Below, piece after piece: positions 1 through 64,000 of a stretch of DNA of 64,000 nt; position 1 is the stretch's first letter; each line of letters begins with the position of its first letter. The stretch comes from a bacterium (GTDB lineage: Bacteria; SAR324; NAC60-12): assembly GCA_965205865.1 (NCBI GenBank), contig CBDBHR010000027.1:1-64000 (forward strand). The letters are read 5' to 3'. The notes under the pieces are model-generated. The model searched no databases. It was not told the origin of the DNA and saw nothing but the letters and a program-made list of their open reading frames with translations. The position numbers were made by a program, and so were the translations under genes.

Positions 1-153
1 GGGAGGATCCATCGTTTTCACATCCTCCCGGGGTATTGTTCAATCGATCAAGCGGGAACCCTCCCACAGCTAATTTTGAATCAAACGAGCGGAAATCCTC
101 TCCTTCCCTGAAACAACAAGGCATGATTTCAGCACTACTACGCGGCGCAAAGC

Positions 154-408
154 CTATAGCAAGTTTGGATCAGGAGAATTGCGCAACAATGGAGGTCCGC
201 TATAAGATACATTGCGGTCCATCTTCGGCATGAGCCAAAAAGCGAATGTTCGCTCCACAACCCAGCGTTTTTTCCAACGGTGATAATGATCGTAAACGCT
301 TTGCCAGGGAGGTAAATCATGGGCAAGCATGCTCCACTGACAACCTGTTTTCAGGACATACAAAATCGCATTGACGATGCTATGTTTGCTATGAATACTT
401 TTGGCCAC
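154..408 (-). pseudogene. IS5-family transposase remnant, internally deleted
   Basis: N-terminal IVNAILYVLKTGCQW..PPWQSVYDHY is joined directly to C-terminal KRWVVERTF; in the intact paralogue at 45409-46194 these motifs are separated by the DDE core. Confidence 0.85.
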
Positions 409-958
409 GAAGGGGCGGAACGTTTAAAAAAAGGAGAGTTTCAGTAACAAGGAGGAGTCTGTGAAGCCTGTCCCGGACTTGATCCGGGGGATGTAAAGCC
501 TGAGTGAGCATCTCAAGGATGGATTTTCCCTGTTTTCTGGTAGTGGAAATAGCTCCTCGGATGGTACAAAAAGCCTGCGATCCTTCAGCAGTTCGGAAGC
601 CACCTGAGATTTTCTGTTTCAATTTAACCATGCGAATATCTCTCTCGGCTTGGTTGTTGTCAAAAGGAACTTGAAAGTCATGCATGAATAACAAGCTTTC
701 CTTTTCATAGAGGATCAAATGATCGAGTAAATTTTTTGCTTTCGTCTGTTTGGGGCGTCCTCGTTTCTTTTTTTCTGCTTCGAGAGCTTCAATACGCTTA
801 TTTTCTGTCTCGAGAACTTCAATACGTTTGAGGAGTTCTAAGCGCTCTTGCTTCCAATGCTCACGTTCTTTTTCAAAGAGTTGACATGCTTCTTGAAGAG
901 CCTCGAGCTGGGGAGTCGATGAAATGGAATCAATATATTTTTGAACTTTCGAGAGCAT
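389..958 (-). pseudogene. IS66-family transposase remnant, internally deleted
   Basis: Coiled-coil N-terminus fused to C-terminal [27 protein letters not shown]; central region absent. Confidence 0.8.
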
Positions 959-1110
959 AAAATCCTTTCTGGATTTTATGCCACGAAAAATCCCCGCCAA
1001 AATCGAAGGGGTCTCTAAAGAAAAGGGAGAATTTTCAAGAGGCCCAAGTTTTCCTGAGCAAAATTGACTTCGAGTGGGCCGGTACGCCGATGCGGGCATC
1101 CCAATGGAGG

Positions 1111-1968
1111 TTATGATGATCGTTTCGGGAAACCATCAAAGACTTCTTCAAAACTGGAAGCGCTAATGATTCGTTCTGCTAACGATTCTAATTCAGAGAC
1201 AGACAAGCCGGCAAGCCTCCTTTGGTGTGATTCCGTGAGCGGACTAAATTTTTTCTCCAGAAGTTTGACAACGAGTTGTCGGGCTTCTTGTTGGACACCT
1301 TGTTGGACACCTTGTTGAAGGCCTTCCTGTCTTAATTGCTCGGCAATGGTCATGACTACCTCTTGTGCCTTTTCTGAAACAAGTTGTTCTTGGATTTGAG
1401 GAATCACACTGGCTTTCTCTAAATGAGGATTCCCTTGGAATAAATAAAATAGCACAGTTTCCAGAGATTCCAATCCGGTTTCTTTTTGAGAGAACTCGTT
1501 GAGTAAAGGCAAAATGGTTGCGATCAGGTATTCCCGGAGATCGGGGGCATCGATATGCTTCATGAGCAAAAGCGCCACTCTCAATAACAGTTGACCTTTG
1601 ATTTCCTCATCTGGAAAGATCAATGGGATCGGTTTTTGGGGATACTGTTTTTTATGCTGTTCCCAGATATTGACCATGTACCCCAAAAGACGAAAAGGCA
1701 TTTCAGGATGAGGACGGCGTTGGTGTTCAAAATGCAGATAGAAATAACCTTTGTAAACAGAGAACCGGGTTTCATACAGCAAATCGCTGCGTCGATTGCG
1801 CAAAGCTCTTTGTACAAAATCCCCTGGCACCAAATGCATGGTGGACCAATCCATTGATTCCTTGACGTTGGCAGGAAGATATTCTTCAAAAAAGGAGCGC
1901 GCGGTCTGAAGATTACTGAACTGTCGGAGAAAGAAATTGTTATGAATCGGAGCTTTCGTTTTTGCCAT
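1111..1968 (-). CDS. Rpn/YhgA-like PD-(D/E)XK nuclease (putative transposase) with DUF4351-like C-terminus, probably internally deleted
   Basis: [46 protein letters not shown] runs straight into DEEIKG without the usual VLYHG..DLS segment. Confidence 0.8.
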
Positions 1969-2064
1969 CAGCGGTCTCCTCCGGAGGTTGCGATCCTCCT
2001 TATAGGACCGAAGCCGACCCTTTGTCAAGCAAGGGTTTCTCCACAAAGCAAAATCCTGATCCGA

Positions 2065-2219
2065 GTTATACTCTAAACGGGTTTAAATTTCACTTTTCAA
2101 AAGAACTGTCATTCCGAGCTAAGGGGGCTGCCTAAGCAAGAATCTCATGGGAATCAAGAAGATTCTTCGGTTCCCTCAGGATGACAAAAAATGAAGAAAT
2201 CATCCGTTCACAGTATAAC
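2065..2219. repeat. MITE-like element: imperfect 16-bp terminal inverted repeats enclosing a GTCATTC..GATGAC palindrome pair
   Basis: GTTATACTCTAAACGG (2065) vs CCGTTCACAGTATAAC (2204-2219); inner gtcattccgag..aatctc / agattc..caggatgac. Confidence 0.6.
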
Positions 2220-2231
2220 CACTACAATTAA

Positions 2232-2260
2232 TTGACAGTATCCGGTTTTCCAGGTATTTT
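2232..2260 (+). promoter_or_regulatory. Putative sigma70 promoter
   Basis: TTGACA-N17-TATTTT upstream of the ORF at 2309. Confidence 0.45.
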
Positions 2261-2308
2261 GCAAATTTGATTTCATGAGTAGCAGGAAGCCTTCAGGGGG
2301 TATCGAAG

Positions 2309-2661
2309 ATGGTCAGTCGTAAAGGATTACGTTATACTGGCAAAATAGCGGCTCAGCGCGTCAAGCAGAGGCAGTTACGTGAGACCCATAAACAATCGAT
2401 TCGCGAGGGGAGTTTTGAGGAAAACATGCCTCCACCGATGGCCCCCTCGCTCTTCTCGGATATCGCAGCGAGCTATTGGCATTGTTTAGCCTCGGTAAAG
2501 GAACCAAAGCCCATGTCTCTCTACTCGATTATGTTTGTAACACTTTATGGGCACCCGTCTTTGAGCCCTATTGGGAGCATGAGCCCATCTCATGCCGTAT
2601 TCAATTCTTTAAAGATCATCCCGAATACAACCCTATACAAATAATTAATAGTAGTGATTAA
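2309..2661 (+). CDS. Small hypothetical protein, apparently split by a one-base frameshift near 2421
   Basis: Overlapping ORFs 2309-2644 and 2476-2661 join if one A is added to gaggaaaacat. Confidence 0.35.
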
Positions 2662-2732
2662 CTCGGATGGTAATTTACTTTCCTAAGGCTGAAATCATAG
2701 TAAAAATTTCAACTATCAATGAGAGACGGAAA

Positions 2733-2906
2733 ATGACTGCTTTGCTAAAGAAAGCCTTTGAAATTATCAGAAAGAGACCTGCAGCTCAACAAGACGCTAT
2801 TGCAGTCTTTTTAAGTGAGCATCTTGAACAAATTGTTGAGCAGGCGAAGGAACAGACACCCGCAATTCACTCGGGCAAGGAAGAGGACCCATGGAGTGAA
2901 AGATAA
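2733..2906 (+). CDS. Small hypothetical protein (antitoxin-like MTALLKKAF..QQDAIA)
   Basis: N-terminal pattern resembles small TA-associated proteins. Confidence 0.4.
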   Translation: MTALLKKAFEIIRKRPAAQQDAIAVFLSEHLEQIVEQAKEQTPAIHSGKEEDPWSER

Positions 2907-2928
2907 TCTGATAAAGAAAATATAAAAA

Positions 2929-4314
2929 ATGAATTATCAGGAGAGGGAATACGAGGATATTCTGCAGCGATTGGAAGAATGTGGCAGTTATGAAATTTCC
3001 GCCTCTCCCCGCGATATCAGCAAGCTCAGTGGTATTCGGCATCTATTGTCTGATTTGGGAGATCCGCATCGCGCCTTTAGAATCATCCATATTGCAGGAA
3101 GCACGGGGAAAGGGCTGACCGGGGCGATGTTGGCCGCCGTTCTGCGGCAGGAAGGATGGCGATGCGGTTGTTACAGTTCGCCTCATGTTGTTGATATTCG
3201 AGAGCGGATTGCGCTGAATGGGCGATGGATTCCCAAAGAAAGCTTTGCGCAGGGCGCTCGTAAAGTATTTGCGCAAGTCGACGTTTATGCCGGACAGATC
3301 TATTTATCCTACTTCGACATCTTGACTGCCATTGCTTTTCTTGCATTTCAAGAGGCAAATGTCCAATGGGTCGTACTGGAAACCGGATTGGGCGGCAAGG
3401 CCGATTCAACCAATGTCACAGAAAAAGAACTGTGCATCCTGACTCGCATCGGCTTTGATCATGTCAACGTTCTGGGAGAAACTTTGGAGGCGATTGCGGA
3501 AGAAAAACTGGGAATCGTCCGAAAAGGCATTCCCACGGTCCTGGCGGTCCAACAGGTGGAACTGCAACCCTGGTTGATCAAACAGTTGGAACAAAGACAA
3601 AGCCCTATGATTGATGCAGGAGCAATGTCGATTGAAAGAAAGAAGAATGGCAGCTATCGATTCCACTGGCCGGGCCAGGAAAGCGTTAGTTGCAATCTAC
3701 CACGTCAACAAGAAACGTTGCCCTATCTGGAATGCCTGAGGACGGTTTTGATGGCGTCTGACGTCCTTTTCCCCACGGCGTCCGGAGAGCAGCGACGCGG
3801 ATGGGTCCACGCTGCTGCCGGCATCAAACTTCCCGGACGGTTGGAATACTGTGAAAACGTGAAAGGGCTGCATGAAAATTCATGCTTTTCCCAAATCATT
3901 TTTGACGGCGGGCACAACGCTGCGGCCTTGCAAGCGCTCGCCGATCAATTGAAGCGCTGGCGGATTGAAAATTACGTATTGGTGCTGGGATTTGCCAAAG
4001 ACAAGTTGATCAATCCATTGAAAGAGACATTGAAGCAATTGTGCGGGCGTGCATCTCGGATCATAGCCACGCGCGCACAATCCCCTCGCGCAGCGTCTCC
4101 TGAAGAACTCAGTGACTTTCTTCTCTCCACGTGGGAAGGAGCTCCCGGCTTCCCTCTCATTGAATTGCAACCCACCGTGGGAAAAACCTTGGAACGATTG
4201 CGCACGAGGCAGGAGGAACCCATCGTGGTTTGTGGTTCATTCTATCTGTTGGGTGAGTTTTTCCGGTTGTTGGGCTTAGGAAGAGAATCCAGGAAACCGA
4301 GACGCATTCCGTAA
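2929..4314 (+). CDS. folC: Folylpolyglutamate/dihydrofolate synthase
   Basis: IHIAGSTGKG, SSPHVVDIRERI, LETGLGG, DGGHN, CGSFYLLGE. Confidence 0.92.
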   Translation: MNYQEREYEDILQRLEECGSYEISASPRDISKLSGIRHLLSDLGDPHRAFRIIHIAGSTGKGLTGAMLAAVLRQEGWRCGCYSSPHVVDIRERIALNGRWIPKESFAQGARKVFAQVDVYAGQIYLSYFDILTAIAFLAFQEANVQWVVLETGLGGKADSTNVTEKELCILTRIGFDHVNVLGETLEAIAEEKLGIVRKGIPTVLAVQQVELQPWLIKQLEQRQSPMIDAGAMSIERKKNGSYRFHWPGQESVSCNLPRQQETLPYLECLRTVLMASDVLFPTASGEQRRGWVHAAAGIKLPGRLEYCENVKGLHENSCFSQIIFDGGHNAAALQALADQLKRWRIENYVLVLGFAKDKLINPLKETLKQLCGRASRIIATRAQSPRAASPEELSDFLLSTWEGAPGFPLIELQPTVGKTLERLRTRQEEPIVVCGSFYLLGEFFRLLGLGRESRKPRRIP

Positions 4315-4340
4315 AACAGAATGGGTGAATGAAGAATCCT

Positions 4341-6593
4341 TCAACCAACCGGCAGTTCAATGGAAAAACAGGAGCCGCCCGTGACGACGTTTTGATGCCG
4401 GATGAAGCCGTTGTGATCCGAGATAATCTGGGCCGCAATGCTCAATCCCAGACCGGTACCGTGCTTTTGGGTGGTGATGTAGGGTTCAAACAAGCGAGGT
4501 TGGATTTCGGCAGGGACTCCGGTTCCCGTATCGATGACTTCTGTCAGCACGATATTGTATTCGGAATCAAACCGTGTGGAAATGTTGATTTCTCCTTCTT
4601 CGGCAATGGCTGCCAGCGCGTTGTCGATCAAGTTGATGAAGACCCGCTTCATTTGTTCATGATCCAGAGAAAAACGAGGCAGGTGGTGGTCCAAATCGGT
4701 CACCAGGCGTATTTTCTCAGAAATGGCATTGCGGTAAAGTTGTACGGCTTCTTCTATGGTGGAATTCAAACTGTCGGGTTGTAAATTGGATTCGGGCAGG
4801 CGGGCAAAACTGGAGAATTCCTTGACCATCGTTTTGAGCATTTCTACTTCCTGGATGATGGTCCGGGTGGCTTGATCCAACACCCCGACATCCGGAAACT
4901 GTTTGAGGTATTTTCGCCGAATGCGTTGAGCGGAGAGCTGGATCGGGGTGAGGGGGTTTTTGATTTCATGAGCGATGCGCCGCGCTACGTCCCGCCAGGC
5001 TCGCGCACGCTGCAGTCGTTGTATTTCGGTGACATTTTCATAGACCGAGATCATTCCCACTCGCTGTTTTTCGCGGTTCTCCAGAGGAAGGAGCGTGATT
5101 GAAAGCTGGAGGGGCGCGTCATTTTTAATGATGGACAATTCCCGGGAGACGGGTTTTTCCGCTTTGGATTGCATCTCTTGGGACATCTCCTCGAGCAGTA
5201 TCAGAGATTCCTTGTCCAGAACTTCACGGTAGTGCCGTTCCTCATAGTTGATTTTTTTCAGTTGCAACATACTTTTCGCGGCGCGATTGAGGCTGTTGAT
5301 TCGTCCTTCCATATCCAGAGAGACAACACCGGTTTTGACGTTTTCCAGAACCAGATCAACGAAACGGCTGTGCTCTTCCAGATCCCGGTGACTTATTTGC
5401 AGATGTGCCGTGGCCCTTTCCAAAGCCAGTTGGTTTTCTTGAAGCTGCTGGCTCATGGAATTGAAAGAATGCACCAGTTGACCGAAATCACGGTCCAAGG
5501 GTTTTCCCTTTCCGGCAACCACTTGATAGCCCAATTCTCCCTGAGCAACCCGCTGAGTGGCTTCGGCCAGTTGTTCTATGGGACGGACAAAACCTCCCGC
5601 CAGGTAAAAAGCAAACCAGGTGGCTACAAAGACGATGAGAAAAACCATCAGCAACAGACTGATGACATAGTAATTCTTGATCAATTCTTCGGACTCCATC
5701 AGCACCTGGGTGTTGATCTTTTGTTCATCCAGGTCATCCAGGGCGTCGCTGATTCTTTTGGAATCGACGTAAAGCACTTCAATGAAGTAGGTATTCCCGG
5801 CAACCCCCACCTTGCGCAAATGACGGTACATCAACCCGTATTCCAGATTTTCAGAAAGGGTAACTTGGGGTTGATCGAGGATTTGTTCCCACTCCGTGGC
5901 AGTCAGGGGTTTCCAATATTCCTGTGCCTGCCGGGTACGCAAGGACTGAAAAACAGGATCGAATGCTTGGGAGTATATGGTGACGCCTGCGGAATCTCCC
6001 TGCTCGATGATATCCTTCAAGCGCTCGGGCGTTCGGAGGATCTCGGGATTGCTCACGAAGGTATTTTCCACGGCCCATCCCTGGGTTCGCATCAGTTGCC
6101 GCAAGTTCAGGTAGTAAGCTTGTGAAACGGTCTGGGCGTTTTGAATCGTTGCTTCCCGCTGGCGGGACATCCAGGATTCCAAAGTGGAATAGGTGAAAAG
6201 GGTTGAAAAGAGATGAGAGAGGGTGGCGGGGAAGGAGATGAGGATGAACGCGATGATCAACTTGGTTTTGAGAGTGACTCCCAATACTTGCCGGTGGCGT
6301 TCAAAAAGGAGCTTGAGCAGGTTTTTTAAAATCAGGTAGAAAACCAGGACCAGCAAGACGATATTGACGTTGATGGCCACGAAGATGCTCAACTTGGAAT
6401 TGATGGCTTCCCAACTGGTGAACCCGTGTTGCAGGTCGAAATAAATGAGGAAAACAATACAGAAAACCAGTGCGAATATGCCGAAGAGACGGCTACGGAT
6501 TTCCGGAGAAACCTGCTGCAGAAAATTCCACTTCTTTATCATGTCCAACTGCATGTCAAATTCCGAAACAAAAGGTTGACATCGAGCCTTCAA
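4341..6593 (-). CDS. NtrY-like membrane sensor histidine kinase (HAMP-PAS-HisKA-HATPase)
   Basis: AWRDVARRIAHEIKNPLTPIQLSA, NLIDNA, DTGTG, GTGLGL; N-terminal TM helices. Confidence 0.9.
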   Translation of the reverse strand: MKARCQPFVSEFDMQLDMIKKWNFLQQVSPEIRSRLFGIFALVFCIVFLIYFDLQHGFTSWEAINSKLSIFVAINVNIVLLVLVFYLILKNLLKLLFERHRQVLGVTLKTKLIIAFILISFPATLSHLFSTLFTYSTLESWMSRQREATIQNAQTVSQAYYLNLRQLMRTQGWAVENTFVSNPEILRTPERLKDIIEQGDSAGVTIYSQAFDPVFQSLRTRQAQEYWKPLTATEWEQILDQPQVTLSENLEYGLMYRHLRKVGVAGNTYFIEVLYVDSKRISDALDDLDEQKINTQVLMESEELIKNYYVISLLLMVFLIVFVATWFAFYLAGGFVRPIEQLAEATQRVAQGELGYQVVAGKGKPLDRDFGQLVHSFNSMSQQLQENQLALERATAHLQISHRDLEEHSRFVDLVLENVKTGVVSLDMEGRINSLNRAAKSMLQLKKINYEERHYREVLDKESLILLEEMSQEMQSKAEKPVSRELSIIKNDAPLQLSITLLPLENREKQRVGMISVYENVTEIQRLQRARAWRDVARRIAHEIKNPLTPIQLSAQRIRRKYLKQFPDVGVLDQATRTIIQEVEMLKTMVKEFSSFARLPESNLQPDSLNSTIEEAVQLYRNAISEKIRLVTDLDHHLPRFSLDHEQMKRVFINLIDNALAAIAEEGEINISTRFDSEYNIVLTEVIDTGTGVPAEIQPRLFEPYITTQKHGTGLGLSIAAQIISDHNGFIRHQNVVTGGSCFSIELPVG

Positions 6594-6649
6594 ACCAGTG
6601 GGGGACGCCGAGCGGTTTCCGTGTTACTAATTGAGTTAAGCGTCATTTT

Positions 6650-7228
6650 TCAGTTCAACCAGGGGAGGAGGGCTTGCCAGATCTCATGACGTCCCACCCT
6701 TTTTATCGACGAATGCATGACTGGTGATGCTGAAAGTCCCATTGGCATTTCAATGTTTTTCAAGTGCTTGGGCACTTGACTTCGTTTCAATTTATCCACC
6801 TTATTGGCGACGATCAGGATTGGAATTTGATAGTGGCTCAGCCATTGTTGCAACTGCAAATCCTCTGCCGTGGGACCATGCCGGATGTCGATAATCAAAA
6901 TGACGCCATTCAGGCAAGCGCGCTGTGAAAGATAGCTTTCCACCAGTTCTTGCCATTGATGTTGCATCGCGCGTGGCACATTTGCAAAACCATAACCCGG
7001 TAAATCCACCAGAGAGAATTCATCGTTGATCAGGAAAAAATTTATCAGGCGAGTTTTTCCGGGAACTGAACTGGTTTTGACTAAATGTTTCCGGTTCAGC
7101 AATGAATTGATCAAGGTGGACTTGCCTACGTTGGATTTTCCGGCAAAGGCAATTTCAGCATATTTGGTTTGAGGAAATTGCTGCTGCGCGGCAGCGCTGA
7201 TGATAAATTTTGCAGAACTGATTTTCAT
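6650..7228 (-). CDS. yihA: Ribosome biogenesis GTPase YihA/YsxC (EngB)
   Basis: FAGKSNVGKSTLINSL, PGKTRLINFF, DLPGYGFA, NKVDK. Confidence 0.95.
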   Translation of the reverse strand: MKISSAKFIISAAAQQQFPQTKYAEIAFAGKSNVGKSTLINSLLNRKHLVKTSSVPGKTRLINFFLINDEFSLVDLPGYGFANVPRAMQHQWQELVESYLSQRACLNGVILIIDIRHGPTAEDLQLQQWLSHYQIPILIVANKVDKLKRSQVPKHLKNIEMPMGLSASPVMHSSIKRVGRHEIWQALLPWLN

Positions 7229-7289
7229 GATTGTTTTGCGCAACAACACCCTTGCATGAATTGTCTCCGCCGTCGACTATGTCTGAAAC

Positions 7290-8195
7290 TCAAGGAGGAT
7301 CGCTGGAATTCTCAGCGTTGTTCTCCGGTGATTCCTGAGCATCGTTGACGAGCAGATTCGCTACGGCATTAAAAAGAGTCTTTTCTTCCAGGGATGCGTG
7401 CGTCAGTTTGAGATCGAAGTAAAGCAGGACCATGATGATGGCAGAAAAGGGATAGAGCACTATAAATCCTAAATATTGAGACCAACGCAGCGCTTGTAAG
7501 GTCTGCGGAGACTGTAAAAACGCTACCAATTGCTGCATGTCTTCCAGTTGTTCTGTAGACTGTATTTCGAAATCGGGTAAAAAAGTAAGGAAAAACAGGC
7601 TGAACAAGACCAATTTCAATGCGCCCAACAGGACGATAGTGATGATGGTTTTTGAAGAGTTGCTGCGCACCAGTCGAAAACTAGCCATCAACGCTCGGAA
7701 CCCTCGCTCTCCTTCCGCAATGTAAATGATCTGAGAAAAGGCAAAAACAAATATGCTGACCATCAGGAAAAAAAAGAGGATCATGTTGAGCGGAGAACCA
7801 AAAACCGCAAACATGGACCCTGTCAGAAAAATAACAAACTGCAGAATCGCGATGTGAATGGCACCCAGTCCCAAGCGGGATGAGCCGATTTTGAGAATTC
7901 CCATAATAGGAAAAATGGGTTGGAACATCAAAGTGATGATTCCCAGAGCCATCGCCGCTTCTGTCAGACGGATCATGATGAAAAAGACGATGTGCTCTAT
8001 CTCGATTTGTAACAAACCCATCACAAAAGAAGGGATGAGAAGCACCAAGGTCAGCAGGACGATGGGGATGAGGTTCGTTCTGTAAATTCGCAATCCTAAA
8101 GTAAAACACTGCAGCACGGAATGCCGTTGTAATAACTCTTCTTTCATGAAAGTTGTTCTCAAAGGGGTTCGGCCGTCGGTTTGTTGAAGAGTCAT
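7290..8195 (-). CDS. Hypothetical multi-pass membrane protein
   Basis: About 6 hydrophobic segments; long ORF co-oriented with yihA. Confidence 0.75.
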   Translation of the reverse strand: MTLQQTDGRTPLRTTFMKEELLQRHSVLQCFTLGLRIYRTNLIPIVLLTLVLLIPSFVMGLLQIEIEHIVFFIMIRLTEAAMALGIITLMFQPIFPIMGILKIGSSRLGLGAIHIAILQFVIFLTGSMFAVFGSPLNMILFFFLMVSIFVFAFSQIIYIAEGERGFRALMASFRLVRSNSSKTIITIVLLGALKLVLFSLFFLTFLPDFEIQSTEQLEDMQQLVAFLQSPQTLQALRWSQYLGFIVLYPFSAIIMVLLYFDLKLTHASLEEKTLFNAVANLLVNDAQESPENNAENSSDPP

Positions 8196-8389
8196 GTCAT
8201 GATGACTCGAGTGTATTTTCAGACAAGTGTAACTGAGAGCATGAAACTTTTCAATGGATGATTGATGATGGCAAGGAATTTATAGTAAAATCAAAGCCAT
8301 CATTACAAGTTGAAGAATGAGATAATATACCGGGAGCCATGCCGCTTGGTCGTTATCGCATTCGACATCACTATGCCGAGAGGAGAAAA

Positions 8390-8956
8390 ATGAATCGGGA
8401 CACCATCGATATTTTGACGCCCCAGGGATATCTGTCGGATATCCAAAAAAATCCCAACCTGGACGTGGTCATGAATCTGTTCAAGATTCCACGGGCATTC
8501 ACCGTTTCAGGTTTTGGAAACTGGACCGTTGGGCAGCATTGTTTTTGTACGGCATTCCTGGCACTCTACTGGGCTCGATTTCGGGAGTACGAAGAAGCCA
8601 GACGCAATCAACTGATTGTGATGGCATTGACCCATGATCTCCATGAATCCGCAACCGGTGATATCCTGCCTGCTTTGAAAAATAAAAGATTGCGGGAACA
8701 ACTCGATACGGTACAGCAGGCATTTTTGCAAGGCCTCCACATTGAAGAAAACCCGGAATTGAGAGTGGATTTGAAAATCCTGGATATCATTGCCTTTATG
8801 TACGAGATTCAACAGGCTCAGACCATCAATCTGGAACAGAAAAATTCGTTGCAGGAGTTTTTTTTGAAGCAGAAAGGGATTTTGTCGACCTTCTGCCAAA
8901 ACCATGGCGTTGACGATATTGATGGTTTTCTGCGGCAACTGGCGGTTTTCAAGTAG
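8390..8956 (+). CDS. HD-domain phosphohydrolase (YfbR-like)
   Basis: TVGQHCF, ALTHDLHESATGDI; AGGAG RBS before ATG 8390. Confidence 0.8.
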   Translation: MNRDTIDILTPQGYLSDIQKNPNLDVVMNLFKIPRAFTVSGFGNWTVGQHCFCTAFLALYWARFREYEEARRNQLIVMALTHDLHESATGDILPALKNKRLREQLDTVQQAFLQGLHIEENPELRVDLKILDIIAFMYEIQQAQTINLEQKNSLQEFFLKQKGILSTFCQNHGVDDIDGFLRQLAVFK

Positions 8957-8961
8957 AAAAT

Positions 8962-10401
8962 TCAGCGTGGAAGAATTGTCTCCAAATCGCAGTGGGTTTC
9001 CAAGGATGCGGCCAACTGGTCCAATTGTCGTTGCTTTTCTTCAAAATAATCACCTCGGACCTTGAAACTGGAATCCACCAGATTGATGACGCGTTGGGCA
9101 ACCTCGGTGTGGTCGAAAAAGCCGTGAAGGTAGGTGCCCAACAATTTCTTTTCCTCAAGGAAAATACACGTATTCGGTTCTTCCAGAACTTGCGCTATGC
9201 GGGAATCGTAGAGCTGCGAGGTCCCCATGTGGATCTCATAAGCGGAGCAGGTGATCCCGTGGAGAAAGTCTCTTCCGTGATAATGCCGGTTTTTGAGGAC
9301 TTTTTCTTTTCCAATGCGGGTCTCCATGTCGATGAATCCCAATCCTTCGATTTGTGAGACGGGGCTTTCAATGCCCTGAGGATCGGCAATGCGGCGCCCC
9401 AACATTTGAAAACCTCCACAAATGCCGAGGATCAGTTTGTGACCGAAAAGACTCTGCAGTTTTCCGAATAAACCACTCTGCTTCAAAAAGAGGAGATCGG
9501 AAATCGTGTTTTTGCTTCCAGGAAGAATGATCAGGTCCATCTCGTCGAGGGAATCGGGCGTTGTCACGAAATGCAGGGATATTTCGTCCAGGATCTTGAA
9601 AGGGGCGAAATCCGTGAAGTTTGATATATATGGAAAGCGCACCACCGCAATTTTGAAACGGGCATTTTTCCTGGGTCGAGAGGCAATACCCTGGGAATCT
9701 TCTTCGTCCAAATCCAGTGTCATGAAAGGCAGAGTGCCCACGATTTTGACGGGCACCATCCGGGCAAACATATCGATTCCGGGTTGCAGCAGCGTTTCGT
9801 CCCCTCTGAATTTATTGATGATAAAACCTTTGATGAGAGGCTTGTAAACGTCCTCTATCAAATCATAGGTTCCTTTCAGCCAGGCAAAGACGCCTCCCCG
9901 GTCGATATCACCGATAACAAAGACCGAGGCTTGGGCGTAAGCTGCGATTTTCATGTTGGTCATATCGGTTTTTTGCAAATTGATTTCGGCCGGGCTTCCT
10001 GCGCCTTCCATGACGATGTAGTCATACTCCCGGGTGAGTGTATCAAATGCTTTTTTCACAATTTGAAAGTTCTCCTCGAAAAGCTCGTAGTATTCCCGGG
10101 CTTGAAAACTGCCCACTGTCTTTCCCAGACGAATCAGTTGAGAACGGTGGTTGCCCTGGGGCTTGAGCAGAATCGGATTCATGTGAACGTCGGGAAGGAT
10201 ACGGGCTGCTTCTGCCTGGAGGAACTGGGCCCTGCCCATTTCCAGACCATCGGGTGTCACTCCGGAGTTCAAGGCCATATTCTGCCCCTTGAAGGGAGCC
10301 ACTCTTTTCCCTCGGTTGGCCAACAAACGGCAGAAGCCGGCAACCAGAATGCTTTTACCGACCCCCGATCCGGTTCCCTGAAACATCAAAACTTTGCTCA
10401 T
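8962..10401 (-). CDS. cobQ: Cobyric acid synthase
   Basis: QGTGSGVGKS, PFKGQNMALNS, EGAGSPAEINL, ISNFTDF, GICGGFQMLG, GTYLHG. Confidence 0.95.
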   Translation of the reverse strand: MSKVLMFQGTGSGVGKSILVAGFCRLLANRGKRVAPFKGQNMALNSGVTPDGLEMGRAQFLQAEAARILPDVHMNPILLKPQGNHRSQLIRLGKTVGSFQAREYYELFEENFQIVKKAFDTLTREYDYIVMEGAGSPAEINLQKTDMTNMKIAAYAQASVFVIGDIDRGGVFAWLKGTYDLIEDVYKPLIKGFIINKFRGDETLLQPGIDMFARMVPVKIVGTLPFMTLDLDEEDSQGIASRPRKNARFKIAVVRFPYISNFTDFAPFKILDEISLHFVTTPDSLDEMDLIILPGSKNTISDLLFLKQSGLFGKLQSLFGHKLILGICGGFQMLGRRIADPQGIESPVSQIEGLGFIDMETRIGKEKVLKNRHYHGRDFLHGITCSAYEIHMGTSQLYDSRIAQVLEEPNTCIFLEEKKLLGTYLHGFFDHTEVAQRVINLVDSSFKVRGDYFEEKQRQLDQLAASLETHCDLETILPR

Positions 10402-10539
10402 TTCTTTTATCAATCCTCAGTGAACGTGTTTTTTGACTTGACCTCTATGGTATTATTGCCTGATGTTTTGAAATTATGTCAATACCAAAAGGGCGGTCCC
10501 TCACTAAATTCATTTTCTGGAATATGAGAAAGGAACGAT

Positions 10540-11148
10540 ATGGCATCGAAGGTTGAGTATTATTTTGATTTCGGCAGTCCCAATGCTTACTTGTCGCATC
10601 TGGTCATTCCCTCCATTGAAGCGCGTTGCGGCGTAAAATTCGAGTATATTCCCATTCTTTTAGGAGGGGTTTTTAAAATGACCAACAATCTGCCTCCGAT
10701 AATGGCTTTCAAAGAGGTCAGGAACAAGCTGGAGTATCTGCAACTGGAAACAGAACGTTTTATCAAAAAACACGAAATAACGGACTATCAATTCAATCCT
10801 CACTTCCCGGTCAACACCTTGCAAGTCATGCGGGGTGCCATTGTTGCCGGCATGCATGGTTATTTTGATAAATATGTGGATGAAGTCTTTCACCACATGT
10901 GGGCTGAACCGAAAAAGATGGATGATCCGCAAGTGATCCAAACTGCCTTGGAATCTTCCGCATTGCCGGCACTGCAGATTTTGGAAGGCATTCAACAACC
11001 TGAAGTAAAACGGCAATTGCTTAAAAACAGCGAATCTCTTGTCAGCAAAGGAGGCTTTGGCGCGCCCAGTTTCTTTATTGGAAACAATCTCTATTTCGGG
11101 AAGAATTGCCTGCCTGAAATCGAAGAAACAATCCGTTCGCATTCATGA
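10540..11148 (+). CDS. 2-hydroxychromene-2-carboxylate isomerase / kappa-GST (DsbA-like)
   Basis: YYFDFGSPNAYL, GGFGAPSFF, YFGKN. Confidence 0.88.
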   Translation: MASKVEYYFDFGSPNAYLSHLVIPSIEARCGVKFEYIPILLGGVFKMTNNLPPIMAFKEVRNKLEYLQLETERFIKKHEITDYQFNPHFPVNTLQVMRGAIVAGMHGYFDKYVDEVFHHMWAEPKKMDDPQVIQTALESSALPALQILEGIQQPEVKRQLLKNSESLVSKGGFGAPSFFIGNNLYFGKNCLPEIEETIRSHS

Positions 11149-11260
11149 AAATGTCCTTTTAAATCCTGAATACCATTGCCGGAAGGAAGGATCTTATTTT
11201 CGTTGCAAAATCGATTAGTGGATATAAAATCAAGCGAAAAAAATTGTAAGATGCCTTGGA

Positions 11261-12709
11261 TTGATTTTACCAATGGATAACCGTCCATTTTCATTTCCCT
11301 TTAATCATCGAAAAATTGTGCGAATCACTCAATGCTTTTCAAAATATAAATGGTTTGAATCAACAATAGTTGGATTACTGATCATTCTTCTCTTCGATTC
11401 CCTTGCCTGGTCTGCAGAGGCAACACGCACTTCCCCGGACAATGCGCAGTTATTTTTATCTTTGCTTCATGATACGCCTGACAGGGAGGCTTTGCATAAT
11501 ATCCGTAAAAATTGGCAACCCGGGTTTGTCCCGATGGTATTAGAAGTTATCCGGTTCAATCGGAATTTTCCTGTCAATTATTCACTCATTGTCCTACTTG
11601 AAGAAAAAACCGGTAAACGATTCGGGTTCGATATAAACGCCTGGTACCATTGGATTTGGAATAAAGAACCTGAAATGACTGAGGATTATGCCGAATTCAA
11701 ATCACAGTTATACGCTAAAATCGACCCTGTGTTTCGAGGTTATTTCAACAATCAGCGCACCGCCAAAATCCGTTTGGATGAAGTGAGATGGGGAGGAGTT
11801 CTCCAAGATGGGATTCCTCCTTTACGAGCTCCCGACATGATATCCGTAAAAGAGGCTGCCTATCTGGAAGACAATCATATTGTTTTTGGAGTTGAATTAA
11901 ATGGAGACGTCAGGGCATATCCTAAACGCATTATGGCCTGGCATGAAATGTTCGTCGATCAAGTGGGCGGTATAAACGTAGCTGGAGTTTATTGTACTTT
12001 GTGTGGCAGTATGATTTTGTATAAAACAGATCTCGACGGTGAACATCATGAAGTGGGAACCAGTGGATTTCTATATCGCTCCAATAAACTCATGTATGAT
12101 AAAAAAACGCAATCTCTGTGGAACACCCTCTGGGGTCAACCGGTGATTGGGCCCCTGGCAGATAAAGAAATCACTTTAGAGCGACTCTACATTGTAACCA
12201 CCACCTGGGGAGAATGGAAAAGACGTCATCCTGACACTATGGTGCTTTCACTGAATACGGGTTATCAGCGTGATTATGGAGAAGGGGTTGCTTATCGTCA
12301 ATACTTTGCGACCGATGAATTGATGTTCTCCGTTCCCAAACTCGACCTGCGCTTACGCAATAAGGCGGACGTGTTAGGTCTTCTCTTCTCTTCTCAGCCG
12401 GATGAACCGTTGGCCATTTCATCTGCTTACTTGATACGGAACCCCCTTTATCATGATAAGATCGGAAATATCGATTTTGTCGTCCTGACCGACCCTTCCG
12501 GAGCCAGTCGTGTCTATGAAACAAAAGGGCGTATTTTTAAAAAATGGGACCAAGACCGAACCGCTATCGATACGCAAGGCACCTCATGGACCATGATGGA
12601 AGAGAAACTCACCTCGGTCGATGGTAAAGTGCTCTATCGCTTGCCTGCTCATCGAGCCTTTTGGTTTGGATGGTATTCTGCCTACGCCCACACTCGTTTG
12701 GTGATGTGA
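11261..12709 (+). CDS. DUF3179-family exported protein
   Basis: WGGVLQDGIPPL, RAYPKRIMAWHEM, YCTLCGS, GTSGFLYRSNKLMYD, AFWFGW; true start may be later. Confidence 0.85.
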   Translation: MILPMDNRPFSFPFNHRKIVRITQCFSKYKWFESTIVGLLIILLFDSLAWSAEATRTSPDNAQLFLSLLHDTPDREALHNIRKNWQPGFVPMVLEVIRFNRNFPVNYSLIVLLEEKTGKRFGFDINAWYHWIWNKEPEMTEDYAEFKSQLYAKIDPVFRGYFNNQRTAKIRLDEVRWGGVLQDGIPPLRAPDMISVKEAAYLEDNHIVFGVELNGDVRAYPKRIMAWHEMFVDQVGGINVAGVYCTLCGSMILYKTDLDGEHHEVGTSGFLYRSNKLMYDKKTQSLWNTLWGQPVIGPLADKEITLERLYIVTTTWGEWKRRHPDTMVLSLNTGYQRDYGEGVAYRQYFATDELMFSVPKLDLRLRNKADVLGLLFSSQPDEPLAISSAYLIRNPLYHDKIGNIDFVVLTDPSGASRVYETKGRIFKKWDQDRTAIDTQGTSWTMMEEKLTSVDGKVLYRLPAHRAFWFGWYSAYAHTRLVM

Positions 12710-12780
12710 TCCCCGTAGCATTGCAGGATTCATCAAAGTTCTTAAAATTGCTTAAACTATTTCAAAAAAGATCAAATCAG

Positions 12781-12979
12781 CCTGAGTTCGACATAAATCT
12801 TCAATAATATGAGTATCCTAGTGTATATGTCATCCTCGCGAAAGCGGGGATCCGGATTTCAATCTGGCTGCATACCTCTGGATTCCTGCTTTCACAGGAA
12901 TGACAAGGTTTCTCACAGGAATAAGATATAAAGATTCCATAACATATTGAATTTATTAAATTCTTATCTCGAACTCAGG
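12781..12979 (+). mobile_element. MITE copy A (TIR CCTGAGTTCGA) containing a REP-like palindrome pair
   Basis: CCTGAGTTCGA..TCGAACTCAGG; near-identical inverted copy at 41353-41597. Confidence 0.85.
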
Positions 12980-13153
12980 TTAATCAGCCTTTCCGTCAGC
13001 GCGTTGACATGCCTGCCGCATTTATCGTTGTAGCGCGCGTATCAGATGGGATTCAGGTAAGTTATTACTTCCAATTCGTATTCTCCGGCAAGAGACCTCA
13101 CATCTCCTTGAGAAACCCGGCAAAAAAACAAGAAAATCCTTGGTAAAATTCCC

Positions 13154-13182
13154 TTGACACGCCTTTTTACAGAGACTATTGT
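13154..13182 (+). promoter_or_regulatory. Putative sigma70 promoter
   Basis: TTGACA-N17-TATTGT about 70 bp upstream of the O-methyltransferase. Confidence 0.5.
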
Positions 13183-13252
13183 CTGACTCTCTCTTAAAAT
13201 CAAGCAGGCAAAGCAACTGCTGAGTTTTCCTGAACAACACTTCATTTGATTC

Positions 13253-13915
13253 ATGTCCAGCACCACACTCGGTCTCGAGGATACTTTATTGGCCTACCTC
13301 CGCAATCACTCCCTGCGCGAACCGGAGGTATTGAAACAACTGCGCGAAGAGACCTTGAAACTCCCCTTGGGAGTTATGCAGGTTTCACCGGAACAGGGAC
13401 AATTCATGGCCCTGCTCGTGCGGATCACCGGCGCCACCCGCATTGTGGAGATCGGAACTTTCACCGGCTACAGTTCCCTTGTGATGGCTCTCGCTCTTCC
13501 CGATTCAGGCAAACTGATCGCCTGTGATATCAGTGAGGATTATACAAACACCGCCAGACATTACTGGCAGAAAGCCGGAGTTGGGGACCGCATCGAATTG
13601 AAACTCGCCCCGGCTTTGGAGACCCTCGATGCCCTGCTGGCCTCCGGACAAACCGGAACGTTCGACATGGCATTCATAGATGCCGACAAAACCGAGTACA
13701 TTGGCTACTACGAACGATGTCTGCAATTGCTCAAATCCGGTGGGCTGATTCTCGTGGACAACGTGCTATGGGGAGGCCGTGTTGCCCGCTCCGAAGTCGA
13801 GGATTCAGACACGAATACCCTGCGGCAGTTCAATGACCTCCTTCACCAGGATGAGCGCATTGGTCTCAGTATGCTTCCCGTCGGGGATGGTCTCACAATC
13901 GCTCGCAAACGGTGA
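13253..13915 (+). CDS. SAM-dependent O-methyltransferase (caffeoyl-CoA OMT-like)
   Basis: VEIGTFTGYS, FDMAFIDADK, GGLILVDNVLWGG, LPVGDGLT. Confidence 0.92.
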   Translation: MSSTTLGLEDTLLAYLRNHSLREPEVLKQLREETLKLPLGVMQVSPEQGQFMALLVRITGATRIVEIGTFTGYSSLVMALALPDSGKLIACDISEDYTNTARHYWQKAGVGDRIELKLAPALETLDALLASGQTGTFDMAFIDADKTEYIGYYERCLQLLKSGGLILVDNVLWGGRVARSEVEDSDTNTLRQFNDLLHQDERIGLSMLPVGDGLTIARKR

Positions 13916-14050
13916 CGGGTGAGGAAATCCGAAATGATGACCTCGCCAATCTTGATCGAGATGATGATGATGGGCGCCATAATATTGGGCAGCACATGGC
14001 GAATCAGGATTTGGACCGTGGGGGTGCCCACGGCCCGGGCGGCCGGAAAA
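13915..14050 (-). pseudogene. Fragment of a DppC/OppC-type ABC permease
   Basis: AARAVGTPTVQILIRHVLPNIMAPIII, the EAA-loop region only. Confidence 0.6.
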
Positions 14051-14210
14051 TAGTCATGCTCCGGCAGACAAACAAAATCTCCACTTACCGTGGAAAGTGC
14101 GGTATTGGAAGCAGCAAAAATTCCCTTGCTTTTTGCAAAGATGCCGCACCTGTATGCGGGAATCGCATTACAGAACGTCAACCAAGCGGCGTTCCGTTTT
14201 TTTGAGGGTT

Positions 14211-16022
14211 TCAGCCCGGTCGATCAGACGATAAGGTGGAAAATCGAGTGGCCCCCTTGAGGCGAATATGCAACTCATCCAACTGTGACGGTTCCACTGC
14301 CGATGGCGCTCCCGTGAGCAGGCAGGAACTCTTTTGAGTTTTAGGAAATGCGATCACGTCGCGGATCGAATCCGTATCGACCAGGAACATTACAATGCGA
14401 TCAAAGCCGAGGGCTATGCCACCATGGGGAGGAGCGCCGTAAGAAAGCGCATCGAGTAAAAATCCAAATTTCGCCCGCGCCTCGTTGTCTCCCAGTTCCA
14501 GCAGATGGAATACCTTCCTTTGAATGTCTTCCCGGTGATTACGGATACTGCCTCCCCCGAGTTCCACGCCATTCAAGACCACGTCGTAGGCAATGGAACG
14601 GATTCGGGAAGGATCGGAATCGTAATGTTTTTCCAGATCTTCCGGATTGGGCATGGTGAAAGGATGATGAACGGCATTGTAGCGTTTGGCTTCCTCATCA
14701 TACTCGAGGAGCGGAAATTCCGTGACCCAGACGAAGCGGAAATCATCTTCCCGAATCAATTGACGACGGCGGGCGATTTCTTTGCGCAAATTTCCCAGTG
14801 AATCGGCCACCACTTTTTTTGAATCCGCGCAAAAGAGGATCAGATCTCCCACCTTGATAGCCATTCGTTCTTCAATGGAGCGTTGGTGCGCTTCCGAGAA
14901 AAACTTAGCAATGGGAGATTGCCATCCATCTTCGTTCAACTTGACCCATGCCATCCCTTTGGCGCCATATCTGCCCACAAACCCGGTCAAATCGTCCAAT
15001 TCCTTCCTTGAAAAATCGGCCCCTCCCGGTACGCAAATCGATTTGACAACACCACCTTTGGCTACCACCTGTGAAAAAACGTTGAGGCCACATTCGGCTG
15101 CAATGTCGGAAAGATCCACCAATTTCATATCGAAACGGATATCCGGGGCGTCGGAACCATATTCTTCCATCGCCTGTTGATAGGTGATACGGGGAAATGG
15201 ACAATCGACGACCACGTCAATGGTCTCCTGAAACAAACGTTTTAGCATGCCTTCGGTCAATTCATAAATTTCTTCGGGCTGGGTGAAACTCATTTCCAAA
15301 TCTATCTGCGTGAATTCCGGCTGTCGATTTCCTCGCAAATCCTCATCCCGGAAACAGCGGGCGATTTGAATATAACGGTCATAGCCACTGCACATGAGCA
15401 GTTGCTTGAACAACTGAGGAGACTGGGGCAACGCGTAAAACTGCCCCGGATTGACTCGGGAAGGCACCAGGTAATCCCGCGCCCCTTCCGGCGTGGATTT
15501 GGTCAGAATCGGCGTCTCGATTTCAAAAAAATGATGGTCATTGAAATAATTACGTACAACGTGCATCGCCTTGGAACGGAGCATCAGATTGCGTTGCATG
15601 CTAGTGCGCCGCAAATCCAGATAACGATAAGTCAGTCGCAAGCGCTCGTCTTCCACTTTCGCCCGCTCGTCAACCACGAAGGGAGCCGTCTTGGAACGAT
15701 TCAAAATCCGCAATTCCGCCACCAGAACTTCAATCTCTCCAGTCGGCAATTTTGGGTTGACGTTCCCCTCTTCACGAGGACTGACTATGCCGCGACAGGC
15801 CAGCACATATTCTGATCGAATCGATTCTGCCAGTTGATGGGAAGCTTCATCGATTTCCCGCTTGAACACCACCTGCGTGATGCCGCTGTAATCCCGTAAA
15901 TCCACGAAGATCACTCCTCCATGGTTGCGACGGGATTTACACCATCCCATAACAAGCGTCTCTTCTCCAATATTGGCGCTCCTCAATGCTCCGCAATAAT
16001 GGCTGCGCAACGACTGTTTCAT
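14211..16022 (-). CDS. aspS: Aspartate-tRNA ligase (possibly non-discriminating)
   Basis: RNHGGVIFVDLRD, STPEGARDYLVPSR, QIARCFRDED, GAPPHGGIALGFDR. Confidence 0.97.
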   Translation of the reverse strand: MKQSLRSHYCGALRSANIGEETLVMGWCKSRRNHGGVIFVDLRDYSGITQVVFKREIDEASHQLAESIRSEYVLACRGIVSPREEGNVNPKLPTGEIEVLVAELRILNRSKTAPFVVDERAKVEDERLRLTYRYLDLRRTSMQRNLMLRSKAMHVVRNYFNDHHFFEIETPILTKSTPEGARDYLVPSRVNPGQFYALPQSPQLFKQLLMCSGYDRYIQIARCFRDEDLRGNRQPEFTQIDLEMSFTQPEEIYELTEGMLKRLFQETIDVVVDCPFPRITYQQAMEEYGSDAPDIRFDMKLVDLSDIAAECGLNVFSQVVAKGGVVKSICVPGGADFSRKELDDLTGFVGRYGAKGMAWVKLNEDGWQSPIAKFFSEAHQRSIEERMAIKVGDLILFCADSKKVVADSLGNLRKEIARRRQLIREDDFRFVWVTEFPLLEYDEEAKRYNAVHHPFTMPNPEDLEKHYDSDPSRIRSIAYDVVLNGVELGGGSIRNHREDIQRKVFHLLELGDNEARAKFGFLLDALSYGAPPHGGIALGFDRIVMFLVDTDSIRDVIAFPKTQKSSCLLTGAPSAVEPSQLDELHIRLKGATRFSTLSSDRPG

Positions 16023-16194
16023 ATTTTCCTTCCTGACTATAAAGGGATTCTTTGCTCTTATCGGCTGGGGAATCGGGGTCATCCTTCCAATACAGAATGA
16101 AAAGGCAGGGAACCCGCTTCAGCGAATACCTCATGCAAGCATAAAGACAATGAGGCTATCACAGCTCGTTGTTTTCGACAACATTCCATTCAAC

Positions 16195-16287
16195 TCACTC
16201 ACCTTCATGCAATTCGCTTTCCAGTCGTTCGTAGTCCCCCAGATGCGCGCGCATGAGGCTCTTCCAGAGTTTGCCGTGGTTGGGGAC
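16195..16287 (-). pseudogene. C-terminal remnant of an M48/YgjP-like metallopeptidase (usually follows hsdR)
   Basis: Manual translation VPNHGKLWKSLMRAHLGDYERLESELHEGE*. Confidence 0.65.
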
Positions 16288-16289
16288 CT

Positions 16290-16599
16290 GCCTCTGGCCC
16301 GCTCGGCCATCGTTATGAGAAAAGGATCTTCGCTGCACTCTTCCGCAAGTTTCTCAATGCGTTTCACCAGCTTGATGACCTTCGTCCCTTGCCCCCTGCT
16401 TGAACTCCCCTACCTTGTCAAAGAGAAGATCATCGAAGTACAACGACGCCTTGCCCGCTCCTCCGGCGATACCGTCACCCTCGGCTCGCAACCCCCGCCT
16501 CCGCTCCGCCTCTGCCCGTGGCACGAAGGTCCAGCCGATTTCCTGCGCGTATTCCAGAATGCGGGCTTGGACGGTATTGTGTTCGGTGAGGGCGGGCAT
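16290..16599 (-). pseudogene. hsdR: Type I restriction subunit R remnant (N-terminus plus late fragment)
   Basis: TEHNTVQARILEYAQEIGWTFVPRAEAERRRG..SLYFDDLL followed by KVIKLVKRIEKLAEECSEDPFLITMAERAR; helicase core absent. Confidence 0.7.
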
Positions 16600-16678
16600 T
16601 AATAGCCTTTACTCCTCGTCTGCTTCCTCCTCCAGGATGAGGGATGTATTTTGAATTTCTGATTCCAACGCGTTCCCG

Positions 16679-16978
16679 CTACGGCCGGGTCACTTCGAGC
16701 TTCAACCCAGTAGCGCGAACGACCGGTGCAAGCGTTGACCAACGCGGGTTGCCCTTTACGGAAAGCATGCGGTACAGGCTTTCTCGTGGAATCCCTGCCT
16801 GTTTGGCTATCTCCGACATCCCTTGCGCCTCAGCGACTTTACGAAGAGCTTGCAGGAATACCGCCGGTTCTTCGTCCTCTGCCGCTGCCGTCAGATATTC
16901 AGCGGCAAAACCGGGATCTTTGAGCTGTTCACGCAGCCACTCGTTGTGCTTTACCTTTTTCATCATCCTGTCACTCAC
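16679..16978 (-). CDS. Putative addiction-module antidote (HTH antitoxin); no toxin adjacent
   Basis: FAAEYLTAA, FLQALRKVAEAQGMSEIAKQAGIPRESLYRMLS..GNP. Confidence 0.85.
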   Translation of the reverse strand: MSDRMMKKVKHNEWLREQLKDPGFAAEYLTAAAEDEEPAVFLQALRKVAEAQGMSEIAKQAGIPRESLYRMLSVKGNPRWSTLAPVVRATGLKLEVTRP

Positions 16979-16984
16979 AATTCG

Positions 16985-17127
16985 TCAATGTCTGAGGTTC
17001 CAGTTCATCAACCGCAACTTCGTTCGCCTCCGGGCCGCCTCGACCCGTAGCACGAAAGTCCAGCCAATCTCCTGCGTGTATTCCAGAAACGGCTCTGCAC
17101 TGATTTGTGTTCGGTGGGGTTGGGCAT
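16985..17127 (-). pseudogene. hsdR: Second hsdR N-terminal fragment
   Basis: MPNPTEHKSVQSR/LEYTQEIGWTFVLRVEAARRR; DNA similar to 16500-16599. Confidence 0.65.
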
Positions 17128-17147
17128 TTCAAGTGTACAAGATTTTA

Positions 17148-19001
17148 CTAAGTATCGGACTCAATGCGCGGGTCTCGACAGTCGAGATGCCACGAGCCGT
17201 CTTTTCTAAGGAAAACGAAACGAGGATCATTTGCGACCGAGTGAAAGGGTAATTTTTTTGTTGAATTGGTCCGAAAAATAAATTGCCCATCCGTTGAACA
17301 AAGAAACACCGTATCAAGTCCAATAATTTTTCGTGAGTGGATCACATCAACTCCCTCCGGTGTCTTCAATTCAAACTTTGGGAATTCTAGTATTGTATCT
17401 GACGATGATTCACGTTGCTCTGAAAGTAGTCTAAGCCACTCTAACGAGGATTTTGAAATTTCCGGTGACAGAGCCTTTACAATCTCCTTTTGAAGGAGAG
17501 CATTGTGAATCTCACGTACACTTATAGAGAGATCAATCACAAGCTTGCCCAATTCAACTGCGGCAGCCCGAGATCGAATCCCTGCCAGAAATACTTTGGC
17601 TGCAGACTCATTCGGGAGACCCAACTCGAGCAACAAACTGACTAAGGTTAACACGTCAACTCGTTTCTTCTCAGTTTCGCTATCCAGCTTTTGCGCTACA
17701 GCATGGCACAACCAGGATAGCTCGTAACCGTAAAAATCAGTGCAGATTTTCATGGAATCTTTTCCACAATCCTCCTTGATCTTTTGTAAGGAAACCCCCT
17801 CAATCCATAGTGGCCGGATTTGATCCAGCAGATCATTTTCGGGAATTGACTTGCAGATTGCCTTTGCATTTTCCCTTGCCCAAATTTCAAACCTCTTTAT
17901 TATTTCCGAAAATGAGGCACCCTCGTCTGCATCAATGTAATCGTCAACCATCTCACGGAACTGATCAAGATCTTGAAACGCTGCTTTTCCGACTGAAAGT
18001 GGGAGCCCTGATGCCACTATTGCCTTTCTTTCTGGGATCGTCGGAATCTCCCCAAGAATACCGTTTGACCTGGCTTGAAGAAAACGCAAGAGTATTTTGT
18101 CTTCTTTATCTTGAAGACCGATCTTCTCTTGAATCGCTGCAAACGATTCACTAAATGCTGCTTCCACCCAATCCGCCGACGTTGAGTCGTCTTCTCCCTC
18201 ATAAGCAATGTGAAAAGCCAGTAATTGATCATCTACCAGATCCAACAAAGTTTGGATAGAGGTCAAATGTTCTCCAAAACTATCCAACTTCCCATTGGTT
18301 AATAATTCAAGTAGGACTTCGAATGATACTCCTGCTTTGAGTGCGAGTTGATTTATACGCCGCACGGTCCAAAGCAGGCCGCTTTCGACTCGATCGAGTC
18401 TTTCAAAGTCCAAATATTCATATGCACGTCGTACTTCCCGGTGAACCTGCTCTAAGGATCTCTTCTTCGTAATTATCGTATCTACCGCAAACAAGACCTT
18501 TCCTTCGCCGTCAACAAAGGCTCTGCCTGCGCGACCACAGATGTTCCAGAAATCGCTCTTGCTGATGCGTTTATTGGGCCCAATTAGAGTTTGAGAAATG
18601 ATTACCGACGAGATACCGATGTTTACCCCTTGGCCTAACGTGGTAGTGGCCACGATCACTCGAGGCGCCTTTGCAGCCATGAGTTTCTCAATAGAAATTC
18701 GGACTTGGGGCGGCAGTAGATTCGAATGGCAGATGATCCCGATGCGTGCCGTATCAAGTACTACAGAATCAGGACCGAGCTCTTCCTGACACACTGCTTC
18801 GAAAAGGCGCCATTCGTTTTCTGGCCATTCGTGATCATACACCGGGTCGCCGAAAGCTAATATCACGGCTCTGGCCATTGATTCAACCCATCTTGCCTGG
18901 CCCGCGAAGATTAGCACCGGACCAAGCTCCGCCAACCGGACTGCTGTCGCCGCTACTGCTTCCGTTTTATCCTTGGGAAATTTACGCGGTTTCTTCTTTC
19001 C
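17148..19001 (-). pseudogene. hamB: Hachiman HamB-like Ski2/DEAD-DEAH helicase, 3' part (IS-interrupted)
   Basis: VATTTLGQGVN, FWNICGRAGRAFVD; frame continues from 21726 once the IS is removed. Confidence 0.8.
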
Positions 19002-19007
19002 TAGCTC

Positions 19008-20363
19008 GACCCTAGCCGAAAAGGGTTTCGAAAATAGTAAATGTAACCAATTTGATTCTATTTGATTCTCTATTTGATTCAATATGACGAGAAAACGATT
19101 TATTTTTGTTTTTTATTCGCCCACGGCACAGTTTTTATAGGGAAAAAATCTTTTTTGGACATACTTTCCTCGCCCCTGCTCATATTTCACACTCCCCCAT
19201 TGAATATTCAGGCCGCTTGTTTGAGTTGTCTTTTTTTCAACTCAATCATTTTGCAAAAATTATAGGTTAATGCTTTTTCCAGCAACTCTGCCCGAACGTT
19301 TTCAATCCCTCTGCGCATAACTTGTCCGAAATGGAAACGATGCTTAAGATGAAACATCAACGACTCTGCAGCAGATCTTCCATTTCGTGATTCCAAATAG
19401 ATTTCACTTTCCCATTCTTCAATCGGGGTCATCTTTTTTCTCTTTACCCCACTAATACTAAAAACCTTAACGCCTTTGCCCATCCACTTTTCTCTGATCG
19501 CCTGATTGGCATATCCATCATCAAGGCTCACTTCAGAGGGAATGGTGATGGTGCATCGCAAATGTTCAACAAGGGCAGGGTCGAGTTGCCCTGAATCAGC
19601 AGCATTGCCCTCCGGAGTAATTAACACGGAAATAAAACCATTTCCGCTCCTTCCTAATTGAGGCTTATATCCGATAAGCGCTTCTCGATCTCCCTTTTGA
19701 ATATAAGCCGAGCTCTGATCGGAAAGACTCAATACTTTCTCAGTGGAAGGAACCTTCTTTTCTTCAAAAACTCTTTGATGACAGTAGATGATTACCCGTT
19801 GCAAATTAGAAATATCTTCATTCATCATTTCAATGAGGCGAATCAAACGCGTTTTCCGAGAAGGGGGGAGAAGAGCTTTTTGGGCACGGATATCCACCTT
19901 TGCCATTTCTTTTAAAAATTTCCCATGAGCGCTTTGAGCTTTCTTCAATAGGGTTTTGTAATGTTTTTTTCGCTTCGTTTTACTGTCCTTTTTACCTGTC
20001 TCAAAAGCAATCATCTTAGAGAGCTTATTCATCTCCTTGATATGGATTCCGGGCTTCCTGCCATCGTTTATCCTCTAAACGCTCTTTCTTTTTATTTCTT
20101 GCGTATTTCTCCAAATCCTGTTCAATTTTGTCCAATATCTCCGGCTCTCGCTCAGACAATTGATCAAGTTCTGATAAGAAATTTTCAAATTCTGTATCAG
20201 GAGCGCTTAAAATAAGATGTTTTTCTGCTCGAATGAATGGTTTCATTTTGGGTGCCATAATTCTTAATATTGAAGTTATTCACAGTTATTTCAATGAATT
20301 ATGGCACTTTTTAACCTCAAGTTTAAAGATATAATTCTAAAAAATACCTTTTCGGCTAGGATC
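19008..20363 (-). mobile_element. ISNCY-like IS, internally deleted, copy 1 of tandem dimer
   Basis: TIRs GACCCTAGCCGAAAAGG / CCTTTTCGGCTAGGATC; ORFs 20025-20258 and 19208-20032 (EKVLSLSD, SLDDGY, RSAAESLM); TSD TAGCTC at 19002-19007. Confidence 0.88.
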
Positions 20364-20369
20364 TAGCTA

Positions 20370-21725
20370 GACCCTAGCCGAAAAGGGTTTCTAAAATAGT
20401 AAATGTAACCAATTTGATTCTATTTGATTCTCTATTTGATTCAATATGACGAGAAAACGATTTATTTTTGTTTTTTATTCGCCCACGGCACAGTTTTTAT
20501 AGGGAAAAAATCTTTTTTGGACATACTTTCCTCGCCCCTGCTCATATTTCACACTCCCCCATTGAATATTCAGGCCGCTTGTTTGAGTTGTCTTTTTTTC
20601 AACTCAATCATTTTGCAAAAATTATAGGTTAATGCTTTTTCCAGCAACTCTGCCCGAACGTTTTCAATCCCTCTGCGCATAACTTGTCCGAAATGGAAAC
20701 GATGCTTAAGATGAAACATCAACGACTCTGCAGCAGATCTTCCATTTCGTGATTCCAAATAGATTTCACTTTCCCATTCTTCAATCGGGGTCATCTTTTT
20801 TCTCTTTACCCCACTAATACTAAAAACCTTAACGCCTTTGCCCATCCACTTTTCTCTGATCGCCTGATTGGCATATCCATCATCAAGGCTCACTTCAGAG
20901 GGAATGGTGATGGTGCATCGCAAATGTTCAACAAGGGCAGGGTCGAGTTGCCCTGAATCAGCAGCATTGCCCTCCGGAGTAATTAACACGGAAATAAAAC
21001 CATTTCCGCTCCTTCCTAATTGAGGCTTATATCCGATAAGCGCTTCTCGATCTCCCTTTTGAATATAAGCCGAGCTCTGATCGGAAAGACTCAATACTTT
21101 CTCAGTGGAAGGAACCTTCTTTTCTTCAAAAACTCTTTGATGACAGTAGATGATTACCCGTTGCAAATTAGAAATATCTTCATTCATCATTTCAATGAGG
21201 CGAATCAAACGCGTTTTCCGAGAAGGGGGGAGAAGAGCTTTTTGGGCACGGATATCCACCTTTGCCATTTCTTTTAAAAATTTCCCATGAGCGCTTTGAG
21301 CTTTCTTCAATAGGGTTTTGTAATGTTTTTTTCGCTTCGTTTTACTGTCCTTTTTACCTGTCTCAAAAGCCATCATCTTAGAGAGCTTATTCATCTCCTT
21401 GATATGGATTCCGGGCTTCCTGCCATCGTTTATCCTCTAAACGCTCTTTCTTTTTATTTCTTGCGTATTTCTCCAAATCCTGTTCAATTTTGTCCAATAT
21501 CTCCGGCTCTCGCTCAGACAATTGATCAAGTTCTGATAAGAAATTTTCAAATTCTGTATCAGGAGCGCTTAAAATAAGATGTTTTTCTGCTCGAATGAAT
21601 GGTTTCATTTTGGGTGCCATAATTCTTAATATTGAAGTTATTCACAGTTATTTCAATGAATTATGGCACTTTTTAACCTCAAGTTTAAAGATATAATTCT
21701 AAAAAATACCTTTTCGGCTAGGATC
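20370..21725 (-). mobile_element. ISNCY-like IS, copy 2 of tandem dimer
   Basis: 1356-bp near-identical repeat at 1362-bp period; TAGCTA spacer before, TAGCTC after. Confidence 0.88.
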
Positions 21726-23231
21726 TAGCTCAACGACATTTCTGAATTCGACGAAATGTGGATTGAAACATTTATAAGATTCCTCCCATTGTATCCTAAC
21801 CCCATTCTTCGACCATAGAATGAGTCCAAAGCGTTCATCTGATGGCTTCCAGTCCGACTTCGCCAAAGCTTCTTCACTTCCTCCGACCCAACACGCAAGT
21901 TCTCTTGCATTTGGCAGAACAGCTGAAAGAAGTAATATACGTTTCTTATGATTACGGGAGAGCACTCTCAAATGTTCTAAGAAAAGTTCGTTTCTGATGT
22001 TTCTTTCTTCCTTTCCAAGAAGATGACCTTCATCTACAACTACGAGCTTAACGTTTTCGAAAAGCTCTGGGGCAGCGCGCAGCATAGCTCTTGTCTTCTC
22101 AGGAGTTGCGATAAGCATATTGGCGTCGATTGCCATTTCCTTGTCGATAACGTTGAAACGTGAACCTCCGTAGAGGTGGGAAATAGAGTATCCGAGAGTA
22201 CCCAAGAATTTTCCAAAGGTTCTTTCGAGTTCGAAGGCAAGGGATCGAAAAGGCGCAAGATACAGCACCTTTGCTTCCGGGTCCATTTTCAACACTTTGA
22301 GAATCGCCAATTCAGCAACTCTCGTCTTGCCTGCACTCGTTCTGAGATTAATAATTCCGCCGGCATTGTCGACGTCTAGAGCGAGCGAAATACACGCAAG
22401 CTGCGATTTCCACAACTCTGTAACAGGTGGCTCTGATAACGCAAGCACACGAATATAGTCTTCGATTTGACGTTTGCCATTCGGGTTGAAGAATGTGGGC
22501 AATACTGTCCATAGAGATCCCTTGTGATAGTCATTGAACATCAATTTCAGAAGCCGTGCTATCCACCAGTAAGCAGGATGGGACCCTCCATCACTGATGA
22601 GTATCGAGTCTTGAAGAATTGAGTCGGCGTAGTCAAGGAGGTTTGAGTCTCCCGATATACTGTGCTCAAAAACAAGGGCCACGGCGCGCGCGATTGTGAC
22701 GTTCAAAGCTCTTTTATCAATAGCTTGGGAATCCTCGGATTCAGGGACCGGAGCAAGCAGGATTTCATTGATTCCCGAAATAAGTTGTGCTGCGTCCTTC
22801 CGGAGAAAGCTGGCGATCACCCTTGCGATGGGTGTCATGGCTTCCAAATCCTTGATCAAGACAAATCCCCGCGAGTAGTGTCCACACGCATAGAAAGCCA
22901 TCGCCCCTATTAGACAATTAAACGAGCTTGAGGAATCTTCGGAGATTGAAGATCGATGAACACTTTCCAACAGGTCTCCGGCTGAATAAAGCTGCGCATA
23001 TCCTTCAGCAGGGATTTCTTGTTCGACCAGGCTGCATCCTGCGGCAAGCATTCTGTAAGCTATAAAGGTAATACGTTCATCCAAGCCTTCGGTAAATCTC
23101 GGATAATTTTCAGGCAGTTCGTGAACCTCCTGAAGAATCTGTTTCGCCTTGGCTTGTGCAATAAAGTTCGGAATAGGAGGCACCTTCAGTGAATCGACGA
23201 TCCTCCTCGCGTGTTCTATGGAAATACTCAT
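21726..23231 (-). pseudogene. hamB: Hachiman HamB-like helicase, 5' part
   Basis: LRTSAGKTRVAE (motif I), ATPEK, VVDEGH (motif II), LLSAV; ATGA overlap with hamA. Confidence 0.8.
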
Positions 23232-24043
23232 AACAAATCCTCCAAACCCTCAAAGCTGGACTCCACTGAAGCAATCGGGTCACTCAAGCACAACGACATG
23301 ACCGCAAGTCTGCGCATTGAAGACTCTGCATTCCGCTTAACCTGATCGGATGTATTTTGATTACTTACAAGCAAGCCAACATGGTCCAGCTGCAGTCTGT
23401 CCCGTGCAAACAGGTCACAGCATTCTTCGATCCTGCGGCCAAGGTCATCTTGCCTTTCGTAGAATAGCCGGTCTGCGACGAATTGAAGCGAAACCGGTAC
23501 TCCAACCCGAATGGACCTCTCAAGTGTTGTGACAATATCTACAACATCTTTTTTTGACGGGATTTTTCGAAACTTTGCTTCTCCGACAATAATTCTTATG
23601 GGATCTGCATCCAGATCGAACGCCAACACATCGTCCCCCTTCATCGACTGCTCTATGTTGGGATTGTAGCGAAGGCGATAAATGGGAAGTTGGGCGCAAC
23701 AAGCCGATGATACGTATTCTGCAAGGAGTATTTCCGCCCAATTTCCCTTTTGGGTATTTGAATTTGTCGGAAAACGTGTTGTAGGAAACGTGAATCCTTG
23801 TCGAGCTAAAGCACTACGTCGTCTTTGATCGCGCTTTAAGTCCTCCGGTCGAGAATGGTGGATGCGTATACATTTCTTCATTTCCTTGACGATTCCATCG
23901 ACTCCCACATTGCTTTCACTCAATCTTCTAGTCGGAACGCCGTGCTTAGAGTGTCCGTCTGCATGTACAAACTGCACCCCGAACACGTGTGGAGGTGTCG
24001 GATGATCTCCCACGACATCTTGGAATTTCAGTAACTTATGCAT
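23228..24043 (-). CDS. hamA: Hachiman HamA-like (DUF1837) PD-(D/E)XK nuclease
   Basis: GNWAEILLAEY, SMKGDDVLAF, IVGEAKFR; immediately upstream of a Ski2-like helicase. Confidence 0.78.
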   Translation of the reverse strand: MHKLLKFQDVVGDHPTPPHVFGVQFVHADGHSKHGVPTRRLSESNVGVDGIVKEMKKCIRIHHSRPEDLKRDQRRRSALARQGFTFPTTRFPTNSNTQKGNWAEILLAEYVSSACCAQLPIYRLRYNPNIEQSMKGDDVLAFDLDADPIRIIVGEAKFRKIPSKKDVVDIVTTLERSIRVGVPVSLQFVADRLFYERQDDLGRRIEECCDLFARDRLQLDHVGLLVSNQNTSDQVKRNAESSMRRLAVMSLCLSDPIASVESSFEGLEDLL

Positions 24044-25302
24044 TGTCAGTGGAGGGTTTGAGTTCATGTACACGAATCTTCGCGGTCATCAGTTCGTGAA
24101 GGAGGGTGCGGAAGAGGCTTTGCTGTTCCTGTTGCTTCGCCGACGCAAATCTCGTCTTTTGATCTACCATGTTGAAAGCGGACGCGATCTCCTCCTGTTC
24201 GTTCTTGTCTGGAAGAGGAACAGGCCAAGGCTTTAAGAACTGGATATTGATATTTTTCTGAGTTCCTTTCGGTGCCAATTGATCCATAGTAGATTGCTGA
24301 GTCATCAAGTAGTAGTTCAGGATTCAGTCTGGATGCGATTTGATGGCGAGATACTGATGAGGCTGTCAGGGCAGCGGAATCAAATTGTAAGATTCCAGTA
24401 AAGCCAATGTTTGCGGCAATCGTGATGAGGATGGTTCCTTTTCGGAACATCTTGCTGATTGCCGGGCCTTCCTCGTTGAGTGTTTGTACGTGAGAACGAA
24501 TGTATCCGTCGCAATTGGTGATATCACCCGTTTGAACGAATGGATAATTCCCTCCATAGAACCGGGGTTCATTTCGAGGCCGATGAGAAAACTTGCCACG
24601 CTCTATTCGGGCAATCTCTCCCGATTCTACTACCTCCCAACTTTCAGGAATAGGTCCAATTTCAGTCTGTTTCTTTGGTTCGCTGCGGGTCCCTTCGGTG
24701 AAGAGCTTGCGCATGAGAGCCTTTTTCAGTTCGGTGGTGGTCTGAATGATACGCTCCTGCGCTTCGATTGCTCGCTGCACTGTTGAGAGGATGTGGGTGA
24801 TTTTCTTCTGCTCTGAGAGGCCGATTTGGGGGAATCGAGCACGATTCTTGTATGCCGTAAAATCCAGATTCCGAATACCAGTTGTCCGTCGTTGAATGTC
24901 CTCGGTCCGCCCACTTTGATAAAGTTCCATCAACCCGTAGAAAATAAATTTGGGATCGAATGCCTTTCTGTCTCTGATACGAATGACTGTGGTGAAGTTG
25001 GAGAAGCTGAAAATTCCTGTATCGCGATCAAATAGGACGACGCGCCCCACCGGCTGTTTCGGGCCACCTCCAGAGCGTTCAAGAATGATGTCTCCCGACT
25101 CCAGGAGGCGTTTTTGTAACTGCTTTTCCTCGACTTGAAGGTATGCTACGTCCGAATAGTCAATGACACCGGAGGCGGTAAAGTTTGTGTTTCGGATCAC
25201 ACCAGCTTCCACAAATGGCTCCTTTTTGCCTTTCCAAAGTCCGTTCAGCGTTTCAAACTGATCAAAATCGGAAAGCGGTAACTCGGGTTCTTTCCAACTC
25301 AT
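24036..25302 (-). CDS. hsdS: Type I R-M specificity subunit with two single-base frameshifts (about 24370 and 24320; possibly sequencing errors)
   Basis: Two TRDs; EQKKITHILS, ELKKALMRKLFTEG, TEIGPIPESWEV, EQEEIASA, LFRTLLHELMTAKIRV. Confidence 0.88.
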
Positions 25303-25339
25303 TCCCTATCTCCTTTAATGACGAATCGGAAAGGCAGCC

Positions 25340-25664
25340 CTCCAATTCCTTCGCATTAATTCGAGGTATGTGTGCGAGGTTTCGATGGTAGCGTTGAGTT
25401 TCTGCTGCATGAGGTTGAATGAGAAGCTGGAATTAAAAATCAGGAATGAGGAATTGTACTCTCGCTGTTATTGAAGCGGGGATGTTTTTCGAGTTTGCAT
25501 TCAAAATTCCTTTTTGAATTCTTAATTCCAATCCGCTGCCAGTACAGAAGAAGGTTTCAACTCAAAAGTCTCCACAGTATAGCAACAATTCAGGATTCCG
25601 TGAACACTCCGGCAAACCTTAACATCCAGATGAGCGCCAAGTAATTGTAGCCATAACCGAATTA
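25340..25664 (-). pseudogene. YhcG/DUF1016 remnant, 3' part
   Basis: After IS removal reads ATLSQQLTA*FGYGYNYLALIWMLRFAGVF..IVAIL; C-terminal LMQQKLNATIE. Confidence 0.55.
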
Positions 25665-27785
25665 GTGCTTGGCCGAAAAATACACAAATTGCTGATATTA
25701 AATGACATTTATTCAATTTCACAGGATGAAGATTTGTTTGATACAGTGTTCAGATGGCCAAAGTCAGCAAAAAATGGGATTTTTGATGAGTTTCCCCAAA
25801 ATCTTCGTTTCTTGAAAATAGGTGAATACCATTAAATATCATGTTAAGTCTTTCATTAATTATATCAAGATGATAAACTGATATTTGTGACGCGAAGATT
25901 TGAGAAAACCCGAGTGCGCACCACCTCGCATGAAGGGTCAATCGTTGCAGTTACAGTATCTTCGGACTGGTTTCTTTCGTTTTTCCGTAAATCTTCAAGA
26001 TTTGAAATTTTATGCGCACCATACGTGACCCCCAGATGAAGTTCGGCGAAGTCGACATTGCCGCCATCGAGTTGGATCTAAAATCCCGTGATGACATCCC
26101 CCCTATCCTTCGCGGTTTGCAATACATATACGCCACGCCAGCATTACGCGCATCGGTATTCAAGGTTCTGGAACGAGTCATCCCCTCGCGAAGCGGTCCG
26201 GGCCTGAGCAACGAAGACAGGCATCGCAAAGCGGACCCCCGTCTTGGTCGTCCCGGGATGGAGCAGTGGAAGATTCTGGTGCTTGGCGTACTGCGCCTGG
26301 GTCTCAACACCGATTACGACCGCATCCATGAGTTGGCTAACCATCACGACACCATCCGGCAGATGCTCGGACATGGTGGGTGGGAGGACAAAACAACATA
26401 CAACCGGCAGACGATCAAGGATAACCTGCGTCTTTTCACACCTGAGATTCTCGATGAGATCAATCAGTTGGTTATCAAAGCCGGACATGGGCTGGTAAAA
26501 AAAAACGCCCCAAAAGATGGGCCAACCCGAATTCGCACGGAGAAGATGATTGAACTTCATGATTCAAGCAAGGCGCTACGTGCACGCTGCGACTCCTTTG
26601 TGGTTGAAACCAATGTACATTATCCGACCGACGTCAACCTGCTCTTCGACGCCGTACGCAAGACGGTTGAAGAATGCGCCAGGCTTTCACGGAGTTACCA
26701 GTTGGAGGGCTGGCGACAATATCGGAACAACCTCAGGCAGTTCAAAAAGCAGTATCGTCTCATCCAAAAGCTCAGGCCCTCCACTTCGAAAGTCGAGCAA
26801 ATAAAGCGTGCCCGTGAAGAAAAGAGGCGCAAGGAATATCTCAAATACGTCCTCATGGCCAATGGGTATCAACTGCGAGTCCGGACAAGCCTGGAACTTT
26901 TGGAAAAACGGGTGCGCTCCTCCTTGAAACTGCTACGCTTACGGGAGTACATGGGCTCTGCAAAAAAACTCATGAGCCAAATCATCCGCAGGGTGTGCTT
27001 CAACGAAACCATCCCTCATCATGAAAAAATCTTCTCCATCTTCGAGCCCCACACCGAGTGGATCAGCAAGGGCAAGGCGGGAGTGCCGGTGGAACTCGGA
27101 CTCAGGGTCAACCTCATTGAGGACCAGCATCAATTCATCCTTCACCATCAGGTGATGCGCAGGCAGACCGATGAGAAGGTGGCCGTGGAAATCGTCGAAG
27201 AAACCAAAAAACGCTTCCCCGGGCTTGCGGTCGTGAGTTGGGACAAGGGCGCTCACAGCCCACAGAATCAGCGTGAACTCAAAGCACTGCTGGATCTTGT
27301 CGTGCTTCCCAAAAAAGGCAAGTTGAGCAAAGCAGACCGGCAGAGAGAAGATTCCCGGGAATTCAAACTCCTGCGCCGCCAACACTCTGCGGTCGAATCC
27401 GCCATCAACGCTCTGGAAGTGCACGGACTCGACCGATGTCCGGATCATGGAATCAAGGGGTTCGAACGCTATGTCGCTCTGGCTGTGCTTGCAAAAAACA
27501 TCCACCGTCTCGGCACCGTCCTGCGTGAACAGCAAAAAGAACGGCAGCGTCGTAAACGAGGACCCTACAAAAAAGCGGCCTGAACCCAAGAGTGACTCCC
27601 CATTCTGAAACAAGAGGGGAGGCCGGGAGGGGGGGGCGAGTGTCCAAAAATAGGGGGGGTAACAAAAAATTAGGGATCCCAAAGAAAAATAGCTTCAATT
27701 CTCTAAAATATGGCTTGTTCAAAAACAGATGTTCTCGCGGATTCTACACCTCTTATTAGTAAAATTGTATTTTTCTGTCAGGCAC
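25665..27785 (+). mobile_element. ISNCY-family IS, apparently complete (2121 bp)
   Basis: Imperfect TIRs GTGCTTGGCCGAAAAATAC / GTATTTTTCTGTCAGGCAC; 6-bp TSD GAATTA (25659-64, 27786-91). Confidence 0.9.
26012..27583 (+). CDS. ISNCY-family DDE transposase
   Basis: RCDSFVVETNVHYPTD, EKIFSIFEPHTEWISKGKAG, SWDKG, HSAVESAINALE. Confidence 0.92.
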   Translation: MRTIRDPQMKFGEVDIAAIELDLKSRDDIPPILRGLQYIYATPALRASVFKVLERVIPSRSGPGLSNEDRHRKADPRLGRPGMEQWKILVLGVLRLGLNTDYDRIHELANHHDTIRQMLGHGGWEDKTTYNRQTIKDNLRLFTPEILDEINQLVIKAGHGLVKKNAPKDGPTRIRTEKMIELHDSSKALRARCDSFVVETNVHYPTDVNLLFDAVRKTVEECARLSRSYQLEGWRQYRNNLRQFKKQYRLIQKLRPSTSKVEQIKRAREEKRRKEYLKYVLMANGYQLRVRTSLELLEKRVRSSLKLLRLREYMGSAKKLMSQIIRRVCFNETIPHHEKIFSIFEPHTEWISKGKAGVPVELGLRVNLIEDQHQFILHHQVMRRQTDEKVAVEIVEETKKRFPGLAVVSWDKGAHSPQNQRELKALLDLVVLPKKGKLSKADRQREDSREFKLLRRQHSAVESAINALEVHGLDRCPDHGIKGFERYVALAVLAKNIHRLGTVLREQQKERQRRKRGPYKKAA

Positions 27786-27840
27786 GAATTAAGCAGTCAA
27801 TTGTTGCGACAGTGTAGCAACAATCTCCTTACCATTGCAA
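27786..27840 (-). pseudogene. YhcG/DUF1016 remnant, 5' part
   Basis: GKEIVATLSQQLTA. Confidence 0.55.
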
Positions 27841-27905
27841 TCCACCCATGCCTGGTCATCGCTTTGAGGGGAAATAGACGTCTCTCGATACCGGTCAATG
27901 TATCG

Positions 27906-28277
27906 TCAAATATGGCGCTCTGGCTCCTTGAGCAATACATCTGCCGAAACGCCAAGATGCTGTTTGAGTGCGCGCGCCATCGGTATGGTGATGGCCCGCT
28001 TGCCGGAGAGATTCTCAGCAACCTTAGCACGGCAACCTGCGAAAGCGACTCAATCTCGTGGGCTGAGCCCCGCTTGGTCCATGCGAAACTCGATTGCAGC
28101 GATGGGGCTCGGATAACCCATTTGCATGTGCCGGGCTTCGTACATCTCGACCATGTCGGCAAGAGTATCCAACTCTTCGCCCTCCGGACTGTCGGGCAGG
28201 GCGTCCATCAATTCATCGATGCGATCGAGCGCAGCTGCATAGTCCGCCTCCGTGCGTACCGGCTTGAGTGTGTTCAT
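27906..28277 (-). pseudogene. higA: HigA-like HTH antitoxin with in-frame TGA at 28050
   Basis: LKPVRTEADYAAALDRIDELMDA..PIAAIEFRMDQAGLSPRD*..LSGKRAITIPMARAL..LGVSADVLL. Confidence 0.75.
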
Positions 28278-28369
28278 ATCAAACTTCCTGTACGTCTTGG
28301 CGTTTCTCATTACCCACCGGTTTTTCACGCTTTTTGTCATTCTTCTTACCACATTCCAACCCGTTCCCG

Positions 28370-28460
28370 CTACGGCCGTATCACTTCGAGTTTCAACCCG
28401 AAAGCGCGAACGATCGGCGCAATCGTGGACCATAGCGGGTTACCCTTTGTTCCACTCAGT
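28370..28460 (-). pseudogene. 3' remnant of a second addiction-module antidote
   Basis: GNPLWSTIAPIVRAFGLKLEVIRP*, paralogous to the end of 16679-16978. Confidence 0.7.
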
Positions 28461-28507
28461 CGTTCCTATACCCGCGTTAATCTGCGCCTCCGCCGATTGG
28501 GCAATGC

Positions 28508-29182
28508 TCAGTGCTTCAAATTCTCCAGTTTGCTTATCCACACGTCGAAGATCGGGCACGACGCTCTCATTCTATCGATTCCGATTTCCCGCGCAATGCT
28601 GATACCGGTCGCGGTTTTCCTGAAGCGGTCAGACAAGACTTCCAAGCGCTTGGATGGGGCGGTCCGGGGGTTGTCGTTGATCTTCTCCGGTTCGCCGCAT
28701 TGAGAAAGAATCTCAATCACATCTTTTTGTTGAACATTCAGCTTTTTCGCCAGTATGTTGGCATCGCTGAAAAGCAACGCCTCAAACTCAAACATCGACA
28801 CATACGGTATGAAGCGCCGCTGTGAGTCATGTTCTCCAAAGAGTTCGTTTACCCGTTTCCGGGTCGCATCGTTCAGCACTCTTGCCTTCAACGCATGGCG
28901 TGTTTCGCGTTTTGACTCCTGGTAACCAGGCCAATCACCCTTGATACCGGAGTAGTCGACAAGTAACGTCAGCCAGGTTTTTTGTCTTTGCTTGAGATAA
29001 TGCTCAATGTCATTTTTGGCCCGTGAAAAACGAACATCACCGCCCTTCTGACCGGGCTTCGTCAGGATAATCGGGGTAACGTATACTTCAGTTTGCGCCA
29101 GATAGGGGCTCAAAATATTCTGGATAAAGATCTTTTCGGTCTGGCCTTCCACCAGCGCCATCACTTCGACAATTCTACTCAT
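28508..29182 (-). CDS. DUF4276-family (TOPRIM-like) protein
   Basis: ALVEGQTE, LLVDYSG, FEFEALLFSD, PEKINDNPRTAPSKRL; coupled to the upstream ATPase. Confidence 0.85.
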   Translation of the reverse strand: MSRIVEVMALVEGQTEKIFIQNILSPYLAQTEVYVTPIILTKPGQKGGDVRFSRAKNDIEHYLKQRQKTWLTLLVDYSGIKGDWPGYQESKRETRHALKARVLNDATRKRVNELFGEHDSQRRFIPYVSMFEFEALLFSDANILAKKLNVQQKDVIEILSQCGEPEKINDNPRTAPSKRLEVLSDRFRKTATGISIAREIGIDRMRASCPIFDVWISKLENLKH

Positions 29183-30281
29183 AAACCGGTCCTCCCGATA
29201 TGACGTTTTTACTCCACAACTCGCCCACGGAATAGCTTTCGAGCCAGGCGAGATAATCTGCTTCGTTCAGGCGTTCGAATTGGGAAGCACCATCATTCCG
29301 GTTGACCACAACGACGTCCTCGACCGAGAAGTTGTCGATCAATACCGGCGACTGTGTGGCAATGATGAGTTGGGTACGCTTCGAAGCGTTTTGAATCAAT
29401 TCTGCCAAAATGCTGATTGCCGCAGGATGTAGCCCCAACTCCGGTTCGTCAATGATTAAACAAGAGGGAGGATCGGGTTGTAACAAAGCAGTGGCCAGGC
29501 AGATAAAACGGATACTGCCGTCGGAGAAATGATAGGGTTGCATCGGGTAGTCCGAACCTGTGGCGCGCCACGAAAGCGCCACTTTTTTTTTCGGTCCAAA
29601 GCTTTCCACGTCGAGGAGAAAATCATCGAGATAGGGAATCACCAATTTACATGTCCGGAGAATTTCCTGGAACGTTCCCTCGCCCGTTATTTTGAGTCTC
29701 CTCAAGAATGGCGCGATATTCGAAGCGTCGAAACGCAGAGTCATGTTGTCTTGCAAGATCTCAGCATGTCGTAACGCCGCCGTTTCACTCGTGTCGTGAA
29801 AATGATATATTTTCCATGAAGTGATGGACTCGTAGACAGGCTTGCCGTATTGGGCGTCGTGTGATTTTCCGGAAACCTCTTTCACAAGCAAGGACTTCCC
29901 ATCTGGGCTATCTCCCAGTTCCCACCAGCCTTTTTTCCCGTGCTCATAATAGCGAGCTTCGTCTGTCAGCGCACAACCTTCCGATGGTCCGGGTCTGATC
30001 GTGAAACGGTAGCCGCGAGGACCGAAGCGAGTTTCAAACTCAAGTTGTCGTGTGGTTTTTCGTCCGTTAAAAAGGAGGTCGCTGATTCCACCGCTGTCTC
30101 GAACATAGCTGTTCAGATTTCCATTGATGATTGCTTGCAGCAGCCTGAAAAAGGCAATGAGATTACTTTTGCCCGCACCGTTGGCTCCGATCAACACATT
30201 CAGACTCTCGAGTGCAAAATTTTCCAGGTTACAGATAGATTTGAATCCTCGTATCGTCAGTTTGTTCAATGGGTCGTTCAT
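29175..30281 (-). CDS. AAA_21/ABC-type ATPase
   Basis: GANGAGKSN, FSDGSIRF, IIDEPELGLHP, ATQSP. Confidence 0.92.
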   Translation of the reverse strand: MNDPLNKLTIRGFKSICNLENFALESLNVLIGANGAGKSNLIAFFRLLQAIINGNLNSYVRDSGGISDLLFNGRKTTRQLEFETRFGPRGYRFTIRPGPSEGCALTDEARYYEHGKKGWWELGDSPDGKSLLVKEVSGKSHDAQYGKPVYESITSWKIYHFHDTSETAALRHAEILQDNMTLRFDASNIAPFLRRLKITGEGTFQEILRTCKLVIPYLDDFLLDVESFGPKKKVALSWRATGSDYPMQPYHFSDGSIRFICLATALLQPDPPSCLIIDEPELGLHPAAISILAELIQNASKRTQLIIATQSPVLIDNFSVEDVVVVNRNDGASQFERLNEADYLAWLESYSVGELWSKNVISGGPVYE

Positions 30282-30329
30282 ATGCAATGTCCTCCATTTC
30301 CCGTACGTGTTTGATGATGCTATGTTCGC

Positions 30330-30467
30330 TCATACCCCGATCTTCTGCAGAATTGCCCGCAATGCCTTATCCGTCTCCCTCTCTTCGGCTTCGATGGCAT
30401 CGAGTTCGGCGACGATTTCCGCGAGTGGACGATAGGATTTGGTTGGGCCGGTGTGAATGTAGCGGCT
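30330..30467 (-). pseudogene. hsdM: Type I methyltransferase C-terminal remnant
   Basis: Manual translation SRYIHTGPTKSYRPLAEIVAELDAIEAEERETDKALRAILQKIGV*. Confidence 0.72.
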
Positions 30468-30498
30468 GGTTGATATCCAGGCTCAATTGAGGCGATAT

Positions 30499-30657
30499 TC
30501 AACTTTCAATTTTTGGATTAGCTATGCGCTTCAATGCGCAAACAAATACGGAAAAACTGCGGGAACGATTACCGGTCAGTGATAAATGTGGCCCGATCGC
30601 TCGTGATCCAGCAACCTTCTGGCCCGAAGGCTCTTCCAGAAAAAAGACGAGATTCAT
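30499..30657 (-). pseudogene. DUF4276-like gene, internally deleted in frame
   Basis: N-terminal MNLVFFLEEPS joined to C-terminal QKVAGSRAIGPHL..NRSRSF; ATGA overlap with the ATPase. Confidence 0.7.
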
Positions 30658-31850
30658 GATTTGGGATCTGCTCCAGGGAAAAAGCCTTGCTTCCAAAGAT
30701 AACCCATTTGATCTCCTTCTTGCATATAAGTCGAGAGTTGCGCGTCATCCCTGGCCCGCTGAACGGAAGTGTAGCCGTCTTGCTTCTGCAGCCAGAAAAC
30801 CTCATGCAACTTCATCGCATTAAGAAAATCCGGCGAATGAGTTGAGACGAAAACCTGTCCGCCTCTGTTCGAATAATCGCGAAATTCTTCGGCCAATTCC
30901 CAGAGAAGGGAGTAATAAAGTTGATTCTCAGGTTCCTCAACGCACAAGAGGGGATGGGGATCAGGATCGTAGAGCAGGATCAGGTAAGCAAGCATCTTGA
31001 TGGTTCCGTCTGAAATATACCTCGCCAGGAAGGGATCTTCAAAAGATCCATCCCTGAATTTCAGTAAAATGCGGCCTTCCTCCGTTTGCTTGGATTCGAC
31101 GCTCGAGATGCCCGGCACTCGCTCTTTCAATTTATTTTTGATCACCTCAAATACTTGCGGGTGGTGATTGTGAAAATACTCGATGACGAGCGAGAGATTT
31201 TCGCCCTCCCTGGACAAGTGCTCGGCATATCCGGCTTCTTGTTCGGGTCTCGCGCGGTTGATGTGGAAGTCCGAAACATGCCAACGCTCGATCAAGTCTC
31301 CAAGAGCAACCACTACCGGAAATCGTTCAAATTGGGCAAGGCCCTTGATGGCAAGCAGATTTTGAGCTTTCAAGGTTTGCGGCTCCCGCTGCAACTCCGC
31401 TTCGTTCGTTACCTCTTCAAACTCGTTCGTTACCGCTTCTCCCACACCTTTGGAAAAGTTCAGGAATCGCCAGGGTTTGCCTCGGCTACCCCGGCGGTAT
31501 TGCAGTATCTCCTGCGCAACTATAGGACGTCCGTCATGGCGGTCCTCATCTATACTGAGAAGGTAGGTGACCAAGGGAGCGCCTTGTTTTTCCCGGAATT
31601 TGAGTTCAATCTCGATGGGTCCGCTCGTTCCGCGGCTGCGGACTTCTTGAAAGCCCCGGCTTCCGCCAAGCTTCGCCAGGGCCGTCGTCACATTCGAGGT
31701 CATGGCGTCACGCAAGAAACCAAAAACGGAAAACAGGGTGGATTTACCCGTCCCATTGGCTCCGACTAAAACAACCAGGCGGGGGATCTTTCGCATTTCG
31801 ACGTCACGAAAAGCACGGAAATTCTTCAACCTTAAATACTCTATTTGCAT
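30654..31850 (-). CDS. AAA_21/ABC-type ATPase
   Basis: GANGTGKST, ISDGTIKML, CVEEPENQLY, STHSPD. Confidence 0.92.
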   Translation of the reverse strand: MQIEYLRLKNFRAFRDVEMRKIPRLVVLVGANGTGKSTLFSVFGFLRDAMTSNVTTALAKLGGSRGFQEVRSRGTSGPIEIELKFREKQGAPLVTYLLSIDEDRHDGRPIVAQEILQYRRGSRGKPWRFLNFSKGVGEAVTNEFEEVTNEAELQREPQTLKAQNLLAIKGLAQFERFPVVVALGDLIERWHVSDFHINRARPEQEAGYAEHLSREGENLSLVIEYFHNHHPQVFEVIKNKLKERVPGISSVESKQTEEGRILLKFRDGSFEDPFLARYISDGTIKMLAYLILLYDPDPHPLLCVEEPENQLYYSLLWELAEEFRDYSNRGGQVFVSTHSPDFLNAMKLHEVFWLQKQDGYTSVQRARDDAQLSTYMQEGDQMGYLWKQGFFPGADPKS

Positions 31851-31883
31851 ATTCCTAGTTCCTATCACCAGCAATGGCAGGAG

Positions 31884-31958
31884 GTCCTGCGCGCCGCGAA
31901 TACTGCATGCCGCGTCCCAAAGCCAGGATTCGAGCGATTTGGCGTTTGGATCATTCAT
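31884..31958 (-). pseudogene. hsdM: Type I methyltransferase N-terminal remnant, in frame with the downstream ATPase
   Basis: MNDPNAKSLESWLWDAACSIRGAQD; start overlaps the lolC/E stop. Confidence 0.75.
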
Positions 31959-33243
31959 ATTGCAATGCCGCTGCCGGTTGGATGCGCACGGCTTTCCAGG
32001 CGGGAATGAGAGTTACCAGAAAACAAATGGCAAACGAGGTCAAGGCGATCACTCCGATTTCCGGCCATTCTATCGAGACAGGAATGCGATTGCCGCCGGG
32101 ATAGACTCCCGGAGGGATCTCCACGATATTGAAATTGAGCAGCACCCAACAAATTGACAATCCCAGCAATAAACCAAAGAAGGTTCCGAACACGCCGATC
32201 ATCACGCCCTGCAACATGAAGATGGAAAGTACACTGCGGTCGGTCGCCCCCAACGACTTGAGGATGGCGATTTCCTTTGTTTTCTCCAGAACCAGCATCG
32301 TCAGCGAACTGATGATATTGAATGCTGCCACCAGGACGATGAGAGCCAGCACGATGAAGAGGGCCAGTTTTTCAAGTTTCATCAATTGAAAAATACTTTT
32401 ATTTTCACTGGCCCAGTCGTTGACGATGTAGAGCTTCAAGTCCTCTTGTAACTCGGCAGCGACTCGGGTCGCCTCGACCGGATCGGCAATACTCACTCCA
32501 ATCCCCGTAACGCGCTCGCCCATGTTGTAAATCTTCTGCGCCAGCCGATAGTCCACAAAGGCCAGCACTTCATCGTAACCGGAGATTCCTGATTCGAAAA
32601 TGCCGATCACCTCCAGTATTTTTGCCCGAGGGACATCGCCCACAGGCGTCATACGAGTTTCCGAGGAAATGAGTTTTACCGTATCCCCGAGGATCACCCC
32701 CAGTCCCTGTGCCAGGGAAGCGCCTAAAATAACACCGTCACTTTTCTTCGCGTCACCGGAGCGTTCATATGACAAACGGGAAAGGATGTCCCGCGCAATA
32801 CCTTGCTGTTCTTCAAGGGAAGGCGGTTCCGGAGGGTAGATTTCCTGACGCAGGAAAGAGGCGATTTCAGTCACTTGGAATTCGCGTTCCGGATCGATGC
32901 CTCGAATCAAAGCACCTTTGGGGAGTTCATCGCCAATGATCATCGCCTGCTGGTAGATATGAGGGGCGGTATGCCGCACTTCGGAATGCCGCATGATGCG
33001 TTCTTGCAGTTTTTCGATTTCCGTTGCCCCTCCACGCACTCCGAAGACGGTCACATGAGGCAGTGAGCCGGTAATGGCTTTGCGCAGGTTATCACGGAAT
33101 CCATTCATCAGAGACGTCGAAACAATCAGAGCCACCACGCCGATCATCACTCCGCATATCGATATCCAGGTGATAACGGAAATCGAACGGTCTTTACGCC
33201 GGGATAGCAAGTAGCGCAGTCCAATATATATTTCATAACGCAT
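31951..33243 (-). CDS. Lipoprotein-releasing ABC transporter permease LolC/E
   Basis: IGLRYL..ISVITWIS..GVVALIV..MNGF, VAAFNIISSL..EKTKEIAILKSLGA, PAAALQYE. Confidence 0.92.
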   Translation of the reverse strand: MRYEIYIGLRYLLSRRKDRSISVITWISICGVMIGVVALIVSTSLMNGFRDNLRKAITGSLPHVTVFGVRGGATEIEKLQERIMRHSEVRHTAPHIYQQAMIIGDELPKGALIRGIDPEREFQVTEIASFLRQEIYPPEPPSLEEQQGIARDILSRLSYERSGDAKKSDGVILGASLAQGLGVILGDTVKLISSETRMTPVGDVPRAKILEVIGIFESGISGYDEVLAFVDYRLAQKIYNMGERVTGIGVSIADPVEATRVAAELQEDLKLYIVNDWASENKSIFQLMKLEKLALFIVLALIVLVAAFNIISSLTMLVLEKTKEIAILKSLGATDRSVLSIFMLQGVMIGVFGTFFGLLLGLSICWVLLNFNIVEIPPGVYPGGNRIPVSIEWPEIGVIALTSFAICFLVTLIPAWKAVRIQPAAALQYE

Positions 33244-33257
33244 GAAACAGCTCAATT

Positions 33258-33436
33258 ACGGATGGAAGGCTCAGTGTCCCCCTCACCCTGGCCCTCTCCC
33301 TCAAGGGGAGAGGGAAGAACGGATGGAAGGCTCAGTGTCCCCCTCACCCTGGCCCTCTCCCTCAAGGGGAGAGGGAAGAACGGATGGAAGGCTCAGTGTC
33401 CCCCTCACCCTGGCCCTCTCCCTCAAGGGGAGAGGG
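33258..33436. repeat. Tandem array, about 3 x 61 bp, each with hairpin CCCTCTCCC-tcaag-GGGAGAGGG
   Basis: Units start at 33258, 33319 and 33380 and are identical; the third contains the alaS stop. Confidence 0.95.
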
Positions 33437-36263
33437 GAGAGTTGATATGGCGCGCCTGCAAATATTGTTCGATCAGGGATGGTGCCTGGCGCAGGGCGTC
33501 TGCCAGTTTTCCCGGAGATTTTGCGCCTGCCTGGGCCAGGTGTGGTTTGCCACCCCCTCGTCCGTCAGCCAGCGCGGCCACGAGATTGATCACCTCTCCC
33601 GCTTTGACTTTCCGGGAAACCAGGTGGTCGGAAACGACGCACAAGAAGGAAACTTTCCCGTTCAGCTCGGCCGCCAGCACCGCCAGCCCCGGATCGAGCT
33701 GCTTCCGTAACGAATCTCCAAGGCTTTTGAAGGCGTCCATGGAATCGATTTCCACTTTTGAAACCACCACCTGCACCCCGGCAACGGCATGAGCTTGTTT
33801 GAGCAGATGACCCGCGCCTCCTGCGGCAGATGCTTTTTTCAAGGCCAGCAGTTCTTTTTCCAATTGACGCTTCTCTTCGAGCATCTGATGGACCAGGGAT
33901 GCCATTTCCCCGGTAGAGACGTTGAGCAATCGACGCAGGTGATGGATGGCTTTTCCTTCTTCGCGGGCCATGCGTTCCGATTCCGGGCCGGTAACCGCCA
34001 CAATGCGGCGGATTCCTGACGCAATACTCGCTTCTGACAAAATGCGAAATTGGCCGATTTCCCCGGTCGCTCTCACGTGGCATCCGCCGCACAGTTCCGA
34101 AGAATAGTCAGCCGCCTGCACGACCCGCACCCGGTCGTCATATTTTTCTCCAAAAAGGGCAATAATTCCACTGGCAATGGCTTGATCGTATTCGGTTTCA
34201 TAAATATCGAGGGGGATATTTTCCCTGATTTTTTGATTGATCAACCCTTCGATCTCCAGCGCTTGTAGTTCGCTTAGTTTTTCAAAATGCGTGAAATCGA
34301 ATCGTAGATAATCCGGATGTACCACCGAGCCGGCTTGATTGACGTGGCTGCCCAAGACCCCTCTCAAAGCCGAGTGTAACAAATGCGTGGCGGTGTGATT
34401 GTAGGTTGTCGTCAAGCGCAGTTTCCTGTCGACTTCGGCCTTCATCGGACTTTCCGAGGGGGATGAATTGCCTTCCACGATATGAACAATCGCGTCTCCA
34501 TCCTTTTGGACGTCGACCACGGTCCATTGTTTTTCCCACGCTGTTGTTGGATCGATGGAGTGGGAACCCTCAATTGCGAATTGGCAGGCTCGGTCTCCCC
34601 CCTCACCCTGGCCCTCTCCCTCCGGGGGAGAGGGAACTTTATTGATTGAGTGGGAATCCTCTCTCGTATCAGCTCCTTGTTGCCTCAGCCAGCCATGATC
34701 GGCCACTTGTCCTCCTGCTTCGGCATAGAATGGGCTTTGATCCAAAATTATCAACCACTGCCCCTGCTCATTGCGAGCGTACCTGCGTATGGTAGAAATG
34801 GTGGTATGCGCGTGGTAACCCACAAAGCGAGAATGGGGACCTTCACTGACAATCCGCCAATTTTCAATAGTCGATTTGAATCTTGCAGCCTCTCGAGCCC
34901 GGGTACGCTGTTGTTCCATGCATTGTTCAAAGCCTGCTTCATCGATGGAATAGTGACGCTCCTCACAAAGCAGACGTGTCAAATCAATTGGAAATCCATA
35001 GGTGTCGTACAAGCGGAAAACGTCTTCTCCGCATAGCCGGTGATTGGTCCGGGTTTCGGGCTGTTGCATCATCTGCTCGAAGATTTCCAAACCCCGGTCC
35101 AGGGTCTGACCAAAACTTTCTTCTTCCGCCTGTATGACTCCGGATACGTGTTTTTCCTGCGCTGCAATTTCCGGGAATGATCCTCCCATATACTGCGCGA
35201 GGTGAGGAACGAGCAGGTGCAGGAAAGGTTCTCTCATTCCAAGCGTACGGCCATAGCGGGTCGCTCGCCGCAACATGCGCCGCAACACGTACCCTCGTCC
35301 TTCGTTGGAAGGAATGGCGCCATCGGCAATCGCAAAGGTCAGGGAGCGCAGATGGTCAGCGATCACTCGAAATGCGACACCGACTTCACCGTCCGCGTAT
35401 GACTTGCCGGTCGTCTGGGAAATCGCCTCCAGAAGCGGCGTGAACAGATCGGTATCATAGTTCGAATCCACCTTTTGCAAAACCCGGCAAATGCGTTCCA
35501 GTCCCATCCCGGTGTCGACGTGTTTGGCCGGCAATTTTTCCAGAATTCCGCAAGCGTCCCGGTTGTATTGTATGAAAACCAGATTCCACAATTCGACAAA
35601 ACGCCAGCAGCCTTCCACGTTGACGGCGCACCGGTGTTCCCCGGAAAGGGGACAGGCGCCTTCTCCCAAGTCGATATGAATTTCGGAGCAGGGGCCACAA
35701 GGACCCGTTTCGCCCATTTCCCAGAAATTATCCTTTTTGTTGCAGCGTAAAATCTGCTCATGACGAACGTCCGTGCAAGATTTCCACAAATCCTCGGCCT
35801 CCAGGTCCGGCTCCAGATTCTCTTTGGCATTCCCTTCCCCCATTGTTGTCTGATCGACTCGGCGGGAACCCTCGAATACCGTGGCCCATAATTTATCCGC
35901 GGGCAATCCCCATCGATCAACCATCAACTCCCAGGCCCAGCGGATTGCATCTTCCTTGAAATATTCTCCGAAGGACCAGTTGCCCAGCATCTCGAAAAAA
36001 GTATGGTGAAAATTATCGTGTCCCACGTCTTCCAAGTCATTGTGCTTGCCACTGGCGCGGATGCATTTCTGGGAATTGACGGCCCGCTTGTAATCACGAG
36101 CGCCTGTTTCCAGGAAAATATCCTTGAACTGATTCATGCCGGCATTGGTGAACAAAAGAGTCGGATCATCCACCGGCACCACCGGCGAACTGCGCACGAA
36201 GCGGTGTCCTTTGGATTCAAAGAATGAAATGAATTCCTGTCGGATTTGTTGGGACGTCTTCAT
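33423..36263 (-). CDS. alaS: Alanine-tRNA ligase with in-frame repeat-derived insertion
   Basis: DPTLLFTNAGMNQFK, HHTFFEMLGNWSFG, HTATHLLH, ELCGGCH, GGGKPHLAQAG. Confidence 0.97.
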   Translation of the reverse strand: MKTSQQIRQEFISFFESKGHRFVRSSPVVPVDDPTLLFTNAGMNQFKDIFLETGARDYKRAVNSQKCIRASGKHNDLEDVGHDNFHHTFFEMLGNWSFGEYFKEDAIRWAWELMVDRWGLPADKLWATVFEGSRRVDQTTMGEGNAKENLEPDLEAEDLWKSCTDVRHEQILRCNKKDNFWEMGETGPCGPCSEIHIDLGEGACPLSGEHRCAVNVEGCWRFVELWNLVFIQYNRDACGILEKLPAKHVDTGMGLERICRVLQKVDSNYDTDLFTPLLEAISQTTGKSYADGEVGVAFRVIADHLRSLTFAIADGAIPSNEGRGYVLRRMLRRATRYGRTLGMREPFLHLLVPHLAQYMGGSFPEIAAQEKHVSGVIQAEEESFGQTLDRGLEIFEQMMQQPETRTNHRLCGEDVFRLYDTYGFPIDLTRLLCEERHYSIDEAGFEQCMEQQRTRAREAARFKSTIENWRIVSEGPHSRFVGYHAHTTISTIRRYARNEQGQWLIILDQSPFYAEAGGQVADHGWLRQQGADTREDSHSINKVPSPPEGEGQGEGGDRACQFAIEGSHSIDPTTAWEKQWTVVDVQKDGDAIVHIVEGNSSPSESPMKAEVDRKLRLTTTYNHTATHLLHSALRGVLGSHVNQAGSVVHPDYLRFDFTHFEKLSELQALEIEGLINQKIRENIPLDIYETEYDQAIASGIIALFGEKYDDRVRVVQAADYSSELCGGCHVRATGEIGQFRILSEASIASGIRRIVAVTGPESERMAREEGKAIHHLRRLLNVSTGEMASLVHQMLEEKRQLEKELLALKKASAAGGAGHLLKQAHAVAGVQVVVSKVEIDSMDAFKSLGDSLRKQLDPGLAVLAAELNGKVSFLCVVSDHLVSRKVKAGEVINLVAALADGRGGGKPHLAQAGAKSPGKLADALRQAPSLIEQYLQARHINSPLSP
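34554..34661. repeat. Hairpin element inside alaS, flanked by 18-bp imperfect direct repeats
   Basis: ccctcaccctggccctctccc-tccgg-gggagaggg between gatggagtgggaaccctc and gattgagtgggaatcctc. Confidence 0.85.
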
Positions 36264-36457
36264 TGATTACCCTTTGACGAAGCCTGAAAAAAGCCTTCTT
36301 ACCAAGTAACTCGGTTTTGCTTCATCCATTCTTTCATTTCCTCACCGAGAGGAATCAATCCTCCCTTTTTCGCTCTGAGCGGATTCTCCGCTCCCATCGA
36401 CTCTACTTCGGCATTGCGCAATTTGCAATGCCAGCATGTTTTGCCGGACTATTCGGA

Positions 36458-37549
36458 TCAGCCCTTTTCCCGGGCAAACTCTTCCATGAAGGCTACCAGG
36501 GCTTCGATCCCTTCCATCGGCATGGCATTGTAGATCGACGCCCTCACTCCTCCCACGATTCGATGTCCTTTGAGGGCAAACAACCCATGCAGGGCTGCTT
36601 CTTTGAGAAAGATTTGAAGCAATTTCTCGCTACGCAAGTGGAAAGTAACATTCATCAAGGAACGGTGATCCGCATGGGCAGGCGGTTTATAGAAATCCGA
36701 AGAGTCAAGGACCTGATACAGGCGAGCCGCTTTTTTCCGATTGAGGGCTTCAATGACGGAGATTCCACCTTGTTTTTCCATCCATTTCAGAACCAAGTGG
36801 GCAATGTAAATTCCAATGGTGTTGGCAGTATTGAGGAGGGAATTGCTTTCGGCGATTTCTTTATAATTGAGAAGCATTGGTGTTTCAGGCAAGGCATGTT
36901 CCAACAAATCTTCCCGTACGATCACGATAGCCACTCCGGGAGGTCCCAGGTTTTTCTGCAGACTGGCATAAGTCACTCCGAACTGAGAAAAATCGACGAC
37001 GCGACAAAGAATGTCGGAAGTCGCGTCAACTACCAGAGGTAAATTTCCTGTTTTCGGGAAAGCCTTCCACTGAGTTCCCATTATCGTGTTGTTCGACGTG
37101 ATATGGATATAGGAAGCTGCGGGATCCAGGTGGGTCGCATCGATCGGGGGAATCCGGTCATACGCCGTCCCGGCGCTGCTGGCGATTGTTTGGATTTTTC
37201 CATATCGCTTCGCTTCCTCAATTGCCTGCTTTGAAAAAAAACCACTTTCCACGTAAAGGGCTTTTTTCCGCGAGGATCGCGCAATCAAATTCAGCGGAAC
37301 CGCTGAAAATTGCATTCTCCCACCTCCGTGGAGAAAAATGACCTTGTAGTGCTCCGGGAGGTTTGTCAGTCTTCGAAATATGCGAATGCTTTCATCCACT
37401 ATATTTTCAAACTCTTTAGAGCGATGACCGAGCTCTGCAATCGAGACGCCCAGACCTTGAAAATCCAAAAATTCCGCCTGTACTTGTTCCATGACCGGCC
37501 TTGGTAGCATGGTCGGTCCGGCTCCAAAGTTAAAAATACGTTGTGTCAT
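36458..37549 (-). CDS. serC: Phosphoserine aminotransferase
   Basis: FNFGAGP, NNTIMGT, ASLQKNLGPPG, LKGHRIVGGVRASIYNAM. Confidence 0.95.
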   Translation of the reverse strand: MTQRIFNFGAGPTMLPRPVMEQVQAEFLDFQGLGVSIAELGHRSKEFENIVDESIRIFRRLTNLPEHYKVIFLHGGGRMQFSAVPLNLIARSSRKKALYVESGFFSKQAIEEAKRYGKIQTIASSAGTAYDRIPPIDATHLDPAASYIHITSNNTIMGTQWKAFPKTGNLPLVVDATSDILCRVVDFSQFGVTYASLQKNLGPPGVAIVIVREDLLEHALPETPMLLNYKEIAESNSLLNTANTIGIYIAHLVLKWMEKQGGISVIEALNRKKAARLYQVLDSSDFYKPPAHADHRSLMNVTFHLRSEKLLQIFLKEAALHGLFALKGHRIVGGVRASIYNAMPMEGIEALVAFMEEFAREKG

Positions 37550-37702
37550 TGACTGCTAATCGAATGAGGGTCGTTTATCTTACAAGGTTTTGAAAGAGGG
37601 TTGAAAAATGAATACTCGAGGATCCTTGACTTCAGAACAATCCAGTCAAAAACTCCGGCCAGGAAAAAGCGCTTTCAGGCATATTTGGCGTCCTGTTATT
37701 TT

Positions 37703-38317
37703 TCAAGATCCTGGTGCTGGAGGAATCCTCATCCGTTCGATTGTTGTGACAATCACTTTTGTGGCGTGATCGAATTCCAAATTAACAGAATGTCGGACTT
37801 CTTTAAAGCCCAAAGTAGTGCGCGCCAGGGTTTCAGGGATCAAGCAGACAGAGAAATGATCTGCTGCGACGGAAACGACTGTCAAGCTGATGCCATCCAC
37901 GGCAATCCATCCTTTGGGGATCATGTATTTGTGCCATCGTGGATCATGGTGAATGAAAACTTCTCGATTATTGGCAGTGGCGTGAATATCCAGAATAGTA
38001 CCGGTCGCGTCCACGTGTCCCATCAGATGATGGCCGCCGATTTCATCACCGACCCGACAAGAGCGTTCGACGTTTACCAGGTCTCCAGGTTTCAATATGC
38101 CGACATTGGTGCAGTTGAGCGTTTCCTGAATGACATCGAATGTCGCCACTCCGTCCCGGAGGGCGACCGTGGTTAAGCAAGTGCCATTGATGGCAACGCT
38201 GGCGCCGACCTCGAGTTCTCGACTGAAGTCATCCAGGGCAATGACCAACTGCCTTCTTCCATTTTTTTCCACCACCGATTCTACGGGGCGTAAGCCTTTC
38301 ACGATTCCGGTAAACAT
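37703..38317 (-). CDS. ribC: Riboflavin synthase
   Basis: MFTGIV, GASVAINGTCLT, GGHHLMGHVD, KGWIAVDGISLT. Confidence 0.95.
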   Translation of the reverse strand: MFTGIVKGLRPVESVVEKNGRRQLVIALDDFSRELEVGASVAINGTCLTTVALRDGVATFDVIQETLNCTNVGILKPGDLVNVERSCRVGDEIGGHHLMGHVDATGTILDIHATANNREVFIHHDPRWHKYMIPKGWIAVDGISLTVVSVAADHFSVCLIPETLARTTLGFKEVRHSVNLEFDHATKVIVTTIERMRIPPAPGS

Positions 38318-38578
38318 GCTTCAAAGTCTCATTTTTATGCTGAATCCGAATCCCCCATGCGGCCATGATGACAATGATAAGGGATAAAACAGGGTGGACA
38401 TGGATACTATCACAGGTAATCTTGCAGGACAATTCCTCCTTTGCAGAGATATGGATCTCGATATTGGACACTGCCGGATTTTACGATCCAATATGCTGGT
38501 AGACAGGAGCTGCCACCTCTGATAATTTATGTTGAATTCGCATGAATGCTCTTCTTGAATTTTATTTCGAGTGCCAAG

Positions 38579-40447
38579 ATGATCCCTTCCGCTTCCACTG
38601 TCGAAAAAAGAATCTCCAAATTGCTGCAAAAGCTCGAGCAGCATGAAATTGACGTCTATCTCGTGCCTTCCATGGATGAACATCTCAACGAGTTTGTTCC
38701 GCAATACAAGCAACGTCTGAAAGCAATAACCGGTTTTTCCGGCTCCGCGGGTACGGCGTTGTTCCGTCGTTGCGGAAAACATCAGCTTTTCGTGGACTCT
38801 CGTTACCACCTGCAAGCCGGGCATGAGGTTGCTGAAGATTGGTTTGTCGCGCAAAAGTTGGGATTGGAGGGAGTGCCCACTGTCGAACAATGGCTGGTCC
38901 GGGAGGCAAATCGCCAGCAGTCATTGAAAATTGGTTTTGATCCATTCACGATGAGCCCGAAAACTTACCGCCTTTATCTGAAAAATCTGAAATCCTCAGA
39001 TTCTCGATTGATCCCCATCATACCAAATCTGATCGACCAGGTATGGGAAGATCGACCGCAGGCGCCTTGCCAACCCTTTTATCTCCTCGATCTCAGTTGG
39101 ACTGGTGAGACGACGGCAGGCAAGCTGGAGCGTATCCGGGAAAAAATGCATGAATGTGGCGTACAGGCGCTGGTGCTCACCAAACTGGATGAAATCGCCT
39201 GGATCACGAACTCGAGAGGAAACGATATCGACTGCAATCCCGTTTTTGAAGCTTATTGCGTGATCGATTTGAATCAGGCCTTTTGTTTTACACTGGCAGA
39301 AGTTACGCCAGAGGTTCAACGGTCCATGAGCAACTGCTTCCAATTCAAGCCCTATGCGGCATACGAAGAGCATCTGCAATCATTGTCCAACCTTAAAATC
39401 TGGCTCGACCCTGCCAGTACTACGATGGGTACTTATCTGGCGCTTCATAAAAAAGGTCAAACTCACCAGGAAAGGGCTGGGTCTCAATATGAGAGAGAGA
39501 ATCCCGTCGTACTGATGAAAGCCTTGAAAAATCATACGGAAATCAAACAAATCCGCAAAGCCCACCATTATGCCGCCTGTGGAAAAATTCGCAGCTTCGT
39601 CAAACTCTATGAGCAGTTGGACCGAGGCGTATTCGTCAGTGAACGAAGCTACGCCGAGTCCCTCTACCAAGAATACAGCCGGCAAGAAGGATTTGTGGAC
39701 TTGAGTTTTCCCACCATCGCCGGGTTTGCCGAAAACAGCGCCATCGTGCATTATTCCAATCCCAGCGCTGAAAAACAGTTGATGGGGAGAAATATGTTGT
39801 TGGTAGACTCGGGCATCCAGATTGCGGGTGGCACGACGGACGATACGCGCACCCTGGCCATTGGTGAACCAACTGCCCGGCAAAAAACGATTTATACCAG
39901 AGTTTTGCAGTCCCACATCCGGTTGGCGCTTCAAAAATTTCCCGCAGGTACCCATGGCGCTTCTCTGGATGCCGTGGCCCGTTCTCCGCTATGGAATGAA
40001 GGAATGGACTATGGCCACGGCACGGGCCACGGCGTGGGAGCTTTTCTCAACGTCCACGAAGGACCACACAACATTTCCCCACTTTCACATAACGTTGATC
40101 TTCGTGCAGGCATGATAGTCTCCAACGAACCGGGTTATTATGAAACCGGTTGGGGTGGTGTTCGCTTGGAAAATCTCTATGTAGTGGTACCTTGCGATGA
40201 GCTTCCCCCCCATCCGGGAGGTAAATCCTGGTTGCAGTTTGATTCTTTGACCATGATCCCCTTCGACCGGCGGCTCATCGATCCTCGTTTGCTGCAAGAG
40301 GATGAACGGCGGTGGCTGCAGGATTACCACCAGAGGGTTTGGGATGAAATCTCCAGCTATCTGCAAGGTAGGGATCTGGAATGGCTGAAAGAGGCATGTC
40401 AACCTATTAAAAAATACCCCTCCCCTGGAGGGAGGGGTCGGGGGTGA
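38579..40447 (+). CDS. Aminopeptidase P (M24B) family
   Basis: DEHLNE, GFSGSAG, VDSG..GTTDDTRT, HGTGHGVG..VHEGP, SNEPGYY. Confidence 0.92.
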   Translation: MIPSASTVEKRISKLLQKLEQHEIDVYLVPSMDEHLNEFVPQYKQRLKAITGFSGSAGTALFRRCGKHQLFVDSRYHLQAGHEVAEDWFVAQKLGLEGVPTVEQWLVREANRQQSLKIGFDPFTMSPKTYRLYLKNLKSSDSRLIPIIPNLIDQVWEDRPQAPCQPFYLLDLSWTGETTAGKLERIREKMHECGVQALVLTKLDEIAWITNSRGNDIDCNPVFEAYCVIDLNQAFCFTLAEVTPEVQRSMSNCFQFKPYAAYEEHLQSLSNLKIWLDPASTTMGTYLALHKKGQTHQERAGSQYERENPVVLMKALKNHTEIKQIRKAHHYAACGKIRSFVKLYEQLDRGVFVSERSYAESLYQEYSRQEGFVDLSFPTIAGFAENSAIVHYSNPSAEKQLMGRNMLLVDSGIQIAGGTTDDTRTLAIGEPTARQKTIYTRVLQSHIRLALQKFPAGTHGASLDAVARSPLWNEGMDYGHGTGHGVGAFLNVHEGPHNISPLSHNVDLRAGMIVSNEPGYYETGWGGVRLENLYVVVPCDELPPHPGGKSWLQFDSLTMIPFDRRLIDPRLLQEDERRWLQDYHQRVWDEISSYLQGRDLEWLKEACQPIKKYPSPGGRGRG

Positions 40448-40465
40448 GGTGTCGCGGGGAGGGGG
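40418..40465. repeat. G/C hairpin element overlapping the aminopeptidase stop
   Basis: ccctccc-ctgga-gggagggg-tcgggggtgagg, the same core as in the pgi insert. Confidence 0.75.
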
Positions 40466-40503
40466 AAAAAATCTATAAATGAAAGGCATTCCAGGTATAA
40501 TCA

Positions 40504-41357
40504 ATGAAATTTTACAAATACCATGCCCTCGGCAATGATTATCTCGTTTTGGATCCGGCCGACCTCCCCAACCCTTTGAAACCTGAACAAATCCAACGAA
40601 TTTGCCACCGGCATTTTGGTATCGGTTCCGATGGGATTCTCGTCGGTCGTCCTGAATCGATTGCAGGTGAATTTTCCTTGAGAATTTTCAATCCTGATGG
40701 CAGCGAAGCTGAAAAAAGCGGTAATGGCCTGCGTATTTTTGCCCGCTACCTATGGGACCGGGGACTGGTCGGGGAGTCTCCTTTCACCATCCTGACTGCC
40801 GGGGGAAAGGTTATTGCGACCGTTGATGAAAATGGTCACGAAATTACGGTCGAGATGGGAAAAGTCAGTTTCGAGAGCAAATCGATTCCGGTTACGGGTC
40901 CCTCCCGGGAAGTGATCGATGAAACAATGCGGATCGAAGGCAAAGACTTCAAATATTGCGCGGTAAGTATCGGCAATCCACACTGCGTTCTTGCGCGTAA
41001 AGTTCTTTCAGAAGCAGAAACGCGGCACTATGGACCTCTGCTGGAAAATGCGCCATGTTTTCCCAGGCGCACCAATGTCCAATTCATGCGGATTCTGATC
41101 GCAGTAACATCCAAATTCAAATATGGGAGCGTGGCGCAGGATACACGCTTGCTTCAGGTAGCAGCAGTTGCGCGGCGGCGGCAGTTGCTTATAAACTGGG
41201 ATTGTGTGATTCCCCAATCCACGTTCACATGCCTGGCGGGATCATTGATATTGCGATTTCATCCGATTTCCTCATCACCATGACCGGACCCGTCACTCGA
41301 GTCGCAAAAGGTTCACTTTCCTCTGAAATCATTTCGGAATTTCCTGGTTTATCCTGA
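40504..41357 (+). CDS. dapF: Diaminopimelate epimerase, one-base frameshift near 41097 (possible sequencing error)
   Basis: KYHALGNDY, GIGSDG, SGNGLR, IGNPHCV, then WERGAGYTLASGS in a second frame. Confidence 0.9.
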
Positions 41358-41597
41358 GTTCGAGATAAGAATTTAATAAATTCAATATGTTATGGAATCT
41401 TCATATCTTAGAGAAACCTTGTCATTCCTGCGAGATCCCTGCGTACGCAGGGAAGGAATCCGGAGGTATGCAGCCAGACTGAAATCCGGATCCCCGCTCC
41501 CCGCTTTCGCGAGGACAAGTTTCGCGGGGACAAGTTTCGCGAGGATGACATATACACCAGGATACTCATATTATTGAAGATTTATGTCGAACTCAGG
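41353..41597 (-). mobile_element. MITE copy B (inverted copy of 12781-12979) with extra nested palindromes
   Basis: Same TIR and body; the TIR contains the dapF TGA. Confidence 0.85.
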
Positions 41598-41705
41598 TTT
41601 ATTATCAAACTGAGACACTACCTTTCAGCCAATTTTATTGAAATGGGGGATCACAAACGATATGGTAAATTTTATATAGCTTTTACAGTTTAAGGATAAA
41701 TTTTC

Positions 41706-44700
41706 ATGCCTTTGCTCAATCTCAAACCCACCCACAAGGTCATCAAAGATTATTATCATTCCCTGGAACAATTTGACCAATATGGCGTCACCCATGAAAT
41801 GGCGGTTCGTTCCGCATTTCAAACGTTGCTAGGGTCATGTGGAAGGCAATTAAACTGGGTACTGGTCCCTGAGTATCGTTTCAATCTGAAGGGCGGCAAG
41901 CACGTTGTCATCGATGCTTCATTGCTGGATAATTTCCATCTGGCCTATGGTTATTGGGAGGCAAAGGACATCCGCGACGATTTACCTACCGAAGTTTTGC
42001 GCAAGTTCGAAGCAGGTTATCCGCAGAGCAACATTCTCTTCCAAACGCCCAAACAGGCCATCCTCTGGCAAAACGAGCAGTGGGTGCTCGATAACGACCT
42101 GAGCGACCCGAAACAATTGATCGAGTCCCTGGAGGCCTTCTTCTCCTACCGTCCGCGACAATACGTTGAATGGCAGGATGCGGTTGCGCAGTTCAAGGAC
42201 AAGGTCCCCGAGATTGGACGAGGATTGGCCAAGCGCATTCAACAAGAACAGAAAAATAACCAGGAATTTATACAGGCTTTTGCAGTCTTTCTGGAAAAAT
42301 GTCGCGCCTCGATCAATCCCAACCTCTCTGAGGCTGCCGTCGAGGAGATGCTGATACAACACCTTCTCACGGAGCGCATCTTCCGTACCGTCTTCAAAAA
42401 CCCCGACTTCACCAACCGGAATCTCATCGCCAGAGAAATCGAAACGGTGATCCATGCTCTCACCTCGCATACCTTCAGCCGACTTGAATTTCTGGGGAGT
42501 CTGGATCGCTTCTACAAGGCGATCGAACAGACTGCGGAATCCATCAGCGATTTCTCACAGAAACAGTATTTCCTCAATACGGTCTACGAACAATTTTTCC
42601 AGGGCTTTTCCGTCAAGGTTGCTGATACTCATGGCATCGTCTATACGCCACAACCCATTGTAGACTTCATGGTGAAAAGCGTGGAGCAGATCCTGCGGAA
42701 TGAATTTGATACGTCTCTTTCTGACAACGGGGTGCACGTCATCGACCCATTCGTCGGAACCGGTAATTTATCGTCCGCGTCATGCGGGAGATCCTCAAGA
42801 CAAAGCTGCAGGATAAATATACTCAGGAACTCCATTGTAACGAAATATTACTACTCCCTTACTACGTCGCCTCGATGAATATCGAACATGAGTATTACGA
42901 GGCAACAGGGACTTACCAGCCTTTTGAAGGGATTTGCCTAACGGATACTTTCGACTTGGTTGAAATGAAAAACCGGGATCAACTCTTGCTTTTTACTCCT
43001 GAAAATACAAAGCGCGTAGAAAAACAAAAGGAGACGCCGATGTTTGTGATCATCGGCAATCCTCCCTACAACGTCGGTCAGGTCAACGAGAACGACAACA
43101 ACAAGAATCGAAAATACGAGGCGTTGGATCAACGAGTTTCGGGAACATTTGCCAGAGATTCCCAGGCGACAAATAAAAACTCATTGTCTGATCCATACGT
43201 GAAGGCCATACGCTGGGCATCCGACCGCATTGGAGAGCAGGGGATCGTTGCTTTCGTCACAAACAGCAGTTTTCTCGACGGCATCGCCTTTGATGGCATG
43301 CGGAAACACCTCACTGATGATTTCGACTCGATTTATATTCTCGATTTGGGAGGAAACGTGCGCAAGAATCCGAAACTATCCGGGACAACGCACAACGTTT
43401 TTAGCATTCAAGTGGGCGTCACTATCAATTTTTTCATCAAAAAAAGAAACAACGACGATTCCAAAATAGAATTTTCTATGCTCGTGTTGATGAATCCTGG
43501 CGTAAGGAAAACAAGTATCATTATCTTGATAGCAAAGGACAGTACCAAAACATCGAATGGCAAATGGTAAAGCCCGACAAGCATAATACATGGCTCACGG
43601 AGGGACTGCGCAGCGAATTCGAGAACTTTATTTCCATGGGAAGCCAAGCAGCAAGACGGGAAAAAGAAGAATCAATGGAGGTGATTTTCAAACACTATAG
43701 CCGTGGAGTCAACACCAGTCGTGATGCTTGGGCATACAATTTCAACCGGAACATGCTCACTGAGAACATGCAGCGGACGATCGATTATTGCAATGAACAG
43801 GTGCTCAAATGGAAACAACCTGAAATGCTGAATACCAACGTGGATGATTTTGTAGTGTATGATGATACGAAAATCAGCTGGAGTGAGTCTTTGAAATTAA
43901 ATTTGAATCGCGGAAGAAATACTGAATATAGTGAATTCAAAATTCGAGATGCGCTTTATCGCCCTTTCACCAAGTCAAACCTCTTCTTTGATCGCATTCT
44001 AAATGAAAGAGTTTACGGTTTCCCGGCCATTTTCCCCACACCTGAAACGGAAACCGAAAACCGTGTGATTTGTGTCACTGCCATAGGGAATAAAAAACCA
44101 TTTCACTGCCTGATGACCATGCAACTAACGGATGTGCATCTTACTGGAGATTCCCAGTGCTTCCCCTTTTACACTTATGACGAGGACGGGACGAACCGGC
44201 GGGAAAACATCACCGCTTGGGCATTGCAAGCATTCCGGTCTCAATACCAGGACGACACCATCAGCAAGTGGGACGTCTTCCATTACGTTTACGCGGTGTT
44301 GCATCACCCCGGCTACCGTGAGATGTATCAGGCGAATCTCAAAAGGGAGTTGCCACGTGTGCCCCTTGTCTCGGATTTCTGGAGTTACGTCAAAACGGGA
44401 AGACGGTTGGGGGAGATCCATGTTTCCTACGAGGACCAACCCGAATACCGGCTCGACTTAATAGAAAAACCCGGTGCGTCCCTCAACTGGCGTGTCGAGA
44501 AGATGAAACTCTCCAAAGACAAGACGCAGATCCACTACAATGATTTCCTCACGTTAGCCGGCATCCCACCAGAAGCGTTTGACTACCGCTTAGGCAATCG
44601 TTCAGCCCTGGACTGGGTAATCGACCAGTACCGCGTCAAGACCGACCAACGAAGCGGCATCACCAACGACCCCAACCGCCCAGACGACCCGCAGTACATC

Positions 44701-44847
44701 GTCAAACTGATTGGCAAGGTCATCACCGTCAGTCTGGAGACCGTCAAGCTGGTCAAGGGGCTACCAGCATGGCCAAAAACGGTACCCGATAAAAAAGGGA
44801 ATTATATATTAGAGTTACCAAATGCCGTTCAACTCAGCGAAAGGTGA
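41706..44847 (+). CDS. Single-chain R-M enzyme (nuclease + N6-MTase + type ISP-like specificity domain, no helicase), two frameshifts
   Basis: YWEAKD, GIVYTPQPIVDF, DPFVGTG, IGNPPYN, YRPF, YRLGNRSALDWVIDQY; shifts near 42768 and 43470 in short homopolymers. Confidence 0.85.
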
Positions 44848-45015
44848 ACGGCATTCAATAAGAGAATATTATGGATAATAATGGAATACGGAAGATCGAA
44901 GCCCTATCTCAACATCATTCAAAAGTATCTAAGGGATGGGAATTATTAAATAATCTCATAGAGTCCTCAAATCTGAATGATGAAGATATTCAGTGTATTT
45001 TTTATGCTGTTAATC

Positions 45016-45234
45016 TCATTGACCCAAGGAAGGAAATGGCACGCTTGGCATAGGCGTTGATGGAGTAACGTCTATTGTTAAGACATGTTTAGGGAATACT
45101 CCATAAACATGTCCGCAATTACCGCAATACACTATTTCAAACCAAGCATTACCCCCCTTGGATTTCTGTAAGCTCTCTTGGTCTTTCATATGATCTCTCC
45201 CACTCACTTCACATTTTGGACATTTAGGTTCCAT
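45016..45234 (-). CDS. Small zinc-ribbon hypothetical protein
   Basis: CPKC..YCGNCGHVYGVF; AAGGA RBS. Confidence 0.6.
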   Translation of the reverse strand: MEPKCPKCEVSGRDHMKDQESLQKSKGGNAWFEIVYCGNCGHVYGVFPKHVLTIDVTPSTPMPSVPFPSLGQ

Positions 45235-45321
45235 ATCTCATCCTTTCTTTCTGTCTATGTGTCATTCATTCTCCAGAGCGCAATTTAATTTCCTCCATTT
45301 CTTCGTCGGTCAATTGCCTTA

Positions 45322-46209
45322 GAACCTGTTTGAAATAAGTTGAGCTTCCTATTGGAAGTGTTCCATGTCACATTCATTTTGAGAAAAATGAAACCTTAAT
45401 AACAAGGAGTGAACATGGAACGTTCAGGTTATAACAGTGATGTCAGTGATAAACAATGGGAAAGACTTCAAGAGTACCTTCCCGAACTTTCAACTCGTGG
45501 AGCCCACCTTCGTAAATGGGAACTACGAGTTATCATAAACGCCATTTTGTATGTAGTGACCACGGGTTGTCAATGGAGAATGCTTCCCAAAGATTTTCCT
45601 CCTTGGCAAAGTGTTTATTACCACTACAATAAATGGTGCAAGAACGACACTTGGTTCCTGATTCACCAGTTTCTCCATCGGCAAACCCGAATAGAAACGG
45701 GCAGAGCTCCCGAACCCAGTGCTGCAATGATTGATAGTCAATCCGTCAAAACCACGGAACTGGCTGATAGTCGAGGTTTTGATGGAAATAAACGAATCAA
45801 AGGGCATAAAAGGCATGTAGCTGTCGATATCTCGGGAATTCCTCTCATGGTTAAAGTCACTGATGCCAATGCCTCCGATTCCAAAAGTGCTTACGATCTT
45901 TTGGAATCGATGTTTAGCTGGTTCTTTTCGATTCAGATGATTTGGGCCGACGGAGGTTATCGAGGGGAATTAGCCCAATGGTTATGGAATCGATTTCAAT
46001 GTGAACTTGAGATCACTCTAAACCTCCAAGGAACGGGCTTTCAGGTCCTACCGAAAAGGTGGATCGTCGAAAGAACCTTTTCCTGGTTTGGATGGTATCG
46101 AAGACTCAACATCGATTATGAAAGAAAAACAAAAAACTCTGAAAACATGATCTATGTCGCTATGATTTGCTTGATGTTAAAGAGAATTAAATGACTTTCA
46201 AACAGGTTC
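45322..46209 (+). mobile_element. IS5-family IS (888 bp), TA duplication
   Basis: TIR GAACCTGTTTGAAA / TTTCAAACAGGTTC flanked by TA. Confidence 0.9.
45409..46194 (+). CDS. IS5-family transposase
   Basis: NAILYV..GCQWRMLP, IDSQSVK, KGHKRH, WADGGY, RWIVERTF. Confidence 0.95.
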   Translation: MNMERSGYNSDVSDKQWERLQEYLPELSTRGAHLRKWELRVIINAILYVVTTGCQWRMLPKDFPPWQSVYYHYNKWCKNDTWFLIHQFLHRQTRIETGRAPEPSAAMIDSQSVKTTELADSRGFDGNKRIKGHKRHVAVDISGIPLMVKVTDANASDSKSAYDLLESMFSWFFSIQMIWADGGYRGELAQWLWNRFQCELEITLNLQGTGFQVLPKRWIVERTFSWFGWYRRLNIDYERKTKNSENMIYVAMICLMLKRIK

Positions 46210-46281
46210 TAAGGCAAAATTCCGGTCAACCCCGAAAAACCGTTGAGAACACAGCGTTTCCGAGCGTTGTATGGTTGCCGG

Positions 46282-47220
46282 TCAGAACTGATACTTCATG
46301 TTGAGGCTGACGCCCCAGAATTGAATGTCATTCGTCATTGCTTTGTATCGCACCCGCAAAGTACCAGATGGATCAAGTACGGAGTCATGATTACGAAGTT
46401 GCTCCCACTCTCTTGGATCACTCTCGAATTCACCAAAATCCGCCCACCGGAACTTGAGCCCGATGCTCACTGGCTCACTGACTTGATAATCCACGCCCGC
46501 AATTGCTTGGTACCCGAGCAGCGTATCCAAGAGCTTGCCCCTGCCAATAGTGGTCGCGCCGGCGAGTTTTCGGTTCAGTTCCAGGCATTCCGTTTCCGTA
46601 CATTTTGAACCGTCGCTATTCTTAAATGTCGAAATATCATCGGGGTCAGAACTCCGTTGAAATCGGCCAAAGTAATCCAACGAGATTTGCACAAACCCTA
46701 CGCCAAACCCCACGTACGGTGTAAACTTCGAGTCCGAGTAGTAGTCGTAGTACAGGTTGGCGAAGAAGTTGTGAGACAACACGTCACCCACCCCAAATTC
46801 CAGTGCAGCGAGTTCATCGCTATCTGTCGCTGTGCTATCGTCATCCAACCTCGTATCTTGGTCCATGTCATCATGGGTCGTGCTGCGATAGAAATATTCT
46901 CCCTCAACCCTGAAGCTCCCCAGACGATAGCCCAAGGCCACCCCTGCCAGAACTCCGGTGCCTCCCTCAAGATCAGAAGCCCATTTATCACCGCTGTGAT
47001 TTTCTGCCTCCTCTTTAGTCAAAAGACAGGTGGAACGGGGATTTGGATTGTGGGCCCTGTCACACGCGGCCCCTTGATCATTATCACTCGCATTTACTTC
47101 CATGCCCGGAGCGACCGCGATAGCCAAATCCATCCCCATGTAAAACCTGTTCTTGGCCAATACCTGGCCGGAGGAGATCACTAACGCCGTCACCACAAAC
47201 ACGAGCAAGATTTTTTTCAT
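46282..47220 (-). CDS. Outer-membrane beta-barrel protein (Opa/OmpA-like membrane domain)
   Basis: Signal peptide MKKILL..VLA, FRVEGEYFYR, NLYYD, FTPYVGFGVG, GYQAIAGVDY, terminal Phe. Confidence 0.8.
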   Translation of the reverse strand: MKKILLVFVVTALVISSGQVLAKNRFYMGMDLAIAVAPGMEVNASDNDQGAACDRAHNPNPRSTCLLTKEEAENHSGDKWASDLEGGTGVLAGVALGYRLGSFRVEGEYFYRSTTHDDMDQDTRLDDDSTATDSDELAALEFGVGDVLSHNFFANLYYDYYSDSKFTPYVGFGVGFVQISLDYFGRFQRSSDPDDISTFKNSDGSKCTETECLELNRKLAGATTIGRGKLLDTLLGYQAIAGVDYQVSEPVSIGLKFRWADFGEFESDPREWEQLRNHDSVLDPSGTLRVRYKAMTNDIQFWGVSLNMKYQF

Positions 47221-47378
47221 GTCACTTCTCTCTTTTTTATAATGCGTCTCATGCAACCTGTATGGGTCCACCTCTCCCCGAAGATGTCCTACAATTAGTT
47301 GAAATTTGAAACATGACCTCCATTGCGGTAAAGTCAAATTTATCGCAAAAATCATAACTGAACCACCACGGAGGTCTC

Positions 47379-47784
47379 ATGAAGAAAGTAAACAAAACCG
47401 AATCAAAAATCAATACGAAAGCAAGAGTGGCATCCTATCGGGAATTGGTAGAAGGAGAATATGATGTGAACAGCCGGTTGTTACTGATCCAATAGTTAAT
47501 CCCCACTGGTCTTCTGGCCGTAGAAGAGGCACTGCAGTCGGAAGTGACCGAGTTGGCTGGTCAACGATACAGTCGAGAATGCAGCCTCAAACGTTGGGGA
47601 TCGAACCCTGGATCTGTCTTTTCAGGTAATCAAAAACTCTCGATTCGAGTTCCCCACCTTCGAGACACCGAAGAAAATGAGGAAGTTGGCTTGGAAGCTT
47701 ATCGACAACTTCAATCTCCTCAAATCGTCGATGAGCGGGTATTTGCTCAAGTGCTAAATGGAATCAGTACGAGAAAATATGAGG
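47379..47784 (+). pseudogene. IS256-family transposase 5' fragment
   Basis: LQSEVTELAGQRYSR, RWGSNPGSV, IRVP, LNGISTRKYE; internal TAG; ends at the MITE. Confidence 0.7.
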
Positions 47785-48572
47785 AAGGGGGTCAGGCCTT
47801 TGATTAAATGAAAAGGGAGCAAAAAAACTATACTCGTTCCTAATCAAATAATCAAAGTCACCGTAAAGAACTGACTTATAGTGGTTTCCAGCCACCTTTC
47901 GTCATTCCTCCGGTACAGATCCGGATGTGCGCTGCTAACGCATCCGGCTCCTGCTTCGAGTCAGACGCTCAAACGTTGATTCGGATTCGCCGTTTGGCGC
48001 ACCCTGCTTAAACCGCTCTCTGATTTTACCGGCCTCTGAGTTCCGAACACAGCAGGGCAAGCAGAATTCCTCTCAGCCAAGTCCCTTTGCTCCACAGGCT
48101 CCGTTGATTTCCTTTGCATTGTTACTCTCTACAAATGATCTCATTGTTCGCCGCTTCATAGCTACTACGAACTTGTCCGACTTCCTGAAGACGTAGATAT
48201 CGGGGTTATTTATTAATTTTCCCGATCCGACTACCAATGGAATGGTGACAGTCATCCTCAGGATCTCCCAGGTTCCGATCAAGAAACTTCCACACATGCA
48301 CAGGGTCTTTGACTCCGCCAGGCTCAGCCGAGACTCACGCTAACGCCTTCGGTTGATATTGCCTTCCCCACCAGACCACAAGGTCAGCGCATGAGACTAT
48401 GATTTCGGAGCTCAATACCGAGCCTATGTTCTCCCCTGTCAACGCTTAGCGCCTATCCTTGCGGATAACCACTCATGACTCGGGGACTCGGCGGGTCGTT
48501 ACTGCCTTACCGAGTAAGAGACTTTCACTCTCTATTTCTTGCCAGCTTTCCTGGCGCACGGCCTGACCCCTT
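47785..48572 (+). mobile_element. 88-bp-type MITE/REP-pair copy 1, right TIR split by a group II intron
   Basis: Removing 47857-48559 restores a copy of 50733-50820. Confidence 0.85.
47857..48559 (-). ncRNA. Group II intron, 703 nt, RT ORF deleted
   Basis: 5' GTGCGCCAGG, domain V GAGCCGGATGCG-TTAGCA-GCGCACATCCGGATC, 3' end ..CGGTGAC; precise exon junctions. Confidence 0.9.
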
Positions 48573-48641
48573 TTTGACTCTCTCCATAGTTAAAATATAT
48601 TCTTTTAGGAATGAAATTTAAATAAGTTAGAAGTATGGATA

Positions 48642-48723
48642 CGCAAAATTAGGGGACACGTAACAGCAGGCATAAAACAGTAGAGTTGGGATGCGCAGCG
48701 GTGTACATGTTCCCCAATTTTGC
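48642..48723. repeat. Inverted repeat pair (GGGGACA-type)
   Basis: gcaaaattaggggacacgta vs reverse complement gcaaaattggggaacatgta. Confidence 0.55.
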
Positions 48724-48809
48724 TCACTCCATTAGAAGATTTACAGGTTATTTAAGTTTTGTTCCTTAATTAATACGCGGCACCGGTTTGGCACCGCGCG
48801 ATAGTGTAC

Positions 48810-49871
48810 TTATTTCAGCTTGGCCAGAGTGATAACTCCGTCATGATGTTTATTACGGAAAAGAAAATCCCCATTCGGTATGATGACGATGTAGGTACCA
48901 TGACCATCATTCTTATCGAAACGGCGCCCTTCCGATGATGGTGTTTCTACTATTTCTTGCTCCAGGGAACTGTCATCATAGAATTTACGGATCAAAAAAT
49001 ACTTCCCGTTTTTCTTAATGATGGAAGCCGTCCCAACACCGCCCTCTATCCATTTACCGACCAATTGATCTTCGGTGTAATCCTCATCCTGTGCCATCCC
49101 TTGGATTTTCAAGGCCCGTTCATACTCATAGAAATTTACTTTGTAACGGAACGTGGAATAGTGACCCGCTGTTACTGATGATGATTTAGACCAGTCGCCA
49201 CGTGGAGCCCAGTCGATACTGCCGTCTGCCGCAGACGTTGTATCCGAACCGGGAAAATAAATGAAAAATTTGACGGCGTTTACAAAGTTACCGGCAGCAT
49301 GGCGGTCTTGCACGATCTCAACTACTATTTGCATCGCCTCTCGCTCCGTGTATATAGAGCCGAATCTAACACGATATATGAATCTCTTGGCAGATTTCAG
49401 ACTGATGTCCTCTACTCCTATGACATCATAATTTAGGGACTGATTTTCTGACATGTTATCCTTTGTAACTTTATCGACTGATATATTGCGTGGCAAACTT
49501 GCTTCTTTGAGATTGGATATTTCCTGGTCATACTCGAGATTGATCCTAATCTTTGCTTTTTCGATCTCTTCCCGGCGTTCCTTATTCAACCTATCTCGTT
49601 TTAGTAACGCTACCTGTCCATAAAACCCATCTTTTACAATGGTCACGTGGTTGTCTGTGATGGAATGAATTTCTTTTTTTGAGTCGACGGCACAAACCAA
49701 AGCACTGTTGAAAATATGCTTTTCTTTAGAGAAAAAACCTTCTTCCTGAAAAACATAGGTACGAGGCTCGTAACCCAGGAATTTCAGCACACTTTCGCAA
49801 TTTTCTTTCGGGCCAGCAAAGACCGCGGAAGATACAAACAAAAACATGATCAAAACGATTAACTTTTTCAT
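48810..49871 (-). CDS. Hypothetical exported protein
   Basis: Signal peptide MKKLIVLIMFLFVSSAVFA; GGGAG RBS; 353 aa open frame. Confidence 0.75.
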   Translation of the reverse strand: MKKLIVLIMFLFVSSAVFAGPKENCESVLKFLGYEPRTYVFQEEGFFSKEKHIFNSALVCAVDSKKEIHSITDNHVTIVKDGFYGQVALLKRDRLNKERREEIEKAKIRINLEYDQEISNLKEASLPRNISVDKVTKDNMSENQSLNYDVIGVEDISLKSAKRFIYRVRFGSIYTEREAMQIVVEIVQDRHAAGNFVNAVKFFIYFPGSDTTSAADGSIDWAPRGDWSKSSSVTAGHYSTFRYKVNFYEYERALKIQGMAQDEDYTEDQLVGKWIEGGVGTASIIKKNGKYFLIRKFYDDSSLEQEIVETPSSEGRRFDKNDGHGTYIVIIPNGDFLFRNKHHDGVITLAKLK

Positions 49872-49991
49872 AATAAACTCCCAAAATAAATTTTTCCTAA
49901 ATCCTGCAATTAGATGACAATCAAACATGGAAATGGTAATATACTCAAATAGTTAACACCAGAATCAACATTTTAAGAGATCACCATTACC

Positions 49992-50732
49992 ATGAAAAAC
50001 AAACGTAGCGCAAGATCGGCAAGAACGACAGCAAAAAATATCCATATCAGCCAGGGAGGCAGAGACCTTACCGCGCAAGCAGGCTTGATTCCGGTTGTCA
50101 AATTTTTTCACAAAGAAGGGATTGTTTCAAAGACAGAGCAGACCGTAGATCATCAGCGTGGCGCCACGGGTCTCTATGACGCGGTGGACATGATCATTTT
50201 GTCGTTGGTCGGCATTGTTGGCGGCGCCCGTTCGATTCGTTCGATTGTGACAGTTTGGAACGACCGTGTTTTGAGTCGTGCGGCCGGTTGGCTGAGGATT
50301 CCGGATGAAAGCACATTCGGCCGGATACTGCGTACTTTCACACAGAAAAACATCAATGAGATGGAGAGCTTGAACCATCGGATTCGAGTCGGTATCTGGC
50401 GCAAGGCGCTTCGAAGTGGGACAAGCATTGTTGGGGTGTTACCCTGTCTTGTGATTGACGTGGACTCCACTATGAAAACGGCCTACGGCAAGCAGCAAGG
50501 AGTGTCTGTCGGATATAATCCCCACAAACGCGGTGCAGCTTCGTATCATCCTCTGCTGGCATTTTGTGCAGAGACAAAGGAGATTCTTCAGGGTTGGCTT
50601 CGTGATGGGAGTGCCTATACCAGCAATGGAGTCGTTGATCCCCATTGCCATGAGGACTAGATTCATGCGGTAACTTCTCGCTCATCTTCCAAATCGGACT
50701 CGCACTCTGTTTCGTGGAGACAGTGGTTTTTT
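49992..50732 (+). pseudogene. IS1380-family transposase 5' fragment
   Basis: LTAQAGL, IDVDST..YGKQQG..YNPHKRG..SYHPL; about 22-bp insertion plus stop, then FRGDSGFF ending at the MITE. Confidence 0.85.
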
Positions 50733-50820
50733 AAAGGGGGTCAGGCCTTTGATTAAATGAAAAGGGGGCAAAAAAACTGGACTCGTTCCTAATCAAATAA
50801 TCAAAGGCCTGACCCCCTTT
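50733..50820. mobile_element. 88-bp MITE/REP-pair copy 2 (intact)
   Basis: Perfect 23-bp TIR AAAGGGGGTCAGGCCTTTGATTA. Confidence 0.88.
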
Positions 50821-51039
50821 CCTATATCTGAGGCATTTCGCACTGCCGAGCGACAGTCGCTACATTATTGACTTGTACGATGAACCTGGTGAGATACTTT
50901 ATGACCATTTTGAGGCAGATTGCGCAAAATTGAGGAATCAAAATTTCATAATAAATGATCACATCGCTGATTGAAACATAGGTGCCGGAATTGCATCACA
51001 TAGCCGTAAGCCTCTCACTCTAAAAAGGAGCCATGAACC

Positions 51040-51270
51040 ATGCAGAAGGCGTTGCGCATTAGGACGACGGTACTGCCCGGAGGCAAAATCGAGATCGTGG
51101 ACCAGGAGCTTTCGGTGGGGGAGTCCGTTGACGTGATTGTCAGTAAGTCGTCGTCAGCAGGGCGGTCCGCCGTTGACATTCTGGAAGAAGCGCCGGGTCA
51201 GCGTCTGTTCAAGACTGCTGAGGACGTAGAATCTTACCTGAAGGACGAACGAGAGTCATGGGACCGCTGA
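51040..51270 (+). CDS. Putative antitoxin of a PIN-domain TA pair
   Basis: 76 aa; overlaps the PIN gene; AGGAG RBS. Confidence 0.65.
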   Translation: MQKALRIRTTVLPGGKIEIVDQELSVGESVDVIVSKSSSAGRSAVDILEEAPGQRLFKTAEDVESYLKDERESWDR

Positions 51271-51518
51271 CCCTTCCGGCTGTCGGACCAATCTACCTCG
51301 ACGCCAGTGCGTTTATCTATAGCGTGGAGCGCGTCGAACCCTACCGGGAGTTGCTCGAACCCATGTGGCGGCAGGCTCAGGCCGGTCAGTTCGGCATCGT
51401 GAGCAGCGACCTGGTGGTTTTGGAGACGCTCGTCAAGCCTCTGCGCGAACGCGACACGGTAGTCGAAAGGCTCTTTCTTGATATATTTGACGCTAAAAAG
51501 GATATAGGAGAGAAATAG
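51258..51518 (+). pseudogene. PIN-domain (VapC-like) toxin, 3' truncated
   Basis: IYLDASAFIYSVE, SDLVVLETLVKP; C-terminal acidic motifs absent. Confidence 0.7.
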
Positions 51519-52135
51519 TGAACGATTCTATACCCGACGATATTCTGGTCATCATGAAAAAAAGAAAAATCAATTTCCTTTACTATCTGGTCCCAATTGA
51601 TAATTTGATTTCAATCAGCCGGAATGGTTTGCTTTCTCGCAACCGTATAAGTGGATGTGATATAGCGCTAGACATAGCAGATATAAATGTCATTGAAACG
51701 CGAAGGAGGAAATCCTTTTTCAACCATTTGCTACTTGATTTTGTTCCCTTGTATTTCACCCCCAAGAACCCAATGCTATACCGTCGCAGGGAGATTCAGG
51801 ATAAAATCGCCATTCTTTGTTTAAATAAAAATCTGTTGTTGCAGGAAGGCACGGTGTTTACCGATGGCAATGCTGCTTCTATGGAAACCAGATGTTTTAG
51901 AAATCCAATGGATCTCGAGAGCTTGGATTGGAAGTGTATCCGTGCCCAACGATGGCCGGATTTTGAAGACGGCAGACGGAAACGCTGTGCCGAGGTTCTG
52001 GTTCCTGACCAGATTCCTTTTTTGCATGTCCAAAAAATAATTACCCAAACAGAAGATGCCCGTTTCCGGGTTTATGAAACCATGGGAGAAAAGAAAAAAG
52101 TGGAATTACAACCAAGGTGGTATTTCGATGAGTAA
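51518..52135 (+). CDS. darT: DarT-like DNA ADP-ribosyltransferase (DUF4433)
   Basis: IDNLISI..GLLS, DFVPLYFTPKNPMLY, FTDGNAAS, KRCAEVLV. Confidence 0.88.
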   Translation: MNDSIPDDILVIMKKRKINFLYYLVPIDNLISISRNGLLSRNRISGCDIALDIADINVIETRRRKSFFNHLLLDFVPLYFTPKNPMLYRRREIQDKIAILCLNKNLLLQEGTVFTDGNAASMETRCFRNPMDLESLDWKCIRAQRWPDFEDGRRKRCAEVLVPDQIPFLHVQKIITQTEDARFRVYETMGEKKKVELQPRWYFDE

Positions 52136-52901
52136 CCTCTTAATTAGAGAAGGCAACATCTTCACCAGTAAATGTCAAACCCTGGTAAACACCGTCAATT
52201 GCGATGGCGTAATGGGAAGGGGCATCGCACTGGAGTTTCGCATACGTCGTCCTGCAATGTTCGTCCAATACGCAAGACACTGTAAGGCCAAACGTCTGGA
52301 CATCGGAAAGCTATGGATTTACAAACCGCCTCTTTGTGAGCAGGACAAAAGGTGGACGCTTAATTTCCCAACAAAACGGCATTGGAAATATCCATCCAGG
52401 AGAGAATATTTAGAATCAGGGTTGGAGAAATTCGTTGCTACCTACCGAGACCGGCACATTGAGTCAATCGCTTTTCCAACCTTGGGCACGGCTAATGGTG
52501 GTCTTTCCGAAAACGAAGTAATACCTTTGATGAAGAGCCACCTGAAAAAATGCGACGTACCGATAGAAATTTATCGCTACAAAGCCGACGCCATAGACGA
52601 TCTATACCTCGAATTTCGTAAGCGGATGCTGTCAGAAAAAAATGAGGAAGAAATGGCGAAGACCATGAACCTGCGGGTTGATCGGCTGAGGAGAATTCGG
52701 GATGCGGTGCATTCTGATCCGGAAATTAAGTCGCTCAGTCAATTGGCAAGAGTCCAGGGAATCGGATTGAAGTCGCTGGAGAAGTGCTTTCGCTTCGTTA
52801 TGGGAAAACTCAATAACGCTGAAACCGGAATACGAGAACCAGGACCCCGTTACGCAACGAATGATTCATTTGGTGATTCACAACAGACTTTCGTATTTTA
52901 A
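52128..52901 (+). CDS. darG: DarG-like macrodomain antitoxin with C-terminal HhH-like motif
   Basis: TLVNTVNCDGVMGRGIALEF, LNFPTKRHW, SIAFPTLGTANGGL; overlaps the darT stop. Confidence 0.88.
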   Translation: MSNLLIREGNIFTSKCQTLVNTVNCDGVMGRGIALEFRIRRPAMFVQYARHCKAKRLDIGKLWIYKPPLCEQDKRWTLNFPTKRHWKYPSRREYLESGLEKFVATYRDRHIESIAFPTLGTANGGLSENEVIPLMKSHLKKCDVPIEIYRYKADAIDDLYLEFRKRMLSEKNEEEMAKTMNLRVDRLRRIRDAVHSDPEIKSLSQLARVQGIGLKSLEKCFRFVMGKLNNAETGIREPGPRYATNDSFGDSQQTFVF

Positions 52902-52970
52902 TGAAGCGGTATCTGCACACGAGAGAAGGCATTTTCGATTATCTCCCAGAAAAAGAAATCCAAAAGGACG

Positions 52971-54972
52971 CTACACTTCGTACCCGTAGGTTCCCTCGGA
53001 ATGGGTTCTACCCGGGATTTTGGAGATTCCCCGCTCGTTGCGGGTCAGGTACTCCAGTATTTTGAACGAAGTTCTGTGATCATCCGGATGATTGATGGCG
53101 GCAGTGATTTCCTCCAGAGTAAAATAGCGACCGGAATGAGATTGCAGGTATTGCAGGATTTTCGACTGCAGGTCGAGCACTGTACTTGCCGCTTTTTTTC
53201 CTGCTTCCACTCCGGGCTGATGGTAGGCGTTGATTTGAACGAGGGAGGCATAGTATCCCACCGCCCGTTCATACATAGCAATCAAGGCGCCTATGGTAGA
53301 GGCGTTGACTGCGTCGAGGGTGATCGTCATGGATTCCCGGTCGTTGTCATACAAGGCTTCCTCCGTACCCAGTAGGAAATCCTTGCAGGAAATCGCCTGT
53401 AGTGACGGAAGGTTCCACTTCCAAACTTTTTAACGGAAAGCAAGCCTTTTCCCCCTCCCTCCAGGGGAGGGGGATGCTTTTTCCGTCTTTTGAGGGGAGG
53501 GAAATGCTGTTTTCTTCGTCGTTCGAGGGGAGGGGGATGCTTTTTTCACCGTCTTTTGATGGGGAGGGAATTCTTTTTTCACCGTCGTTCGATGAGGAGG
53601 GAATTCTTTCTTCACCGTCGTTCGATGAGGAGGGAATTCTTTTTTCACCGTCGTTCGATGAGGGGGGAATTCTTTTTTCACCGTCGTTCGATGAGGGGGG
53701 AATGCTTTTTTCACCGTCTTTTGAGGGGAGGGGGATTCTTTCTTGGTCCTGGCTTTTTAATGGCGAGCCACCCTTTTCCCCCTCCCCTGACCCCTCCCTC
53801 CAGGGGAGGGGGATTCTTTTTTCACCGTCGTTCGAGGGGAGGGGGATTCTTTCTTGTAAGACTTGGATGAAGGTGACAAAGAAATCCGGCGCTCCCTCCC
53901 TCAACTGTTGAACAAAGGCGTGTTGATCGGTAGAGCCTTTGTTGCCATAAACGGTGATTCCCTGGTGAACGACCTCTCCCGAGAGATTTTTCTCTTTGCC
54001 CAGTGATTCCATGATCAATTGCTGCAAGTAGCGGCTCAAAAAAGCCAGGCGGTCCTTGTAAGGCAGAATCACCATGTTCTTATTTCCTTTTCCCTCTCCG
54101 GCGTAATACCACATCAATGCCAAAAGCGCGGAGGGGTTTTGTCGAACATCGGCTTGTCGGGTGATCTGGTCCATTTTGGCGGCTCCCGTTAGCAAGCCAT
54201 CGATCTCGATGCCTTCCAGGCAGGCGGGCAGTAAACCAACTGCGGAAAACACGGAGGTTCTTCCTCCCACCCAATCCCAGATTGGAAAGACGTCGAGCCA
54301 CCCTTCCGTCAAAGCCTTTTCTTCCAAAGCGCTGCCTGAACCCGTGATGGCGACGGCATGTCCGGCAAATTGCAACCCCGCCCTCCGGTAAGCCGCTTCG
54401 ACCTCCAGCATCCCATTGCGAGTTTCAACGGTTTCGCCTGATTTGGAAATCACCAGGACCAGTGTATCCGACAAGTCGGGTCCGATTTCCGCGAAAAGCA
54501 GGTCCATGCCATCAGGGTCGGTGTTGTCCAGACAATAAAATGCCATTCTGTTTTCCGATACGCCCAACGCTTGATGGATGAATTGCGGGCCCAGGGCAGA
54601 GCCGCCGATTCCCACCAGCAGGATTTTCTGAAAGGACTTGCCCGTTGGAGAATGAAGATTTCCCGCATGTATCTTGCCGGCAAAATTTTTGATTTCAGAG
54701 ATGTTTTTTTCAATCGCCGTTTGAATACGCCGGGAAGGCGCCAGGGTGGGATGACGCAACCAGTAGTGTCCCACCATACGATTTTCATGCGGATTGGCAA
54801 TGCATCCGTTCTCCAACGCATTCATTTTCGCAAAGGCGTTCTGCATGGGAGAGGTCATCTCTTCCAAGTATTGATGCGGAAATTTCATGTGGGAAATGTC
54901 CAGAACAAGACCAACAGAAGGATGGACGCAAAGATAATCCTGATAGCGTTGCCACAGCTCTTGTTTGTTCAT
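52971..54972 (-). CDS. pgi: Glucose-6-phosphate isomerase with about 140-aa repeat insertion and a one-base frameshift near 53377
   Basis: [47 protein letters not shown]. Confidence 0.93.
53428..53847 (-). repeat. In-frame coding minisatellite (33-bp units) plus two hairpin elements within pgi
   Basis: About 9 IPxxSxDGEKx-type units and two IPLPWREG units. Confidence 0.95.
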
Positions 54973-55214
54973 TGCGCTTGCAATTCTCATTTGAAATGAA
55001 AGCGATCGGATTTGAAAAGAGCATGGCACACTCCCGGACAAAATCAAATACAAAGCGCGGCAGAACTCCTCATGCTCTCCAAGATGGAGATTGTGTTTTG
55101 ATGAAGTAGAGGTACTCTTTTTCAAATAAATGCGTATGTTGTGACAGCCTTGCATTCTGTCGTCCGCGTACCAGGATTTACTTTTCTGCCACAAGCGACT
55201 ATAAAATTTCCACC

Positions 55215-55763
55215 ATGTTCGAGAATACCGACATTTCCCTCATTCTACGTGCGTTTCGTTTTGCTGCCCAAAAACACCGGAAGCAACGTCGTAAAGATGG
55301 TGAAACTCCTTATATCAATCACCTGATCGACGTGGCGGAAGTACTGTGGCGTGATGGAAATGCGCGAGACCCTGAAATCATTGTCGCAGGTATTCTGCAT
55401 GATACTCTGGAAGACACGCAATCCACTCCCGAAGAAATTCGAAGTCACTTCGGTGAAAAAATACTGGCATGGGTGCAGGAAGTCTCTGATGATAAGAGCC
55501 TTCCCAAAGAGGAATGCAAGCAATTGCAAATCATGCGCGCCTCCTCTTCCAGCGATGGCGCCAAACATATCAAGATTGCGGATAAGATTTGCAACATTGG
55601 CGATTTACTCCGCAATCCCCCGGCCGATTGGCCTTTGGAACGCATTCAGCAGTATCTCCGATGGAGCAATCAGGTGATGGCAGGTTTACGAGGTTGCAAT
55701 GCGCAGTTGGAATTTGTTTATGACGAAACAATGGAAGCCGTTTCAAAAGAGTACGGACTGTAA
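55215..55763 (+). CDS. Stand-alone (p)ppGpp hydrolase-like HD protein (MESH1/SAH type)
   Basis: [36 protein letters not shown]. Confidence 0.88.
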
Positions 55764-55770
55764 CAGCAAT

Positions 55771-57987
55771 ATGAAATTCCTCTCCCGGATTCGTTTGATT
55801 GACCGTGTGGGAACCCTCACGATTGTTTCGCTGGTATTCCTCCTGGCGTTCCATTTTCCATGGGAAGCGAGCGGCGAGGGTACGACGCGAACCACAAAGT
55901 ACAATCGCTTGATTCATGAAAAAAGCCCTTATCTCCGGCAGCACCTGGACAATGCCATTTGGTGGTATCCATGGGGAGAAGAAGCTTTCCAGGCAGCCCG
56001 TGAGGAAAACAAGCCGGTTTTTCTCTCGATTGGTTATTCCACCTGCCATTGGTGTCACGTGATGGAGGGTGATTCCTTCGCGGACGAAGCAGTGGCCGCC
56101 ATGCTCAATGAACATTTCATTGCCATCAAGGTCGACCGGGAGGAGCGCCCTGACGTGGATCAGATTTACATGGATATCCTTCTGGCCATGCGTGGACAAG
56201 GAGGGTGGCCCGTTTCCATGTTCCTGACTGTAGAGCGAGTGCCCTTCATGGGCGCAACCTTTATCCCCCGGGAACGATTCATCCCTCTGCTTCGTCAAAT
56301 CGCCACCTTGTGGAAAAATGAGCGCAGCCGTATCGAGGAGATCGGGCTGGGGGTATCGACTTGGCTTGCGCAAGAGGAAAACAGCGGTTTTGCCAATGCG
56401 CCTCTTCCCCATGAAGAAGTATTGCGAAGATATTTCCATCAAATTCAACAAAGTTTTGATTCCCATTATGGGGGATTCGGCCAGCATCCCAAGTTTCCCA
56501 ACGTCATGCAGTTGCGTTTGTTGCTACGCATTTACAAACGGACGAATCATCAGAAAGCCCTGGAGATGGCGCGAAAAACCCTGGATGGCATGGCCAGAGG
56601 AGGGATTCATGACCATTTGGGAGGGGGATTCCACCGCTACTCCACCGATCGAAAATGGCGCATCCCCCACTTTGAGAAAATGCTCTACGACAATGCCTTG
56701 CTGTCCCTCGTCTACTTGGAAGCCTATCAGGTCACTCGAAATGAAGAATACGCTTCTGTGGCAAGACGCACTCTCGACTACGTCCTGCGGGACATGACCC
56801 ATCCCCTGGGAGGATTTTATTCCGCCGAAGATGCCGACAGCGAAAAAACAGAGGGGAAATTCTATGTCTGGACAGAAAAAGAACTCAGGCAGGTTCTCAC
56901 TCCCCGGGAATTTGAACGGATTGCTCGAGTCTATCACGTGACGATTGAAGGAAATTTCAATCCGGAGGCTCGTATTCAAGCAATTGAAGAAAAAGCAGGG
57001 ATGAAATCGGTCAAACAAGCAAACATTCTTTTTGTCGACGTCGATGCCGAACTGCCCGATTTAACGGACCCGTTGCTCCGGCAGGCGCACCAGAAACTGT
57101 TTGAAGTCCGCGCAAAACGGGTGCGTCCTCAATTGGACGACAAAATTCTGAGCGCGTGGAATGGTTTGATGATTTCCGCGATGGCCAAGGGGTATCAAAC
57201 GCTGAGAGAGCAAAAATACCTGGATGCATCCCGCAAAGCAGCCCGCTTTTTGCTCGACAACATGAGAAAGTCGGATGGTTCCCTGCTGCGTCGCTGGAGA
57301 AACGGAGCGGTTGAATACAACGGGTACCTGAATGATTACGCCTACTTGATTCAAGGATTGCTCTCCCTCTATCAAAGCGATTTCGATCAATATTGGTATC
57401 AAAGCGCATTAGAACTCCAGAAGCATCAGGACGCCTTGTTCCGGGATGAAATCAACGGTTCTTACTTCTTCAGCGATGGCAGGGACGCGACTCTCCTCCA
57501 GCGTAAAAAGACCTTTTCCGACAATTCGCTTCCCTCCGGAAACGCGATTGCCGTCTTGAATTTACTTCAGATCGCCGATTTGTCATTGCAGTGGGAATTG
57601 AGAAAAAAAGCCGCTCGCATTATCAGTCATCATGGATTGCAAATGATGGAAAACCCCGTGTTATATTCCCAGATGCTGGTCGGCCTGGATTATCTGCTTG
57701 ATCGTGCCAAGGAAATTGCGCTCATTGGTCCTCCTCAACACGACTCGACCCAACGGATTGTCCAGGCTTTGCATCGTCAGTTCCTTCCTAACAAAGTCCT
57801 GGCCATGGGGCCTCCTGTCGAAGAGGAGCAAGATGCGGACACTACCATTCCACTCCTTTTCAACAAACCGATGTTTCAAGGCGAACCAACCGCCTATGTC
57901 TGTGAAAATAATATTTGTCGACTGCCAACCCATGATCTGAAGAAAATCATACTCCTGGTGAACGAACACAAAGCGTATCCTTTATGA
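55771..57987 (+). CDS. YyaL/DUF255 thioredoxin-domain protein
   Basis: [45 protein letters not shown]. Confidence 0.92.
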
Positions 57988-60833
57988 AAATTGGCAGTTA
58001 CCAGCCAGAAAAGGGCCTGATGGATATTATTTCTTTTTCAAAAAAAGGAGCCTGGAGCAACAGTTTTCGTTTTGAGGACGTCAAGTGTCTGATTGTCTGC
58101 CGGGGGCCGATTCGCAAAGAAGCCCTGGAGGTCTTCGAAGCAATGGGCGTTCAACCTTCCGGCATTCTTTTGTCTGAAAAAGACAGTTTGGTCTATGCCA
58201 AAACCCTGGCACCCGAGTTGCGTTTCATCTCCCCGCGACATGAACGGGTTCATGCTATCACTGATTATACAGGGGGCACTAAAGAAGAACGGGCAGAGCG
58301 TATTCAACAAATCCTGGAAATTTGCCATGAACATCACTACACCCATGTGTTTGCCGGATACGGCTTCATGGCCGAAGATCCGGTATTCATTTCGGCCATT
58401 GAAAAAGCCGGCATCGGATTTATCGGTCCCCATTCGAGTATCGTACAAAAGGCGGGTACAAAGGATGAAGCCAAACGCCTGGGAGTTGAACTGGGAATTT
58501 CCGTTGTTCCCGGAGTGGACAACATCACAGCACTGACTTTGTTGCATAAAGCAAAGGGAAGTCCACAAAGCTATTTTCGAAAATTGATTGATCAACATGG
58601 TCTGAAAGTCGATCTTGATATTGAAAACAAGACGGCGGAACAAATAAGTGAGCAGGTGCTGCAAGCCTCCTATATACGACAAATTGATCTGATTTCCATA
58701 GGAGAGCTCCAGGAGGAAACGGAACGGCAGGTCCGAATGATCTGGGAAAAACAGCCTACCTCCCGCATTCGTTTCAAACACGTCGGCGGTGGCGGTGGCA
58801 AAGGGCAACGCATTATTGCAACCCCGGATCAAGTAGCGGATGCGGTGATGGAAGTCTTGATTGAATCCCAAGCCATCGGGGTGGGAGATAATAAGAATTT
58901 CGTGATTGAACGGAATATCGAAGACACCCGGCACAATGAAATTCAACTCCTGGGAAACGGGGATTGGTGCATCGCCTTGGGAGGTCGGGATTGCTCTCTG
59001 CAAATCCACGAACAAAAACTGCTGGAAACCTCACTCACCGCAGAGCTTCTGCAAGAGGCGGCTCAGACCTGTCAGACCCAGGGTCTGACGCGTCAGGCGG
59101 AGACTTTGATCAACGATATGGAAACTCTGGAAAAGATGTGTAAAGACGCGGAGAGTTTTGGACAAGCTATTCAACTCGATTCAGTCTCGACCTTTGAATG
59201 CATTGTGGATGGCGCCTCGCATTATTTCATGGAAACCAATACTCGCATTCAAGTCGAACACCGGGTGACGGAAATGGCTTATTCCCTCAAATTCGTCAAT
59301 CCGCACGATTCTGAAGAGTTTTTCATTCTCGATTCTCTGGTGGCTGCCATGTTGCTTGTTGCCTGTCATGGTATGCGGGTTCCCAAGCCAGACCGTCTTC
59401 CACGTTACATTTCAGGTGCAGAAGCGAGGATCAACGCCATGAATGCGGCTCTTCAGCCTCATGCCGGTGGGGTTCTGCATTACTGGTCTCCTCCCGTTGA
59501 AGGAGAATTGCGAGACGATCAAGGGATCGGCATTCTCAATCCGGATACGCAATTATTCCAGCACTATCAGCTGGCCGGTGGATATGACGCCAATGTGGCC
59601 CTGGTTGTTTGCGCAGGGCGCTCCCGCTTGGAAAACTTGCGACGATTGGCGGAAAGTCTGCGCCGGATGGAGGTGCGGGGAGAGAATGTCCGGCTCAATA
59701 TTGATTTTCACTATGGCCTGTTGCATTGGCTGATCGGCAATGACGTGATGTCTAAAACCAACACCCGCTTTGTTCTCTCCTACTTGGCGATGACCGGCAA
59801 GTTGGTTGAGATTGTTGCTCCTTTGAATTTAACAATGGCGTGGAAATTTTTACAAAACTCAGTGAGGGAATCGGCAGGGAAAGAGGGACAATCCGAATTG
59901 GACAGTAAATCAAATTTGATTCTACGTCCACTGGGGCGGATGCTGGAAAACGCGCATCTGCTGGTCGGCTGGTTGGCATCCGGTTTCCAAAAGCAGTTTT
60001 TTTATGAAAACAAGCGATTCCATTGGAGAGTAAATCCGTTAAAAATTCTCCACGATCTCTATCATTATTTACGACTTGAAGAACGCCCTCACGTACCGGC
60101 AGCCCATAAGATCTGGCCGGAAGATCAGCAACTGCTCGAGACGGGTTTGGCCTTCTATGAAGAATTGCGGATTCGGCTGGGAGACCCTGAAATGCCCTGG
60201 AGCCGGCTGGAAGCATTGCTCATGCAAAGCAACTCCCCCCCTCAGTTTTCTCCTGCGCCACAGTGGAATGAAATCCGGATGTGCCATCGTGGATTTCAAT
60301 TGGGAATGGATTTGTTGAAACTACCCCTGTTGATTGCCAGGAAAGCGCAGTATTTTGAATTTCGTTCCAATGAAGACCTGACGATAGAGATACCCTCCTC
60401 TTTCAAAGATCTGAAAGAAATCAATCGCCTGATTCAAAACCTGGCCCCCGCTCCTCCAGCCAGCGGATATGAAATTTTCGGTTGGACCGGAGGAACCTTT
60501 TATACGAAAGAAACACCAAATGCGCCCCCTTATGTTCAGGCAGGCGACCATTTTGAGAAAGGTGACACTCTGGGAATTCTGGAAGTGATGAAAATGTTCA
60601 ATCCGATCATTGCTGAATTTTCAGGAACAATCAAAAAGGTCGTTGTGGATGGAAACAACGGGGTTGTCGTTCGCCGGGGACAAGTGCTTTTTGAAGTCGA
60701 GCCCGATGCCCCCCCTACCCATACCTCTGCGGAAGAGATCAGAACCCGGCAATTACGCCATACGCGACATTTGATGGCATGCTTGATCCCCTCCCCGCAA
60801 TCAGCCAATACATATAAAAAGCGCCAGCATTGA
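57984..60833 (+). CDS. Biotin carboxylase fused to a biotinyl-carrier domain (acyl-CoA carboxylase alpha-like)
   Basis: [48 protein letters not shown]. Confidence 0.88.
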
Positions 60834-61069
60834 ATGCATTCTTTCTCTCCCGGACAATCAGATAAACCGGCTTTCAAAGAGAAAACCGGTTGGGAACTTG
60901 CAATCCGTAGTCAGGTGATTCAAATTTATTTTATAAAATCGCCAATTTTAATGAATTTATAATATTTTGACCTCGAATTCAAATATATAATCTCTATCTC
61001 AATTTTTTTGTGAGAAGTTGCAGTGGAAAATTTATTTTGCTCCCAATAAATGAAAATTCAAGATAAGAG

Positions 61070-61098
61070 TTGACACTATGATCAAGAACATCTATAAA
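61070..61098 (+). promoter_or_regulatory. Putative sigma70 promoter of ilvBN
   Basis: TTGACA-N17-TATAAA. Confidence 0.6.
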
Positions 61099-61171
61099 TA
61101 ACACCTGTTTTTCAAAGAATATTTTTCAGTCATAGAAGGTCCAGAAAAAGGGCTCTGATAGAAAGGGGAAA

Positions 61172-62884
61172 ATGATGAATGGTTCGGAGGTAGTAATCGA
61201 AGCACTGGAACGGGCAGGCGTGGAATATGTGTTTGGTTATCCCGGTGGGGCTTGCATGCCGATATTTGATGCCTTGTTTGATTCAAAAAAGTTGAAGTTG
61301 ATTTTGGTGCGCCATGAACAGGGAGCGGCGCATATGGCTGATGGCTATGCCCGGGCCACCGGCAAGCCCGGGGTTGTATTGGTGACTTCCGGACCCGGGG
61401 CGACCAATACGGTCACGGGGCTATTAACGGCTCAAATGGACTCGTCTCCGATTCTGGTATTGACAGGGCAGACCTTGACTCCGAACCTGGGCAAAGATGC
61501 TTTTCAGGAAGGAGATATTTTCGGTATCACCATGCCGGTAGTGAAGCACAGTTATCTGGTTAAGCAAGTCAATGATCTTCCCCGAATTATGACCGAAGCG
61601 TTTTATATCACATCCACAGGTCGTCCTGGTCCGGTACTGGTCGATTTACCCAAAGACGTGGTCAGTGCCGAATGCGCAACCACCTTCCCCAACGAATTGG
61701 ATCTTCCTGGCTATGCTGGCGATCCTAAGCTCCAATTCAGTGTGGAGCAGGTGAAAAAGGCGGCGAAATTGTTGAACGAATCCAAACGTCCTTTGTTGTA
61801 TGTTGGTCATGGGGCCGTCATATCAGGTGCTGGGAAGGCGATTTCAAAGTTGGCAAAAAAACTATGCGCGCCTGTGACAACGACCTTGTTGGGAAAAGGA
61901 TCATTTCCTGAAACAGATGACCTTTCAGTGGGAATGCTGGGCATGCATGGCACTGCTTATGCGAATAAAGCGGTCGTTGACTGTGATTTGATTTTTGCCA
62001 TCGGGGCTCGTTGGGACGACCGCATCACTGGAAAAGTGGATGAATTTTGCCCCGATGCCAAAAAACTGCATATTGACATCGATCCGGCAGAATTTGGCAA
62101 AATTGTTCAACCCGACGTGTCAATTCAGGGAGACGCTCGAATTGTTGTCGAAGAGTTATGCAAGCATGTCAAAAGACTGGACACAAAGCAATGGTTCAAA
62201 CAAATCAACCAGTGGAAAAAACAATATCCCTTGAAATACCCGAAGCGAGGAGGATTACGCGCTCAGCACGTACTCGACGAACTGTATCGTCTCACGGAAG
62301 GGAAAGCCGTCGTCACGACTGATGTCGGGCAGCACCAGATGTGGGCGGCCCAGTTCTACAAATGCTCACGGGAACGTCAATGGATTTCCAGTGGTGGCGC
62401 GGGGACGATGGGATTCGGCTTTCCTGCCGCAATCGGAGCACAGCTCGGAAGACCTGATGAATTGGTATTGGCCATTGTCGGAGATGGGGGGTTCCAAATG
62501 ACTGAGGCCGAACTTGCGACGGCAGCCATCCATAAACTGCCTATCAAAATCCTCATCATCAACAATGCGTATTTGGGTATGGTGCGGCAATGGCAGCAAT
62601 TGTTTTTTGAAAATCGTTTGAGTGGCGTTGATCTGGACGGCAATCCTGATTTTGTCAAGTTGGGTGAAGCATATGGCATCCGGGGATACCACATTCGTCG
62701 TCAGGGGGATGTCACCCGTATTTTAAAAAAAGCGTTGGCGTACAATGAGGGGCCCTGCATCATCGATGCAGTCGTCATGAAAGAAGACAATGTCTACCCC
62801 ATGATTCCGGCAGGGGCGCCGGTCAAAGACATGCTGATCGAAGCACCCGAGTTTCAAATGGAAAAACCAACCGGCAGTACCTGA
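61172..62884 (+). CDS. ilvB: Acetolactate synthase large subunit
   Basis: [31 protein letters not shown]. Confidence 0.96.
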
Positions 62885-62934
62885 TCCGATGTGAAAAAAA
62901 AGTGATCGTCGTAATGGAAAAATGAGATGAAGCA

Positions 62935-63453
62935 ATGACGAACGAAATAGAGTGGCAAGAAATCCAAGATCCCAAAACCATCAGCATCATGGTCAACAAC
63001 AAACCAGGGGTTTTGATGCGCCTTGCCCAAACATTTGCCAGGCGGGGTTACAACATCGACTCCTTGGTGGTTTCCCGCGCGCACGACCCTCGATTTTCAC
63101 GAATCACCATTGTGACCCAAGGCGATCCGCAGGGTTTCGACCAAATCATCCGGCAATTGAACAAATTGATCGACGTGGTACATGCCTATCACCATGTTTC
63201 AGAGAGTTCCGTAGAGAGAGAATTGGCTTTGTTCAAAATGAGCGCCAACAGCGAAGACCGGGTGGAGGTAATTCAAATCGCAGAGGTTTTCCGGGCAAAA
63301 ATAGTCGACTTCACAGAGGAATCTTTGATTTTGGAAGCCACGGGCACTACCGAGAAGCTCGATGCGCTGGAAAAAATACTCAATCCTATCGGAATAATTG
63401 AAATGGTTCGTTCGGGAAAGGTGATCGTTGCCAGAGGCTTGGAAGCCACTTGA
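62935..63453 (+). CDS. ilvN: Acetolactate synthase small subunit
   Basis: NKPGVLMR..FARRGYNIDSL, QLNKLIDV, ERELAL. Confidence 0.95.
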   Translation: MTNEIEWQEIQDPKTISIMVNNKPGVLMRLAQTFARRGYNIDSLVVSRAHDPRFSRITIVTQGDPQGFDQIIRQLNKLIDVVHAYHHVSESSVERELALFKMSANSEDRVEVIQIAEVFRAKIVDFTEESLILEATGTTEKLDALEKILNPIGIIEMVRSGKVIVARGLEAT

Positions 63454-63505
63454 GAAAAGAAAGAAAGGAAAGCCACAGGTTACTTTCCCATGGCTCTCCC
63501 CACAC

Positions 63506-63748
63506 TCAATCTAAAAAACGATCGAGTAAAAATCGATTGATCACCTCCGACTCCCGCATGGCTTGCCCATCAATTTTGAGAGTAGGTACCTGACGGTCCC
63601 CACAGAGCGCAATCAATTCTTTTTCAAATTGCGGATTTTCACGGATATTTTTCATGGTGATTTGATCTCCAATCTTTAAATTGTTGATGATATTCAAAAC
63701 ACTCTGTGAAAATCCACATTCGTTGTAATAGTACAATTCCAATGGCAT
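63506..63748 (-). CDS. Glutaredoxin-like protein (CGFS)
   Basis: LYYYNECGFS, QVPTLKIDG..MRES. Confidence 0.85.
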   Translation of the reverse strand: MPLELYYYNECGFSQSVLNIINNLKIGDQITMKNIRENPQFEKELIALCGDRQVPTLKIDGQAMRESEVINRFLLDRFLD

Positions 63749-63749
63749 T

Positions 63750-64000
63750 TTATCCTGCATTGACCTTTTGACATTCAGCCAGAAGATCTTCTGATTTGCG
63801 AATTCCACCAGGCGTGACTGAATTGGCATAACGCACGATACCTTGTTTGTCAATTATCACGGTGGCCCGGTCCGCGATCCCATTGTCATCTAAATACAGT
63901 CCGTAACTTTCCGTCATTGCGCCTTTGGGATGAAAATCGGCGAGCAACGGAAATGAAATCCCGCCCAAGGAAGTTGCCCAGTTCTCATGGCAAAATCGAC
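63750..64000 (-). CDS. Peroxiredoxin/redoxin (AhpE-like), 5' end outside the window
   Basis: GGISFPLLADFHPKG..YG..ADRATVIIDKQGIVR. Confidence 0.8.
   Translation of the reverse strand, partial: RFCHENWATSLGGISFPLLADFHPKGAMTESYGLYLDDNGIADRATVIIDKQGIVRYANSVTPGGIRKSEDLLAECQKVNAG

Follow-up and report, generated by a model that had tools for sequence, protein, structure and literature searches.

A group II intron that has lost its reverse transcriptase gene, inserted in the terminal inverted repeat of a MITE

The minus strand of the 64,000-nt stretch of DNA analyzed here (the window) carries a bacterial group II intron that is non-autonomous, its reverse transcriptase (RT) gene having been deleted, and that very probably arrived at its present site by retrohoming. 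The intron splits the terminal inverted repeat (TIR) of an 88-bp MITE, within a terminal sequence that other mobile elements of the genome also carry.

The intron and the MITE it interrupts

The feature is a 703-nt group II intron, confirmed with the boundaries originally predicted, 48559 and 47857 (Table 1). It opens with GTGCG and closes with GTGAC, in keeping with the GUGYG and AY ends of group II introns, and identical ends recur across the genome at 41 5' junctions and 36 3' junctions. A search with Rfam covariance models, proposed along with the original prediction, returned RF02005 (group-II-D1D4-6) at 162.8 bits (E 4.5e-47) against a gathering score of 49, the match spanning model positions 1-225 of 225. 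For domains V and VI, the match to RF00029 at 47857-47952(-) falls short of the gathering score of 40, at 26.7 bits (E 0.006 for a search of 1 kb). A G.A opposition at the G of the domain V triad is common to the window copy, an RT-bearing copy and homologues of other genomes, so that it could be a regular trait of this clade. The fold of domain VI leaves an A unpaired 8 nt from the 3' end of the intron, as a bulged branch point, and the RF02005 match and the fold together point to the presence of all ribozyme landmarks in the window copy.

Domain IV retains a short ORF suspected from the outset to join the beginning of an RT gene to its end. It is indeed an in-frame fusion, with its junction between 47986 and 47985, of the start and the end of the 470-aa RT ORF found in full-length copies. 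Since this 52-codon remnant is all that the window copy keeps of the RT/maturase ORF of mobile group II introns, the copy is non-autonomous, as had been proposed.

The insertion point lies between GGGGTCAGGCC and TTTGATTA (ggggtcaggcc, intron, tttgatta), exactly the junction first given for it, and falls inside the 23-bp TIR. In silico excision yields an 88-nt element with 83/88 identities to the intact MITE at 50733-50820, in the same orientation, so the claim that removal of the intron restores a MITE copy holds; the intact MITE has a perfect 23-bp TIR, AAAGGGGGTCAGGCCTTTGATTA, and the 3'-exon part of the interrupted one matches its positions 2-74 at 95.9% by blastn. Each MITE has two potential intron sites, and the three empty ones expected in the window were all located. 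The element is assigned to the MITEs by its length of 88 bp, non-coding sequence, 23-bp TIR, 29 genomic copies and termini that are also present on ~1-kb Y1_Tnp elements. When these 29 copies are tabulated, as had been suggested, 16 are uninterrupted and 13 contain an intron, always at one of the two exact sites: seven between positions 14 and 15 and six between 74 and 75.

Table 1. Features of the intron locus and of the neighboring intact MITE (positions in the window)
Feature	Position	Strand	Basis or detail
ORF-less group II intron, 703 nt, GTGCG...GTGAC	47857..48559	-	sequence and RF02005
Domain I to start of domain IV core	48303..48525	-	RF02005 match
EBS1, GGUCUG, terminal loop of domain I hairpin	48372..48377	-	RNAalifold consensus of 15 homologues
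IBS1, CAGGCC, final 6 nt of 5' exon	48560..48565	-	pairing with EBS1
Fused RT ORF remnant in domain IV, 52 codons, MQRKSTEPVEQRDLAERNSACPAVFGTQRPVKSESGLSRVRQTANPNQRLSV and stop	47961..48119	-	translation
Domain V hairpin, AGC triad, AC bulge	47918..47950	-	fold; RF00029 below gathering score
Domain VI, unpaired A at 47864, then 3' splice site	47857..47917	-	fold, z = -3.6
Outer part of MITE TIR as 5' exon, AAAAAGGGGTCAGGCC	48560..48575	-	sequence
Remainder of interrupted 88-bp MITE, 3' exon from TTTGATTA	47785..47856	-	blastn to intact MITE
Empty site in other TIR of interrupted MITE, GGTCAGGCC followed by TTTGATTA	47790..47798	+	break between 47798 and 47799
Intact 88-bp MITE, two empty intron sites	50733..50820	.	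between 50747 and 50748 (+), between 50806 and 50805 (-)

Intron copies, RT-bearing parents and the ORF-less form

The genome contains about 50 intron loci, many of them truncated; copy coordinates relative to the full-length intron were taken from blastn. Four copies are full-length (1957 nt) and have an open 470-aa RT ORF containing YADD, which provides the RT-bearing parents that the original prediction had called for. The RT of the one full-length copy that was scanned matches TIGR04416 at 344 bits; RVT_1 is its sole Pfam match at E <= 0.001, and no HNH domain was found in it. In a PDB search, its best solved relatives are group IIC RTs (7uim, the E.r. IIC RT, 7.5e-45), ahead of TeI4h (6.6e-38) by a small margin.

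The ORF has been deleted at 24 loci, in nested versions of one deletion: 20 loci share one junction, and three, including the window locus, plus a 1-nt-shorter variant have a junction that is 11 nt longer, so that the deletions are nested and the window copy represents the longer and rarer form. The ORF-less form spread after the ORF had been lost. At least seven loci are twintrons, with one intron nested in another, and in four of these composites the inner introns are 99.9-100% identical.

Whether the window copy can still move is a separate question from how it arrived. Compared with the genome's other complete ORF-less copies, 15 in number, it shows 95-97% identity (3-5% difference), and this divergence, the rarity of its deletion form, the sub-threshold domain V score and the truncation of many loci would fit an intron that homed as proposed here and is now inert, perhaps along with the whole ORF-less lineage. 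Another genome of this genus points the same way: the ORF-less copies there reach no more than 90% identity and one locus or more appears to be orthologous, which makes the lineage old. Extinction of activity is nonetheless somewhat unlikely, given the full set of ribozyme landmarks, the four RT genes that are still open and the 100%-identical inner introns, which suggest very recent movement of composites. Moreover, across the 16 complete ORF-less copies, variation in domains V and VI is roughly half that in the ORF stub (0.009 vs 0.020 differences per site and sequence, a comparison of small numbers). The window copy may have remained active.

A replication-strand bias was not established from GC skew, which is weak and patchy: the G-rich strand holds 32/49 loci (p = 0.044), but the loci are clustered and not independent. 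Of neighboring loci on a contig, 29/39 share an orientation, an only suggestive count that includes fragments of the same locus. In four public read runs (one of unknown kind and three metatranscriptomic), the contigs break at repeats and contain no joints; intron sequence is present in the contigs of the RNA libraries, for which DNA carry-over is a possible source.

The target terminus and its recognition

The 40 non-tandem 5' junctions have the consensus AAnGGGGTCAGGCY, with GGGGTCAGGCY exact in 23 cases, altered by one mismatch in eight and by 2-4 mismatches in nine. The original prediction had named copies in unrelated flanks as an outcome that would speak against it, and this outcome did not occur: 31/40 of these junctions are within one mismatch of GGGGTCAGGCY. 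In a second genome of the genus, too, the intron (90% identical) occupies termini of this kind. On the other side of the intron, 27 of the 36 3' junctions fall in recognizable element termini, one in a tandem intron and eight in other sequence, most of these eight keeping the 5' motif, and the +1 base is T in 30/36. GGTCAGGCY is found at 211 places in the genome, whereas base composition predicts ~61, and its abundance is therefore not due to chance.

The 11-nt outer terminus is common to at least six element families, including ~1-kb elements whose proteins are of the Y1_Tnp plus DnaA-C-like type, and the 88-bp MITE is the most used of them. The original idea that a multicopy non-coding repeat serves as the homing target is upheld, whereas its restriction to one MITE is not: the target is the outer terminus shared by several RAYT-like Y1-transposase families and their MITEs. 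Being common to several families, this terminus provides about 150 non-essential, non-coding landing sites; ~120 empty termini are present in the genome.

The protein of the target elements matches Y1_Tnp (PF01797, 53.8 bits, above the cut-off), Bac_DnaA_C and, below the cut-off of 80, the NCBIfam model REP_Tyr_transpos (71.1 bits); a PDB search with the RAYT-like protein found nothing at E <= 0.01. Five of the 15 Y1_Tnp matches in the genome have an intron directly upstream on the same strand. The RAYT of REPIN systems is usually a single-copy domesticated gene that encodes a Y1 HUH transposase and is accompanied by inverted REP-like repeats. The target elements resemble REPIN/RAYT and IS200/IS605 systems in their Y1_Tnp domain, their flanking inverted palindromic repeats and their short non-autonomous hairpin derivatives, but differ from REPIN/RAYT in being multicopy, with 15 Y1_Tnp matches per genome, in an extra DnaA-C-like HTH and in the sub-threshold REP_Tyr_transpos score.

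Among the introns carried by MITEs are one full-length copy, representatives of both deletion forms, and twintrons, which argues for independent insertions. Alternatively, the intron could have entered a MITE or RAYT-like element once or a few times, most copies then having arisen as passengers whenever the Y1 transposase duplicated the composite. Such copying would explain why, as read by eye, intron-filled MITEs are enriched for one internal sequence variant and empty ones mostly represent another, why the inner introns of the four twintron composites are nearly identical, why the filled loci C29:725560 and C29:732458 have identical 3' flanks, and why filled loci cluster (e.g., four in 20 kb on C28); some copies may well have spread as MITE-intron units. 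As a general explanation, however, it is very unlikely: a single MITE variant holds three intron forms on the same side (main deletion, window-type and 1-nt variant), both MITE ends are used, and the intron occupies at least six element families in addition to the eight non-element 3' contexts. An intron that splits the 23-bp TIR would also be expected to impair recognition by the transposase, and the tandem intron pair at C26:239009-240179 requires a fresh insertion, which implies that an occupied site can be reinvaded using the 5' exon alone.

Pairing between the intron and the 5' exon is well defined. At the window locus, the loop hexamer GGUCUG can form five Watson-Crick pairs and one G-U pair with CAGGCC. 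Across the homologues, the hexamer in the same alignment columns is complementary to positions -1 to -6 of its own 5' exon in 14/14 cases, with 10 different hexamers represented; in three of the 14, the 5' boundary was set within 1-2 nt by the pairing itself, leaving an independent count of 11/11. Covariation and the position in a domain I hairpin loop thus identify GGUCUG as EBS1, in agreement with the candidate first put forward; a position outside the EBS1 loop, the other outcome named as refuting the original prediction, did not occur either. Among the copies in this genome, EBS1 hardly varies and a single motif serves throughout. No EBS2 emerged when the first ~330 nt were compared column by column with exon positions -7 to -15: pairing never exceeded background (0.57-0.77 at best, vs 1.0 for EBS1), and the EBS2-IBS2 pairing typical of IIB introns was not found. 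The first base of EBS1 (A/G) shows no association with the -1 base (C/T; 7/3 vs 10/9, Fisher p = 0.45).

A domain I without an EBS2 signal raises the alternative that the terminus is read in a structure-guided, IIC-like manner, where folded ssDNA (a REP/REPIN-like hairpin) or an end processed by the transposase, together with a short IBS1, would take the place of a linear 11-nt sequence. Group IIC introns target terminators or attC sites, and their domain V triad is CGC. The present intron shares with them short exon recognition, an RT that lacks an endonuclease domain and has its best solved relative in 7uim, and an association with palindromic DNA, here elements of Y1 transposases that act on ssDNA; in other genomes too, some related introns lie directly upstream of Y1-like genes (L063, 27 bits; L045, 19.8 bits, below the cut-off). 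By contrast, it inserts inside one arm of a palindrome, within a TIR, rather than directly downstream of a hairpin of the terminator or attC type, the sequence upstream of the 11-mer being unique to each locus; it belongs to the Rfam D1D4-6 family and has an AGC triad. Together with the insertions that keep the 5' motif next to no recognizable 3' element and the narrow PDB ranking, these features make IIC-like targeting decidedly improbable.

Retrohoming guided by base pairing is the preferred reading, and the steps proposed for it derive from established group II intron biology. The intron RNA would be spliced and then carried by the RT/maturase of a full-length sister copy to reverse splice into DNA directly after CAGGCC. 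The site would be read by the 6-nt EBS1-IBS1 pairing and the T at +1; further contacts with the upstream GGGG(U/A) probably add to recognition. The sequence recognized, AAnGGGGTCAGGCY followed by T, is the shared outer terminus of the RAYT-like elements (Y1 transposase plus DnaA-C-like HTH) and their MITE derivatives. Because the RT lacks an endonuclease domain, cDNA synthesis would most likely be primed by nascent DNA at the replication fork, as in RmInt1. Counted against this explanation are the 9/40 off-motif 5' junctions and 8/36 non-element 3' exons, the first base of EBS1 that does not track the -1 base, the missing EBS2, the domain V score below the Rfam threshold and the rarity of the window deletion form.

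Precedents and significance

The nearest known parallel is the Thermosynechococcus intron family. The TeI3/TeI4 study describes 28 copies in Thermosynechococcus elongatus, ORF-less copies that derive from a single ORF deletion, retain N- and C-terminal remnants and are mobilized by the RT of sister copies, twintrons, a division into six EBS families with different targets, and experimental evidence of mobility (Mohr, Ghanem & Lambowitz, 2010; PMC2882425). Proliferation of one family in a genome (~50 loci here vs 28), ORF-deletion copies and twintrons are common to both cases. The present family differs in its nearly invariant EBS1 and single motif, in its target, the terminus of Y1-transposase (RAYT-like) elements and MITEs, in an EBS2 that was not detected, in its host phylum (the nearest named relative being a deltaproteobacterial MAG) and in that mobility is proposed from sequence.

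RmInt1 of Sinorhizobium meliloti, whose priming model is adopted here, has an RT without an endonuclease domain and a homing site in the multicopy ISRm2011-2, and enters transient ssDNA at the lagging-strand template (PMC1802570, PMC8914252). The endonuclease-less RT and the multicopy mobile element as a natural target are shared; RmInt1 copies keep their ORF and target the inside of an IS of another family, whereas here the ORF-less form dominates and the site lies in a TIR. In Pseudomonas putida KT2440, a group II intron is listed among REP-associated mobile elements, with two of nine copies so placed (Tobes & Pareja, 2006; PMC1525189), as compared to 27/36 3' junctions in element termini and 13/29 MITEs filled in the present genome. 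In a literature search with mostly open-access coverage, homing of a group II intron into the termini of RAYT, REPIN or MITE elements did not come up.

Among named sources, the RT has its nearest relatives in deltaproteobacterial and other MAGs, and a cyanobacterial origin, considered because of similar intron families, was rejected on this ground. Gammaproteobacterial relatives, with 52-59% RT identity, sit after A-rich and GGGACAGGCA-type motifs. These placements, along with those upstream of Y1-like genes, allow the view, unlikely on the evidence to date, that the intron clade lives as a specialized hyperparasite on RAYT/REPIN-like elements with Y1 transposases in bacteria that are only distantly related. 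On this view, the intron, with a 6-nt EBS1 and no EBS2, may read the remainder of the terminus via its RT or as folded ssDNA that the transposons expose at replication forks. If true, it would mean three nested selfish layers (an intron in an intron in a MITE or transposon), and splitting of the TIR could cripple or regulate the transposon.

The intron family clearly adds a new case to a known multiplication route of group II introns. It offers a clean natural case outside cyanobacteria in which the RT gene is lost, its service would be provided in trans, and insertions, at no cost to the host, are aimed at a sequence conserved in a different selfish element that is itself multicopy. The genome constitutes a data set for target saturation, trans-mobilization and intron-transposon conflict, holding 13 filled and 16 uninterrupted MITEs, the empty termini, two nested deletion forms and three nested intron families. 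Recognition through EBS1 only, combined with the conserved GGGG(U/A), could inform how endonuclease-less RTs help to pick targets. For annotation, the MITE is part of a larger set of RAYT-like elements with one 11-nt terminus.

The window intron and the element that it interrupts

The 703-nt insertion in the terminal inverted repeat of an 88-bp MITE is a group II intron on three lines of evidence: a full-length Rfam match to RF02005 (group-II-D1D4-6; 48303-48525, minus strand; 162.8 bits against a gathering score of 49, E 4.5e-47), a permissive-scan match to RF00029 (domains V and VI; 47857-47952, minus strand; 26.7 bits, under the gathering score of 40) and folding. RF02005 is the sole Rfam family above threshold across the whole 64-kb window. 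In the predicted fold of the last 99 nt (-38.4 kcal/mol, z = -3.6), domain V forms a hairpin whose triad is AGC and whose bulge is AC, and the long domain VI leaves a single A unpaired, at 47864, which lies 8 nt from the intron's 3' end. An A, not the usual U, stands opposite the triad G; because the RT-bearing sister copy and homologues of other genomes have the same A, it is taken as a feature of the intron clade. The original prediction of an intact domain V is thus borne out as to its presence, by the fold and the sub-threshold RF00029 match, while "proven intact" would go beyond this evidence.

The 5' flank of the intron ends ...AAAAAGGGGTCAGGCC and the 3' flank starts TTTGATTATTTGATTAGG.... 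Removal of the intron in silico (script) leaves 88 nt, 83 of them identical to the intact MITE (50733-50820) in the same orientation. The intron-free junction matches this MITE and its terminal repeat; the intron therefore lies within the repeat, past its 15th base, and excision restores a copy of the element, as had been proposed. The same element exists here both with and without the intron, and the three empty sites said to remain in the window are all there (Table).

The neighbourhood holds many mobile elements. One transposase ORF, which covers only the first ~200 of 435 positions of the DDE_Tnp_1_4 profile, stops ~75 nt ahead of the intact MITE; this IS may have been truncated by the MITE or by an event at it. 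A further ORF matches DarT over its full length, an ssDNA ADP-ribosyltransferase toxin of DarTG toxin-antitoxin/defence pairs.

Table. Features of the window and of related loci (C26-C30, contigs of the same genome; L030, L068-L070, fetched loci)
Feature	Position	Strand	Remarks
Group II intron	48559->47857	minus	703 nt; begins GTGCG, ends GTGAC
52-codon ORF remnant	47961-48119	minus	MQRKST...SRVRQTA/NPNQRLSV*
Intact MITE	50733-50820		perfect 23-bp terminal inverted repeat AAAGGGGGTCAGGCCTTTGATTA
Empty intron sites	47798/47799, 50747/50748, 50806/50805		three further sites
IS4/IS5-family transposase	45409-46194	plus	DUF4096 + DDE_Tnp_1
Truncated transposase ORF	49992-50657	plus	DDE_Tnp_1_4
DarT ORF	51518-52132	plus	full-length PF14487 match, 131 bits
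Full-length copy, example	C26:286295-288251		1957 nt
905-nt nested intron	C28:326612-327516 (L070 513-1417); C29:728189-729062; C30:654280-655123
909-nt insert	C30:1206301-1207209 (L030 1900-2808); C28:263296-264204; C29:627308-628216; C30:788634-789543
RAYT-like elements, examples	C29:722030-723090 (L068); C30:422400-423700 (L069)

Loss of the RT gene and distribution of the intron

The ORF remnant was read from the start as the fused beginning and end of an RT gene, and both of its ends match the full-length copies, in which a 470-aa ORF lies at the same place with the same MQRKST start and the end YPNQRLSV*. The stub is an in-frame deletion removing nearly the whole RT. The 470-aa ORF matches RVT_1 (Pfam, 9.1e-37) and TIGR04416 (group_II_RT_mat, NCBIfam; 344 bits, cut-off 300), and among solved structures it is closest to RTs of group II introns (7uim, 7.5e-45; 6me0, 6.6e-38; 6ar1, 1.9e-37); no HNH endonuclease domain was found in it, nor any Pfam family besides RVT_1 at E <= 0.001. 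Genome-wide, the RT frame is open, with YADD, in four sister copies of 1957 nt, which supply the RT-bearing parent that had been postulated, and broken in one copy of 2039 nt.

One ORF-less lineage occupies 24 loci of the genome. The junction ...CCAAACGGC/AACGT... is common to 20 of the 24, one with a point change further on; the window's junction, 11 nt longer, recurs at C26:239010 and C28:326218 (three loci in all), and one further locus has it 1 nt shorter. Without GAATCCGAATC, the long form becomes the short one; the deletions are therefore nested, and the simplest history would be a single loss of the ORF, after which the ORF-less intron spread.

Blastn finds 50 clusters of matches to the full-length intron, one of which (72 nt at 75%) was disregarded; several loci are truncated, through either biology or assembly. 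Copy numbers are minimum estimates, as repeats in this draft (4.74 Mb, 30 contigs, the window being on C27) may be collapsed or may break contigs. At no fewer than seven loci, the intron harbours another, nested intron-like element around position 394-400. The 905-nt element, nested at three loci, matches RF00029 (44.2 bits, above threshold) and RF02001 (27.5 bits, below); it is an ORF-less group II intron (GTGCGCAC...CCCGAC) that lies in the outer intron's domain IV after ...GTTCGTA and forms a twintron with it. A 909-nt insert (GTGAGCAGCC...), 99.9-100% identical at four full loci inside diverged outer introns, sits a few nt downstream of that nested site; it matches RF02003 at only 33 bits, under threshold, no domain V match was found in it, and it is probably a third intron family. 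A 197-nt fragment of it lies in a different context at C29:45404-45599. At C26:239009-240179, two introns in head-to-tail tandem (GTGAC/GTGCG, the upstream copy starting ATGCG) suggest that an occupied site was re-invaded via the 5' exon alone.

Among 31 genomes searched, the intron occurs in three, namely its own, one of the same genus and one of another genus in the family, while the remaining 28 gave no match. The copies of the same-genus genome are ORF-less, ~90% identical and flanked by the same element ends, AAAGGGGGTCTGGCT on the 5' side and TGAAAGTTTGGAAAA... on the 3' side; one of these loci looks orthologous to C26:222128. The 5' exons in the other genus are AAGGACAGCCA-like, and distant gammaproteobacterial homologues follow A-rich GGGACAGGCA or GGGGACACC motifs. 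Locus L031 of 'Deltaproteobacteria bacterium TL4' is, with 82% RT identity, the nearest relative beyond the genus that carries an RT; it has a 1.37-kb insertion (615-1987) at intron position ~135, within domain I. Public runs with intron sequence include two labelled sponge metagenome, with locus-unique flanks thinly covered; no habitat is claimed.

Exon pairing and the target

An alignment covers the first ~330 nt of the window intron and 15 homologues of other genomes, whose RTs are 47-65% identical. GGUCUG (48372-48377), the candidate EBS1, lies in the terminal loop of a hairpin conserved near the end of domain I and covaries with the 5' exon: the loop hexamer is fully complementary to exon positions -1 to -6 in all 14 introns with a known 5' exon, which present 10 different exon hexamers, and every other column window scores <= 0.83 in the pairing scan. 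For three homologues (L035, L038, L061) the 5' boundary had been shifted 1-2 nt using this pairing itself; the independent count is 11/11. EBS1 and IBS1 thus match. No EBS2 was detected in the aligned ~330 nt, where exon -7 to -15 has no partner (best 0.57-0.77); positions -7 to -11 are a conserved GGGG(U/A). Recognition guided by target structure, as in IIC introns, is compatible with this result and with the solved relatives of the RT, but the site lies within a palindrome arm, not after a hairpin, and such recognition is improbable.

The consensus of 40 non-tandem 5' junctions is AAnGGGGTCAGGCY; 23 match the motif exactly, and 8, 6, 1 and 2 have one, two, three and four mismatches. Of 36 3' junctions, 30 have T as the first exon base, and at 27 the 3' exon opens with inner sequence of a recognisable repeat family (TTTGATTA..., 15; TGCATAYTKGTAT, 4; four other families, 2 each), the rest being one tandem intron and eight other sequences. 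GGTCAGGCY occurs 211 times in the genome against ~61 expected; it is directly followed by the intron in 28 cases and, by our own summation, by family-specific inner sequence in ~120. The 88-bp MITE has 16 uninterrupted copies (blastn), and 13 break exactly at 14/15 (7) or 74/75 (6), where an intron or its remnant starts; among the copies matched by blastn, none has both sites occupied.

The same 11-nt outer terminus with family-specific inner sequence bounds elements of 345 bp and 0.8-1.2 kb, here named RAYT-like. The large ones encode 276-312-aa proteins with Y1_Tnp (PF01797, 53.8 and 49.7 bits) and a DnaA-C-like HTH (PF08299, 32.7 bits for one, below cut-off for the other), and reach 71 bits, under the cut-off of 80, with the NCBIfam model of REP-associated tyrosine transposases; the 345-bp elements are internal deletions keeping both protein ends. 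The intron lies immediately upstream of 5 of the 15 above-cut-off Y1_Tnp matches in the genome, on the same strand. At least six families share the outer terminus AAAGGGGTCAGGCY and differ in their interiors, in which a 6-mer is often directly repeated at the inner ends with 8-nt spacing; the MITE has its ends in common with the TTTGATTA family. The intron thus targets the single sequence common to all these families and inserts where the shared part meets the family-specific part. Elsewhere, short perfect hairpin elements (GGGGTCAGGCTTGCATACTTGTAT...ATACAAGTATGCAAGCCTGACCCC) are densely clustered at C30:62000-68000, some of them nested within each other and within the 88-bp MITE.

A wider association of the intron's relatives with Y1-like elements is suggestive: Y1-like genes directly follow some homologues (loci L063, 27 bits; L045, 19.8 bits, below cut-off; L039, by tblastn alone), an IS1595 transposase lies downstream of another (L041), and others adjoin unrelated genes.

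Routes of spread and precedents

As group II introns are known to work, the ORF-less RNA would be bound and spliced by an RT made by a full-length copy, and the RNP would reverse-splice into DNA after CAGGCC. Because this RT comes without an endonuclease, cDNA would be primed at the replication fork, as has been described for RmInt1 (PMC8914252). Such priming would predict a strand bias among the insertions; the G-rich strand holds 32 of 49 intron loci, in a genome with weak GC skew and among non-independent loci. That the window copy is by now a fossil is conceivable but rather unlikely.

Introns might instead travel as cargo on transposing MITEs. However, one MITE variant and side bears three intron forms, both MITE ends are used, and six families as well as non-element sites have been invaded; hitch-hiking, for these reasons, cannot be the main route and is a very unlikely account of the distribution, yet it may be the source of some copies.

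Trans-mobilisation, which we infer here, has been described in a Thermosynechococcus family (PMC2882425): ORF-less copies arising from one ORF deletion are moved in trans, twintrons occur, and a different mobile element provides a conserved site for insertion. The present intron is a close parallel in its apparent single ORF loss followed by spread, its twintrons and its mobile-element target, and it fits the general rule that other mobile elements are the homing targets of bacterial group II introns (PMC4181065). In Pseudomonas putida KT2440, 2 of 9 intron copies lie at REP sequences (PMC1525189); no other REP-sequence precedent was found in the literature searched, itself available in part, and that incomplete coverage yielded no paper in which introns home into RAYT, REPIN or MITE ends. 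The phenomenon itself is known in kind from Thermosynechococcus; distinctive here are the target, a terminus common to RAYT-like elements and their MITEs, and the extent of its occupation, 13 of 29 MITE copies.
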